From Acidimicrobiaceae bacterium (GTDB lineage Bacteria; Actinomycetota; Acidimicrobiia; Acidimicrobiales; Ilumatobacteraceae): a stretch of DNA of 51,008 nt. The stretch lies in assembly GCA_031413415.1 (NCBI GenBank), contig JANOET010000037.1, forward strand, positions 1 to 51,008, read 5' to 3'. Shown here piece after piece: positions 1-51,008 of the stretch. The notes beneath the pieces are model-generated. The model did not search any database and was not told the DNA's origin. It was given only the letters and a program-made list of their open reading frames with translations. Both the position numbers and the translations under genes were made by a program. Numbering within the stretch: position 1 is the stretch's first letter; every line of letters begins with the position of its first letter.

Positions 1-2
1 GT

Positions 3-1468
<1,466 letters not shown>

Positions 1469-1484
1469 GTTCGGCACCTCGGGT

Positions 1485-1535
1485 CGAGAACGAGGCATCC
1501 GTGCTACCCATGGGCGCACGGATGCCTCGTTCTCG
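1485..1535 (+). terminator. perfect 20-bp inverted repeat (stem-loop) after ilvC
   Basis: cgagaacgaggcatccgtgc (1485-1504) is the exact reverse complement of gcacggatgcctcgttctcg (1516-1535), with an 11-nt loop. It begins 17 nt after the ilvC stop. There is no U-tract, as is common in GC-rich actinobacteria. Confidence 0.5.
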
Positions 1536-1597
1536 TATGGTCCTGGTGAAATTCCGACTTGATGGGTCGGGAATTGCGGGTGTAGGTTCATCCACCT

Positions 1598-2911
1598 ATG
1601 AGCGACACCTGGGGTTTCGAAACACGTCAGATCCACGTCGGCGGCGAGCCCGACCCGACCACCGGCGCGCGTGCCGTGCCCATCTACCAGACCACGAGCT
1701 TTCAGTTCCGTGACGCCGAGCACGCAGCGAACCTGTTCGCCCTGGCCGAGATCGGCAACATCTACACCCGCATCATGAACCCCACGCAGGGCGCACTCGA
1801 GGCCCGCCTCAGCAGCCTCGAGGGCGGCGTCACCACCGCCGTCGGCCTGCCCGGCGCACTGGTCGTCAGCTCGGGTCAGTCGGCCGAGACCATCGCCATC
1901 CTCACCCTCGCCGAGGCGGGCGACCACATCGTCGCCAGCCCGTCGCTGTACGGCGGCACCTACAACCTGTTCCACTACACGTTGCCGAAGATGGGCATCG
2001 AGGTCACGTTCGTCGACGACCCGGACGACCTCGAGCAATGGGCGTCGGCCATCCGACCGAACACGAAGGCGTTCTACGGAGAGGTGCTCGCCAACCCGCG
2101 CAACGATGTGTTCGACATCGAGGGCGTCAGCAAGGTGGGCCACGACAACGGCATCCCGCTCATCGTCGACAACACGGTGCCCACGCCCTACCTCATCCGA
2201 CCCATCGAATGGGGCGCCGACATCGTCGTGCACAGTCTCACCAAGTTCATCGGCGGCCACGGCACGTCCATCGGCGGTGCGATCATCGACGGCGGTACCT
2301 TCGACTTCGGCGCCAGCGGCCGGTTCCCGAATCTCACCGAGCCCGACCCCAGCTACCACGGCCTGCCCTACTGGCCTGCACTCGGACCGGGCGCGTACAT
2401 CATCAAGGCGCGCGTCCAGATTCTGCGCGACCTCGGTGCGGCGGTGTCGCCGTTCAACGCGTTCGCCTTCCTGCAGGGTCTCGAGACGCTGAGTCTGCGC
2501 ATGGAGCGTCATTGGGCCAACGCCGACCGCGTCGCCCAGTTCCTCGTCGACCACCCGCAGGTCGAGCAGTTGGCCTATGCCGGCCTGCCGAGCAGCCCGT
2601 GGCACGAACGGGCGAAGAAGTACGGCGGCGGAAAGGGCTACGGCTCGGTGCTCGCGTTCGACATCGTAGGCGGCAAGGAGGCTGGTCAGAAGTTCGTGGG
2701 TGGCCTGAAGTTGCACAGCCACGTCGCCAACATCGGCGACGTCCGCAGCCTCGTCATCCACCCGGCCAGCACCACCCATAGCCAGCTCACCGAGAAGGAG
2801 CAGGCCTCCGCGGGTGTCCGCCCCGGCCTCGTGCGGCTCAGTGTGGGCCTCGAGAGCATCGATGACATCCTCGCCGACCTCGAGCTCGGGTTCGCCGCAG
2901 CGAAGGCCTGA
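1598..2911 (+). CDS. metY: O-acetylhomoserine sulfhydrylase (Cys/Met-metabolism PLP enzyme)
   Basis: 437-aa ORF: GFETRQIHVGGEPDPTTGARAVPIYQTTSFQF..., HSLTKFIGGHGTSIGG PLP-lysine region, C-terminal LVRLSVGLE. MetY/Met17 family. Confidence 0.9.
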   Translation: MSDTWGFETRQIHVGGEPDPTTGARAVPIYQTTSFQFRDAEHAANLFALAEIGNIYTRIMNPTQGALEARLSSLEGGVTTAVGLPGALVVSSGQSAETIAILTLAEAGDHIVASPSLYGGTYNLFHYTLPKMGIEVTFVDDPDDLEQWASAIRPNTKAFYGEVLANPRNDVFDIEGVSKVGHDNGIPLIVDNTVPTPYLIRPIEWGADIVVHSLTKFIGGHGTSIGGAIIDGGTFDFGASGRFPNLTEPDPSYHGLPYWPALGPGAYIIKARVQILRDLGAAVSPFNAFAFLQGLETLSLRMERHWANADRVAQFLVDHPQVEQLAYAGLPSSPWHERAKKYGGGKGYGSVLAFDIVGGKEAGQKFVGGLKLHSHVANIGDVRSLVIHPASTTHSQLTEKEQASAGVRPGLVRLSVGLESIDDILADLELGFAAAKA

Positions 2912-2919
2912 TCGCGCAC

Positions 2920-3960
2920 TCAGGCGGTGGGGCGGGCCGACCCGTGTCGCACCATCGCCGTGAGCCGCGACATCGCCGCCGCGTTGCCGAGCACCACCAT
3001 CACGTCGCCGGCGCGGAGCGGACCATCTGCTTCGTGCCAACGACGGACCTCGTCGCCGTGCCGTAGGCCGAGGATGTGTACGCCCGGGGCCGACTGCATG
3101 AGCGAGCGCAGATCGATGGCCTCGGCCGCCGAGTCGGCACCCACTTCCATCTCCTCGAGGCGCATGTCGGTGCCGGGGATTGCCAGCACGCCGAGGACCT
3201 CGGCGTCGAGGGCGGTCGCCGCCATGCTCGCGCCGACGCTCTCGTACACCGGCACGACGTGCGACGCGCCGGCGCGCATCAGACGATCGCTCCAGTTCGC
3301 GTCGCTGACCCGGGCGACGATCCGCAGTTCCGGCGCGAGAGAACGCGCCGTCAGCGCGACGACTGCATTCGACGGATCGTCGAGGGTGGTGATCAACGCC
3401 GCAGCGCGTTCCACCCCTGCGGCGCGCAACACCATGACGTCGCGGGCGTCGCCCTGCAGGAAGGCTGCGCCGACGGCGTCGACGGCGTCGACGATGTCGT
3501 CGTTCGAATCGTCGATCAGCACGAAGCGGTCGTTGCGCAACGCCGCGTCGGCCGACGCGCGGCCGACGCGGCCGAAGCCGACGATGACCACGTGGTCGTG
3601 CAGGTGTTGACGCATCTTCGATCTCCTTCTCTCGCGCAGCGCGGCCGAGACGTCGCCCGAGACGAACAGGGCGGTCAGTGACGCAGCTGAGTAGACGAAC
3701 ACACCGAACCCGGCCAGGATGACGCCCATGGTCCAGTAGCGACCAGCGGTCGTGAGTGGACGGACCTCTCCGTACCCGATCTGGCCCATCGTGATCATCG
3801 ACATGTACACCGCGTCGAGCCAACTCCAGCCTTCGATCGCAACGTACCCTGCCGACGCGATCGCCATGGTGGCCGCGGCAGCAATGAGCGGACCACGCAG
3901 GCGCCGCAGGACGAGAGCACGCGCGTGCGGATGGTCGGCCGACCCGGGGATGGCCCTCAT
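2920..3960 (-). CDS. 2-TM potassium channel with C-terminal RCK/TrkA domains (MthK/Kch-like)
   Basis: This is the C-terminal 346 codons of the 694-aa track ORF. Pore segment is SMITMGQIGYGEV flanked by two hydrophobic helices. VVIVGFGRVGR Rossmann (TrkA-N) and a TrkA-C-like tail follow. The upstream part of the track ORF is Arg/Gly-rich junk. Start ATG 3960 chosen; start is uncertain. Confidence 0.8.
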   Translation of the reverse strand: MRAIPGSADHPHARALVLRRLRGPLIAAAATMAIASAGYVAIEGWSWLDAVYMSMITMGQIGYGEVRPLTTAGRYWTMGVILAGFGVFVYSAASLTALFVSGDVSAALRERRRSKMRQHLHDHVVIVGFGRVGRASADAALRNDRFVLIDDSNDDIVDAVDAVGAAFLQGDARDVMVLRAAGVERAAALITTLDDPSNAVVALTARSLAPELRIVARVSDANWSDRLMRAGASHVVPVYESVGASMAATALDAEVLGVLAIPGTDMRLEEMEVGADSAAEAIDLRSLMQSAPGVHILGLRHGDEVRRWHEADGPLRAGDVMVVLGNAAAMSRLTAMVRHGSARPTA

Positions 3961-4011
3961 GCGCTCAGTCTGTCGTGGCCGCACACCTCGGCACAGAGTA
4001 CGTTGGCCCTT

Positions 4012-5001
4012 GTGTCCAGGGCCGTTCGCGTCGACCTCCGCGACGCCCACGTGGCTTCGTTGCGCCATGTCGTGGCGCCGGGGGCGAGGTACTCGGGCCA
4101 CCGTCGGCGCCAGATCGCCCAGGTGGCCATCGACGCAGCGCTGTCCTCGTCGCCGTCGCCGCCCTGGGTTCGACCCTACGGCGATCCGGCTCTGGACCTG
4201 GGGTACCGATTGGGCCGGCACGCAGGGACCATCGGAGAGCAGTGGTACGAGCAACTGGCGACCGATGGGTTCCATCCGCTCGAGTGGGTGGAGGTCGTGG
4301 GCGTGGTGGTCGCCGCGTTGCCGCCGGTCCTGTTCGCACGGGCCATCGGCGACCCGATTCCCGAACTGCCGCCTGCGGTCGACGGGCAGCCGCACGGTCG
4401 CGAAGCCACCGAGTTGGCTCCAGCCGCGTACAACTTCGTGCCCGTCGCGGCACCGGCCGATCGAGTCGCGTCCGTCGTGCAAGCCCTCAGTGCGCTCCCC
4501 GACGAATGGGCCAACCTCTGGCAGCTCGCGCAGGCGCAGTACATGAGCGACCGCGACATGGCCGATCCATTGTGGAACCGCGGCACGCTCACCCGACCGC
4601 AGATGGAGTTGGTGGCAGGGCGGCTGTCGTTGCTCCGCGAGTGCTTCTTTTGAACGACCTCTCATGCCGGCATGCTCAGTTGGAGCAGCCACGAGGACGG
4701 CACTCCTGCCGACATCGACGCGCTCGCGTCGGGGCGGGGTGACGGCGGCCTGCCGCACGGGGCCGGCCTGCTGGCGTTCACCGACGCCATTGCGGGCTGG
4801 AACGACCGCGTGCTCGACACGGCACGCGAACGGCTCGTGGTCCAGGCCGGCGACGCGTTCATGGTCGACGCGGCCGCCGTTGCAGCGAACTTCGAGATGA
4901 TGACGCGCGTCGCCGACGGCACGGGTGCCCGACACTCCGCCGACACGATCGAGTCGCGTCGCGCCGTCGCGACCCGACTGGGCATGGTCGAACGGCCCTG
5001 A
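4012..5001 (+). CDS. AhpD/carboxymuconolactone-decarboxylase (CMD) family protein, two track ORFs joined through in-frame TGA 4651-4653 (candidate selenocysteine; alternative: nonsense pseudogene)
   Basis: Track ORFs ending at 4653 and starting at 4672 share one frame. Read-through gives E(4606)-X11-C(4642)-X2-TGA-X3-H(4663), the AhpD-type motif. Downstream codons keep strong GC3 bias and a CMD-like C-terminal half. Start is uncertain: GTG 4012 lies 7 nt after a TACGTT -10-like hexamer (leaderless-type); GTG 4051 and 4072 are alternatives. Confidence 0.55.
4669..4690 (+). other. candidate bacterial SECIS-like hairpin downstream of TGA 4651-4653
   Basis: GGC(4669-71)/GCC(4688-90), bulged A4672, UGCUC(4673-77)/GAGCA(4683-87), apical loop AGUUG. 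The hairpin base lies 15 nt after the UGA. Confidence 0.3.
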
Positions 5002-5055
5002 CACCGATCACCGGCGTGTCGTACGGTCGAGTCGAGTGATCTCGAGGAGGCTCGA

Positions 5056-7977
5056 ATGCGCAGCTGGTGGCGGTACGTCGGAACGTGGTTGAGCCGACAC
5101 TCGGCGCTGGTGCTGGTCGGCGTCCTCGCATTGACGGCAGTGTTCTCGATCGGCCTCGGTCGGCTCGACTTCGCAACCGGTCAGGACAGCTACATCGACC
5201 CGAACTCGCAGGTCGCGAAGGACAACCGGGCGTACCAGGAACTGTTCGGTGGCGAGAGCATGGTGGTGCTGTTCACGGTCGAGGAGGGCAAGAACCTCGT
5301 CGACCTGTTCACCTCGGAGAACATCGATCAGATCGAGCAGGTCGAGGCCACGTTGTCCGACGACCCGTCGATCGTCTCGGTCGTGTCACCCGTGAAGTTG
5401 CTGCAGTGGACGAACGACCTCATCGCCGAGGGCACGGCCAGCGAGATCATCGCCAGGACCATCGAGCGAGACCCCAGCGACCAGTCCAAGACGTTGCGGC
5501 AGGCCGATGCGACGCTCACCACGCTGCGGCTCGGGGCCGCGGGCGAACAGTCCCTCGACAACCCCGAGTGGGTGAAGTTCCTCCTCTTCGACAACACCGG
5601 ATTCCGAATCGATTCGGACGCCCAACTCGTTGCGCCCGCCGACGACGAGTTGCAGGTTCGCCGGGCGCTGCGAGCGTTCATGCCCGATCCTCGGCACGCA
5701 GTGATGGCCGCAGTGCTCGTCGGCAACGCCCCGCTCGATGCGCTCGCTGAGGGCAGCGACGCCGTCGCCGCCGCATACGCGGGCCGCACGTTCGACAACG
5801 CCGACGTCGTGATCACCGGCACGCCGACCTTCCTGACCGACATCAACGACTATCTGCAGGGGGGCATGCTCACCCTGGGCGCCATCGCGGTGCTCGTGAT
5901 GGTCGTGATCCTGATCGTGGCGTTCCGGGTTCGGTGGCGACTGCTGCCGATGGTGGGCATGGTCGTCGGGGTGCTCTGGGGCTTCGGAGTGTTCGGCTTC
6001 ACCGGCACGAAGTTGTCGCTCGTCACGATCGCCGGCCTCCCGATCCTCATCGGACTGGGGATCGAGTTCTCGATCCAGGTCCACAACCGCATCGAGGAGG
6101 AGCGCACCATCGAACGTGTCGCCGACCCGTACGGGCAGACGCTGTCCTACATGGGACCGCCTCTGTTGGCCGCGACGGTCGCCGCGGTCATCGCGTTCAT
6201 GACCGTCAAGATCTCGAAGGTTCCCATGGTGCAGGACTTCGGCGTGCTGCTCTCGATCGGCATCGTCGCCCTGTTGGTGGCGGGCATCGTGGTGCCGCTC
6301 GCAGTCATCGGGTGGCGGGAGCGTCGCAAGCCCACCAGCGAGGCACCGAAGCCGAGCTGGGTTGAAGCGACCGTTCGTCGCCTCGGAAGCCTGCCGCGGA
6401 CCGCCGTGCTGCCGCTCGTGATCGTCGCCATCGCAGTTCCGGTGCTGGGGCTGCTGCTGGAGGGCGGGACGAAGATCGAGAGCGACCCGATCAACTGGGC
6501 GAACCAGGAGAGCGTGGCCATCCAGAACGCGCGCACGTTGGAGGATGCGACCGGCTTCTCGAGCACGCTCGGCGTGTTCGTGCAAGCGGATCCGCAGGTT
6601 GCCGAGAACGGTGTGTTCACCGACCAGATGGGTGCGTTCCAGATGTCGCTCGTGGAGCGGCAGCTGAGCGCGAACGACGAACTCGCCCAGGCGTCGAGTT
6701 TGGCCACCACGGTCGGATGGTTGAACGAGGTGCCGGGAGCGACCACCCTGGCGCCGACCGGCCTCGACATGCTCCAGGCCTACAACGCTGCACCGGTGTC
6801 GCTGCAGTCGCTGCTCGTCGCCAACAACGGGAATGCGGCGCAAGTGCTCTTCCAGGTGGGCCCCTCGTCGCTCGACGAGCGCGCCGTGGTGCTCGACCAC
6901 GTCGAACAGGCCATCGCCGCGCCGGTCGACGACGCGCTGCTCCCGAAGGGGGCGACCGCCACCACCGGTGGCCTCGCGGTCGTCGGTGTCGGTCTGCTCC
7001 AGAACATCACCGCCAATCGTGCCGAGCTGACGATCGTTGCCTTGCTGCTCGTCGGCGCATTCGTGATTCTGCGGTACCGCGACCTGGCCCGCGGGCTGAT
7101 CACGATGATCCCGGTGCTGCTCGCAGTCGGCATGTCCGCGGTGCTCGTACGGGTGCTGAACATCACGCTCAGCCCGCTCACCACCGTCGGCGGTCCGCTC
7201 GTGGTCGCCACGTGTGCCGAGTTCTCGGTGCTGCTCGTCGACCGCTACGCGGAACAGCGGGCTCGCGGGTTCGACCCCGAGACGAGCAACCGCACTGCGG
7301 CCGAGCGCACCGGACGGGCGTTCTTCACATCGGCGCTGACGACGCTGGGTGGCTTCGCCGTGCTGATGTTCAGCAGCCTTCCGCTGCTGGCCGACTTCGG
7401 CATGGTCGTGACGATCAACATCGCCGTCGCCCTGCTCGCCGCGCTCGTCGTCGTGCCGCCGTTGGTGAAGGAGGCCGACCGTCTTCGGCTGCTGGTGATG
7501 GGTCCGCGTCATCGGGCGGCGAACGCGGGTCGTCGCACGGTGGCGATGGGGCTGGCGTCGTTCCTGCTCGCGGTCGGTGGCATCGTGCTCGTCACGCGTG
7601 CCGTCGACGACACGAGCGCCGCAGCGTCAGAACCCCAGCGCACGGAGACGGCGGAGGCGCCTGCGACCATCCCGCCGCCCACCACCGTGGCGCCCACCAC
7701 GTCGTTGGCTCCCGACTCGACGTTGCCGGCAGGTCCTGCCGAGCGTCCGTCGGGCCTGGTCGCCGGGGTGTTCTACGACAGCCTCACCGCGGCGGGTGTC
7801 GACGCCGGTGTCGCTCGCTGCGCCGCCGACGACCTGATCGCCACCACGTCCGAGGCCGACCTGTTGGCGTTGGGCATCGCCGCCGCGCCGCGCCCCGCGG
7901 AGGTCGATGCGCTGCTCGCCGCAGCGGCCCTGCGCTGCGGAGTGACCCAGGAACAACTCGACGCTGCCGCAGGCTGA
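5056..7977 (+). CDS. MMPL/RND-superfamily membrane transporter with extra C-terminal TM + Ala-rich domain
   Basis: 973-aa ORF with N-terminal TM, a large loop, two blocks of multiple hydrophobic helices (RND/MMPL architecture) and a GAGGAGG SD 7 nt upstream. The last ~160 aa are an additional anchored domain. Confidence 0.85.
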   Translation: MRSWWRYVGTWLSRHSALVLVGVLALTAVFSIGLGRLDFATGQDSYIDPNSQVAKDNRAYQELFGGESMVVLFTVEEGKNLVDLFTSENIDQIEQVEATLSDDPSIVSVVSPVKLLQWTNDLIAEGTASEIIARTIERDPSDQSKTLRQADATLTTLRLGAAGEQSLDNPEWVKFLLFDNTGFRIDSDAQLVAPADDELQVRRALRAFMPDPRHAVMAAVLVGNAPLDALAEGSDAVAAAYAGRTFDNADVVITGTPTFLTDINDYLQGGMLTLGAIAVLVMVVILIVAFRVRWRLLPMVGMVVGVLWGFGVFGFTGTKLSLVTIAGLPILIGLGIEFSIQVHNRIEEERTIERVADPYGQTLSYMGPPLLAATVAAVIAFMTVKISKVPMVQDFGVLLSIGIVALLVAGIVVPLAVIGWRERRKPTSEAPKPSWVEATVRRLGSLPRTAVLPLVIVAIAVPVLGLLLEGGTKIESDPINWANQESVAIQNARTLEDATGFSSTLGVFVQADPQVAENGVFTDQMGAFQMSLVERQLSANDELAQASSLATTVGWLNEVPGATTLAPTGLDMLQAYNAAPVSLQSLLVANNGNAAQVLFQVGPSSLDERAVVLDHVEQAIAAPVDDALLPKGATATTGGLAVVGVGLLQNITANRAELTIVALLLVGAFVILRYRDLARGLITMIPVLLAVGMSAVLVRVLNITLSPLTTVGGPLVVATCAEFSVLLVDRYAEQRARGFDPETSNRTAAERTGRAFFTSALTTLGGFAVLMFSSLPLLADFGMVVTINIAVALLAALVVVPPLVKEADRLRLLVMGPRHRAANAGRRTVAMGLASFLLAVGGIVLVTRAVDDTSAAASEPQRTETAEAPATIPPPTTVAPTTSLAPDSTLPAGPAERPSGLVAGVFYDSLTAAGVDAGVARCAADDLIATTSEADLLALGIAAAPRPAEVDALLAAAALRCGVTQEQLDAAAG

Positions 7978-7985
7978 AGCGAACG

Positions 7986-10006
<2,021 letters not shown>

Positions 10007-10043
10007 TCAGGCTCACGAAACGCCCGCGGTAGCATCTCGTCAC

Positions 10044-11243
10044 GTGAACCGCACTTCTGCTCGTCTCGCCGCCATCGCCGAATCCGCCACCCTCGCCGTC
10101 GATGCGAAGGCCAAGGCATTGCAGGCCAAAGGTGAGAACGTCATCGGCTTCGGTGCCGGTGAACCCGACTTCCCCACGCCTGCGACCATCGTCGAGGCCG
10201 CCATCCGGGCCTGCAGCGACCCGAAGATGCACAAGTACTCTCCTGCGGCAGGGTTGCCGGCCCTTCGTGAGGCCATTGCGGGCAAGACGTTGCGCGACAG
10301 TGGCTTCTCCTGCGAGCCCAGCCAGGTGTTGGTCACCAACGGCGGCAAGCACGCCGTGTTCACCGCGTTCGCAGCGCTGTGCGACCCGGGCGACGAGGTC
10401 ATCTGTCCCGCGCCCTACTGGACCACGTATCCCGAGGCCATCACCTTGGCCGGTGGCGTTCCCGTCGTCGTGCAGACCGATGAGACAAGCGGTTTCAAGG
10501 TCACCGTCGAGCAGCTCGACGCTGCGCTCACGCCGCGCACCAAGGTGCTGCTGTTCGTCAGTCCCGACAACCCGTCCGGGGCCATCTACTCGCCCGACGA
10601 AGTCGAGGCCATCGGCCGCTGGGCCGTCGAGAAGGGCGTGTGGGTCCTCACCGACGAGATCTACGAGCATCTCGTCTACGGCGACCATCGCTTCGTGTCG
10701 ATGCCCACGGTGGTGCCCGAGCTGGCGAACCAGTGCGTCATCGTCAACGGCGTCGCCAAGACCTATGCGATGACCGGCTGGCGTGTCGGTTGGATGATCG
10801 GCCCGTCCGATGTGATGAAGGCCGCGATCAACTTCCAGTCGCACAGCACGAGCAACGTCACGAACGTGGCTCAGATGGCGGCGCTCGAAGCAGTGAGTGG
10901 CGATCTGTCGGCCGTCGAGATGATGCGCGAGGCGTTCCGTCGGAGGGCGATCACCATGCACCGCATGCTCAACGACATCCCCGGTGTCGCGGCGATCGAA
11001 CCGCAGGGCGCGTTCTACTGCTACCCGAACGTGAAGGACTTGCTCGGTCGACCACTCGGCCCCAACGGCACGGTGTCGAACTCCACGCTCGAACTCGCCG
11101 ATGCCATCCTCGGCGAGGCGAAGGTGGCGTTCGTGCCCGGCGAGGCGTTCGGAACGCCCGGGTACGCCCGCTTCAGCTTCGCGATGGCCGATGCCGACAT
11201 GGAAGAGGGCATTCGCCGCATCCACCAGTGGGTCACCGCCTGA
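10044..11243 (+). CDS. aspartate/aromatic-type PLP aminotransferase (class I)
   Basis: 399-aa ORF with GTG start: [34 protein letters not shown]..., [16 protein letters not shown] (PLP-Lys), YARFSFA tail. Confidence 0.85.
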
Positions 11244-11286
11244 TCCGTCGGGCCGCCGACACCTGACCTGTCGGCAATCGGACGGA
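11244..11286 (+). terminator. imperfect extended hairpin after the aminotransferase gene
   Basis: tccgtc(11244-49)/gacgga(11281-86) outer stem and gccgaca(11255-61)/tgtcggc(11269-75) inner stem with a 7-nt loop. No U-tract. Confidence 0.35.
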
Positions 11287-11317
11287 CGGGCACGCCCGCT
11301 GGGCGCACGCTGGTCGC

Positions 11318-12571
11318 ATGCGTCGTCTCGCGATCGTGGTGATCCTGTTCCTCACCGGTTGTGCCACCCCCTTGGCCTCGATCGGGGTGCTGTCGGGCGA
11401 CTCCGGCTCCGCCACGTCGAAGGTCGCCGCCACCACGTCGGTCACGACCATCACCCCGGCCACCCCGGTCACCACGGACACCACGGTCACCACGGACACC
11501 ACGCCGGTCGCCCCGGACAGCACCACGACGGACAGCAGCACGACGGTCAGCACGATGCTCACCACGACGACCGTCGGGCGCCCATCACCGTCGCTCGCCG
11601 ACGCCGCCCGGTGGGTCGATGCGATTCCGCGGGTGGCCATGTCGGACGACCCACCGCTCGTGCCCATCGCCCGCCTCGCGAACCTGTCCTACGGCCCGGA
11701 GCCCGAGCACGTGCTCGACGTGCTGCGGTCGTCGGGTCCCACCCGCCACGACGGTTCCATCGTTTACGTGCACGGCGGCGCGTGGGTGGGCGGCGACAAG
11801 GACATTTCGATCACGCCGTACGCGAGGATCATCGAGCACCTCGTCGCCGATGAGGGCTGGACCGTGTTCTCGATCGGCTACCGGCTGGCCCCCAACCCGG
11901 ATGTTCCCGACTCACCGGGTAGCCCGTTCCCCGCTGCGTTGCTCGACGTCAACCGTGCGGTGCGTTGGGTGAAGGCACACGCCCTCGATTTCGGTGTGTC
12001 ACCCGACAACGTGGTCGTCTACGGCCACTCGGCAGGCGGACACCTGGCCGCGATGATGGGGACCGCCTGGAACGAGCCGACCCTGCAGGCCACCGACCTA
12101 CCCGCCAACCTGGCGGTCGTCTCGCCCCGGCCCGCTGCGGTGGTGAGCCTGTCGGGACCGCTCGATCCTGCTGCCTGGTGGGAGTCGAACTCGGACCCGC
12201 AGAACATCTTCTCGGGCGCACGCGCCATCGCCTCGTTCGCCGGTTGTGCGGGGGAGGCCAACTCCACGTGTTCGACGGAGCAGTTGCACGCGCTCGACGT
12301 GTCGGCCTACGCCGATGACATGGACCCGCCGATGTATGTCACCCACGGCGACCTCGACGGCATCGTGCATCCGGCGTGGCAGCAGCCGGTCGTGCTGCGC
12401 TTGATGGCTGCACTCCCCGATGCCCACGTCTGGTACGACCTCGTCACCGAGGGTCCGCCGGAGGAGCGCAACCACGTGCTCGACCGGTCGGTGAACACAG
12501 CGGCCCTGCAGGCGTTCCTGCGGTTGTCCGTGCCCGATCTGTCGACCACCTCGGGTCGCCTGGTGCCCTGA
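11318..12571 (+). CDS. secreted lipoprotein, alpha/beta-hydrolase (esterase/lipase, HGG + GxSxG type)
   Basis: Lipobox LFLTGC, then a Thr-rich linker, then VYVHGGAWVGGDK (HGG oxyanion motif) and YGHSAGGHLA (nucleophile elbow). Confidence 0.75.
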   Translation: MRRLAIVVILFLTGCATPLASIGVLSGDSGSATSKVAATTSVTTITPATPVTTDTTVTTDTTPVAPDSTTTDSSTTVSTMLTTTTVGRPSPSLADAARWVDAIPRVAMSDDPPLVPIARLANLSYGPEPEHVLDVLRSSGPTRHDGSIVYVHGGAWVGGDKDISITPYARIIEHLVADEGWTVFSIGYRLAPNPDVPDSPGSPFPAALLDVNRAVRWVKAHALDFGVSPDNVVVYGHSAGGHLAAMMGTAWNEPTLQATDLPANLAVVSPRPAAVVSLSGPLDPAAWWESNSDPQNIFSGARAIASFAGCAGEANSTCSTEQLHALDVSAYADDMDPPMYVTHGDLDGIVHPAWQQPVVLRLMAALPDAHVWYDLVTEGPPEERNHVLDRSVNTAALQAFLRLSVPDLSTTSGRLVP

Positions 12572-12619
12572 GCGCCGCAGGATCGACAGGTCGCAGCCAC
12601 CTGCGCGTAACGTCGTGCC

Positions 12620-13795
12620 GTGACCACCTCGCCCGACCCGTTCGGCTTCGACTCACTCTCGCTCGACTGGCTCACGACCAAGCCGGGGGCGAAGTGGGGT
12701 CAGAACCGCAGCGCGCTGAACGCGTGGGTCGCCGACATGGACTTCCGGCCGCCGCCCGTGGTGTCGGCAGCGTTGCAGGCACTCATCGAAACCGGCGACC
12801 TGGGCTATCCCGTGTGGGGGCTCGAGCATTCACCGGCCCTCGACGCGTTCGTCGAACGTGCCGCGTCGCGTTACGGCTGGCACCTGCGTGCTGCGGAGTG
12901 CTGCGAGTTGAACGATGTCACCCAGGGCATCCAGATCGCGCTCGAGCACCACACTCGGCCCGGCGACGGGGTGGTGGTGTTGCAGCCGTCGTACCCGCCG
13001 TTCCTGAAGACCGTCGAACTCATGCGCCGTCGGATGGTGCCGCTCGACGGCACTCGCGACGAGGCGTCCCCGACGGGATGGGCATTCGATTGGGAGAGGC
13101 TCGACGAAGCACTGACCGCCACACCAGCGAGCGTGTTGCTGCTCTGTCACCCGCACAACCCCACCGGACACGTCTTCGACGAGGCGGAACTGCGCAGGAT
13201 TGCGATCCTCGCCGAGCGGCACGATCTGTCGATCATCTCCGACGAGATCCACGCCGACCTCACGTTCGCGCCGGCACGACACCTGCCCATGGCGCTGTAT
13301 GCGCCGGCCCGAACGGTCAGCATTCATGCCGCGTCGAAGGCGTTCAACCTCGCTGGGTTGCGCTACGCGGTCATGCACATCGGGCCCGAGATGTTGCGTG
13401 ACCGGATGAACGAGGTGCCCAACCACCTGTACGGCAAGCCGAATCTGTTCGGCGCTGCGGCGGCGCATGCGGCATGGACGGACGGCGACGAGTGGCTGGC
13501 CTCCCTGCTCGCTCATCTGGACGACCAGCGGCGCCTTGCTGTGGAAGTGGTCAGCGAGGCACTTCCGGGCGTGGTGGCCTCCGTGCCGGCGGCCACCTAT
13601 CTGCTGTGGCTCGACTGTCGGTCGCTCGACCTCGGCGAATCGCCGGAGCGAGAGTTCTTGCGCCGTGGAGTGCGCCTGAGCGAGGGCGCCGACTTCGGTG
13701 TGCTCGGTGCGGGATGTGCGCGGTTGAACTTCGCGACGTCCTCCGACGTGTTGCGCGAGGTCGTCAGAAGGATGGCCAGCGCACCTGCATCGTGA
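12620..13795 (+). CDS. MalY/PatB-family PLP enzyme (cystathionine beta-lyase-like aminotransferase class I/II)
   Basis: 391 aa with GTG start: PGAKWGQNRSALNAWVADMDFRPPP..., LLCHPHNPTGHVF, HAASKAFNLAGLR (PLP-Lys). Confidence 0.8.
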   Translation: MTTSPDPFGFDSLSLDWLTTKPGAKWGQNRSALNAWVADMDFRPPPVVSAALQALIETGDLGYPVWGLEHSPALDAFVERAASRYGWHLRAAECCELNDVTQGIQIALEHHTRPGDGVVVLQPSYPPFLKTVELMRRRMVPLDGTRDEASPTGWAFDWERLDEALTATPASVLLLCHPHNPTGHVFDEAELRRIAILAERHDLSIISDEIHADLTFAPARHLPMALYAPARTVSIHAASKAFNLAGLRYAVMHIGPEMLRDRMNEVPNHLYGKPNLFGAAAAHAAWTDGDEWLASLLAHLDDQRRLAVEVVSEALPGVVASVPAATYLLWLDCRSLDLGESPEREFLRRGVRLSEGADFGVLGAGCARLNFATSSDVLREVVRRMASAPAS

Positions 13796-14504
13796 GCACG
13801 ACGAGGCACAGGATCTCGGCGATCTGCTCGGTGGCGCCGAGCACGTCGCCGCTGATGCCGCCGATCTTGCGTCGGGCGAGGGTGCCGGTGGCGAGCACGG
13901 CGACCAGTGCTGCGCCGGCGAGCGGTGCTGCCCACCAGCCGACGACGAGGGCGGTGACGGCAAGGCCGGCGAGCGAACCGATGATGGCTCGCATCGGCGT
14001 GGTCCCGCGGCCGTAGTCGGCGCCGAGCCCCGAGTGTGTGGCCAGACGCATGGAGCCGGCCATGCCCACCGCCGCAACACGCCCCATCGTGTGGGCGGCG
14101 ACCGCGCCGGTGAACATCGCCCACGGCCCCGGCAATGAACCGAGTGCGACGACGCGCAGCACGATCGACGCGCAGATCGCGGCCACCCCGTAGGTGCCGT
14201 GGCGTGAGTCCTTGAGGATCTCGAGCCGTCGCTCGACCGTCCAACCGCCGCCGAACGCGTCGGCGATGTCGCCCAGGCCGTCCTCGTGGAACGCCCCGGT
14301 GATCAGCAGCCCCACGGCCACCGCGACGGCGCCGGCCAGCAGCGGCGGCGTGAGGTGCCACACGCTGGCAGCGGCTCCCCCGACCGCCGTGCCGATGATC
14401 GCGCCGGCCAGGGGAAACCATGCCACGGTGTCGTCGAGCTTCGGTTCGCGATGCAGCCGGATGGGCACCCTGGTCAGGAACTGGAGCGCCGCCAGCAGGC
14501 CCAC
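13764..14504 (-). CDS. cobS: adenosylcobinamide-GDP ribazoletransferase (cobalamin synthase)
   Basis: C-terminal 246 codons of the track ORF: VGLLAALQFLTRVPI...ITGAFHEDGLGDIADAFGGG..., polytopic membrane protein. GTG start lies 5 nt after the cobT stop. The 3' end overlaps the convergent PatB-like gene by 32 bp. Confidence 0.85.
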   Translation of the reverse strand: MGLLAALQFLTRVPIRLHREPKLDDTVAWFPLAGAIIGTAVGGAAASVWHLTPPLLAGAVAVAVGLLITGAFHEDGLGDIADAFGGGWTVERRLEILKDSRHGTYGVAAICASIVLRVVALGSLPGPWAMFTGAVAAHTMGRVAAVGMAGSMRLATHSGLGADYGRGTTPMRAIIGSLAGLAVTALVVGWWAAPLAGAALVAVLATGTLARRKIGGISGDVLGATEQIAEILCLVVLTMQVRWPSF

Positions 14505-14508
14505 CGGG

Positions 14509-15495
14509 TCAGCCGAACCACTCGGCGAAGGTGGGTACGTCGGTGATGCCTGCGCAGGCCATCCGGACCAGGGGCACCGCGGCCATTGCGCCCGAGCCCT
14601 CGCCAAGACGCATGCCGAGGTCGAGCAACGGCAGCATGCCCAGCGCGTGGACGAGGCGTCGGTGCCCCGGCTCGGCCGACACGTGACCCAGTCGGCAATG
14701 GTCCAGCGCGTCGGGACGTGCACGGGCGAGCGGCAACGCGGATGCGGTGACCACATAGCCGTCGAGCAGCACGGGGATGCCGCGATGTCGTGCTGCGACG
14801 ATCGCAGCACTCACTGCGACCAGCTCGGCGCCGCCCACCTCGCGCAACACCTCCAACGGGTCGGTGAGCCCGGCGATGCGCTCGACCGCAGTCGCGACCG
14901 CGTTGCGCTTGCGGGCCAGTCCGTCGTCGTCGACTCCGGTGCCGCGTCCGACCCAGTCGTCGGGATCGCCGCCCTGCAACGCAGCGGTGACGGCGGCAGC
15001 AGCGGTGGTGTTGCCGATGCCCATCTCGCCCAGCACCAACAGGTCGGCGTCGAGCGCATCGACCGCGGTGCGCGCCGCATCGACGCATTCGTCGAACCGT
15101 TCGGGCGTCAGGGCGGCTTCGACGCGGAAGTCGGCCGTCGGCCGACCCACGCCCACGTCGACCGCTTCGACCGTGGCGCCCACGGCGGCGGCGAATGCCG
15201 ACACCGTGCTGCGGCCGGCGCGATAGGCGGCGAGCATCGCCGCGGTCACCTCGACGGGGTACGCGCTCACTCCAGCCGCAGCGACGCCGTGGTCTGCGGC
15301 GAAGACGAGCCCTGCGGGCCGACGTACGGCGGGGGTAGTGGTGCGCTGCCACTCGGCCATCCACGAGGCCAGTTCGTCGAGGCGTGCCAGCGCTCCCGAC
15401 GGCCGGAGGATGTCTGCGGCGCGCGCCCGCACGGCGTCGCCCGACACGAGATCGGGTTCGGGCAGGGTTGCCAATGCGTCGCGCATCCACTTCAT
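14509..15495 (-). CDS. cobT: nicotinate-nucleotide--dimethylbenzimidazole phosphoribosyltransferase
   Basis: 328 aa: LARLDELASWMAEWQ...FAADHGVAAAGVSAYP...LGEMGIGNTTAAAAV...LGEGSGA. Confidence 0.93.
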   Translation of the reverse strand: MKWMRDALATLPEPDLVSGDAVRARAADILRPSGALARLDELASWMAEWQRTTTPAVRRPAGLVFAADHGVAAAGVSAYPVEVTAAMLAAYRAGRSTVSAFAAAVGATVEAVDVGVGRPTADFRVEAALTPERFDECVDAARTAVDALDADLLVLGEMGIGNTTAAAAVTAALQGGDPDDWVGRGTGVDDDGLARKRNAVATAVERIAGLTDPLEVLREVGGAELVAVSAAIVAARHRGIPVLLDGYVVTASALPLARARPDALDHCRLGHVSAEPGHRRLVHALGMLPLLDLGMRLGEGSGAMAAVPLVRMACAGITDVPTFAEWFG

Positions 15496-16013
15496 CAGAG
15501 CAACTCCCAGGGATTCTGTAGGCGTACGGCGCGGCCCGCCACCAGCAGCATCGTCGTGTCAGCGACAGCGGCCACCATCTGGTTCAAGCGGCCGAGTTCG
15601 TCACGGTACACGCGGCCCATGTCGGTCTCGGGGTGGACGCCCATGCCCACCTCGTTGCTGACCGCGACCGTGGGCCCCTGACGGTCGCGAAGTGCCGCGA
15701 CGAGCGCGTCGCCGCACGACCCTCGATCGACATCGTGGGCGAACAGGTTGCCCAGCCACACGGTGAGGCAGTCGACGACCACGAAGTGCTCGGCGGGAGC
15801 GGTGCGAACGGCATCGGCCAACTGCACCGGGCACTCGATGGTCGTCCAGTGCGGAGGCCGCTCGGCGCGGTGACGATCGATGCGGTCGCGTAGGTCGTCG
15901 TCGAACGGTTCGGCCGTGGCGATGAACGTGACGGGCGCGGCCTGTCGTTCTGCCATCTGCACCGCAAGTGTGCTCTTGCCGCTCCGCGCCCCGCCGATGA
16001 GCAGCGTGAGCAT
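15495..16013 (-). CDS. cobU: adenosylcobinamide kinase / adenosylcobinamide-phosphate guanylyltransferase
   Basis: C-terminal 172 codons of the track ORF: MLTLLIGGARSGKST (P-loop)...FIATAEPFDDDLRDRIDRHRAER...VVDCLTVWLGN. One-nt overlaps with cobO (upstream) and cobT (downstream). Confidence 0.88.
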   Translation of the reverse strand: MLTLLIGGARSGKSTLAVQMAERQAAPVTFIATAEPFDDDLRDRIDRHRAERPPHWTTIECPVQLADAVRTAPAEHFVVVDCLTVWLGNLFAHDVDRGSCGDALVAALRDRQGPTVAVSNEVGMGVHPETDMGRVYRDELGRLNQMVAAVADTTMLLVAGRAVRLQNPWELL

Positions 16014-16588
16014 CAGTAGTCGATGCCGCGCTTCGCGAGGATGCCCGTGTCGTACGCATGCTTGACGTGACGCATCTCGGTGACGGTGTCGGCGATGTCG
16101 ATGAGTTCCTGCGGAGCGTCGCGCCCGGTGACGATGACGTTGACATGTGACGGCCGGTTGGAGATGGCCGCGACGACCTCGGCCGTGGGGACCCAGCCCC
16201 AGGTGCACAGGTAGGTGAGCTCGTCGAGGATGACCAGGTCGTGCTCGCCGGCCGCCAGCACTTTCGATGCGGTCGCCCATGCGGCCTGGGCGAGTTCGAT
16301 GTCGTGTTGCAGGTTCTCGGAATCCCAGGTGAAGCCGCCGCCGAGCGAATGCCAGTCGACGCCGAGTGTGCGACCGATCTTCTCTTCGCCCACCTTCCAG
16401 TCGCCGCTCTTCACGAACTGCAGGACGGCGACCTTCCACTCGCGAGCCACCGCACGGACCATCACGCCGAATGCGGCCGAGCTCTTGCCCTTTCCGTTGC
16501 CGGTGTTGACGAGCACGAGGGACTCGGCCTGGCGGCCTCCCGAAGGGCGTGGGTCGTCGGTGAGGGGCTGCAGGTCGTCGTCACTCAT
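16013..16588 (-). CDS. cobO: cob(I)yrinic acid a,c-diamide adenosyltransferase
   Basis: 191 aa: LVLVNTGNGKGKSSAAFG...VILDELTYLCTWGW...VTGRDAP...TEMRHVKHAYDTGILAKRGIDY. Confidence 0.92.
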   Translation of the reverse strand: MSDDDLQPLTDDPRPSGGRQAESLVLVNTGNGKGKSSAAFGVMVRAVAREWKVAVLQFVKSGDWKVGEEKIGRTLGVDWHSLGGGFTWDSENLQHDIELAQAAWATASKVLAAGEHDLVILDELTYLCTWGWVPTAEVVAAISNRPSHVNVIVTGRDAPQELIDIADTVTEMRHVKHAYDTGILAKRGIDY

Positions 16589-16649
16589 GGCGCTTGGAGC
16601 ATACGCACGAGAGTGCTACTGTCGCAGGGTCCGGCTCGGAACCCGATCC

Positions 16650-16860
16650 GGATGCGTGGTTGTCAGCGAAGTCCGGTGAGATTCCGGCACTGTCCCGCAA
16701 CGGTGGTCCGTGTTCAGCACGGCGAGTCCGGTCGCCTGCCTCCACGCGCGACAACCAGACCCTCGAGGCAAGGGCGGTCCGCGGTGGGACACTCCCGCCG
16801 GTTCCCAACTTGTCCTCCCGAACGGAGGACGACGAGTCCTCCGGAAAGCGGAGGATTCAT
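16650..16860 (+). promoter_or_regulatory. cobalamin (B12) riboswitch with SD-sequestering expression platform
   Basis: P1 tggttgtc(16656-63)/gacaacca(16751-58). Core gcgaagtccggtgagattccggcactgtcccgcaacggt. B12-box-like gagtccggtcgcctgcc (16724-40). Downstream tcctccg/cggagga hairpin (16837-55) covers the GGAGGA SD of the next gene. Confidence 0.85.
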
Positions 16861-16862
16861 CC

Positions 16863-17807
16863 GTGCAACGTTTCACATCCATTGCGGCCCTGACGGCCAT
16901 GCTGCTGGCGGCTGCTGCCTGTGGCGACGACACCTCGTCGTCGTCGGCCAGCACCTCGCCCGACACCACGGCGGCGGTCGACACCACGGCCGGGGTCGAC
17001 ACCACGGCCGCCGAGTCGACCATGCCGCCGGACGCGCCGAAGGCCATCGTCAGCCTGTCAGCCACTGCGACCGAGATGCTGTTCGCGATCGGTGCCGGTG
17101 ATCAGATCATCGCCGTCGACGACCAGAGCAACTTCCCGGCCGAGGCACTCGACAAGCCAAACGACCTGTCGGGTTACACACCGAACGTCGAGGCCATCGC
17201 CGCGCTGGAGCCCGACCTCGTCATCATGCAGGACGCCACGGTGCAGGAGCAGCTGGAAGCGCTCGACATCACCGTGTTCATCGGCTCAGCACCGGCCACG
17301 TTCGACGGCGTGTACGCACAGATCGAACAACTCGGTGCCGCGACCGGCCACGTGGGAGAGGCAGCCGAGCTCGTTGGCAACATGCAGGCCGACATCGCCG
17401 CGGCCATCGCCGCTGCGCCGACGACCGAGGATGCGCTCGCCTTCTACCACGAGCTCGACAACACCCTCTACAGCGTCACGAGCAACACGTTCATCGGTCA
17501 GGTGTACGCACTGTTCGGCCTGACGAACATCGCCGACGAGGCCCAGCCGGGCAACGACTACCCGCAGCTGAACGCGGAATACATCGTGCAGCAGAACCCC
17601 GCGCTGATCTTCCTGGCCGACACCAAGTGCTGCGGTGAGTCGCCCGAGACCGTCGCCGCACGCCCGGGCTGGGATGCCATCGCCGCCGTGCAGAACGGCA
17701 ACGTCATCGCCATCGACGACGACATCGCGTCGCGCTGGGGACCGCGCCTGGTCGACTTCGTCCAGGCCGTCTCCGACGCGCTCGTCAAGGTTCCGGCGAA
17801 GGCCTGA
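16863..17807 (+). CDS. btuF: ABC-transporter periplasmic-type substrate-binding lipoprotein (cobalamin/siderophore family)
   Basis: GTG 16863 lies 7 nt after GGAGGA. Signal/lipobox LLAAAACGDD, Thr-rich linker, then IVSLSATATEMLFAIGAGDQIIAVDD... (BtuF/FhuD-like). Substrate is inferred from the B12 riboswitch. Confidence 0.7.
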   Translation: MQRFTSIAALTAMLLAAAACGDDTSSSSASTSPDTTAAVDTTAGVDTTAAESTMPPDAPKAIVSLSATATEMLFAIGAGDQIIAVDDQSNFPAEALDKPNDLSGYTPNVEAIAALEPDLVIMQDATVQEQLEALDITVFIGSAPATFDGVYAQIEQLGAATGHVGEAAELVGNMQADIAAAIAAAPTTEDALAFYHELDNTLYSVTSNTFIGQVYALFGLTNIADEAQPGNDYPQLNAEYIVQQNPALIFLADTKCCGESPETVAARPGWDAIAAVQNGNVIAIDDDIASRWGPRLVDFVQAVSDALVKVPAKA

Positions 17808-17811
17808 TCCC

Positions 17812-18783
17812 GTGTTCGCCCGTCGTCGCCCGACCGCATGGTGGATCGCCGCAGCCGTGGTGCTGCTCGGCGGCGCCGTCGTGCTCGGGGCGATGGTCGG
17901 GCCCGCCGGCGGCATCTCCGCCGCGAACTGGGACATCATCTGGAACATCCGTCTACCGCGGGTGGTGCTGGCCGGCGTCGTCGGCTCGATGTTGTCGCTC
18001 GCCGGTGCGAGCTACCAGGGCGTGTTCCGCAACCCGTTGGTCGACCCCTACCTGTTGGGGGTGGCCGCGGGTGCGGGGCTCGGTGCGACGTTGGTGTTCG
18101 CCTACGGGCGCGGCGCGACGTCGGGTTGGCCGGTGGACCCCCTACCACTGGCCGCGTTCGTCGGCGCCCTGCTCGCCGTGCTGGTCACCTACGTGGTCGG
18201 TGCATCGTTCGGTGGCAGCGGCCTGAGCCTGGTGCTGGCCGGGGTGGCGGTCGCCGCGCTCGGCACCGCCGTGCAGCAGTACCTGCTGCTGCGCAACAGC
18301 GACGTCATCAAAGAGGTCTACAGCTGGATCAGTGGTCGCGTCAGCACCGCCACGTGGGACGACGTGCAGCTCGTCACTCCGTACGTGCTCGTCGCCACGG
18401 TCGTGCTGTTGGTGCACCGCCGCCAGCTCGACGTGCTGCGCGTCGGCGACGAGGAAGCAGCGACACTCGGTTCGGAGGTCACCCGCATCCGTCTGGTGGT
18501 GGTCATCGCGGCCACGCTCGGCACCGCTGCTGTGGTCAGTGTCAGCGGTTTGATCGGCTTCGTCGGCATCATGGTGCCTCACCTCGTCCGGCTCGTGGTC
18601 GGCTCGTCGTACCGGGTGGTGCTGCCGCTGAGCATCCTGGTCGGCGCGTCGTTCCTCATCCTCGCCGACATCCCCGGTCGCATGATCGAGCACGGCGGCG
18701 AGACCCCCATCGGTGTCGTCACCGCGCTCGTCGGGGCGCCGATGTTCATCTTCGTGCTGCGCACCAGGCGGGTGCCCACGTGA
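17812..18783 (+). CDS. btuC: FecCD/BtuC-family ABC permease
   Basis: GTG 17812, 323 aa: IWNIRLPRVVLAGVVGSMLSLAGASYQGVFRNPLVDPYLLGV...GVVTALVGAPMFIFVL. Confidence 0.8.
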   Translation: MFARRRPTAWWIAAAVVLLGGAVVLGAMVGPAGGISAANWDIIWNIRLPRVVLAGVVGSMLSLAGASYQGVFRNPLVDPYLLGVAAGAGLGATLVFAYGRGATSGWPVDPLPLAAFVGALLAVLVTYVVGASFGGSGLSLVLAGVAVAALGTAVQQYLLLRNSDVIKEVYSWISGRVSTATWDDVQLVTPYVLVATVVLLVHRRQLDVLRVGDEEAATLGSEVTRIRLVVVIAATLGTAAVVSVSGLIGFVGIMVPHLVRLVVGSSYRVVLPLSILVGASFLILADIPGRMIEHGGETPIGVVTALVGAPMFIFVLRTRRVPT

Positions 18784-19562
18784 GCTCGCTCGGCTTCGAG
18801 TGCGTGAACGTGGTGTACGGCGAGCGAGAGGCCGTGTACGCGCTCGATGAGCAGGTGCGTCCGGGAGAGTGGCTGTGCCTCATCGGCCCGAACGGTGCCG
18901 GCAAGTCGTCGGTGTTGCGGGCCGTCGCCGGCCTGGTGAAGTACCGCGGCATCATCACGGTCGACGGGGCGCCCATCGACCTGCGTTCGCCGAAGCGACG
19001 CGCGCAGATGGTTGCCTACGTGCCGCAGTCGCCGCTGCTGCCCGACGACATGACCGGCGCCGAGTACGTGCTGCTCGGGCGCAATCCGTACGTCGGCTAC
19101 TTCGGTGCGGAGACCAAGCACGACCGTTCACTGGTGGCCGACGTGCTCGACCGTCTCGACCTCGGTGAATTCGGGCTCCGCCGGCTGGGCACGCTCAGCG
19201 GTGGCGAGCGGCAGCGGCTGGTGATCGCCCGCGCCATCGCTCAGGAGGCACCCATCCTGTTGCTGGACGAACCGACCAGCGCGCTCGACATCGGGCACCA
19301 GCAGCAAGCACTCGAACTGGTCGATCGGCTGCGGCGCGAGAACGGGTTGACGGTCGTCTCGGCGATGCACGACCTCACCCTGGCGGGGCTGTACGCCGAT
19401 CGACTGTCGCTGCTGCATCAGGGTCACGTCGTGGCCACCGGCTCGGCCGCGCACGTGTTGCGCCCCGACCTGCTCAGCGAGTTCTACGGCGTCAGTGTGA
19501 GTGTGCACGAGCACGACGACGGCACGGTCGTCGTCGTCCCCAAGCGCGGTCGCTCCGTCTGA
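18780..19562 (+). CDS. btuD: ABC transporter ATP-binding protein (BtuD/FepC-like)
   Basis: The GTG start overlaps the permease stop (GTGA). Walker A GPNGAGKSS, signature LSGGERQR, Walker B ILLLDEPTSALD. Confidence 0.85.
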   Translation: MSSLGFECVNVVYGEREAVYALDEQVRPGEWLCLIGPNGAGKSSVLRAVAGLVKYRGIITVDGAPIDLRSPKRRAQMVAYVPQSPLLPDDMTGAEYVLLGRNPYVGYFGAETKHDRSLVADVLDRLDLGEFGLRRLGTLSGGERQRLVIARAIAQEAPILLLDEPTSALDIGHQQQALELVDRLRRENGLTVVSAMHDLTLAGLYADRLSLLHQGHVVATGSAAHVLRPDLLSEFYGVSVSVHEHDDGTVVVVPKRGRSV

Positions 19563-19596
19563 CCTCACCTCAGTCGGGTCGTGCCATGATCGGTCG

Positions 19597-20466
19597 ATGA
19601 AGTTCGGTATTGCCTTCGCCAACACCGGCCCGTTCGCCCAGCCCGACGCGGCGGCCACCTTCGCCCGTGCGGCGGAGGACGCCGGCTTCGAGTCCATCTG
19701 GTCCGTCGAGCACGTCGTCGTCCCGTCGGACTACGGCTCGCAGTACCCGTACTCCGAGAGCGGGAGAATGCCGGGTGCCGACGACATGCCCATCCCGGAC
19801 CCGCTCATCTGGCTCGCCTACGTCGCGGCCGCCACGTCGCGCATCAACCTGGCGACGGGCATCCTCATCCTCCCGCAGCGCAACCCCGTCGTGCTGGCCA
19901 AGGAACTCGCCACGCTCGACCACCTGTCGGCCGGGCGCATGCTGCTGGGCATCGGTGTCGGCTGGCTCGAGGAGGAGTTCGACGCGATCGGCGTGCCGTT
20001 CCACGATCGCGGCAAGCGCACCGACGAGTACGTCGCCGCGATGCGCGCCCTGTGGACCGACGAGAAGGCGACGTTCCACGGCGACTTCGTCGACTTCCAC
20101 GATTGCATCATGCGTCCCAGCCCGGTGAACGGGTCCATTCCCGTGCACGTCGGTGGGCACACCGACATAGCGGCGCGTCGCGCTGGCCGCCTGGGCGACG
20201 GGTACTTCCCCGGCAAGGGCACGCACGAGGAGTTGGCTCGCGTGTTCGACATCGTCCGCACCACGGCCCGCGAGCACGGGCGCGACGCCGACGCCATCGA
20301 GATGACCACCGGCGGCAACGGCGCCGTCGGGTCGGGTGCGCTCGACGAGGTGAAGGCGCTCGCCGACATCGGAGTCGCCCGCGTCATCGTGCCGGCGTTC
20401 CTCTTCTACCGAGACACCGAGGCCGCGCTGGCTCGCTATGGCGACGAAGTGATCAGCCGAGCCTGA
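19597..20466 (+). CDS. LLM-class (luciferase-like) oxidoreductase, probably F420-dependent
   Basis: MKFGIAFANTGPF...FESIWSVEHVVVP...LATLDHLSAGRMLLGIGVGWLEEEF..., resembles Rv2161c-type LLM proteins. Confidence 0.8.
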   Translation: MKFGIAFANTGPFAQPDAAATFARAAEDAGFESIWSVEHVVVPSDYGSQYPYSESGRMPGADDMPIPDPLIWLAYVAAATSRINLATGILILPQRNPVVLAKELATLDHLSAGRMLLGIGVGWLEEEFDAIGVPFHDRGKRTDEYVAAMRALWTDEKATFHGDFVDFHDCIMRPSPVNGSIPVHVGGHTDIAARRAGRLGDGYFPGKGTHEELARVFDIVRTTAREHGRDADAIEMTTGGNGAVGSGALDEVKALADIGVARVIVPAFLFYRDTEAALARYGDEVISRA

Positions 20467-21509
20467 TGCACGAGCGCCTCGCCGCCTACGATCCGGACGT
20501 GGCACACGAGATCCCCGTCGTCGACATCGGTCCGTTCCTCGCCGGCGGCGACGGTGCCGCCGCTGCAGCCGAGATCGAGGCCGCGGCCACTCAGGTCGGG
20601 TTCTTCCAGGTCATCGGCCACGGCGTGCCCATGTCGGTGCTCGACGACGTGTACGCATCGGCCCGCGCGTTCGCCGCACTCGACACCGCCACGCAGGGGC
20701 GATTCCTCAGCGCCCATCCCTACCGCGGTGTGCATCTGCGCCCCGACCAGACGGGCGCGGTGCGGTTCCTTCGCTTCCTCGCAGCCCGCTACGACGACGC
20801 GGACGCAGCCATCGCGGCCGGCATCGACCCCGCCTTGGCCGACTACTACCACCCCAACTCGTGGCCCACCGACCCGGTCGGCTTCCGTCCGGCCATCGAG
20901 GCGCTGTTCGCCCGCACCCAGGTGCTCGGTGGGGTGATCATGCGGCTGTTCGCCCAGGCGCTGGGCATCGGTGTCGACGGGTTCGACGGCCTCATCGAGC
21001 CGAACGCCTCGAGCTTCGCGGTGAACCACTACCCGTCCCGTGCCGATGGCGCGGCGGTCGGTGACGCCGAGTTGCTGTTCCACGAGCACGTCGACGGCAA
21101 CACGCTCACCGTGCTGCACCAGCGCGGCGACTACGAGGGCCTGCAGGTCAGCCGTCTCGATGTGCCCGGCGAGTGGATTCCGGTCCCGGTGCGCGACGAC
21201 GCGTTCGTCATCAACGTCGGGAAGCTGATGAGCCGCTGGACGAACGATCACTGGCCTGCCACGATCCACCGCGTCGTCGCGTCGGCCGATGCCTCGCATC
21301 AGCGCACCACGCTGACCACGTTCCACATGCCGGCGTTGAACACCATCATCGCTCCGCTCGAACGATTCTGCGGCGACGGCGGCCCGCACTACGAGCCGAC
21401 CACCACCTACGAGTCCGAGAAGGCCAGCATCCAGCGCTACACGCTGCCGCGCGGCGACGGGCTGAAGGTGGATCAAGCCGTGCTCGACTACGCCGCCAAC
21501 AACACCTGA
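20466..21509 (+). CDS. 2-oxoglutarate/Fe(II)-dependent oxygenase (isopenicillin-N-synthase family)
   Basis: The ATG overlaps the previous stop by 1 nt. IPVVDIGPF...GFFQVIGHGVP..., HEHVDGNTLTVLHQ (HxD), WTNDHWPATIHRV (distal His/Arg). Confidence 0.8.
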   Translation: MHERLAAYDPDVAHEIPVVDIGPFLAGGDGAAAAAEIEAAATQVGFFQVIGHGVPMSVLDDVYASARAFAALDTATQGRFLSAHPYRGVHLRPDQTGAVRFLRFLAARYDDADAAIAAGIDPALADYYHPNSWPTDPVGFRPAIEALFARTQVLGGVIMRLFAQALGIGVDGFDGLIEPNASSFAVNHYPSRADGAAVGDAELLFHEHVDGNTLTVLHQRGDYEGLQVSRLDVPGEWIPVPVRDDAFVINVGKLMSRWTNDHWPATIHRVVASADASHQRTTLTTFHMPALNTIIAPLERFCGDGGPHYEPTTTYESEKASIQRYTLPRGDGLKVDQAVLDYAANNT

Positions 21510-21555
21510 GTGCGTCGGTCGTGCTGCAGACTGCGGAGGCCGTAGCGCCGCCAGC

Positions 21556-21576
21556 CCGGGCAAGCCGAGTGCCCGG
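21556..21576. terminator. 7-bp hairpin between convergent genes
   Basis: ccgggca(21556-62)/tgcccgg(21570-76) with a 7-nt loop, flanked by cgcc...ggcg. Lies between the oxygenase and zwf 3' ends. Confidence 0.3.
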
Positions 21577-21662
21577 TATGGGCGCTCGTCGTCGAGCGTC
21601 GAGGCGTCGAGATGGGACACACGCTCCCAGGGCCTTCACCCCGAATGGCCGTGCAGGCGCGG

Positions 21663-23059
21663 TTACTCGGCCGGTTGGACCCAGTGGTCGCCCTGGAGGA
21701 TTCGGTTGGCCTCGGCGGGTCCCCACGAACCGCGGAAGTACGGGTGGACGTGGCCGGGGTTGTCGAGCGCGGGCTGCACGACACGCCAGGTCTGTTCCAC
21801 GATGTCCTCACGGGCGAAGCGGCGGGGGAGGCCGGCCAGCGCGTCGTCGAGCAGCCGCTCGTACGCCTCGCGGCGCGCTCCCAACGCGGCCGCGAAGTCG
21901 ACGGCGATGTCGACGTTCTGGCTGTCCAGGTGCTGTCCGGGGGTCTTCGCCTGCAGCGTGAACGTCACGCCGTCGTGCTTGCCCAGACGGAAGCGCACCA
22001 GGTTGCGCTGCGGCGCAGGACCGCCCGCTTCGTCGAACAGCAGGCTTGGTGGCTCGCGGAACTCGACGACCACTTCGGTCGCGGCCGACGACAGCGCCTT
22101 GCCGCAGCGCACGTACCACGGCACACCGGCCCAACGCCACGAGTCGATCTCGAGCTGCGCGGCGATGAAGGTCTCGACGTTCGAGTCGGCCGCCACGCCC
22201 GGCTCGTCGCGATACCCGACGTACTGCCCGCGCACCATGTTCGCCGGGTCGAGGGGACGCATCGCGGCGAACACCTTCGCCTTCTCGTCCTGCAGGAAGC
22301 TGCTCTCGGGCCCGACCGGAGGCTCCATCGCCACGAGCGACAGCACCTGCAACAGATGGTTCTGCATGACGTCTCGCACCGCTCCGACGCCGTCGTAGAA
22401 ACTGCCGCGACCCTCGACGCCGATGGTCTCACTCATCGTGATCTGCACGCTGCGCACGTAGTTGCGGTTCCACACCGGCTCGAGCAACGTGTTCGAGAAG
22501 CGGAACACCAACAGGTCCTCGACGCTCTCCTTGCCGAGGTAGTGATCGATGCGGAAGATGCGCTCCTCGGGGAACACCGTGTGCAGCAGGTCGTTCAGTT
22601 CGACCGCGCTGGCATGGTCGCGACCGAACGGCTTCTCGACCACGATGCGGCCGCGAGTGTTCAGACCGACCGAGGCCAACCACTGTGCGACGGTGGGGAA
22701 CATCGTCGGTGGAATGGCCATGTAATACACGGCATGGTGGCTGTGATAGCCGTCGAGCGCGTCGCACAGCCCGCTCCAGGTGGCGGGGTCTGCGTAGTCG
22801 CCTTGGATGAGGTCGAGTCGGGCGAGAAGCGCTTCGATGACCGCCGCCTTCGCATCGGGTACGGCGGCGATGATCGAGTCGTGCGCGTGCTGGCGAAACG
22901 CGTCGCAGTTCCAGTCACTGCGCGCCACTCCGATGACCGGCACGCTCAGCAGGCCGTGTTCCTCCATGCGGTACAGCGCCGGGAACAGCTTCTTCTTGCT
23001 CAGATCGCCGGTGGCGCCGAACAGGACGAGCGCATCGGCGCGAGGTTGCTGGGCGACGC

Positions 23060-23063
<4 letters not shown>
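21663..23063 (-). CDS. zwf: glucose-6-phosphate dehydrogenase
   Basis: C-terminal 466 codons of the 827-aa track ORF: LVLFGATGDLSKKKLFPALY, RIDHYLGKE, NHLLQVLSLVAMEPP. The ATG overlaps the gnd stop (ATGA). Confidence 0.93.
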
Positions 23064-24082
<1,019 letters not shown>

Positions 24083-24124
24083 GGCGCACAGGTTGCCACG
24101 ACTTCGGCCAGTACCCTCGCGGCG

Positions 24125-24787
24125 ATGACCGATCGGGAACGGGCACTTCGCGGCGTCACGGCCGCCCATCGCACACTCGAGGAACGGCTGGTTGGGCTCA
24201 CCGACGAGCAGGCCCGTCGGCCGTCGCTGCTGCCCGACTGGAGCGTGGGGCACGTGCTGACGCACCTCGCTCGCAACGCCGACGGTCTGCGCAACATGCT
24301 CGATGGCGCCGAGCGTGGCGAAGTGTCGGAGATGTATCCGGCCACGACCCACTCGAGCGGTGTCGAGCGCCGAAGTGCCGACATCGAGGCGGGCTCGGCC
24401 CGCATCGCCGCCGCGCTCGTCGACGACGTCCGCATCGCTGCGGCGCGGTTGGAACTTGCCTTCGACTCGATGTCCGACGGCGCCTGGCACGGGCAGGGCA
24501 CGGCGATGTTCGGACCGGTGGTGATGACCGACGTGCCGCAGCGCCGATGGACCGAGGTGGAGGTGCACCACGCCGACCTGGGGCTCAGCTACGGGTGGCA
24601 GGATTGGCCGATCGAGTTCGCTCGTGTCGAGGTACAGCGCCTCACGATGCTGTGGAACAGCCGTCGCTCGATGGGCATGACCGGCCTGCCCTCCGAGGCG
24701 CTGGCCGTCGACGACCGCCACCGCGCCGCGTGGCTGCTCGGGCGCGCAAGAATCGCCGGCCTCGACGCTGCGGGGTTGATGGGATGA
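24125..24787 (+). CDS. DinB-fold, maleylpyruvate-isomerase-family (mycothiol-dependent-type) protein
   Basis: MTDRERALRGVTAAHRTLEERLVGLTDEQARRPSLLPDWSVGHVLTHLARNADG... The N-terminal metal-binding His pattern is typical of the family. Confidence 0.75.
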   Translation: MTDRERALRGVTAAHRTLEERLVGLTDEQARRPSLLPDWSVGHVLTHLARNADGLRNMLDGAERGEVSEMYPATTHSSGVERRSADIEAGSARIAAALVDDVRIAAARLELAFDSMSDGAWHGQGTAMFGPVVMTDVPQRRWTEVEVHHADLGLSYGWQDWPIEFARVEVQRLTMLWNSRRSMGMTGLPSEALAVDDRHRAAWLLGRARIAGLDAAGLMG

Positions 24788-26406
24788 GCCGCCGCGTCCG
24801 TCGCGCGCTGATCGCCGTGCTGCTCGCGCTGGTTGCGTTGCTGGCGATCCCCGCGGGCACGGTGTCGGCGCATGCGGTGCTCGAGACCAGCACGCCCAGC
24901 GCGAACAGTGTGAACGAGACGTCGCCGCCGCAGCTCGTGCTCGACTTCGACGAGGATGTCGAAGCGGCGCTCGCCAGCATCCATGTGTTCGACGGTGACC
25001 GCACTCGCTTCGAGCCTGGTGCACCGGCCCCAGGCGGCGACGACACGGTCGTGGTCGCGTCACTCCCGGCCCTGGAGGACGGCCTGTATGCCGTCGTCTG
25101 GCGGGTCACGTCGGCCGACGGTCACGTCGTGGAGGGCGCCTTCAGCTTTCAGGTCGGTACCGCCAGCACCGGCGATGGCGACGACCTCATCGCCGACGTC
25201 AGCCGGGGCAGCGGCGGCGATTCGACGTTGAAGTGGACCTATGGCATCGCTCGCTTTCTCGCGCTCGCCGGGGCCATCGTGCTCATCGGCGTCGGCCTGT
25301 GGTCGGTGCAGGGCACGCCGGCGCTGGGCACAGTGCCGCGTGTTCGTCGCACCATGTGGGTGGGGGCCGTGTCGCTGTTCGTCGGTTCGGCTGGAGCGTT
25401 CGGCCTGTTCGGGGCCCAAGCCCAGGGGGGCACCGTCGCCGACGCGTTCTCGCCGTCGGTGTGGGCCGACATCGCGGGCACCGACACAGGACAGGCCCTC
25501 CTCGTTCGCGTCGTCCTCGCCATCGTGCTCGGCGCGATGCTCGCCCGCTGGTCGGCGAACCGGCACACCTGGTGGCAGGGGGTCGCTGGCTCGGCGGCGC
25601 TGCTGACCCTGGTGACGTTCTCGAAGTCGGGCCATCCGAACTCACTCAGCCCGCGACTGCTGTGGATCACCGTCGACGTGCTCCATCTCGTGGCCATCAC
25701 AGCGTGGCTCGGTGGACTCGTGGCGCTGTTCGTCGCGGGCAAGGAATGGGTCTCCGAGCCCGAAGCCGTGCGCACCGTCGATCGCTACTCGATGACTGCG
25801 CTGATCGCGGTACCCGTCATCGTCGCCACTGGAGTGGCCCAGACGCTGAAACTCGCCGGCGGCCTCGACGACGTCACGGTCACCACATGGGGGCGGCTGT
25901 TGCTCGCCAAGGTGATGCTGGTCATCGCCATGATCGCCATCGGTGGCGTGTCACGCTGGCTGCTGCAGCACGACGGCGCGGGGTCCATCCGCCGCACCCT
26001 GGTGGTCGAAGCCGTCATCGGTCTGCTCGTGGTGGGACTCGCCGCCGGCATGGTTGCCCAGCCACCGCGGCCGTCCGTGTCTGCGTTGCCGTTCAACCAG
26101 AGCATCACCGCCAGCGGGGTCATCGCTGCGGTCACCATCAGTCCCGGCAGCGTGGGCTCGAACGAGATACACATCCTGATCACGCCTCCCGGCGGGTCGA
26201 TCCGACCCGTCACCAACGTGACAGCGCGAGTGTCGTTGCCCTCGGCCGGTGTTCCCAACTCGCCGGTCACGCTGAAGCCCGAGGGTGCGAACCACTACAG
26301 CGGCACGATCACGTTCCCCGACTCGGGTGACTGGAGGCTGGAACTGATCGTCGACGTCACCGAGACCGACTCGGCGCTGTTGAAGGCCACCGTCACGATC
26401 CCGTAG
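24784..26406 (+). CDS. fused CopC-CopD copper resistance/uptake membrane protein (YcnJ-like)
   Basis: The ATG overlaps the previous stop (ATGA). Signal peptide then HAVLETSTPSANS...GLYAVVWRVTSADGHVVEG (CopC), followed by multiple TM helices (CopD) and a C-terminal beta-rich domain. Confidence 0.85.
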   Translation: MSRRVRRALIAVLLALVALLAIPAGTVSAHAVLETSTPSANSVNETSPPQLVLDFDEDVEAALASIHVFDGDRTRFEPGAPAPGGDDTVVVASLPALEDGLYAVVWRVTSADGHVVEGAFSFQVGTASTGDGDDLIADVSRGSGGDSTLKWTYGIARFLALAGAIVLIGVGLWSVQGTPALGTVPRVRRTMWVGAVSLFVGSAGAFGLFGAQAQGGTVADAFSPSVWADIAGTDTGQALLVRVVLAIVLGAMLARWSANRHTWWQGVAGSAALLTLVTFSKSGHPNSLSPRLLWITVDVLHLVAITAWLGGLVALFVAGKEWVSEPEAVRTVDRYSMTALIAVPVIVATGVAQTLKLAGGLDDVTVTTWGRLLLAKVMLVIAMIAIGGVSRWLLQHDGAGSIRRTLVVEAVIGLLVVGLAAGMVAQPPRPSVSALPFNQSITASGVIAAVTISPGSVGSNEIHILITPPGGSIRPVTNVTARVSLPSAGVPNSPVTLKPEGANHYSGTITFPDSGDWRLELIVDVTETDSALLKATVTIP

Positions 26407-26605
26407 ACGATTGGCTGCGAAGCCATCGCGTCGCGGCCGCGTGGCCTTCATCGATCATCGCCACGGTCTTGCCCACGTCGAAGGTCATGGCCGACGACGG
26501 CAGGGCGGGGACCTCGACCGCGACGATGCCAGGTGGTGGCCGGCGGAGCACTGTACGCCCGTGCGCGTCGACGCCGAGTGAACTCGCGCGGAAGAGAATC
26601 TCGAG

Positions 26606-28342
26606 TCAGGGGTCGTAGCGGGCGACGTGTTCGCCAACCGTGGTGCCGTTGATCACGCTGAAGATCACGCGTTGCGCCTCGCGGCCCATCTCGCCCATGT
26701 CGCCGCCGGGAAGCCCTTCCACCCAGTCGAGGAAGTCCCTGATGAACAGGGTGCCCGGCAGTTCTTCCTCGAACGCGCGCAGCTCGGGCGGGTCGGGCGT
26801 GGCGTAGGTGGTGAGTCCCTGTGCGACCCACTTCTGCTGGAGAATGTCGGCGAGGTTCACGGCGGCCATGGTGATGGCCAGGTCGGCGCCGCGCAGCTCA
26901 TTGGCGAACGTCGCGTCGGGATCCGGTTCACCTCGCTGTGACACGTACATGATGCCCAACGTCAGGGCAGCTCCCAGAGCGACACCGGGAACCAAGGACG
27001 CGGCGAGCGAGCCGAGGTCGGTGATGGTGTTCCAGGCCGCTTTGCGCAGCTCGACGATGCGGACGCGTGCGTTCACGATGAGTCCTCCGATCAGGGCCAG
27101 GTAGCTGGTGTATTCGCTGACGGATCTGGCCGGTCCCGTCGCGAAGTGGCGCCGCGCGTTGGCGACGATCTGCTCGTGCTGCTCGACGAACCGTTGCAGC
27201 GCGTCGGGCGTCTGCAGGGCGCGATCGATGAGGTCGCGGCGCGCACCGGATGCGAGGTCCCAGTCGTCGTTCGCCGGTGCGAACTGTGGTGTCCACGGCA
27301 CGACGAGGTCCGCAGTGAACGTCCCCGCCGAGTGCTCCGGGTCACTGAGGTACCACTGCATCGCGGGGACGATGATCCTGCCGGCCGTGGTCGGGTCGAC
27401 CAGCGCCGGATCGGTGCCGCGCAGCAGCGCGGTCTCGATCAGCGTCGCGTCCGCCAGGTCGTGGGCGACCTGCACGAGGTGCGGTGCGATGGCGACGAGG
27501 AAGTGAGGCAGCGCCAATGGTTCGGCGAGCAACATCAGCAGCACGGTGTCGTTGGTGTTGGGTCCGGGGAGTTCGTCGAGGTCGTCGCGCGGGCGGGTGA
27601 TCACGCGTGCGGCGACGTCGCCCAGAAGATCGGGTGGCAGGACGAGGTCGCGCAGGAACAGCGCTGCGGCGTAGCGGGGCATGTCGTCGAGCGCGGCGAG
27701 CGCTGGTGAGCGGCCGCGGCCGGCGGTGACCGTGTGATGAGCCACCCGAGCGAACGCGTCGATGGTCGCGTCGAGCTGATCGATGCTCACGTGCAGCCGG
27801 GTGTCGATGCCGGCCATGCGGCGGGCGCGTGGCTCGGCCAACGCCTGGACCCACTCGGCCCACGCGTCGAACTCGGCGTCGAAGGTCGCAGCCAGAACGG
27901 GGTCGCGGCCGATGCGATCCAGCTCGGCCGTCAGCCAGGCCAGTCGTTCGGGGTCGTCGGCCAACTCTGCGGGTGGGATCTCGCGCAGGCGCCGGGCAAG
28001 TGCCCTCGCCTCGTCGACCGTGACCTGCTGGGGGTCGTCGGGCCGCGGGTCCACCATCACGGCCCAGCCCCGCTCGACCGCCATGAATCGGGCGAGTGAG
28101 TTCTGCACGGCCGACAGGTCGTCGCGCTCGGCGATGGGTTCGCTCAACGGGTCGTTGCGGAGGATGCGCTGGACCAACGGCAAGAGGCCTTCGTGGACGC
28201 GCAGCCGGACCTGGCGGATCGTTCGCATCGCGTCGACCGCGTCGGGGTCGTCGCTGTGCAGGCGGTGAAGCTGGTCGAGGGCGAGTCGGGCGCGGTGCTC
28301 GAGCATCGTCAGCCGCTCCGGGTCGTAGGCCAGGAAGGTCAT
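26606..28342 (-). CDS. hypothetical 578-aa protein; long helical N-terminal region, one predicted TM near residue ~450, ~110-aa C-terminal domain
   Basis: Clean ORF with gene-like GC3 and composition; the ATG overlaps the upstream ORF stop (ATGA). I recognised no catalytic or family motif (no HExxH, P-loop or GxSxG). Hydrophobic stretch LGSLAASLVPGVALGAALTLGIMYV. Confidence 0.7.
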   Translation of the reverse strand: MTFLAYDPERLTMLEHRARLALDQLHRLHSDDPDAVDAMRTIRQVRLRVHEGLLPLVQRILRNDPLSEPIAERDDLSAVQNSLARFMAVERGWAVMVDPRPDDPQQVTVDEARALARRLREIPPAELADDPERLAWLTAELDRIGRDPVLAATFDAEFDAWAEWVQALAEPRARRMAGIDTRLHVSIDQLDATIDAFARVAHHTVTAGRGRSPALAALDDMPRYAAALFLRDLVLPPDLLGDVAARVITRPRDDLDELPGPNTNDTVLLMLLAEPLALPHFLVAIAPHLVQVAHDLADATLIETALLRGTDPALVDPTTAGRIIVPAMQWYLSDPEHSAGTFTADLVVPWTPQFAPANDDWDLASGARRDLIDRALQTPDALQRFVEQHEQIVANARRHFATGPARSVSEYTSYLALIGGLIVNARVRIVELRKAAWNTITDLGSLAASLVPGVALGAALTLGIMYVSQRGEPDPDATFANELRGADLAITMAAVNLADILQQKWVAQGLTTYATPDPPELRAFEEELPGTLFIRDFLDWVEGLPGGDMGEMGREAQRVIFSVINGTTVGEHVARYDP

Positions 28343-28674
28343 CGCACGCGTCCGCTCGCGGGAAGGCCGGCAAGATCCAGGTCGTCGGCGCGACGTTCGA
28401 GGCGTCGGGCGGCGACGAGCAGTTCATGTCCGGCCCGCAGGAGCGCCGCGCGGTCCGAGCGAAGTGTGTCGTCCCAGTGCTGTTGCGACGGCCCCACCCA
28501 CACGTCGGTGCCGGCGTGGCGCTGCAGGTCCAGCACGTCGAGACGCTGCAGCACCTGGGCCAGCGAGCGCAAGGCCATGGCTCGTCGGCGAAGGTGCTCG
28601 GTCGTCGATGCGCTCGTCGACAGGGTGGTGTGGGTGGGGATCGCCATGGCACCCACACTGGGTACGGCCGCCAC
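28339..28674 (-). CDS. hypothetical small helical protein with central W-x-G (WXG100-like architecture)
   Basis: 111 aa from GTG 28674 (102 aa from ATG 28647). Predicted helix - DVWVGPS (W-V-G at 28492-28500) - helix. The stop overlaps the next gene start. Confidence 0.5.
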   Translation of the reverse strand: MAAVPSVGAMAIPTHTTLSTSASTTEHLRRRAMALRSLAQVLQRLDVLDLQRHAGTDVWVGPSQQHWDDTLRSDRAALLRAGHELLVAARRLERRADDLDLAGLPASGRVR

Positions 28675-28701
28675 ACCCCATCGGCAGAATCAGCCCGCGG
28701 G

Positions 28702-29145
28702 TCAGGGGAGGAGGCGGGTCACCAGGTGGTGGGGCAGCTGCGTGGTCTCGTCGACGAAACCATCACCCTCGACCACGAAGCCGTGTCGCTCGTAGAACGA
28801 AAGCGCGGCGTCGCGAGCTCGAGCCCACACCAGAGGGAAGCCACGCTCGACGGCGAGCCCACAGCCGCGGTCCAGCAACTCGCCGCCGAGGCCCGTGCCC
28901 TGCAGATGTCGGGCGGTGGCCATGCCGCGTAGCTGGACAGCCGGGCGGCCGTCGAGTTCGCGCGGTACCCAGCTGGAGGTGGCCACCAGTTCGCCGTCGA
29001 CGCGAATGCCGAGGTGCCACGACCCGGGCCAGTCGTCCTCCTGGAACGCGACCTCCTTGGTCGGCGTGTCGAACCGCAGCACTTCGAGCCGAAGCGGATA
29101 CGTCTCGGCCGTGGCGATCTCGACGACGGCGATGTCGGGCATCAC
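28702..29145 (-). CDS. GNAT-family N-acetyltransferase
   Basis: 147 aa: LRGMATARHLQGTGLGGELL (acetyl-CoA-binding R/Q-x-x-G-x-G/A motif), FYERHGF. Confidence 0.85.
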   Translation of the reverse strand: MMPDIAVVEIATAETYPLRLEVLRFDTPTKEVAFQEDDWPGSWHLGIRVDGELVATSSWVPRELDGRPAVQLRGMATARHLQGTGLGGELLDRGCGLAVERGFPLVWARARDAALSFYERHGFVVEGDGFVDETTQLPHHLVTRLLP

Positions 29146-29152
29146 GGCTGCT

Positions 29153-30178
29153 TCACGGCCGCATCACGACACCGCCGGCCGCCGCGCTGGCGTACATCGC
29201 GTCGACGATGCGGTGAGCGGCCACCGCGGTGTGCAGGTCGGGTGTTGCGGCACGGCCTTCGCGGACGGCGCGCACGAACTCGCCGTCGGGGTTGTCGGTG
29301 CCGTCTCGCATGGGGTCGACGGCAGTTGTGAGCGCGGCGCCCTCAAGCGCGCCCGTGGTGCCGTCGCTGTCGGTCCACGAGACCGGACCGAACCAGTCGT
29401 CGCCCTCGATGACGATGTGTCGGCGCTCGCAGAAGATCTCGACGCGACGCAGGCTCGGACGGGCCAGGTTGTCGTGCCACACGCTGGTCAGCACGCCGGT
29501 GGCCCCGTTGGTGAACCGCAATGATGCGGTGGCAACGTCCTCGATGCCGTCGAGCTCGTGGAAGTTCGACGTGAGCGCACTGAGGTGTTCGATCTCGCCG
29601 ACCAGATAGCGGAGCATGTCGACGTCGTGGATGCTGTGCTCGAGCAGCGTGCCGGCACCCACCAGCGACTTGTCGCCGCGCCATGTGCTGGCGTAATGAC
29701 CCTGAACGGGGATGAACTGATCGTCACGGAACACCACGGTCATCACCCGTCCCGCAGCCGTGTCGTCGACGAGGTGTTTCGCCCACAGGTAGGCGGGCGA
29801 GCGACGCAGTACCAGCCCCACCTGGTGCGTCACGCCCGCTGCGTCGGCCTGTTCCGCCATGCGGAGGGCTTCACCGGTGGTGAACGCGAGCGGCTTCTCG
29901 CAGAACACGTGCAACCCGCGCGCCGTGGCGGCCTCGACGAGCTCGGGGTGCGAGTTCGTCCACGTGCAGATGTAGACCGCGTCGCAGCCGCTCAACACCT
30001 CGTCGACCGAGGCGCACACGGTGTGGCCGCTGGCCGCGGCGAACGCCCCGGCCCGGTCGGTGTCGGGGTCGAACACCCCGGCGCGGACGACGTCGGCGCC
30101 GCTGTGTTTCAGGCTCTTCGAGTGGTAGGTGGCGATGAGTCCCGCCCCCAGGAATCCGATGCGCAGCGGTGTGGTCAC
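29153..30178 (-). CDS. Gfo/Idh/MocA-family NAD(P)-dependent oxidoreductase
   Basis: 341 aa: LRIGFLGAGLIATYHSKSL, VFCEKPLAF. Confidence 0.88.
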   Translation of the reverse strand: MTTPLRIGFLGAGLIATYHSKSLKHSGADVVRAGVFDPDTDRAGAFAAASGHTVCASVDEVLSGCDAVYICTWTNSHPELVEAATARGLHVFCEKPLAFTTGEALRMAEQADAAGVTHQVGLVLRRSPAYLWAKHLVDDTAAGRVMTVVFRDDQFIPVQGHYASTWRGDKSLVGAGTLLEHSIHDVDMLRYLVGEIEHLSALTSNFHELDGIEDVATASLRFTNGATGVLTSVWHDNLARPSLRRVEIFCERRHIVIEGDDWFGPVSWTDSDGTTGALEGAALTTAVDPMRDGTDNPDGEFVRAVREGRAATPDLHTAVAAHRIVDAMYASAAAGGVVMRP

Positions 30179-30192
30179 GAGCGTGCAGCTTG

Positions 30193-30825
30193 TCAGACGT
30201 CGTCGTCGCCGAGCACGACGGTGCGGTCGGCCATCATCGCCGCTTCGTCGTGGTCGTGGGTGACCAGCAATGCGGTGGTGCCCGTGGACCGCAACACCGC
30301 AGCGAGTTCGGTGGCGAGGCGGTCGTGCAGCTCGCGGTCCAGCCCGGTGAGTGGTTCGTCCATCAACAACACGGCGGGTCGTGGAGCGAGTGCGCGGGCG
30401 AGCGCGACGCGTTTGGCCTCGCCGCCGCTGAGGGTGGTCACCCGCCTCGACCCGAACCCCTCGAGCCCCACCACCGTCAGCAGCTCCGCCGTCCTGGTCG
30501 CCACCTCGGCCCTCGACGCCCCGGCCATTCGAGGACCGAATCCCACATTGGCGGCGACGTCGAGGTGAGGGAACAACTGCTCGTCCTGGAACATCAGGCC
30601 GATCCGTCGGCGATGTGGCGCGAGGTGAGTGATGTCGATTCCATCGAGCCAGACACCGCCCGAGTCCGGAGGAAGGAGGCCTGCCACGACCCTCAACAAA
30701 GTGCTCTTGCCGACACCCGATGGGCCACGCACGGCGAGCACCTCGCTGGTCGCCACGCTCAGCGACAACGAGTCGAGCACCACGCGATCTGCGAAGCGAA
30801 CGGTGAGATCACGAACCTCGAGCAT
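30193..30825 (-). CDS. thiQ: ABC transporter ATP-binding protein (thiamine importer ThiQ-like)
   Basis: MLEVRDLTVRF..., Walker A GPSGVGKST, LSGGEAKRV, LLMDEPLTGLD. Last gene of the TPP-riboswitch operon. Confidence 0.75.
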   Translation of the reverse strand: MLEVRDLTVRFADRVVLDSLSLSVATSEVLAVRGPSGVGKSTLLRVVAGLLPPDSGGVWLDGIDITHLAPHRRRIGLMFQDEQLFPHLDVAANVGFGPRMAGASRAEVATRTAELLTVVGLEGFGSRRVTTLSGGEAKRVALARALAPRPAVLLMDEPLTGLDRELHDRLATELAAVLRSTGTTALLVTHDHDEAAMMADRTVVLGDDDV

Positions 30826-32422
30826 CGAGCACCTCCTCGCGGTCGGCGACCGCGATGATCGCCGAGGTGAGCGCGAACAGCACGACGGCGAGCGCGAACG
30901 CCTGTGCACGGGGCACGTCGCCCGTGCGACCGAGGAGGTGGTCGATGGCGATCGGCATGCTGTCGCGCCCTGCACGGGTGAGGAACGTGGTCGCGCCGAA
31001 CTCGCCGAGCGAGATGGCTGCCGCGAACCCAGCGCCGGCCGCGAGTGGACGCCACGTACGGCGCACCTCGACCTCGTACCAGGCGCGCAGCGGCGATGCT
31101 CCCAGGGTGGTCGCTGCAGCACGTTGGTCGGCGGGGATGGCGCGCAGCACCGGCACCACACTGCGCACGACGAATGGAATGGCGACCAGAGCGTGACCGA
31201 GCGGTACCAGCCACCACTCGGCGCGCCAGTCGACGGGGTCGGTGTCGAACGTGATGAGCATGCCGAGACCGATGGTGACCGCCGACGTGCCGAGCGGCAG
31301 CATCAGACCGACGTCGAGCAGTCGACCATGGCGACGAGCGGCGCCGATGGCCAACGCGGCGAGGCCACCCACGACGGCGCTGATCACCATGGCGACCATG
31401 GCGTAGCGCAGGGAGACCAGCAGCGACGCGAGCGGGTCGACACCGAGGCTGATGCCCGGGCGGATCTCGTCGGCGCCGAGTGTTCGCCACGCGGTGAGCG
31501 ACCAGCGGTCACCCGGTCGGAACGAGCGGGCGACCATCGCCCCGATGGGGGCCAGCATCGCGGCGAGCGTGAACACCACGACGGCCGGGACCCATCGACG
31601 CTCTGATCGCGACCGGGCTCGCCGTTGCGTCCGTCCACCGGCGAACGCGGTGGCGGCGCGACGTTGCCATCGGGCGCTCCACCACACCACTGCACCAAGT
31701 ACGACCACCTGCAGCACCGACAGCACGGCGGCGCCGTCGATGTCGCCGAGCGTGGTGGCCCTGCGCGCGATCTCGACCTCGAGCGTCGTGTTGGCGGGCC
31801 CACCCAGGAGCTTCACCACACCGAACGAGGTGAACGTGAACAGGAACACCACGCTCGCCGCTGCCCACAGCGCGGGTCGCATCAGCGGCAGCACGACGTG
31901 GCGCAGCACCTGCACGGGCGACGCGCCGAGCGTGCGCGCCGCCGCGGTCAGGTCGGTCGGGATGACGGCCCACATCGCACCGACCAGTCGGACCATCACC
32001 GCCACGTTGAAGAACACGTGCGCGATGACGACCGCGAACGCCGTGTCGTGCAGTCGGTCGGGGAGCAACGCCAGAAAGGCCGCGCCGACGACGACCGTCG
32101 GGAGCATGAACGGGACCGTCACGATCGCCAGCGTCAGCCGCCGACCAGGGAAGCGGTAGCGGGCCAAGACGTACGCGGGAGCGAAGCCGATGGCGAGCGT
32201 GGCCGCGGTGCTGACGAGTGCCTGCCAGGCCGTGAACCACAACACGCGGCCCAGACCGGGTGACCCCAGTACGTCGCTGACCGACGCCGGTCGCAGGACG
32301 CGCGCGAGCAACGTGCCGAGTGGCCAGGCGTAGAACAGCAGCAGCCCCGCCAGCGGGAGTGCGGCGAGGGCCGGCACCACCCAGCGAGGCAGCCGTGTCA
32401 GCGCTGCACGATCTCGGCCCAC
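30809..32422 (-). CDS. thiP: two-domain ABC permease (ThiP-like)
   Basis: About 537 aa, two repeated 6-TM permease halves, overlaps thiQ by 17 nt. Start is uncertain (GTG 32422, 32380 or 32377). Confidence 0.75.
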   Translation of the reverse strand: MGRDRAALTRLPRWVVPALAALPLAGLLLFYAWPLGTLLARVLRPASVSDVLGSPGLGRVLWFTAWQALVSTAATLAIGFAPAYVLARYRFPGRRLTLAIVTVPFMLPTVVVGAAFLALLPDRLHDTAFAVVIAHVFFNVAVMVRLVGAMWAVIPTDLTAAARTLGASPVQVLRHVVLPLMRPALWAAASVVFLFTFTSFGVVKLLGGPANTTLEVEIARRATTLGDIDGAAVLSVLQVVVLGAVVWWSARWQRRAATAFAGGRTQRRARSRSERRWVPAVVVFTLAAMLAPIGAMVARSFRPGDRWSLTAWRTLGADEIRPGISLGVDPLASLLVSLRYAMVAMVISAVVGGLAALAIGAARRHGRLLDVGLMLPLGTSAVTIGLGMLITFDTDPVDWRAEWWLVPLGHALVAIPFVVRSVVPVLRAIPADQRAAATTLGASPLRAWYEVEVRRTWRPLAAGAGFAAAISLGEFGATTFLTRAGRDSMPIAIDHLLGRTGDVPRAQAFALAVVLFALTSAIIAVADREEVLDARGS

Positions 32423-33414
32423 TGCTCCTGCCACTGCCGACGGTTGGCGTCGATGCGATCGGACTCCATCGTGAACGGGTCGGTCGGGACCGCTGCGAAC
32501 TTCGTGAACACCTCGGGTAGGACCACGTTCGGGTCCACCGGATACACGAACAGGGTGAGCGGCAACTCCTTCTGGAACGGCTCGCTCGCGAGGAACTGCA
32601 CCAGTTGTGCTGCGGCATCGGGGTGGTCGGTGCCGCGGAGAACGCCCGCGTACTCGAGTTGTCGGAAGCAGGTGGCGTTCGCAACGCCCGTGGGGGCGGT
32701 GTCGACGGGCGGATCGGCGAAGACCACCTCCGCCGGCGGGCTGCTCGCGTAGCTGACGACGAGCGGCTTCGTGCCCGCGGAGCCGCCGGCTCCGGAGAAC
32801 TGCTCGTAGTAGGCGGTCTCCCACGAGTCGACGACCGTCACCCCGTTGGCGGTGAGGTCGGTCCAGTACTGCTGCCACCCGTCGTCGCCGTACTTCGCCA
32901 CGGTGGCGAGCAGGAATGCCAGACCGGGTGACGAGGTGCTGGGATCCTGCACCACGAGCAGGTTCGCATACTCGGGCCTCGTCAGGTCGTCGAGCGTCGA
33001 CGGCGGCTCGATGCCGTTGTCGACGAACCAGTCGATGTCGTAGTTGACACACACGTCGCCGAAGTCGACCTGAGTGGGATCACCTTCGAAGATCTCGCCG
33101 TCCTGCGCCGCGGAGAGCAACGTGTTGTCGACGCCCCACATGACGTCGCCCTCAGGGTTACCCGCCGTGAGGACCGCCTTCGACACCATCGTGCCGGTGT
33201 CGCCCGCGGTGACGACGTCGACTGCGATTCCGGTGTCGGCGGCGAAGGCGTCGAGTGCGTCGTTCAGCGGCGTGCCCTCTTTGGGGAACGAGTCGTACGC
33301 GACCAGGGTGAGGTTCACGGGTCCCGCGGCCGAGCCGCCGTCGCTGCCGCACGAGACCAGCCCGGTCATCGCGACCGCGGTCGCCGTCATGGTCACTGCG
33401 ATCCAGCGGTTCAT
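32398..33414 (-). CDS. thiB: thiamine/TPP ABC transporter substrate-binding lipoprotein (ThiB/TbpA-like)
   Basis: MNRWIAVTMTATAVAMTGLVSCGSD (lipobox), LTLVAYDSFP...VMWGVDNT... The ATG overlaps the thiN stop (ATGA). Confidence 0.75.
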   Translation of the reverse strand: MNRWIAVTMTATAVAMTGLVSCGSDGGSAAGPVNLTLVAYDSFPKEGTPLNDALDAFAADTGIAVDVVTAGDTGTMVSKAVLTAGNPEGDVMWGVDNTLLSAAQDGEIFEGDPTQVDFGDVCVNYDIDWFVDNGIEPPSTLDDLTRPEYANLLVVQDPSTSSPGLAFLLATVAKYGDDGWQQYWTDLTANGVTVVDSWETAYYEQFSGAGGSAGTKPLVVSYASSPPAEVVFADPPVDTAPTGVANATCFRQLEYAGVLRGTDHPDAAAQLVQFLASEPFQKELPLTLFVYPVDPNVVLPEVFTKFAAVPTDPFTMESDRIDANRRQWQEQWAEIVQR

Positions 33415-34055
33415 CCTGGCACCACCACCGTCACCACTCCCTCCGTCGAGCCGATCCTCACGGCGTCCTCGATCGCCACGTTGCTGACGCCTCGAGCTTC
33501 GGTGCCGCCCAGCCGTGCGTCCTCGAGTTCCCACTTGCCTCCGCGCACCGTCGCACCCCTGACGGGCCCATGAAGGGCCAGCACCGAGAACGTTCGGCCG
33601 ACATCGATGTCGAGCACGCGGTTCCGTCGCGGGTGCACCACCACACACGTCGTCGACCCGATGTGCACCGTCAACTCCATGAGTGGTGCGAGCGACGGAT
33701 GCCCCAGCGCGAGCAGTGTGCCGAGCAGGTGGTCGAGCCGGTCGCCCAGCCCCCCCAGCACCGTCACCTCGGCGACGTCGGGCACCTCGAGGGCACAGGC
33801 CAGGGCGAGCTCGGTGTCGGTGACGTCCTTGTCGGGCGACACTTCGCGAATCTCGATGCCGTGCGCGTACGCCCACATTCGGCCACCCGCGCTGATGCTG
33901 TCGAGGTCGCCGACCAGGAGCACCGGGGTGAGCCCCGCGTCGACTGCGTGATCGAGCCCGCTGTCGGCGGCAACGACCACGACGCCGTCGGGCAGCGACG
34001 CGACCGCCCCCGGGTCCAGCGCACCCCCTCCGATGACCACCGCGACGTGCGGCAT
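33411..34055 (-). CDS. thiN: thiamine pyrophosphokinase
   Basis: VVVAADSGLDHA...LLVGDLDSI...SPDKDVTDTELAL...LGGLGDRLDH. ATG 34055 lies 6 nt after GGAGGGAG; the track ORF starts at an upstream TTG. Confidence 0.85.
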   Translation of the reverse strand: MPHVAVVIGGGALDPGAVASLPDGVVVVAADSGLDHAVDAGLTPVLLVGDLDSISAGGRMWAYAHGIEIREVSPDKDVTDTELALACALEVPDVAEVTVLGGLGDRLDHLLGTLLALGHPSLAPLMELTVHIGSTTCVVVHPRRNRVLDIDVGRTFSVLALHGPVRGATVRGGKWELEDARLGGTEARGVSNVAIEDAVRIGSTEGVVTVVVPG

Positions 34056-34062
34056 TCGCAAC

Positions 34063-34142
34063 TCCCTCCGCTGGCATTACCCAGATCAGGTTCTCGGGTC
34101 GGTGGTCTGACCACCCTCTCAGCCCGTCGAGCGAGCTCCCCG
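34063..34142 (-). promoter_or_regulatory. TPP (THI-box) riboswitch
   Basis: The minus-strand RNA reads ggggagcucgcucgacGGGCUGAGAGgguggucagaccaccgACCCgagAACCUGAUCUGGGUAAUGCCAGCGGAGGGAG, matching the CUGAGA and ACCUGAUCUGGAUAAUGCCAGCG cores. Its 3' end contains the thiN SD. Confidence 0.9.
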
Positions 34143-34160
34143 TGTCGGTTTCGGCAGAGC

Positions 34161-35066
34161 CTAGCGGCGGGACTGCACCGTGACCATCGCCACGCCGATG
34201 ATCACCAACGCCATGCCGACGATCTGGATGCCCACCACCGTGCTGCCGAGGAACAGCACCGACCACAGCACCGCGAGTGCCGGCTGCGACACCTGCGAGA
34301 TGCTGATGACTCCGACGGGGACGTGGCTCTGCGCGAAGACCATCAGACCGTGCGCCATCGTGCCGGTGAGTGCGGCGAGGATGACGATGAACACCACCGA
34401 ACGCCACGTCACCTGGGTGAGCGAACCGGGGAACACGAACAGCCCCAGCGGCAGGATGACGACCGTGGCGATCGGCGTGATGGCCGCCATGATCGCTGCC
34501 ACCGAACGTCCCTGGCGCAGGCTGCGGCTCATCAGCAGATACGTGGCCCACAGGCACGTTGCCGAGGCCACCCACGCCACGCCGGCCCAACTGAAGTCGC
34601 CGGTCGGTGGAGCGTTGAACAGCACGAGCGCCAGGCCGACCAACGAAATGAGGCCGTACACGAGCGCTCCGAGACGCAGCCGTTCCTTGAACACGACGGC
34701 GCCGAGCGGCACGACGATGAGCGGCGTGAGCGCGCCGGTGAACTCGGCGCTCGCCACCGTGGTCTTGGTGACGCCGGTGAAGAAGAACGTGATGTTCAGG
34801 CCGAACGCGATGCCGGGCAGCATCGCAGCGCGCAGGTCGTCCCAGTTCAGCCAGCGTTGCTCGCGCACTCGCAGGATGCCGATCCAGATGGCGGTGCACA
34901 GCAGCATGCGCCAGAACGCGACGGCCACGCCGGGGGTCTGGGCGAGCTTCACCAAGGTGCTGCCCGCGCTGAACGACAGGATGGCTGTGCCGAGGGCGAG
35001 GAAGCCGAGGGTTCGCCCTTGGGCGTTGCGCAGTCGTGCGGGCGCCGCGAAGGCGACCCGACTCAC
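34161..35066 (-). CDS. EamA/DMT-family transporter
   Basis: 301 aa, about 10 TM helices in two EamA repeats. The GTG overlaps the CDF gene stop (GTGA). Confidence 0.85.
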   Translation of the reverse strand: MSRVAFAAPARLRNAQGRTLGFLALGTAILSFSAGSTLVKLAQTPGVAVAFWRMLLCTAIWIGILRVREQRWLNWDDLRAAMLPGIAFGLNITFFFTGVTKTTVASAEFTGALTPLIVVPLGAVVFKERLRLGALVYGLISLVGLALVLFNAPPTGDFSWAGVAWVASATCLWATYLLMSRSLRQGRSVAAIMAAITPIATVVILPLGLFVFPGSLTQVTWRSVVFIVILAALTGTMAHGLMVFAQSHVPVGVISISQVSQPALAVLWSVLFLGSTVVGIQIVGMALVIIGVAMVTVQSRR

Positions 35067-35989
35067 TCCGGCGGCTTCCGGCGGATGTCGGGTTCGATGT
35101 AGATGACCTCGCTCAGCGGCACAGCCGCGCGCAGCGCGTGCTCGGTGGCGTCGATCGCCCTGGCGAGTTCCTCGACCGTGAGCGAGTGTTCGTAGTCGAC
35201 CTTCGCAGCGATGAGCAGATTGTCGGGACCGAGGTGCATCGTGCGCAGGTGGATGAGGCCGTTCACCTTGGGCGCCGTGGCGATGGACTGCTCGATGGCC
35301 TCGAGATTCTCGTCGCTCGCGGCTTCACCGATGAGCAGTCCCTTCATCTCGATGGCCAGGACGATGGCGATGACCACGAGCAGAACGCCGATGGCGATGG
35401 AGCCGACCGCGTCCCACCGGGCGTCGCCGGTGAGCTCGGCCATCGTCAGGCCGAACAGCGCCATGAACAGACCGATCTCGGCGCCGACGTCCTCGAGCAG
35501 CACGACCGGCAACTCCGGGGCCTTCGAGGTGCGGATGAAGTTCCACCACGAACGACCGTGTCGGACGTGGTTGGACTCCCTCACGGCCGTACGCAGCGAG
35601 AACGTCTCGAGCAGAATTGCCACGCCGAGGATGGCGTAGGCGATGCCGGCGTTCTCGATCTCGTGCGGGTCGAACAGCTTGTTGATGCCCTCGTAGAGGG
35701 CGAACAGGCCACCCATGCTGAACAGCACGAGCGCCACGACGAAGGACCAGAAGTAGCGCTCGGGGCCGTAGCCGAACGGGTGGGCTCGGTCGGCGGCGCG
35801 CTTGCCGCGCTTGCCGCCCAGCAGGAGCAGAGCCTGGTTGCCGGTGTCGGCCACGCTGTGGCCGGCTTCCGCGAGCAAGCTGGCCGATCCGGTGAGGACG
35901 AAGCCGACGAACTTGGCGATGGCGATGCCGAGGTTCGCGAAGAACGCGGCGATGATTGCTCTGCGGCTGCCATCTTGCACGTGAGCCAC
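35063..35989 (-). CDS. cation diffusion facilitator (CDF) metal efflux transporter
   Basis: 308 aa: SASLLAEAGHSVADTGNQ (TM2 HxxxD), HPFGYGPERYFWS, C-terminal cytoplasmic domain. Confidence 0.9.
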   Translation of the reverse strand: MAHVQDGSRRAIIAAFFANLGIAIAKFVGFVLTGSASLLAEAGHSVADTGNQALLLLGGKRGKRAADRAHPFGYGPERYFWSFVVALVLFSMGGLFALYEGINKLFDPHEIENAGIAYAILGVAILLETFSLRTAVRESNHVRHGRSWWNFIRTSKAPELPVVLLEDVGAEIGLFMALFGLTMAELTGDARWDAVGSIAIGVLLVVIAIVLAIEMKGLLIGEAASDENLEAIEQSIATAPKVNGLIHLRTMHLGPDNLLIAAKVDYEHSLTVEELARAIDATEHALRAAVPLSEVIYIEPDIRRKPPE

Positions 35990-36006
35990 ACTAGGGCCGT
36001 ACGACC

Positions 36007-36852
36007 ATGAGCGGCGACGATGTCGTGGTCAGAATGGCGTCCATGAGCGAACTGGAGCACACAGGAACTTCGCAGGAACTGGTTGGCCGCGTGGTCGTGG
36101 TGACCGGCGGGGGTCGTGGAATCGGGCGCGGGATCAGCGAGTTGTTCGCAGCCCGCGGCGCCACGGTGGCCGTGAACTACCGCAGCGACGCCGATGCTGC
36201 GGCCGACACGGTGCGGGCAATCGTCGATGCGGGCGGCGAGGCCAGGGCGTACCCGGCGTCGGTCGACTCCGTCGACGACTGCGCCGCGCTGGTCGACGCG
36301 GTGGTCGCCGACTTCGGTGGCATCGACGTGCTGGTCTGCAATGCCGGCATTGCGTCGCGGGGCCGTGCGGTGGCCGACACCGACCCGGCCGAGATGGAGC
36401 GGGTCGTGGCCACGCATGCGTTCGGTCCACATCACCTCAGTCGCCTCGCGCTCCCGTCGCTGCGCGAACGGGCGAGGGCGAATGGTCGTGCCGACATCGT
36501 GATGGTCTCGTCGGTGGCCACCAGCCACATGTCCGCCAACGGCGCCCCCTACAACATGGGCAAGGCGGCGATGGAGGCGCTGGCGCTGACGCTGGCGAAG
36601 GAGGAACGGCAGCACCACGTGCACGTGAACGTCGTCGCGCCCGGGCTGGTCGAGACCGACATGGGGGTGCGCCTCAGCCGGGCCATGACCGGCAACCGCG
36701 AACTGCAGGACCTGCGGTCACTCGACGCGATGTCGCCGTTCGGGCGCGTCTGTCAGCCCAGCGACATCGCCAAGGTGGTGCTGTGGTTGGTGGGCGACGG
36801 TGCGGGTTACGTCACCGGTCAGCGCATCGAGGTCGACGGCGGCGGCCGCTGA
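36007..36852 (+). CDS. short-chain dehydrogenase/reductase (SDR)
   Basis: VVVVTGGGRGIGRGI, NAGI, YNMGKAAMEA (YxxxK). The true start is probably an internal ATG (36034/36043), because only 17 bp separate the divergent CDF start. Confidence 0.85.
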   Translation: MSGDDVVVRMASMSELEHTGTSQELVGRVVVVTGGGRGIGRGISELFAARGATVAVNYRSDADAAADTVRAIVDAGGEARAYPASVDSVDDCAALVDAVVADFGGIDVLVCNAGIASRGRAVADTDPAEMERVVATHAFGPHHLSRLALPSLRERARANGRADIVMVSSVATSHMSANGAPYNMGKAAMEALALTLAKEERQHHVHVNVVAPGLVETDMGVRLSRAMTGNRELQDLRSLDAMSPFGRVCQPSDIAKVVLWLVGDGAGYVTGQRIEVDGGGR

Positions 36853-36908
36853 CCAGCGCGAACTTGAGTTCCTGGTGAACGCGCTCAACTCGACTGCGTC
36901 GGAACCGC

Positions 36909-38006
36909 CTACTTGGGGGTCGTCTTGCCGTCGCGAGGAAGCTCGATGAAGGTGCGACCGGGCATCAGTTCGATCTCGTTGCCGTCGTCGTCGGTGAGCG
37001 TGAAGACGTCGGTGCGATCGGCGCGTGCCCAGGTGCCGTGCACGACGCTGCCGCCGGTGAAGACCCACGCCTCGCCCTTGCCGACGCTGACCGCGTCGGG
37101 GCTCCCGGAGATGCCCGGGTTGTACACCATTTCGAGGACGACCACGTTCGTGGTGGTGAGCAGGGTCCCGTCACGATCGTTGTCGGGACGACCGTTCTGG
37201 GTGCGCTCGTACAAACCGGTGGCGGAGTTCCAGGTCCAATCGACCTTGTACGACTCCATCGCCAGGTTCACGCCGGCGGACGGGGTGCCAGGGGTCGTGG
37301 CGTCGACCGACCGGTACGCGAACTGCTGCTGGGGGACGCCCGCATTCTCGAACGTCATCGCGAACACCTTCTCGACATTGAACATCAGCGTGAACTCGAC
37401 CGGCGAGTCGTCGCCCGAGCGATAGCAACTTCCCTTGCACTTGAACTGGCTGAGGTCGACCAGGTCGCTGTTCTGCACTTCGGCGGTGACGGTCTTGTTC
37501 CCGCCGGCCCATGCGAACACGGGCTTGTTCAGCGAGCCGAGCAGGTCGACGTCCTGGCGGCGGCCCGATCGGATGGGCCCCACCTCGGGAGCAGTCTGGC
37601 TGTGGTAGACGAAGGCGAATCGCGACACGTTCGCGTTGATGATCTCCTCGTAGATGATGTCAGCAGCGTTGCTGCCGCGCTGCGGGTGACGGTCGTAGTT
37701 ACCGACCTTCACCACCACGGCCGGACGCTGGGTCTTCGCTTTATCGTCGACCGGAACACCGGTGAGCGGCCAGACCGGCGCGGGCTCCTCGGTCGTCGTG
37801 GTCGCTTCCTCGGTGGTGGTGGGGGCCTCGGTGGTCTCGGGGACGGTCGTCTCGGCCGAGCTCGATGGGGCGCTGGTGGTGTCGGCGCCCTTGCTGTCGC
37901 CACCACCGCAGGCGGCCACGAGCATGCCGGTGGCGAGAAGGAGGGCGGGCAGCGCGCGACGTGCAGTGACGGGGCGCGCCGAACGGGGGGAGTCCGGGAA
38001 TCGCAT
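36909..38006 (-). CDS. DUF3048-family secreted lipoprotein (YerB-like)
   Basis: ALLLATGMLVAACGG lipobox, Thr/Glu-rich linker, WPLTGVPVDD...PAVVVKVGN...IYEEIINANVSRF. Start ATG 38006 preferred over upstream GTG 38030. Confidence 0.75.
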   Translation of the reverse strand: MRFPDSPRSARPVTARRALPALLLATGMLVAACGGGDSKGADTTSAPSSSAETTVPETTEAPTTTEEATTTTEEPAPVWPLTGVPVDDKAKTQRPAVVVKVGNYDRHPQRGSNAADIIYEEIINANVSRFAFVYHSQTAPEVGPIRSGRRQDVDLLGSLNKPVFAWAGGNKTVTAEVQNSDLVDLSQFKCKGSCYRSGDDSPVEFTLMFNVEKVFAMTFENAGVPQQQFAYRSVDATTPGTPSAGVNLAMESYKVDWTWNSATGLYERTQNGRPDNDRDGTLLTTTNVVVLEMVYNPGISGSPDAVSVGKGEAWVFTGGSVVHGTWARADRTDVFTLTDDDGNEIELMPGRTFIELPRDGKTTPK

Positions 38007-38038
38007 GACAGTGATTGTGGCAGCACACACTTAGGAAG

Positions 38039-38071
38039 TGGGGTCACCCCACCCTGACCAGGGGTGACCCC
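38039..38071. promoter_or_regulatory. pair of GGGGT(C/G)ACCCC palindromes centred in the divergent intergenic region (candidate operator)
   Basis: TGGGGTCACCCCA at 38039-38051 and GGGGTGACCCC at 38061-38071. Centres are 21 bp apart. Each outer edge is 33 bp from the flanking start codon (38006 and 38104). Confidence 0.3.
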
Positions 38072-38103
38072 GGTCTCGGCGAGGTCTGCCAGACTGACGA
38101 CCC

Positions 38104-40134
38104 ATGCGCGACCCCCGCTACGACGTGCTCTTCGAGCCGGTTCCGATCGGCCCGAAGGTGGCTCGAAACCGCTTCTTCCAGGTGCCCCACTGCAACGGCA
38201 TGGGCCATCGTCACCCCACCTCGTTGGCCGCGATGCGCGGGGCCAAGGCGGAAGGCGGCTGGGCGGTGGTCTGCACCGAGGAGGTCGAGATCCATCACAC
38301 GAGCGCGCTCGACGGCTCGGTGGAGGGACGGCTGTGGGACGACGCCGACGTGCCTGCGCACCGCCGCATCGTCGACGAGATCCACCGGTACGGCTCGCTC
38401 GCAGGAATCGAACTGGCGCACAGCGGGCTCAATGCAACGGCCACCTATCCGCGGGTGGCCGCGCTCGGTCCGTCGGCTCGGCCGCTCACGTCGGGTGTGC
38501 CCGCGCAGGGTCGAGCGATGTCGCTGGACGACATCGCTCAGCTGCGTGAGTGGCATCGTGCGGCCGTGCGTCGTTCGCTCGAGGCCGGCTACGACCTCGT
38601 GTACGTCTATGCGGCACACGGCCTGACCATCTTCCAGCAGTTCCTCAGTCGGCGGTACAACGACCGCACCGACGACTACGGCGGCTCGCTCGAGCATCGA
38701 GCGAGGCTCTTGCGCGAGGTCATCGAGGACACGCTCGAGTTGTGTGCCGGGCGCGCCGCGGTCGCGGTTCGACTGTGTGTCGACGAACTCATCGGCGACG
38801 ACGGCATCCAGCGCGCCGAGATCGACGAGCTGTTCGGCATGATCGGTGAGCTGCCCGACCTGTGGGACCTGATGGTGGGCGAGTGGGACTTCGACTCCAG
38901 CACCTCACGGTTCGAGCAGGAGGGCTACATCGAGCCGTGGCTCACCGGTTTGAAGGCCCTCACCACCAAGCCCGTCGTCGTGATCGGTCGGTTCACGTCG
39001 CCCGACACGATGGTGCGACTGGTTCGCAGCGGCATCACCGACTTCATCGGAGCGGCGCGCCCGTCCATCGCCGACCCCTTCCTTCCGGTGAAGATCGAGC
39101 AAGGCCGGCCGGAGGACATCCGCGAATGCATCGGATGCAACATCTGTGTCGCTGCCGACTGGATGGTCGTGCCCATTCGGTGCACACAGAACACTGCGAT
39201 GGGTGAGGAGTGGCGGCGCGGCTGGCACGCCGAGCGCATCCGGGAGCGCGAGAGCGAGTCGAAGGTGCTCGTCGTCGGTGGTGGGCCGGCCGGTCTCGAG
39301 GCCGCCCTGTGGCTCGGGCGCCGCGGGTACGAAGTGGTGCTCACCGAAGCGTCACGCCAACTGGGCGGGCGAGTCGCGCGCGAAGCACGATTGCCCGGCC
39401 TGGCCGAATGGGGGCGCGTCGCCGACCACCGGATCGGCCAGCTCGCCCGCCTGGACCACGCGCTGGTCACCCTCGAGAGCCCCATGACGGCCGCCGAGAT
39501 CGTCACCTACGACTTCACCCATGTGGCCGTGGCCACCGGTGCCCGTTGGCGCGACGACGGCATCGGCATCTGGCACCACCGGCCGGTGTTCACCGACGCC
39601 TTCCCGGTCGACGCGCTCCTCGCCGGTCGGCGACCCGAGGGCAAACGGGTGACGCTGTTCGACGACGACCACTACTACCTCGGCGGGGTGCTGGCCGAGA
39701 TGCTGGCTCGCGCCGGTCACGACGTCACGCTGGTCACGCCGGAGTCGAAGGTGTCCAGCTGGACCGTCAACACCTTGGAGCAGGCGCGCATCCATCGTCG
39801 TCTCGTCGAGGCCGGCGTGGTGCTGCACCTGAACGCCGCGGTGCTCGCGCACGCGGATGGTGCTGCCCTGGTGGCCGACTCCTACACGGGGCGCGAACAG
39901 TCGATCGCCAGCGATGCACTGGTCAGCGTCACGGCGCGCGTGCCGAACGACGGCCTCGTGGGCGAGCTCCGCGCCCTCGGGTTCGCGAACGTGCAGGCCA
40001 TCGGTGACGCCTGGAATCCGGGCATCATCGCCGACGCCACGTTCGACGGACGCCGATACGCGGAGGACTTCGACGGGCCGGTGGTCGACCCCGGTGCAAC
40101 CCCGTTCCTGCGTGAGGTTGTGAGGCTTGCCTGA
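38104..40134 (+). CDS. trimethylamine/dimethylamine-dehydrogenase-family flavoprotein (OYE-like FMN domain + 4Fe-4S + ADP-binding domains)
   Basis: 676 aa: RDPRYDVLFEPVPIGPKVARNRFFQVPHCNGMG (Cys at the position of the FMN-linking Cys of TMADH), YNDRTDDYGGSLE, CIGCNICVA...CTQN Fe-S motif, VVGGGPAGLEAA. Substrate is unknown. Confidence 0.8.
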   Translation: MRDPRYDVLFEPVPIGPKVARNRFFQVPHCNGMGHRHPTSLAAMRGAKAEGGWAVVCTEEVEIHHTSALDGSVEGRLWDDADVPAHRRIVDEIHRYGSLAGIELAHSGLNATATYPRVAALGPSARPLTSGVPAQGRAMSLDDIAQLREWHRAAVRRSLEAGYDLVYVYAAHGLTIFQQFLSRRYNDRTDDYGGSLEHRARLLREVIEDTLELCAGRAAVAVRLCVDELIGDDGIQRAEIDELFGMIGELPDLWDLMVGEWDFDSSTSRFEQEGYIEPWLTGLKALTTKPVVVIGRFTSPDTMVRLVRSGITDFIGAARPSIADPFLPVKIEQGRPEDIRECIGCNICVAADWMVVPIRCTQNTAMGEEWRRGWHAERIRERESESKVLVVGGGPAGLEAALWLGRRGYEVVLTEASRQLGGRVAREARLPGLAEWGRVADHRIGQLARLDHALVTLESPMTAAEIVTYDFTHVAVATGARWRDDGIGIWHHRPVFTDAFPVDALLAGRRPEGKRVTLFDDDHYYLGGVLAEMLARAGHDVTLVTPESKVSSWTVNTLEQARIHRRLVEAGVVLHLNAAVLAHADGAALVADSYTGREQSIASDALVSVTARVPNDGLVGELRALGFANVQAIGDAWNPGIIADATFDGRRYAEDFDGPVVDPGATPFLREVVRLA

Positions 40135-40149
40135 CATAGCCTGGGCGAC

Positions 40150-40782
40150 GTGAGTCCCCTCGCTCCCGACACCACGCACCAGATCGTCACGATCACCCCG
40201 GAGGCGCTCGCCGAACTGGTGGCACTCCGCGACACCGAACCCGATGCCGATCGCCTCGGCCTACGGCTCGAGATCATCAGCAAGCCGGGCGAAGAGTTCC
40301 GGTACGACCTGTCCTTCGACGAGATCACCAAGGCGCCGATCGACGACGAGGTGCGCACCCACACCGCCGGCGACGTCACGCTGAAGGTCATCGTTGCGGG
40401 GAACAGCGTCGACCAGCTCGACGGTGCCACGCTCGACCACACGGCCGGGGCAGGCCTGATCATCCGCAACCCGAACAAGCCCCTCGCCCCGAAGGTGGAG
40501 GGCCTCATCAGCGACGACGAGCTGAGCGCCGAGATCGACGCCCTCATCGGCACCGAGGTCAACCCGGCACTCGCCGCGCACGGCGGTTTCGTCACCTACG
40601 TCGGGCACGACAACGAGGGCACCGCGTACCTCACCATGGGCGGCGGCTGCCACGGTTGCAGCATGAGCCGCATGACGATGATGGAGGGTGTGCAGACGAT
40701 GATCGTCGAGCAGATCCCTGTCGTCGAGCGTGTTCGAGACCTCACCGATCACTCCAGCGGCGAGAACCCCTACTACCACTGA
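40150..40782 (+). CDS. NfuA-like Fe-S cluster carrier (degenerate IscA/HesB-like N-domain + Nfu C-domain)
   Basis: 210 aa: C-terminal VNPALAAHGGFVTYVG...LTMGGGCHGCSMSRMT (CxxC Nfu motif). Confidence 0.75.
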   Translation: MSPLAPDTTHQIVTITPEALAELVALRDTEPDADRLGLRLEIISKPGEEFRYDLSFDEITKAPIDDEVRTHTAGDVTLKVIVAGNSVDQLDGATLDHTAGAGLIIRNPNKPLAPKVEGLISDDELSAEIDALIGTEVNPALAAHGGFVTYVGHDNEGTAYLTMGGGCHGCSMSRMTMMEGVQTMIVEQIPVVERVRDLTDHSSGENPYYH

Positions 40783-40940
40783 CCCGGCGCGGCCCCCGGC
40801 GGGACTCCGGGCCGTCCAGTCGTCGCACGCCTCGTGCTCGGCTGGCGCCTCGCGCTCGGCTACCGCTCCTCCTTGGACGGCCCTGCGCCCCGCCTCCTCT
40901 CGCACATTCTTGGGTGGGTTGGTGGCGAGCATGGGGTGGG

Positions 40941-41020
40941 CGCGGGATGTCCCGAAACTGGGTCACTTCGCGCACACGGGCGGGGGATGTCCCACATCTG
41001 GGACGTTTCGCGCCCAACCG
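40941..41020. repeat. two tandem copies of a ~40-bp hairpin-containing element
   Basis: 40941-40980 vs 40981-41020: 29/40 identical ungapped, shared core GGGATGTCCC-N4-CTGGG-N4-TTCGCGC. Copy 2 contains the perfect hairpin gtccca-catc-tgggac (40989-41004). Confidence 0.5.
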
Positions 41021-41029
41021 ACTGTGGGG

Positions 41030-41890
41030 TCAGCCGAGGGAGGTGGTGGTGGACTCGTCGACGACGTTGGTGGTGGATGTCGCAGCCGGCTCACCGGTGT
41101 TGCCGTTGACCGAGGTCGGGACGGTCGTTGGCGAGACGGTGAGGCCGGGGGGCGGGAGGCAGTACGAACCGGGCGGGCACTCGCCGGGGTACATCGTGGT
41201 GGTGGTGCCGATCGGTTGGCCGGGGGTGGTGGACGAGGGAACGGGTTCGCCGGGGACGGTCGTCAGACCGGGTTCGACCAGTTCACACGACTCGAACATC
41301 TGGCGGCCGAACTCGTCGACTCCCAGGTCGCCGGTGCAGTGCCACAGCCACTGCGTGTCGGGGCCGCAGCCACCTGGCTGCGGCGGCAGGGTGGTGGTGC
41401 CCTGCAGGATCGGCTCAGCCACGGGGATGGTGATGGCGAGGCCGACGGTGAACGCGTCGTAGCCGTCGAGGTCGGCGTTGGCGGCGTTCAACTCGCCGAC
41501 CGTGACGGCGAACTTCTGCGCCACCAGCATCGGTGTGTCGCCGTCCTCGACCTCGTAGATTCCAAACCCGGAGACGGTCGAGACCGTGGGGAGGGGCGGC
41601 AGGGTGCTGAAGGTCGACAGGCACGCGATGGTGGTGGCGGGCATGCCTTCGGCGTCGCCGGGGGACAGGGCGGTGCGACCTTCGTCGTGGCGGAGGGCGT
41701 AGGCGCCGACGCCGCCGGCGCCGACCAGGGTGATGGCGCCGACCAGGCCCGCGGTCCGGCGTTGCTGGCGTCGGCGGGCACGGTGTCGGACATCCATCAA
41801 GGACGGCGCTGACATCGGGGGGGCATGTCGGGACCCGAACGCAGCCGACAGCGTGCGGTCGATGGGATCGAAGCGATCAGAGTCGTTCAT
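41030..41890 (-). CDS. single-pass membrane protein with extracytoplasmic LysM domain and Cys/Pro/Thr-rich tail; putative anti-sigma factor
   Basis: 286 aa. The ATG overlaps the ECF sigma stop by 1 nt. TM TAGLVGAITLVGAGGVGAYAL. LysM-like YEVEDGDTPMLVAQKFAVTVGELNAANADLDGYDAFTVGLAITIP. No ZAS HxxxCxxC motif. Confidence 0.6.
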   Translation of the reverse strand: MNDSDRFDPIDRTLSAAFGSRHAPPMSAPSLMDVRHRARRRQQRRTAGLVGAITLVGAGGVGAYALRHDEGRTALSPGDAEGMPATTIACLSTFSTLPPLPTVSTVSGFGIYEVEDGDTPMLVAQKFAVTVGELNAANADLDGYDAFTVGLAITIPVAEPILQGTTTLPPQPGGCGPDTQWLWHCTGDLGVDEFGRQMFESCELVEPGLTTVPGEPVPSSTTPGQPIGTTTTMYPGECPPGSYCLPPPGLTVSPTTVPTSVNGNTGEPAATSTTNVVDESTTTSLG

Positions 41891-42387
41891 CAGGACACCT
41901 CGGTACGGAGGCGGGCCCGGGCCCGGTGGAGAGTGGACTTCACGGTGCCGACCGGCACGCCGAGCGTCTCGGCGATCTCGGGGTCGGACAGCTGCAACTC
42001 GTAACGGAGCACGATGGCGTTGCGTTGCTTGGTGGGCAGGCGGCGTACCGCGTCGATGACGTGGTTGAACCCGAGCTCGCCGTTCTCCGGCGTGATCGGC
42101 GGTTGCTGACGCATCAGCCGGCGGCGGCGGAGGACCTTGCGGCCGCCGTTCAACACGCAGACGCGCAGGTACGCGACCGGGTTGTCGACCACGCGGTAGC
42201 GGACGTACAGGGCGGCGAACGCCTCCTGCACCACCTCCTCCGCCTGGTCGGGTGCGTCGACGAGCGCGGTGGCCAACCGCACCATCGGACGGAACTCGCG
42301 CTGGTACAGCACCTCGAATGGTTCGTGGACGGTCACGTTCACGGACGGGATCGGGTCACGCATCAGGGGTACCGTTGCTTCGCTCAT
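41890..42387 (-). CDS. ECF (group 4) RNA polymerase sigma-70 factor
   Basis: 165 aa: region 2 EEVVQEAFAALYVRY...NPVAYLRVCVLNGGRK, region 4 LPTKQRNAIVLRYELQLSDPEIAETLGVPVGTVKSTLHRARARL. Confidence 0.9.
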   Translation of the reverse strand: MSEATVPLMRDPIPSVNVTVHEPFEVLYQREFRPMVRLATALVDAPDQAEEVVQEAFAALYVRYRVVDNPVAYLRVCVLNGGRKVLRRRRLMRQQPPITPENGELGFNHVIDAVRRLPTKQRNAIVLRYELQLSDPEIAETLGVPVGTVKSTLHRARARLRTEVS

Positions 42388-42433
42388 TCAGCGAGTACCG
42401 AGTCGTGAACTCCACGATCGGTTCCATCGGACC

Positions 42434-43087
42434 TCAGGGCTGATCGGAGATGATGTCGGCAAGCGCTTCGTCGATGGTGGCGACGAGCAACCGCAGGTCG
42501 GGTCCGAGTGTCGCGACGTGTCCGCTGTTCGGCAGCACCAGTCGCAGCGCAGGTCCACCGAGATGCTCGGCCACGACGTCGAGCGAGAGCGGGTCGGTGC
42601 TGTCGTCGAGCGCGCCGTGCACCAGCAGAACGGGAGCGACGACCGCGTCGAGGTCGAGCGCGTGCACGCCTTCGACCATCTCGATCAACGCGGTGATGGG
42701 CAGGCGGGCGTAGCCCACCTCGCCCTCGGCCAACTCGGGTGCGTCGATCCACTCGTGGCCACGCGACCTGCGCCACTCGAGGCCCTCCAGCACGTCCTCG
42801 TCGGCCATCGGCGGATTGATGGCCACGACGAGCCGTATGTGGTGGTTCACCGCGGCGACGGTGAGGGCAAGCGACGCTCCCATGGATTGCCCAACCAGCA
42901 CCTCGTCGTGGGGGACTGCCGCCAACCACTCACTCCAGCCGATGCCCACCAGGTCTTCCGGCGATGTGCCGTGACCAGGCAGCGTCGTCACCTGCACGTC
43001 GTGACCGGCCGCCGTCAGGAGATCGGCGAGCGGCTGCACGGTGGCGCCGGTGCCACCCAGGCCATGGATCACCGCGATGGTCGCCAT
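42434..43087 (-). CDS. alpha/beta-hydrolase (small carboxylesterase-like)
   Basis: 217 aa: IAVIHGLGGTG, VGQSMGASLA (GxSxG), LLVHGALDDS, NSGHV. Confidence 0.8.
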   Translation of the reverse strand: MATIAVIHGLGGTGATVQPLADLLTAAGHDVQVTTLPGHGTSPEDLVGIGWSEWLAAVPHDEVLVGQSMGASLALTVAAVNHHIRLVVAINPPMADEDVLEGLEWRRSRGHEWIDAPELAEGEVGYARLPITALIEMVEGVHALDLDAVVAPVLLVHGALDDSTDPLSLDVVAEHLGGPALRLVLPNSGHVATLGPDLRLLVATIDEALADIISDQP

Positions 43088-43115
43088 GCGGCCAGTGTGG
43101 CAGTCGGCCGGGCCG

Positions 43116-44309
43116 TCAGCTGACCAGGGCGCGCTGCAGATCGGCCAGCAGATCGGCGGGGTCCTCGAGGCCGACCGAGATGCGCAGCAGGCCGGGCGTC
43201 ACGCCCTGGGCCGCGGCTTCCTCGGGGGTGAGGCTCGCATGCGTGGTGGTGGCCGGGTGGCACACCAGCGTCTCGGGCCCGCCGAGCGACGTGGCGACGT
43301 GCAGCAACTGCACGCGGGCGAGCAGGTGCTCGACCGCGGCAAGGCCACCGGCGAGCTCGACCGCGAACACGGTGCCGAAGTGGCGCATCTGCCGCTTGGC
43401 GAGATCGTGCTGGGGGTGGGTGTGCAGGCCGGGGTAGTGCACGGCCGACACGCCGGGGTGACGCTGCAGCGACTCGGAGAGGAACTGCGCGCTGGCCGAC
43501 TGGTGGTTGGTGCGCACGGCCATGGTGCGGATACCGCGCAGCGCGTTCAACGCGTCGAACGGCGATGGCGTCGCGCCGTGCAGCACGCTGTACGCCCACA
43601 CTGCGTCGATGAGCTCGCGTTCGCCGCTGACGACGCCGAGCGTGGCGTCGTTGTGGCCGGCGATGCCCTTCGTGGCCGAATGCAGCGAGAGATGCACGCC
43701 GTGGGCCAGCGGTTGCTGCCCGAGCGGCGTGGCGAACGTGCTGTCGACGACGGTGATCGGGCCACGGAGGCCACCGATCTCGTCGAGGTCGACCAGCTGC
43801 AGGCAGGGGTTCGACGGCGTCTCGGCCAGCACCATCATCGTGCGGCCCGGCTGTACCGCCGCGGCGAAGGCACCGGGCTCGGTGCCGTCGACGAACGTGA
43901 CGTCGATGCCGAAGCGGGCACACGGACCCTGCAGGAACGCGAGCGTCGCCGCGTAGAGGTTGCGCTGGGCGACGATGTGGTCGCCCTTGCTGCACAGGGC
44001 GAGGACGACGGAGCTGATCGCGCCCATGCCACTGGCGAACGCCAGCGACGCCTCGGCACCCTCGAGTTCGGCGATGGCGTCCTCGAACGAACAGACGGTG
44101 GGGTTGCTGTAGCGGCTGTAGAACTCGTTCGACCGCACACCGGTGGCCCGCTTGCGGGCGTCGGCCATGCTCTCGCTCTCCCACACGCTGCTGGCCCACA
44201 ACGCCGGAGCGAGCGAGCGACCGCTGTGACGGCGACCGCTGGTGATGGCGCGCGTCGCGGGCTGAGGGTCTGGCAGGTCGCCGGACACGGAGTCGGACTG
44301 TTCGGACAT
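43116..44309 (-). CDS. Cys/Met-metabolism PLP enzyme (cystathionine gamma-synthase / gamma-lyase / methionine gamma-lyase family)
   Basis: YSRYSNPT, FASGMGAIS, HSATKGIAGHNDA (PLP-Lys), LLRISVGLEDPADLLADL. ATG 44309 preferred over the track TTG 44318. Confidence 0.85.
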   Translation of the reverse strand: MSEQSDSVSGDLPDPQPATRAITSGRRHSGRSLAPALWASSVWESESMADARKRATGVRSNEFYSRYSNPTVCSFEDAIAELEGAEASLAFASGMGAISSVVLALCSKGDHIVAQRNLYAATLAFLQGPCARFGIDVTFVDGTEPGAFAAAVQPGRTMMVLAETPSNPCLQLVDLDEIGGLRGPITVVDSTFATPLGQQPLAHGVHLSLHSATKGIAGHNDATLGVVSGERELIDAVWAYSVLHGATPSPFDALNALRGIRTMAVRTNHQSASAQFLSESLQRHPGVSAVHYPGLHTHPQHDLAKRQMRHFGTVFAVELAGGLAAVEHLLARVQLLHVATSLGGPETLVCHPATTTHASLTPEEAAAQGVTPGLLRISVGLEDPADLLADLQRALVS

Positions 44310-44334
44310 TCGCGGCAAGGCTACAGTCCGCCCG

Positions 44335-44961
44335 ATGAGCGTCGACCCTGGGTATTTCTACCGCACGTGCCGCGAGCGCATCACCGCGCTGGTGTCGGAC
44401 CCCTCGGTCGACGAGTCGGTCGTAGTGCCATCGACGCCCGAGTGGACCGTGCACGACGTCGTCGCCCACCTGTCGGGCATCAGCGACGACGCCACCACGG
44501 GCAACATGGGCGGCGCGCCCGGCGAAGCATGGACGGCGGCGCAGGTCGAGCGCGGCCGCACGAAGTCGTTGCAGGAACTCCTCGATCAGTGGGCGCGCAC
44601 CTCGCCCATGCTCGAAGCCGTCTTCTCGTCGCCCGACGGGTCGCCGATGCTCGCCGGTGTCATCGACGTGCACACGCACGAGGCCGACCTGCGCCACGCA
44701 CTCGGGCTGCCGGTCGAGGTTCCCGCCGAGTTCCTGGCGTGGGTGGCCGAGCGATTCCGTGATGGTCTCGCCAAACAGGTCGCGACTGCCGGCCTGCCGC
44801 CGGTCTCGGTCGACGCCTCCGACCTCGAGTGGTTCCGCGGCAGGCTCGGGCGTCGCACCACCGCCGAGGTGTGTGCGTACGGCTGGTCGGCCGATCCTGC
44901 GCCATACCTCGAACACTTCTTCGTGTTCGGGCGCGCCGACCGGTCGCTGGGTGAGGTCTGA
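44335..44961 (+). CDS. DinB-fold maleylpyruvate-isomerase-family (mycothiol-dependent-type) protein
   Basis: 208 aa: STPEWTVHDVVAHLSGISDD..., DVHTHEADLRHALG. Confidence 0.75.
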   Translation: MSVDPGYFYRTCRERITALVSDPSVDESVVVPSTPEWTVHDVVAHLSGISDDATTGNMGGAPGEAWTAAQVERGRTKSLQELLDQWARTSPMLEAVFSSPDGSPMLAGVIDVHTHEADLRHALGLPVEVPAEFLAWVAERFRDGLAKQVATAGLPPVSVDASDLEWFRGRLGRRTTAEVCAYGWSADPAPYLEHFFVFGRADRSLGEV

Positions 44962-45323
44962 TGCTCGGCCGAATCGGTGAGGTGGTCGTCGACTGCCACG
45001 ACCCGCTGGCGTTGGCAGAGTTCTGGCAACGAGTCCTCGGCGGCTACGTGGTGCGCCAGAGTCACGAGTGGGTCGCGCTGGAACCTCCCACGGGCATCAC
45101 CATCGGTTTCCAACTGGTGCCCGAGGTGAAGTCGGGGAAGAACCGAGTCCATCTCGACATCGACGTGCCCGATCTCGAGGTCGCCGCGACCGCGGCGGAA
45201 GCGATCGGCGCGCAACGGCTCGGCGAGGTCGTCTACGACGAGCTCGGTGGCTTCCAGGTGATGCTCGACCCCGAGGGCAACGAGTTCTGCTTCATCCACG
45301 GTCCCACGGCGATCACTGCCTGA
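44961..45323 (+). CDS. VOC/glyoxalase-family protein
   Basis: 120 aa: VVDCHDPLALAEFWQRVLGG..., KNRVHLDI, DPEGNEFC. The ATG overlaps the previous stop by 1 nt. Confidence 0.8.
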   Translation: MLGRIGEVVVDCHDPLALAEFWQRVLGGYVVRQSHEWVALEPPTGITIGFQLVPEVKSGKNRVHLDIDVPDLEVAATAAEAIGAQRLGEVVYDELGGFQVMLDPEGNEFCFIHGPTAITA

Positions 45324-47037
45324 GACCCGCACGGAGCAACGAGCCCGGCAGCTCGCCGGTGAACTCGTCGTCGGCGACGGTCTGGATGCCGTTGCACCAG
45401 GTCGCGACGTAGCCCGTCGCCTTCTGCACCAGCCGACGCCCCTGGGCAGGAAGGTCGTGGGCCATCCGAGCTGGACCGAACGCGAGCCGCTCGTAGTCGA
45501 TGAGGTTCAGGTCGGCGCGCATGCCCGGTGCGACGAGTCCACGATCGGCCAGCCCGTAGAACGCAGCCGTCTGCGACGTCTGGCGATGCACCACGTGCTC
45601 CAGCGACATCTTCGGACCGCGGGTGCGATCGCGCGTCCAGTGGGTGAGCATGAAGGTGGGCATCCCGCCGTCGCAGATGGCCCCGCAGTGGGCGCCGGCG
45701 TCGCTGAGCCCGTTGCGCGTGTAGGGGTGCTGGTTGGCCTCGAAGGTGAAGGCCAGGTCGCCATAGGTGTAGTTGAAGAACGGCGCGTAGATCATGCCGT
45801 TGCCGTCGAGCGAGGTGAGCTGATCGACCACCAGGGCCATCGCCGGCACTCCCTGCCGACGTGCACGCTCGGCGATGCTGTCGACGCGCGACGGCTCGTA
45901 GTCGATGTTGCCGTCGTCGGTGAGCCACATGCGGTCGAGCTTGTCGAGGACCGCCTGCTGCATGAACCCACCGTCGTCGGGAATGTCCTCGATGATGCGA
46001 CGGCGGCGTTCGGGGTCGGCCAACTTGCCGAGTTGCTCGGCGAGTGGCAGGTGCATGATCTCGTGGAAGGCCGGGTGGAACATGAGCGGATGCACGCTGC
46101 CCTGCAGGCAGTAGAGGATGCCGATGGAGCGGCCCGCCACCTGGGCGTAGATGGGAAGGCCGTCGGCCTGGGCGACGTCGAGCAGGCTCAGCACGTCGCG
46201 CCACACCTCGGGCGCCGAGTCGGGTTGGTTGACGTTCACGCTCACCGGCTGACCGGTGACCGCGGCGAGCCGACGCATCCACGGCCATTCGTCGACCGCG
46301 ACACGAGCATGCTCGGGAGCGAACTGGAACACGCCGTGGCCTGCGCGTGCGATGGCCTCGCCGATGCCGAGCAGTTCGCGTTCGTCGGCGTGGGTGCCGG
46401 GCACGAGCTCGCCATCCTTGGCGCGGTGCAGTGAGGTGCGGCTGGTCGAGAAACCGAACGCGCCCGACCGGAGCGCATCCTCGACCATCGCCGACATGGC
46501 CGCGATGTCCGCGTCGGTCGCGGGTGCGTCGGTGGATGCTCGGTCGCCCATGACGTAGGCGCGGAGCGCGCCGTGGGCGATCTGCGCGCCGACGTCGAGC
46601 ACGCGTGGCACTTCGGCCACTGCGTCGAGGTACTCGGGGAACGTCTCCCAGCCCCACGTGATGCCGGCGGTCAGCGCGCTGCCGGGGATGTCCTCCACAC
46701 CCTCCATCAACTGGATGAGCCACTCGTGCCGGTCGGGTCGGGCCGGCGCGAAACCCACGCCACAGTTGCCCATGATGACGGTCGTGACGCCGTGCCAACT
46801 GGATGGCGTGACATACGGATCCCATGTGACCTGCGCGTCGTAATGGGTGTGGATGTCGACGAAACCGGGCGTGACGAGGCGGCCGTCGGCGTCGACGGTG
46901 CGGACGCCGGCGCCAAGGCTGCCCGCGGCGTCGACCGCGGTGATGGTGCTGCCGTCGACGGCGATGTCGGCGTGGCGTCCGGGGGCGCCGCTGCCGTCGA
47001 CGAGGAAGGCGTTGCGGATGACGAGGTCGTGGCTCAC
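45313..47037 (-). CDS. N-acyl-D-amino-acid deacylase-family amidohydrolase
   Basis: C-terminal 574 codons of the 751-aa track ORF: VSHDLVIRNAFLVDGSG...PGFVDIHTHYD...GVTTVIMGNCGVGFAP. The GTG overlaps the hisN stop (GTGA). Confidence 0.85.
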   Translation of the reverse strand: MSHDLVIRNAFLVDGSGAPGRHADIAVDGSTITAVDAAGSLGAGVRTVDADGRLVTPGFVDIHTHYDAQVTWDPYVTPSSWHGVTTVIMGNCGVGFAPARPDRHEWLIQLMEGVEDIPGSALTAGITWGWETFPEYLDAVAEVPRVLDVGAQIAHGALRAYVMGDRASTDAPATDADIAAMSAMVEDALRSGAFGFSTSRTSLHRAKDGELVPGTHADERELLGIGEAIARAGHGVFQFAPEHARVAVDEWPWMRRLAAVTGQPVSVNVNQPDSAPEVWRDVLSLLDVAQADGLPIYAQVAGRSIGILYCLQGSVHPLMFHPAFHEIMHLPLAEQLGKLADPERRRRIIEDIPDDGGFMQQAVLDKLDRMWLTDDGNIDYEPSRVDSIAERARRQGVPAMALVVDQLTSLDGNGMIYAPFFNYTYGDLAFTFEANQHPYTRNGLSDAGAHCGAICDGGMPTFMLTHWTRDRTRGPKMSLEHVVHRQTSQTAAFYGLADRGLVAPGMRADLNLIDYERLAFGPARMAHDLPAQGRRLVQKATGYVATWCNGIQTVADDEFTGELPGSLLRAGLRQ

Positions 47038-47831
47038 CCCAACATCCTGGCGTGTCGGTGCAGGTGGCCGTTCGACGAGATGGCCGAGTCGCTCGCGAAC
47101 GTGCGCGCCCCGTGCCGGTCGGTGAACGTGCCGCCAGCCTCCTCGACGACCACCATCACGGCGGCGAGGTCGTACTCCTGCAGGCCGATCGCGTCGACCG
47201 CCAGGTCGACCGCGCCTTCGGCGACCAACATGTGCTGCCAGAAGTCGCCGAACCCGCGAGCGCGATATGCGGTCTGCTGCAACTTCACCAGTTCGCCCGT
47301 CAGTCCGAGTTCGTCCCAGCCCTCGGCGAAGGTGACGCTGACCTGTGCCTCGGCGATGTCGGCGACGTCGCTGACGTGGATTCGTCGACCGTCGGCGAAG
47401 GCGCCGAGACCCTTTGCCGCCCACCAGCGGTGTCGCATGGCCGGCGCCGAGACCACGCCCACCACTGCGCCGTGTTCGGCATGGGTGAGTGAGACGAGCG
47501 TGGCCCACACGGGAATGCCGCGCACGAAGTTGCTCGTGCCGTCGATGGGGTCGATGATCCAACGCCACGGGCTGGACGTGTCGCCCACCACGCCGTGCTC
47601 CTCACCGAAGAAGCAGTGCGTCGGTCGTTGCTGCAACACCTGTGCACTGATCGCCGACTCGGTGTCTCGATCGGCCTCGGTCACCTCGGTCCGGTTCGCC
47701 TTCCAGTCGAGGCTGAAGGATCGGTGCGTGTAGTACGGCAGTGTGATCGTGTCGGCGAGGTCGGCCAACTGGATGGCGAACTGCAGCTCGGTGAACGCAT
47801 CGAAGTCGGGGATCGCGGTGGGTGACGTCAC
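47034..47831 (-). CDS. hisN: histidinol-phosphatase (inositol-monophosphatase family)
   Basis: 265 aa with GTG start: FGEEHG, WIIDPIDGTSNFVRG, WDLAAV-like YDLAAVMVVVEEAGG. Confidence 0.85.
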   Translation of the reverse strand: MTSPTAIPDFDAFTELQFAIQLADLADTITLPYYTHRSFSLDWKANRTEVTEADRDTESAISAQVLQQRPTHCFFGEEHGVVGDTSSPWRWIIDPIDGTSNFVRGIPVWATLVSLTHAEHGAVVGVVSAPAMRHRWWAAKGLGAFADGRRIHVSDVADIAEAQVSVTFAEGWDELGLTGELVKLQQTAYRARGFGDFWQHMLVAEGAVDLAVDAIGLQEYDLAAVMVVVEEAGGTFTDRHGARTFASDSAISSNGHLHRHARMLG

Positions 47832-47854
47832 CCGACCAAGCTAGGCGAGCGGAC

Positions 47855-49795
47855 TCAGCCGAGCAGCGTGCGGGCCGCCGCAGCGATGCCGTCGGCGTCG
47901 AGCCCGAGTTGGGCCAGGATCTTCTCGGCGGCGCCCTGCGGAAGGAACTTCGACGGAATACCGAGCACCTGCACCGGCACGGACGCGTTCACCGCGTGCA
48001 CGCGGTCAGCGATCGACATGCCGATGCCGCCTTCGCGGACGCCGTCCTCGACGGTGAGGACGGCACGGTGCGCAGCAGCGTCGGCGATCATGTCGGGGTC
48101 GAGCGGGATGCAGGACCGTACGTCCCACACGGTGATCTCGATGCCAGACGCGGCGAGCGCCTCGGCGGCCTGTTGCGCTTCGACGACGAGCTTGCCGACC
48201 GCGAGCACGGCCAACGATCCGTCGCCGGTGCGTGCCTTGCGGGCGTGCAACCCGACGCCGACTTCGCGTTCGGGAACGTGGTGAGCGGCGCCTCGCGGCC
48301 AGCGCAACGCGACCGGACCGTCGTCGGCCAGGTGGACGGCGTCGTGCAGCATGACCGCCAGTTCCTGGGCGCTCGACGGCGCGAGCACGCGCATGCCTGG
48401 CACCTTGGCCAGCAGCGCCATGTCGTAGACGCCATGGTGGCTGGCGCCATCGGGGCCGGTGATGCCGGCTCGGTCGAGGCAGAAGATGACGGGCAGGCGG
48501 TGGAGGGCGACGTCGTAGACGACCTGGTCCCACGCGCGGTTGAGGAACGTGGAGTACACGGCGACGATGGGGCGCAGGCCACCCATGGCCATGCCGGCGG
48601 CGCCGGTGACCGCGTGCTGCTCGGCGATTCCGACGTCGAAGAACCGGTCGGGGAAGCGGGCCTGGAACGGCAGCAGCCCGGTGGGGCCGGGCATCGCCGC
48701 GGTGATGGCGACGAGGCGCGAGTCGGCCTCGGCCTCTTTGATGATGGCCTCGGCGAATGACTGTGTGTAGCCGGTGACGACCGCGGGTGGTGGGCCGACC
48801 ATGGGGTCGAACACGGGTGCGTCGTGGAGGTGCTTCTCGTCGTCGTCCTCCGCAGGCGAATAGCCGCGACCCTTCTGAGTGAGGACGTGCACGACGATCG
48901 GCCCCTCGGCCGACAACTCGACGGCGTTGCGGAACGTGGCCTCGAGTTGCTCGACGTCGTGTCCGTCGACCGGGCCGACGTAGCGGACGCCGAGCGCCTC
49001 GAAGAACGAGGGCGGCTGCAGGAACTCGCGCACGGCCGCCTTCATGGCCTCGACGCCCTTCTCGGCCTGGGTGCCGACGTAGGGCAGGTCGCGCAGGAAC
49101 GCCTCGAGTCGACGCTGCCGGCGCACGTACACCGGGTTGAGCCGAATGTCGGTGAGCGCGTGCGACAACTTCTCGGTGATGCGCTCGGGAAGGCTCGGGT
49201 GATCCATCTCGGCTTGCTCACGGGCCGAGACGCCGGCGGTCAGGTTCGAGATGGTCGGCGCATAGCTTCGGCCGTTGTCGTTGAGCACGATGATGACGCG
49301 CTGCCGGCTGTGCCCGATGTTGTTCAGCGCCTCGTAGGCCATGCCCCCGGTCATCGAGCCGTCGCCGATGACCCCGACGATGTGTCGGAAGTGGTTGGTG
49401 TGCAGCTCGCGGCCGACCGACAGGCCGTATGCGTAGCTCAGCACCGTGGAGGCGTGACTGTTCTCGATGAAGTCGTGAGCGCTCTCTTCGCGGCTCGGGT
49501 AACCGGACAGGCCACCGGCCTGGCGCAGTTGATCGAAACCGGCCTGGCGCCCCGTGAGGATCTTGTGCACATACGCCTGGTGGCCGGTGTCCCACAGCAC
49601 CGCGTCGGTGGGTGAGTCGAACACGCGGTGCAGGGCGAGGCTGAGCTCGACCACGCCGAGATTGCTGCCGAGGTGGCCGGCGTGCTCGGACACTGCGTGC
49701 ACGATGAAGTCGCGGATTTCTCCGGCGAGCTCATCGAGCTCTGGGTAGCTCAGTTCACGCAGGTCGGCGGGCTGCTGGATGTCGTTCAGTGCCAT
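47855..49795 (-). CDS. dxs: 1-deoxy-D-xylulose-5-phosphate synthase
   Basis: C-terminal 646 codons of the 947-aa track ORF: GHLGSNLGVVELSLALH...WDTGHQAYVHKILTGR...GDGSMTGGMAYEALN...FDVGIAEQHAV. Confidence 0.95.
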   Translation of the reverse strand: MALNDIQQPADLRELSYPELDELAGEIRDFIVHAVSEHAGHLGSNLGVVELSLALHRVFDSPTDAVLWDTGHQAYVHKILTGRQAGFDQLRQAGGLSGYPSREESAHDFIENSHASTVLSYAYGLSVGRELHTNHFRHIVGVIGDGSMTGGMAYEALNNIGHSRQRVIIVLNDNGRSYAPTISNLTAGVSAREQAEMDHPSLPERITEKLSHALTDIRLNPVYVRRQRRLEAFLRDLPYVGTQAEKGVEAMKAAVREFLQPPSFFEALGVRYVGPVDGHDVEQLEATFRNAVELSAEGPIVVHVLTQKGRGYSPAEDDDEKHLHDAPVFDPMVGPPPAVVTGYTQSFAEAIIKEAEADSRLVAITAAMPGPTGLLPFQARFPDRFFDVGIAEQHAVTGAAGMAMGGLRPIVAVYSTFLNRAWDQVVYDVALHRLPVIFCLDRAGITGPDGASHHGVYDMALLAKVPGMRVLAPSSAQELAVMLHDAVHLADDGPVALRWPRGAAHHVPEREVGVGLHARKARTGDGSLAVLAVGKLVVEAQQAAEALAASGIEITVWDVRSCIPLDPDMIADAAAHRAVLTVEDGVREGGIGMSIADRVHAVNASVPVQVLGIPSKFLPQGAAEKILAQLGLDADGIAAAARTLLG

Positions 49796-49882
49796 GACGG
49801 CGATCACGCTACCCCCAAGGTCCGGGGGTGGCGGCACCGGCCCGGTCCGCTGATCCGGCCTGCGATCCACTAGAAGTTCGCC

Positions 49883-50716
49883 ATGACTGCGCATGCATCT
49901 TCCGCCTTGAACGGCCAAGTGGCACTGGTCACCGGTGGTGGCAGTGGCATCGGCCTCGCCTGTGCCACCCATCTCGCCCGCGATGGCGCGACCGTCGTCC
50001 TCGCCGGCCGCAATCCCGACAAGTTGTCCTTGGCCGCTTCGGGGCTCGAAGCCGACGGTCTCGCAGTGCGTACCGTCGTGTGCGACGTGACCGACGAGGC
50101 CGCCGTGCAGGCCGCGTGCGACCTGGCCGCCGAGGTCGGCAGGTTCACGATGGTGGTCGCCAACGCAGGCACGGGTGCGGCGGGGCCGTTGCACCTCACG
50201 ACGCTCGACGACTGGAACTCGGTGATGGGCACGAACGTCACGGGTGCGTTCCTCACCGTCAAGCACGCCGCGTCCCACTTGGCCGGGAACGGCGGCGGTT
50301 CGATCGTCGCCATCTCGTCGATCGCAGCACCGTTGACCCATCGCTTCATGACGCCGTACTGCGTCAGCAAGGCGGCGCTCGAGATGTTGGTGAAACAGGC
50401 GGCCGACGAACTGGGCAGTGTGGGCATTCGGGCCAACGCCGTCCGACCCGGTCTCGTGCCGACCGACATCTCCGTCTGCCTGACCAGCACCGACACCATC
50501 GTCGCCGACTACATCGACCAGATGCCGATCGGTCGACTCGGCACCACCGACGACATCGCGGCGTCGGTGCGTTTCCTCCTCGGTCCTGAGTCGGGTTGGA
50601 TCACGGGCCAGTGCCTGTCCGTCGACTGCGGCCACACGCTGCGACGGGGGCCGAACCTCACCCCGTTGATGGAGATGGTCATGGGGGCCGCCGCACACCC
50701 CGGTGCACCGACATGA
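49883..50716 (+). CDS. short-chain dehydrogenase/reductase (SDR)
   Basis: 277 aa: VALVTGGGSGIGLA, NAGTG, YCVSKAALEM (YxxxK). Confidence 0.85.
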   Translation: MTAHASSALNGQVALVTGGGSGIGLACATHLARDGATVVLAGRNPDKLSLAASGLEADGLAVRTVVCDVTDEAAVQAACDLAAEVGRFTMVVANAGTGAAGPLHLTTLDDWNSVMGTNVTGAFLTVKHAASHLAGNGGGSIVAISSIAAPLTHRFMTPYCVSKAALEMLVKQAADELGSVGIRANAVRPGLVPTDISVCLTSTDTIVADYIDQMPIGRLGTTDDIAASVRFLLGPESGWITGQCLSVDCGHTLRRGPNLTPLMEMVMGAAAHPGAPT

Positions 50717-51008
50717 GCGGCCTGTTCGACCTGACCGGGCACGTCGCGCTCGTCACGGGAGGCAACGGTGGCATCGGGCTGGGCATGGCCGACGCCATGG
50801 CGGCGCACGGCGCTGCGGTGGCCATCTGGGGCACGAACCCCGCGAAGAATGCTGCCGCCGCCGAGCAATTGCGTCGTCACCATGGCGAGGTGCTCGATCT
50901 GATCTGCGACGTCGGAGACCAACACGCCGTCGTCGAGGCGTTGCACCACACGGTCGACGCGCTCGGTCGGCTGGATTCGTGCTTCGTGAACGCCGGTGTG
51001 AGCGGTCA
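50713..51008 (+). CDS. short-chain dehydrogenase/reductase (SDR), 3' end cut by window edge
   Basis: The ATG overlaps the previous stop (ATGA). MSGLFDLTGHVALVTGGNGGIGLGMA...NAGVSG. Confidence 0.8.
   Translation, partial: MSGLFDLTGHVALVTGGNGGIGLGMADAMAAHGAAVAIWGTNPAKNAAAAEQLRRHHGEVLDLICDVGDQHAVVEALHHTVDALGRLDSCFVNAGVSG

Follow-up and report, generated by a model that had tools for sequence, protein, structure and literature searches.

A conserved in-frame UGA that is very probably a selenocysteine codon in an AhpD-related gene from an uncultured Acidimicrobiia lineage

The window analysed here, by which we mean the whole stretch of 51,008 nucleotides, contains two open reading frames, 3925..4653 and 4672..5001, that lie in one frame and are separated only by the TGA at 4651-4653 and six sense codons, after which the second frame opens with ATG 4672. 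The DNA comes from an uncultured Acidimicrobiia bacterium of freshwater or soil that is close to Ilumatobacteraceae. Translated straight through, the region reads ...RPQM-E-LVAGRLSLLRE-C-FF-*-TTS-H-AGMLSW.... The original prediction had described two frames split in this way, with an E-x11-C-x2-TGA-x3-H motif across the junction. Our re-reading of the sequence reproduced the frame exactly and placed the Glu at 4606-4608, the Cys at 4642-4644 and the His at 4663-4665. A hand count of about 100 G/C-ending codons among the 116 that follow the TGA was also accurate, as the measured GC3 of 4654-5001 is 0.85, or about 99 of 116. Both halves display the GC1>GC2<GC3 pattern of coding DNA, with G+C contents by codon position of 0.75/0.51/0.84 in 4012-4650 and 0.72/0.56/0.85 in 4654-5001; the contig as a whole is 68.5% G+C. 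Gene callers report a 213-aa N-terminal fragment (P0001), which is the kind of fragmentation that had been expected of standard annotation. Across the whole window, the only other same-frame TGAs that are flanked on each side by coding signal lie at 4999, 40132 and 26606, and all three resemble normal ends of genes with the next gene in the same frame.

The true start of the gene is most likely GTG 4012 rather than 3925, because the profile of the NCBIfam family NF041238 begins at residue 34 of the 3925 ORF and because the gene-caller products are 213 aa long. With this start, we propose the following features:

4012..5001, plus strand: complete gene for a putative selenoprotein of 329 residues, with GTG start at 4012, predicted Sec codon at 4651-4653 and true stop TGA at 4999-5001
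4012..4530, plus strand: N-terminal family-specific region, residues 1 to ~173, predicted to be helical by AlphaFold2
4531..4947, plus strand: AhpD-like/CMD-fold redox domain, residues ~174-312, assigned from profile matches to solved AhpD-like proteins
4606..4608, plus strand: Glu199, putative proton relay residue (equivalent to Glu118 of Mycobacterium tuberculosis AhpD, MtAhpD), present in 78/78 and matching the Glu of solved AhpD-like proteins in the alignment
4642..4644, plus strand: Cys211, first residue of the CxxU motif (equivalent to MtAhpD Cys130), present in 78/78 (TGC 66, TGT 12) and aligned to the first Cys
4651..4653, plus strand: TGA, predicted codon for Sec214 (equivalent to MtAhpD Cys133), present in 82/82 loci and aligned to the second Cys of CxxC
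4663..4665, plus strand: His218, putative proton relay residue (equivalent to MtAhpD His137), present in 78/78, located 3' of the TGA but 5' of the first in-frame ATG
4669..4690, plus strand: candidate SECIS hairpin, 15 nt after the TGA, seen in the minimum free energy fold and recurring in almost all orthologues

When the TGA was read as Cys, the joined protein scored 238 bits with NF041238 (E=1.8e-70), for which the curated cutoff is 175. The match covers residues 34-354 of the 3925 ORF and positions 1-352 of the 357 in the profile. NF041238 is an equivalog called 'AhpD_rel_CFYUT', an 'alkylhydroperoxidase-related (seleno)protein', and the name of the model spells out the motif. The window protein carries this signature in the variant C-F-F-[TGA]-T. 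Thus, it shares with the family a full-length match above the cutoff, the same architecture and a predicted Sec within C-F-[YF]-U-T, and the family is almost wholly in the Sec form. However, it differs from the eponymous CFY-U-T in having CFF-U-T, a minority form found in 19 of the 135 TGA-truncated clusters compared with 107 for CFY (among the best 150 of 397 matching clusters). The joined protein also matched TIGR01926 (E=3.3e-7). Judged by the NF041238 match, the window gene belongs to a putative selenoprotein family that NCBI already curates.

The C-terminal part of the protein resembles AhpD. A profile built from 18 full-length family sequences, with U changed to C, was compared with the PDB sequences. 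Over positions 174-312 it matched 6k40, an AhpD (E=4.3e-11), 3c1l (1.9e-9), 2prr (2.1e-8) and PA0269/2o4d (4.7e-6), with further matches to the solved AhpD-like 'peroxidase-related' proteins 2pfx and 2oyo. The alignments place E-x11-C-x2-U-x3-H on the E..C..C...H of these proteins residue for residue, and because of this we propose that Sec replaces the second Cys of the AhpD/CMD CxxC, the position to which the TGA had been assigned in the original prediction. Although solved AhpD-like structures were matched, the Pfam CMD model (PF02627) gave 14.3 bits over residues 216-250 only and missed its gathering threshold of 23.

In MtAhpD, the second Cys of this motif, Cys133, is the attacking nucleophile. 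The proton relay comprises Glu118, Cys130, His132, Cys133 and His137 in MtAhpD, and Glu36, Cys48, Tyr50, Cys51 and His55 in Pseudomonas aeruginosa PA0269 (PMC3141380). The window family has the same E-x11-C-x2-C-x3-H spacing as these two proteins, except that Sec would stand in place of the second Cys. Glu199, Cys211, Sec214 and His218 are invariant, and the third relay residue is Tyr in most of the family, so that the C-F-Y-U of NF041238 parallels the C-x-Y-C of PA0269. In contrast, the window protein has Phe where MtAhpD and PA0269 have His132 and Tyr50. It also differs from both in being about twice as long, in scoring below the Pfam CMD threshold and in having no adjacent ahpC or peroxiredoxin gene.

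The N-terminal ~170 residues had no match in Pfam or among PDB sequences. An AlphaFold2 model of the 213-aa fragment predicts five confident helices within residues 7-111. A Foldseek search with this N-terminal model returned nothing with an E below 1, and only weak matches to Sestrin2 (probability <=0.47, E >1). We considered whether the N-terminal region could be a second, degenerate copy of the AhpD-like domain and rejected this idea, as hhalign gave a probability of 0.25%.

The TGA is conserved across the family. Our orthologue set (n=82) consists of the window, 80 species-level genomes with tblastn matches that cross the TGA, and one locus obtained by contig look-up. All 82 loci, from about 80 species and with identity down to 32%, have TGA at the Sec column; TAG, TAA and Cys codons were each found in none. 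The context is C-x-[FY]-TGA-[TVL]-x-[SA]-H-x-x-M-L. Four seeming exceptions are upstream frameshifts in 'MFD' MAG assemblies, and the TGA is still present in each. The true terminators of these orthologous genes are TGA in 63, TAG in 11 and TAA in three (n=77), so the uniform TGA at the Sec column goes far past what chance would give.

Protein databases gave the same picture. A search of 5.8 billion proteins found 120 close homologues (65-82% identity), mostly from Ilumatobacteraceae and Acidimicrobiaceae MAGs. Every one of them ends right after E-x11-C-x-x, at a length of ~213 aa that covers 64-65% of the query. When the N-terminal fragment was scanned against 1.84 billion cluster representatives, 397 matched, and we classed the best 150 clusters (50% level). 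Among these best 150 of 397, 135 end directly after E-x11-C-x-x, two are full-length Cys forms (P0248 with CFYCT and P0246 with CFYCS), one has Ser at the Sec column (P0184) and 12 are fragments. Aligning the joined translation with its homologues, which had been suggested as a check, therefore puts TGA at this column in every orthologous locus and Cys in P0248 and P0246. On these alignments, a classic Sec/Cys pair exists and the family appears overwhelmingly in the Sec form among the best 150 of 397 clusters.

The half of the gene downstream of the TGA is translated. The His218 codon precedes the first in-frame ATG after the TGA, and it encodes His in 78/78 orthologues while varying synonymously (CAC 61, CAT 17). 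In most species there is no start codon between the TGA and the His218 codon. Because His218 is invariant with synonymous change, and because there is mostly no start codon before it, ribosomes must read through the TGA. The ATG at 4672 is invariant among the orthologues, and one subclade has a GTG immediately 3' of the TGA. Decayed downstream halves in relatives had been named in the original prediction as evidence that would speak against it. Instead, dN/dS relative to the window is ~0.17-0.5 downstream of the TGA and 0.11-0.32 upstream, and median amino-acid identity is 0.50 downstream compared with 0.45 upstream. These values indicate that the downstream half is under purifying selection.

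The RNA immediately 3' of the TGA can form a hairpin, GGC-A-UGCUC-AGUUG-GAGCA-GCC. Positions 4669-4671 pair with 4688-4690 in the lower stem, A4672 is bulged, 4673-4677 pair with 4683-4687 in the upper stem, and AGUUG (4678-4682) forms the apical loop. The significance of the hairpin in single-sequence folding is weak (z = -1.07), and we therefore relied on comparative evidence. The 51-nt region around the hairpin is represented by 79 distinct sequences among the orthologous loci. On these, the proposed partners pair in 89.2% of cells, compared with 29-54% when the partners are slid by 1-3 columns. Changes on both sides occur at three stem pairs (12 cells), and the compensatory changes lie in the lower stem. 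The observed covariation score was reached by none of 500 shuffles. The upper stem never varies and so gives no covariation evidence by itself. G4679 in the 5-nt loop is invariant (79/79), as is the bulged A4672; a divergent subclade has the loop CGUGC or CGGGC atop the same stem.

The codons that encode the hairpin tell a similar story. Across ~60 conserved columns with four- or six-fold degenerate codons, codon entropy is 1.0-2.2 bits, except at three columns where it is zero. These three are Leu CTC 4675 (78/78), Ser AGT 4678 (72/72) and Ser AGC 4684 (77/77), six-fold codons that correspond exactly to the upper stem and loop. Because these three stem and loop codons show no synonymous change, unlike all other conserved four- and six-fold codons, the alignment points to a constraint on the hairpin at the nucleotide level, beyond protein coding. 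The AGT at 4678 is an A/T-ending codon of a kind that is rare in these genes.

These properties suggest that the hairpin at 4669-4690 is a bacterial SECIS element. In Escherichia coli fdhF, the SECIS element is a stem-loop that lies within the coding sequence right behind the UGA and has a bulged stem nucleotide and a G/U in a small apical loop. The window hairpin is alike in its position just 3' of the UGA, in its bulged stem nucleotide and in the G/U of its small apical loop, but its sequence is unrelated and its stem is shorter (5+2-3 bp). It agrees with the published description of such elements, in which the stem-loop follows the UGA directly and carries a G in its small apical loop (PMC1088965). 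An Rfam scan of 3800-5200 with permissive E-values returned no SECIS family; it gave chance matches only, such as sR45 (E=0.0065, below the gathering score). A preprint has remarked that Rfam covers bacterial SECIS elements poorly.

Neither the 51-kb window nor the related loci (1.38 Mb) yielded a tRNA-Sec with ARAGORN, and tblastn with the E. coli proteins found no SelA, SelB or SelD in either. Because none was found in the window or the related loci, the Sec machinery appears to be unlinked to the selenoprotein gene. Several of the orthologous loci stem from Ilumatobacter MAGs. The cultured relatives Ilumatobacter coccineus and I. nonamiensis are SelD+, SelA+ and SelB+ and have 15 and 10 known selenoproteins, respectively (PMC5029168 Tables S1, S2; Peng et al. 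2016), and most Sec-using actinobacteria have one selenoprotein (PMC5029168). According to a 2026 preprint, selA, selB, selC and selD are present throughout the Actinomarinales, which are a different order within the Acidimicrobiia. By analogy with these relatives, the source organism would be competent to make selenocysteine.

In the window, the gene is flanked on one side by a divergently oriented gene for a TrkA-type K+ channel (~2920-3951, minus strand) and on the other by a gene for an MMPL transporter (5056-7977). This TrkA/MMPL arrangement, together with an upstream MetY-like gene, is found only in the closest subclade, at 12-18 of 78 loci, and we therefore rejected the idea that the family as a whole shares an operon in which the gene functions with its MMPL, TrkA or MetY neighbours. 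There is no family-wide conserved neighbour among the orthologous loci. Additionally, at the syntenic loci L001-L003, none of the genes called up to 10 kb away on either side encodes a peroxiredoxin domain, so the locus differs from the AhpC/AhpD alkylhydroperoxidase system in having no AhpC partner over that distance. Because there is no family-wide neighbour and no peroxiredoxin gene nearby, the selenoprotein gene looks stand-alone.

We consider it very probable that the UGA at 4651-4653 is a selenocysteine codon within one AhpD-related protein of 329 residues, as originally predicted. This reading is supported by the conserved TGA, the purifying selection downstream of it, the SECIS-like hairpin, the Cys homologues, the match to NF041238 and the alignment of the motif. 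A caveat had been that a lone TGC/TGT-to-TGA mutation of the catalytic Cys would look the same. Such a pseudogene would have suffered its nonsense mutation too recently for the downstream half to have decayed; TGA is one substitution away from TGC or TGT, and gene callers do yield two fragments. We give this explanation practically no credence. The TGA is shared by 82 of 82 loci from about 80 species, at identities as low as 32%, and by 135 of the 150 classed clusters (best 150 of 397), and these loci are not assembly copies of one another, as the 51-nt region alone provides 79 distinct sequences. Moreover, the downstream dN/dS of 0.17-0.5 and a degree of conservation equal to that of the upstream half argue against decay, and it is the Cys forms that are the rare exception.

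Another possibility is that translation stops at TGA 4651 and that a second chain is made from ATG 4672, or from a GTG after the TGA in some clades, with the two chains assembling non-covalently and nucleotides ~4672-4687 conserved as a re-initiation signal. The invariant ATG 4672, the GTG right after the TGA in one subclade, and the lack of Sec machinery in the 51-kb window and the 1.38 Mb of related flanks would all fit such a split gene. However, the T-T-S-H-A-G between the TGA and the ATG is kept as amino acids, the invariant His218 varies synonymously, and mostly there is no start codon between the TGA and His218. A split would also leave the motif, whose alignment with CxxC...H is perfect, short of its second redox residue, the Cys forms are single-chain, and a simple split does not require a codon that is always TGA and never TAG or TAA. 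Together with the curation of the family as a selenoprotein by NCBI, these points make a split gene very unlikely. We see a similarly slight chance that the UGA is read through without selenocysteine, either as Trp or Cys by a near-cognate tRNA or as a reassigned stop, with the hairpin acting as a stimulator of read-through. The same failure to find Sec machinery in the window and across the related loci (1.38 Mb) speaks for this idea, but TGA is the main true terminator of these genes (63 of 77), which shows that it is not reassigned. In addition, the TGA occupies the redox-active second Cys position and is replaced by Cys in rare homologues, the classic Sec/Cys signature; the hairpin fits the description of bacterial SECIS elements; and SelA, SelB and SelD, along with many selenoproteins, are present in cultured relatives.

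Based on selenocysteine decoding as the preferred reading, we propose a model for how the protein is made and how it may work. The hairpin at 4669-4690 of the mRNA may recruit SelB carrying Sec-tRNA(Sec), and the UGA at 4651-4653 would then be decoded as selenocysteine and not as a stop. The product would consist of the N-terminal helical region and the C-terminal AhpD-like (CMD-fold) domain, with a putative redox centre, Cys211-Phe-Phe-Sec214, that has Glu199 and His218 on either side. If the protein works as AhpD does, its chemistry would be peroxidase-like, and the selenolate of Sec214 would be the attacking nucleophile. Cys211 might resolve the adduct as a selenenylsulfide, and Glu199 and His218 might serve as the proton relay, as their counterparts do in AhpD.

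In most selenoprotein families, Cys members far outnumber Sec members. CxxU selenoproteins of the 'AhpD-like' (COG2128) and 'CMD domain-containing' (PF02627) types were published by Zhang and Gladyshev in 2005 (PMC1088965) and 2008 (PMC2398784), and CxxU AhpD-like/CMD selenoproteins have entries in current databases. Like those families, the window family has its predicted Sec as the second redox residue of CxxU, a fold related to AhpD/CMD and, directly after the UGA, a SECIS-like hairpin with a G in its small apical loop. In contrast to them, it has an extra N-terminal region of ~170 residues and only two Cys forms in 150 clusters (best 150 of 397), whereas their AhpD-like 1 has 902 Cys compared with 299 Sec (PMC1088965; PMC2398784). 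The original prediction had regarded Sec use of this type in an actinobacterium as noteworthy. This part does not stand, as CxxU AhpD-like proteins have been known since 2005 (PMC1088965, PMC2398784), NF041238 exists, and Ilumatobacter is a Sec-using genus with 10-15 selenoproteins (PMC5029168). The feature is thus already known, and the prediction from raw sequence was right about it in every structural detail.

Our view of selenocysteine use in Actinomycetota is therefore unchanged, and what the window contributes is a further member, found in an uncultured lineage of Acidimicrobiia, of a redox selenoprotein family that is known but uncharacterised. NF041238 gains a well-supported SECIS consensus. 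For annotation, the two fragments at this locus and the many public 213-aa 'hypothetical proteins' should be merged into single selenoprotein genes, which is the purpose of NF041238. Two modest observations are left: the extreme Sec:Cys ratio of 135:2 among the best 150 of 397 clusters, and the N-terminal region without a Pfam or PDB match. It is possible, although we hold this only tentatively and think it rather doubtful, that these mark an essentially obligate-Sec family (135 TGA-truncated clusters compared with two Cys forms, best 150 of 397) that combines an AhpD-like CxxU centre with the ~170-residue N-terminal region. If this were true, it would suggest that aerobic Acidimicrobiia have a substrate or chemistry in which Cys substitutes poorly for Sec, and which is not the classical recycling of AhpC.

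Last, a related locus, L040, has a second candidate Sec codon, a TGA at 4505 within GMGC-U-GSC. This candidate scores 41.8 bits against the UGSC (seleno)protein model NF041046, below the cutoff of 125 bits, and a hairpin with a G/U-containing loop lies 3' of its TGA.

A second candidate selenoprotein gene was found in L040, a locus from a related Acidimicrobiaceae MAG that carries an orthologue of the window selenoprotein gene (family NF041238):

L040:4043-5950, + strand, candidate selenoprotein gene with a TGA at 4505

This TGA is flanked as ...SGMGC-TGA-GSCTPAV..., and a hairpin (GCCCGC-CGUGAU-GCGGGC) starts 11 nt 3' of the UGA. The gene matched the NCBIfam model NF041046, 'UGSC family (seleno)protein', with E=1e-10 and 41.8 bits, below the cutoff of 125. 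The UGSC-like part apparently continues into a fused C-terminal region, about 440 residues long.

Within the window itself, two other TGA codons are flanked on either side by in-frame sequence with a coding signal:

40132, + strand, 678 and 215 codons
26606, - strand, 605 and 70 codons

There was no redox motif at either TGA, and both look like neighbouring genes that share one frame by coincidence.

The opposite strand of the selenoprotein gene also contains a long reading frame:

2920-5004, - strand, antisense ORF of 694 aa that spans the entire selenoprotein gene

Of this ORF, only the part at about 2920-3951 looks like a real gene, for a TrkA_N/Ion_trans_2 K+ channel similar to the one in L001, another of the orthologue-carrying loci from related Acidimicrobiia MAGs. 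The remainder is a high-GC shadow ORF, which reappears as a spurious 'family' across 55 loci. A permissive Rfam match to the archaeal C/D-box sR45 inside the coding region (4893-4918, + strand; E=0.0065) reached 24.2 bits, short of the gathering score of 40, and is almost certainly a chance match.

Several orthologues of the selenoprotein gene carry single frameshifts, located upstream of the TGA in L064, L067, L072 and L076 and in the C-terminal part in L075. These orthologues come from MAG assemblies with isolate names starting 'MFD', and their TGA motif is still whole, in the other frame. Indel errors in the assemblies, rather than gene decay, probably account for the frameshifts.

In one subclade (L030, L033, L035, L037, L041, L048, L052 and others), GTG (Val) lies directly 3' of the TGA; the equivalent window codon, 4654-4656, is ACG (Thr). 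In principle, translation of a downstream product could start at this GTG instead.

Lastly, two very long proteins from a cluster-representative scan with the N-terminal fragment resemble the helical, family-specific N-terminal region at several places: eight separate stretches of P0201 (3283 aa) and six of P0227 (1846 aa) matched, each protein with E about 1e-11. Either a repeated domain with a relationship to the family's unassigned N-terminal region or a compositional artefact could explain these stretches.
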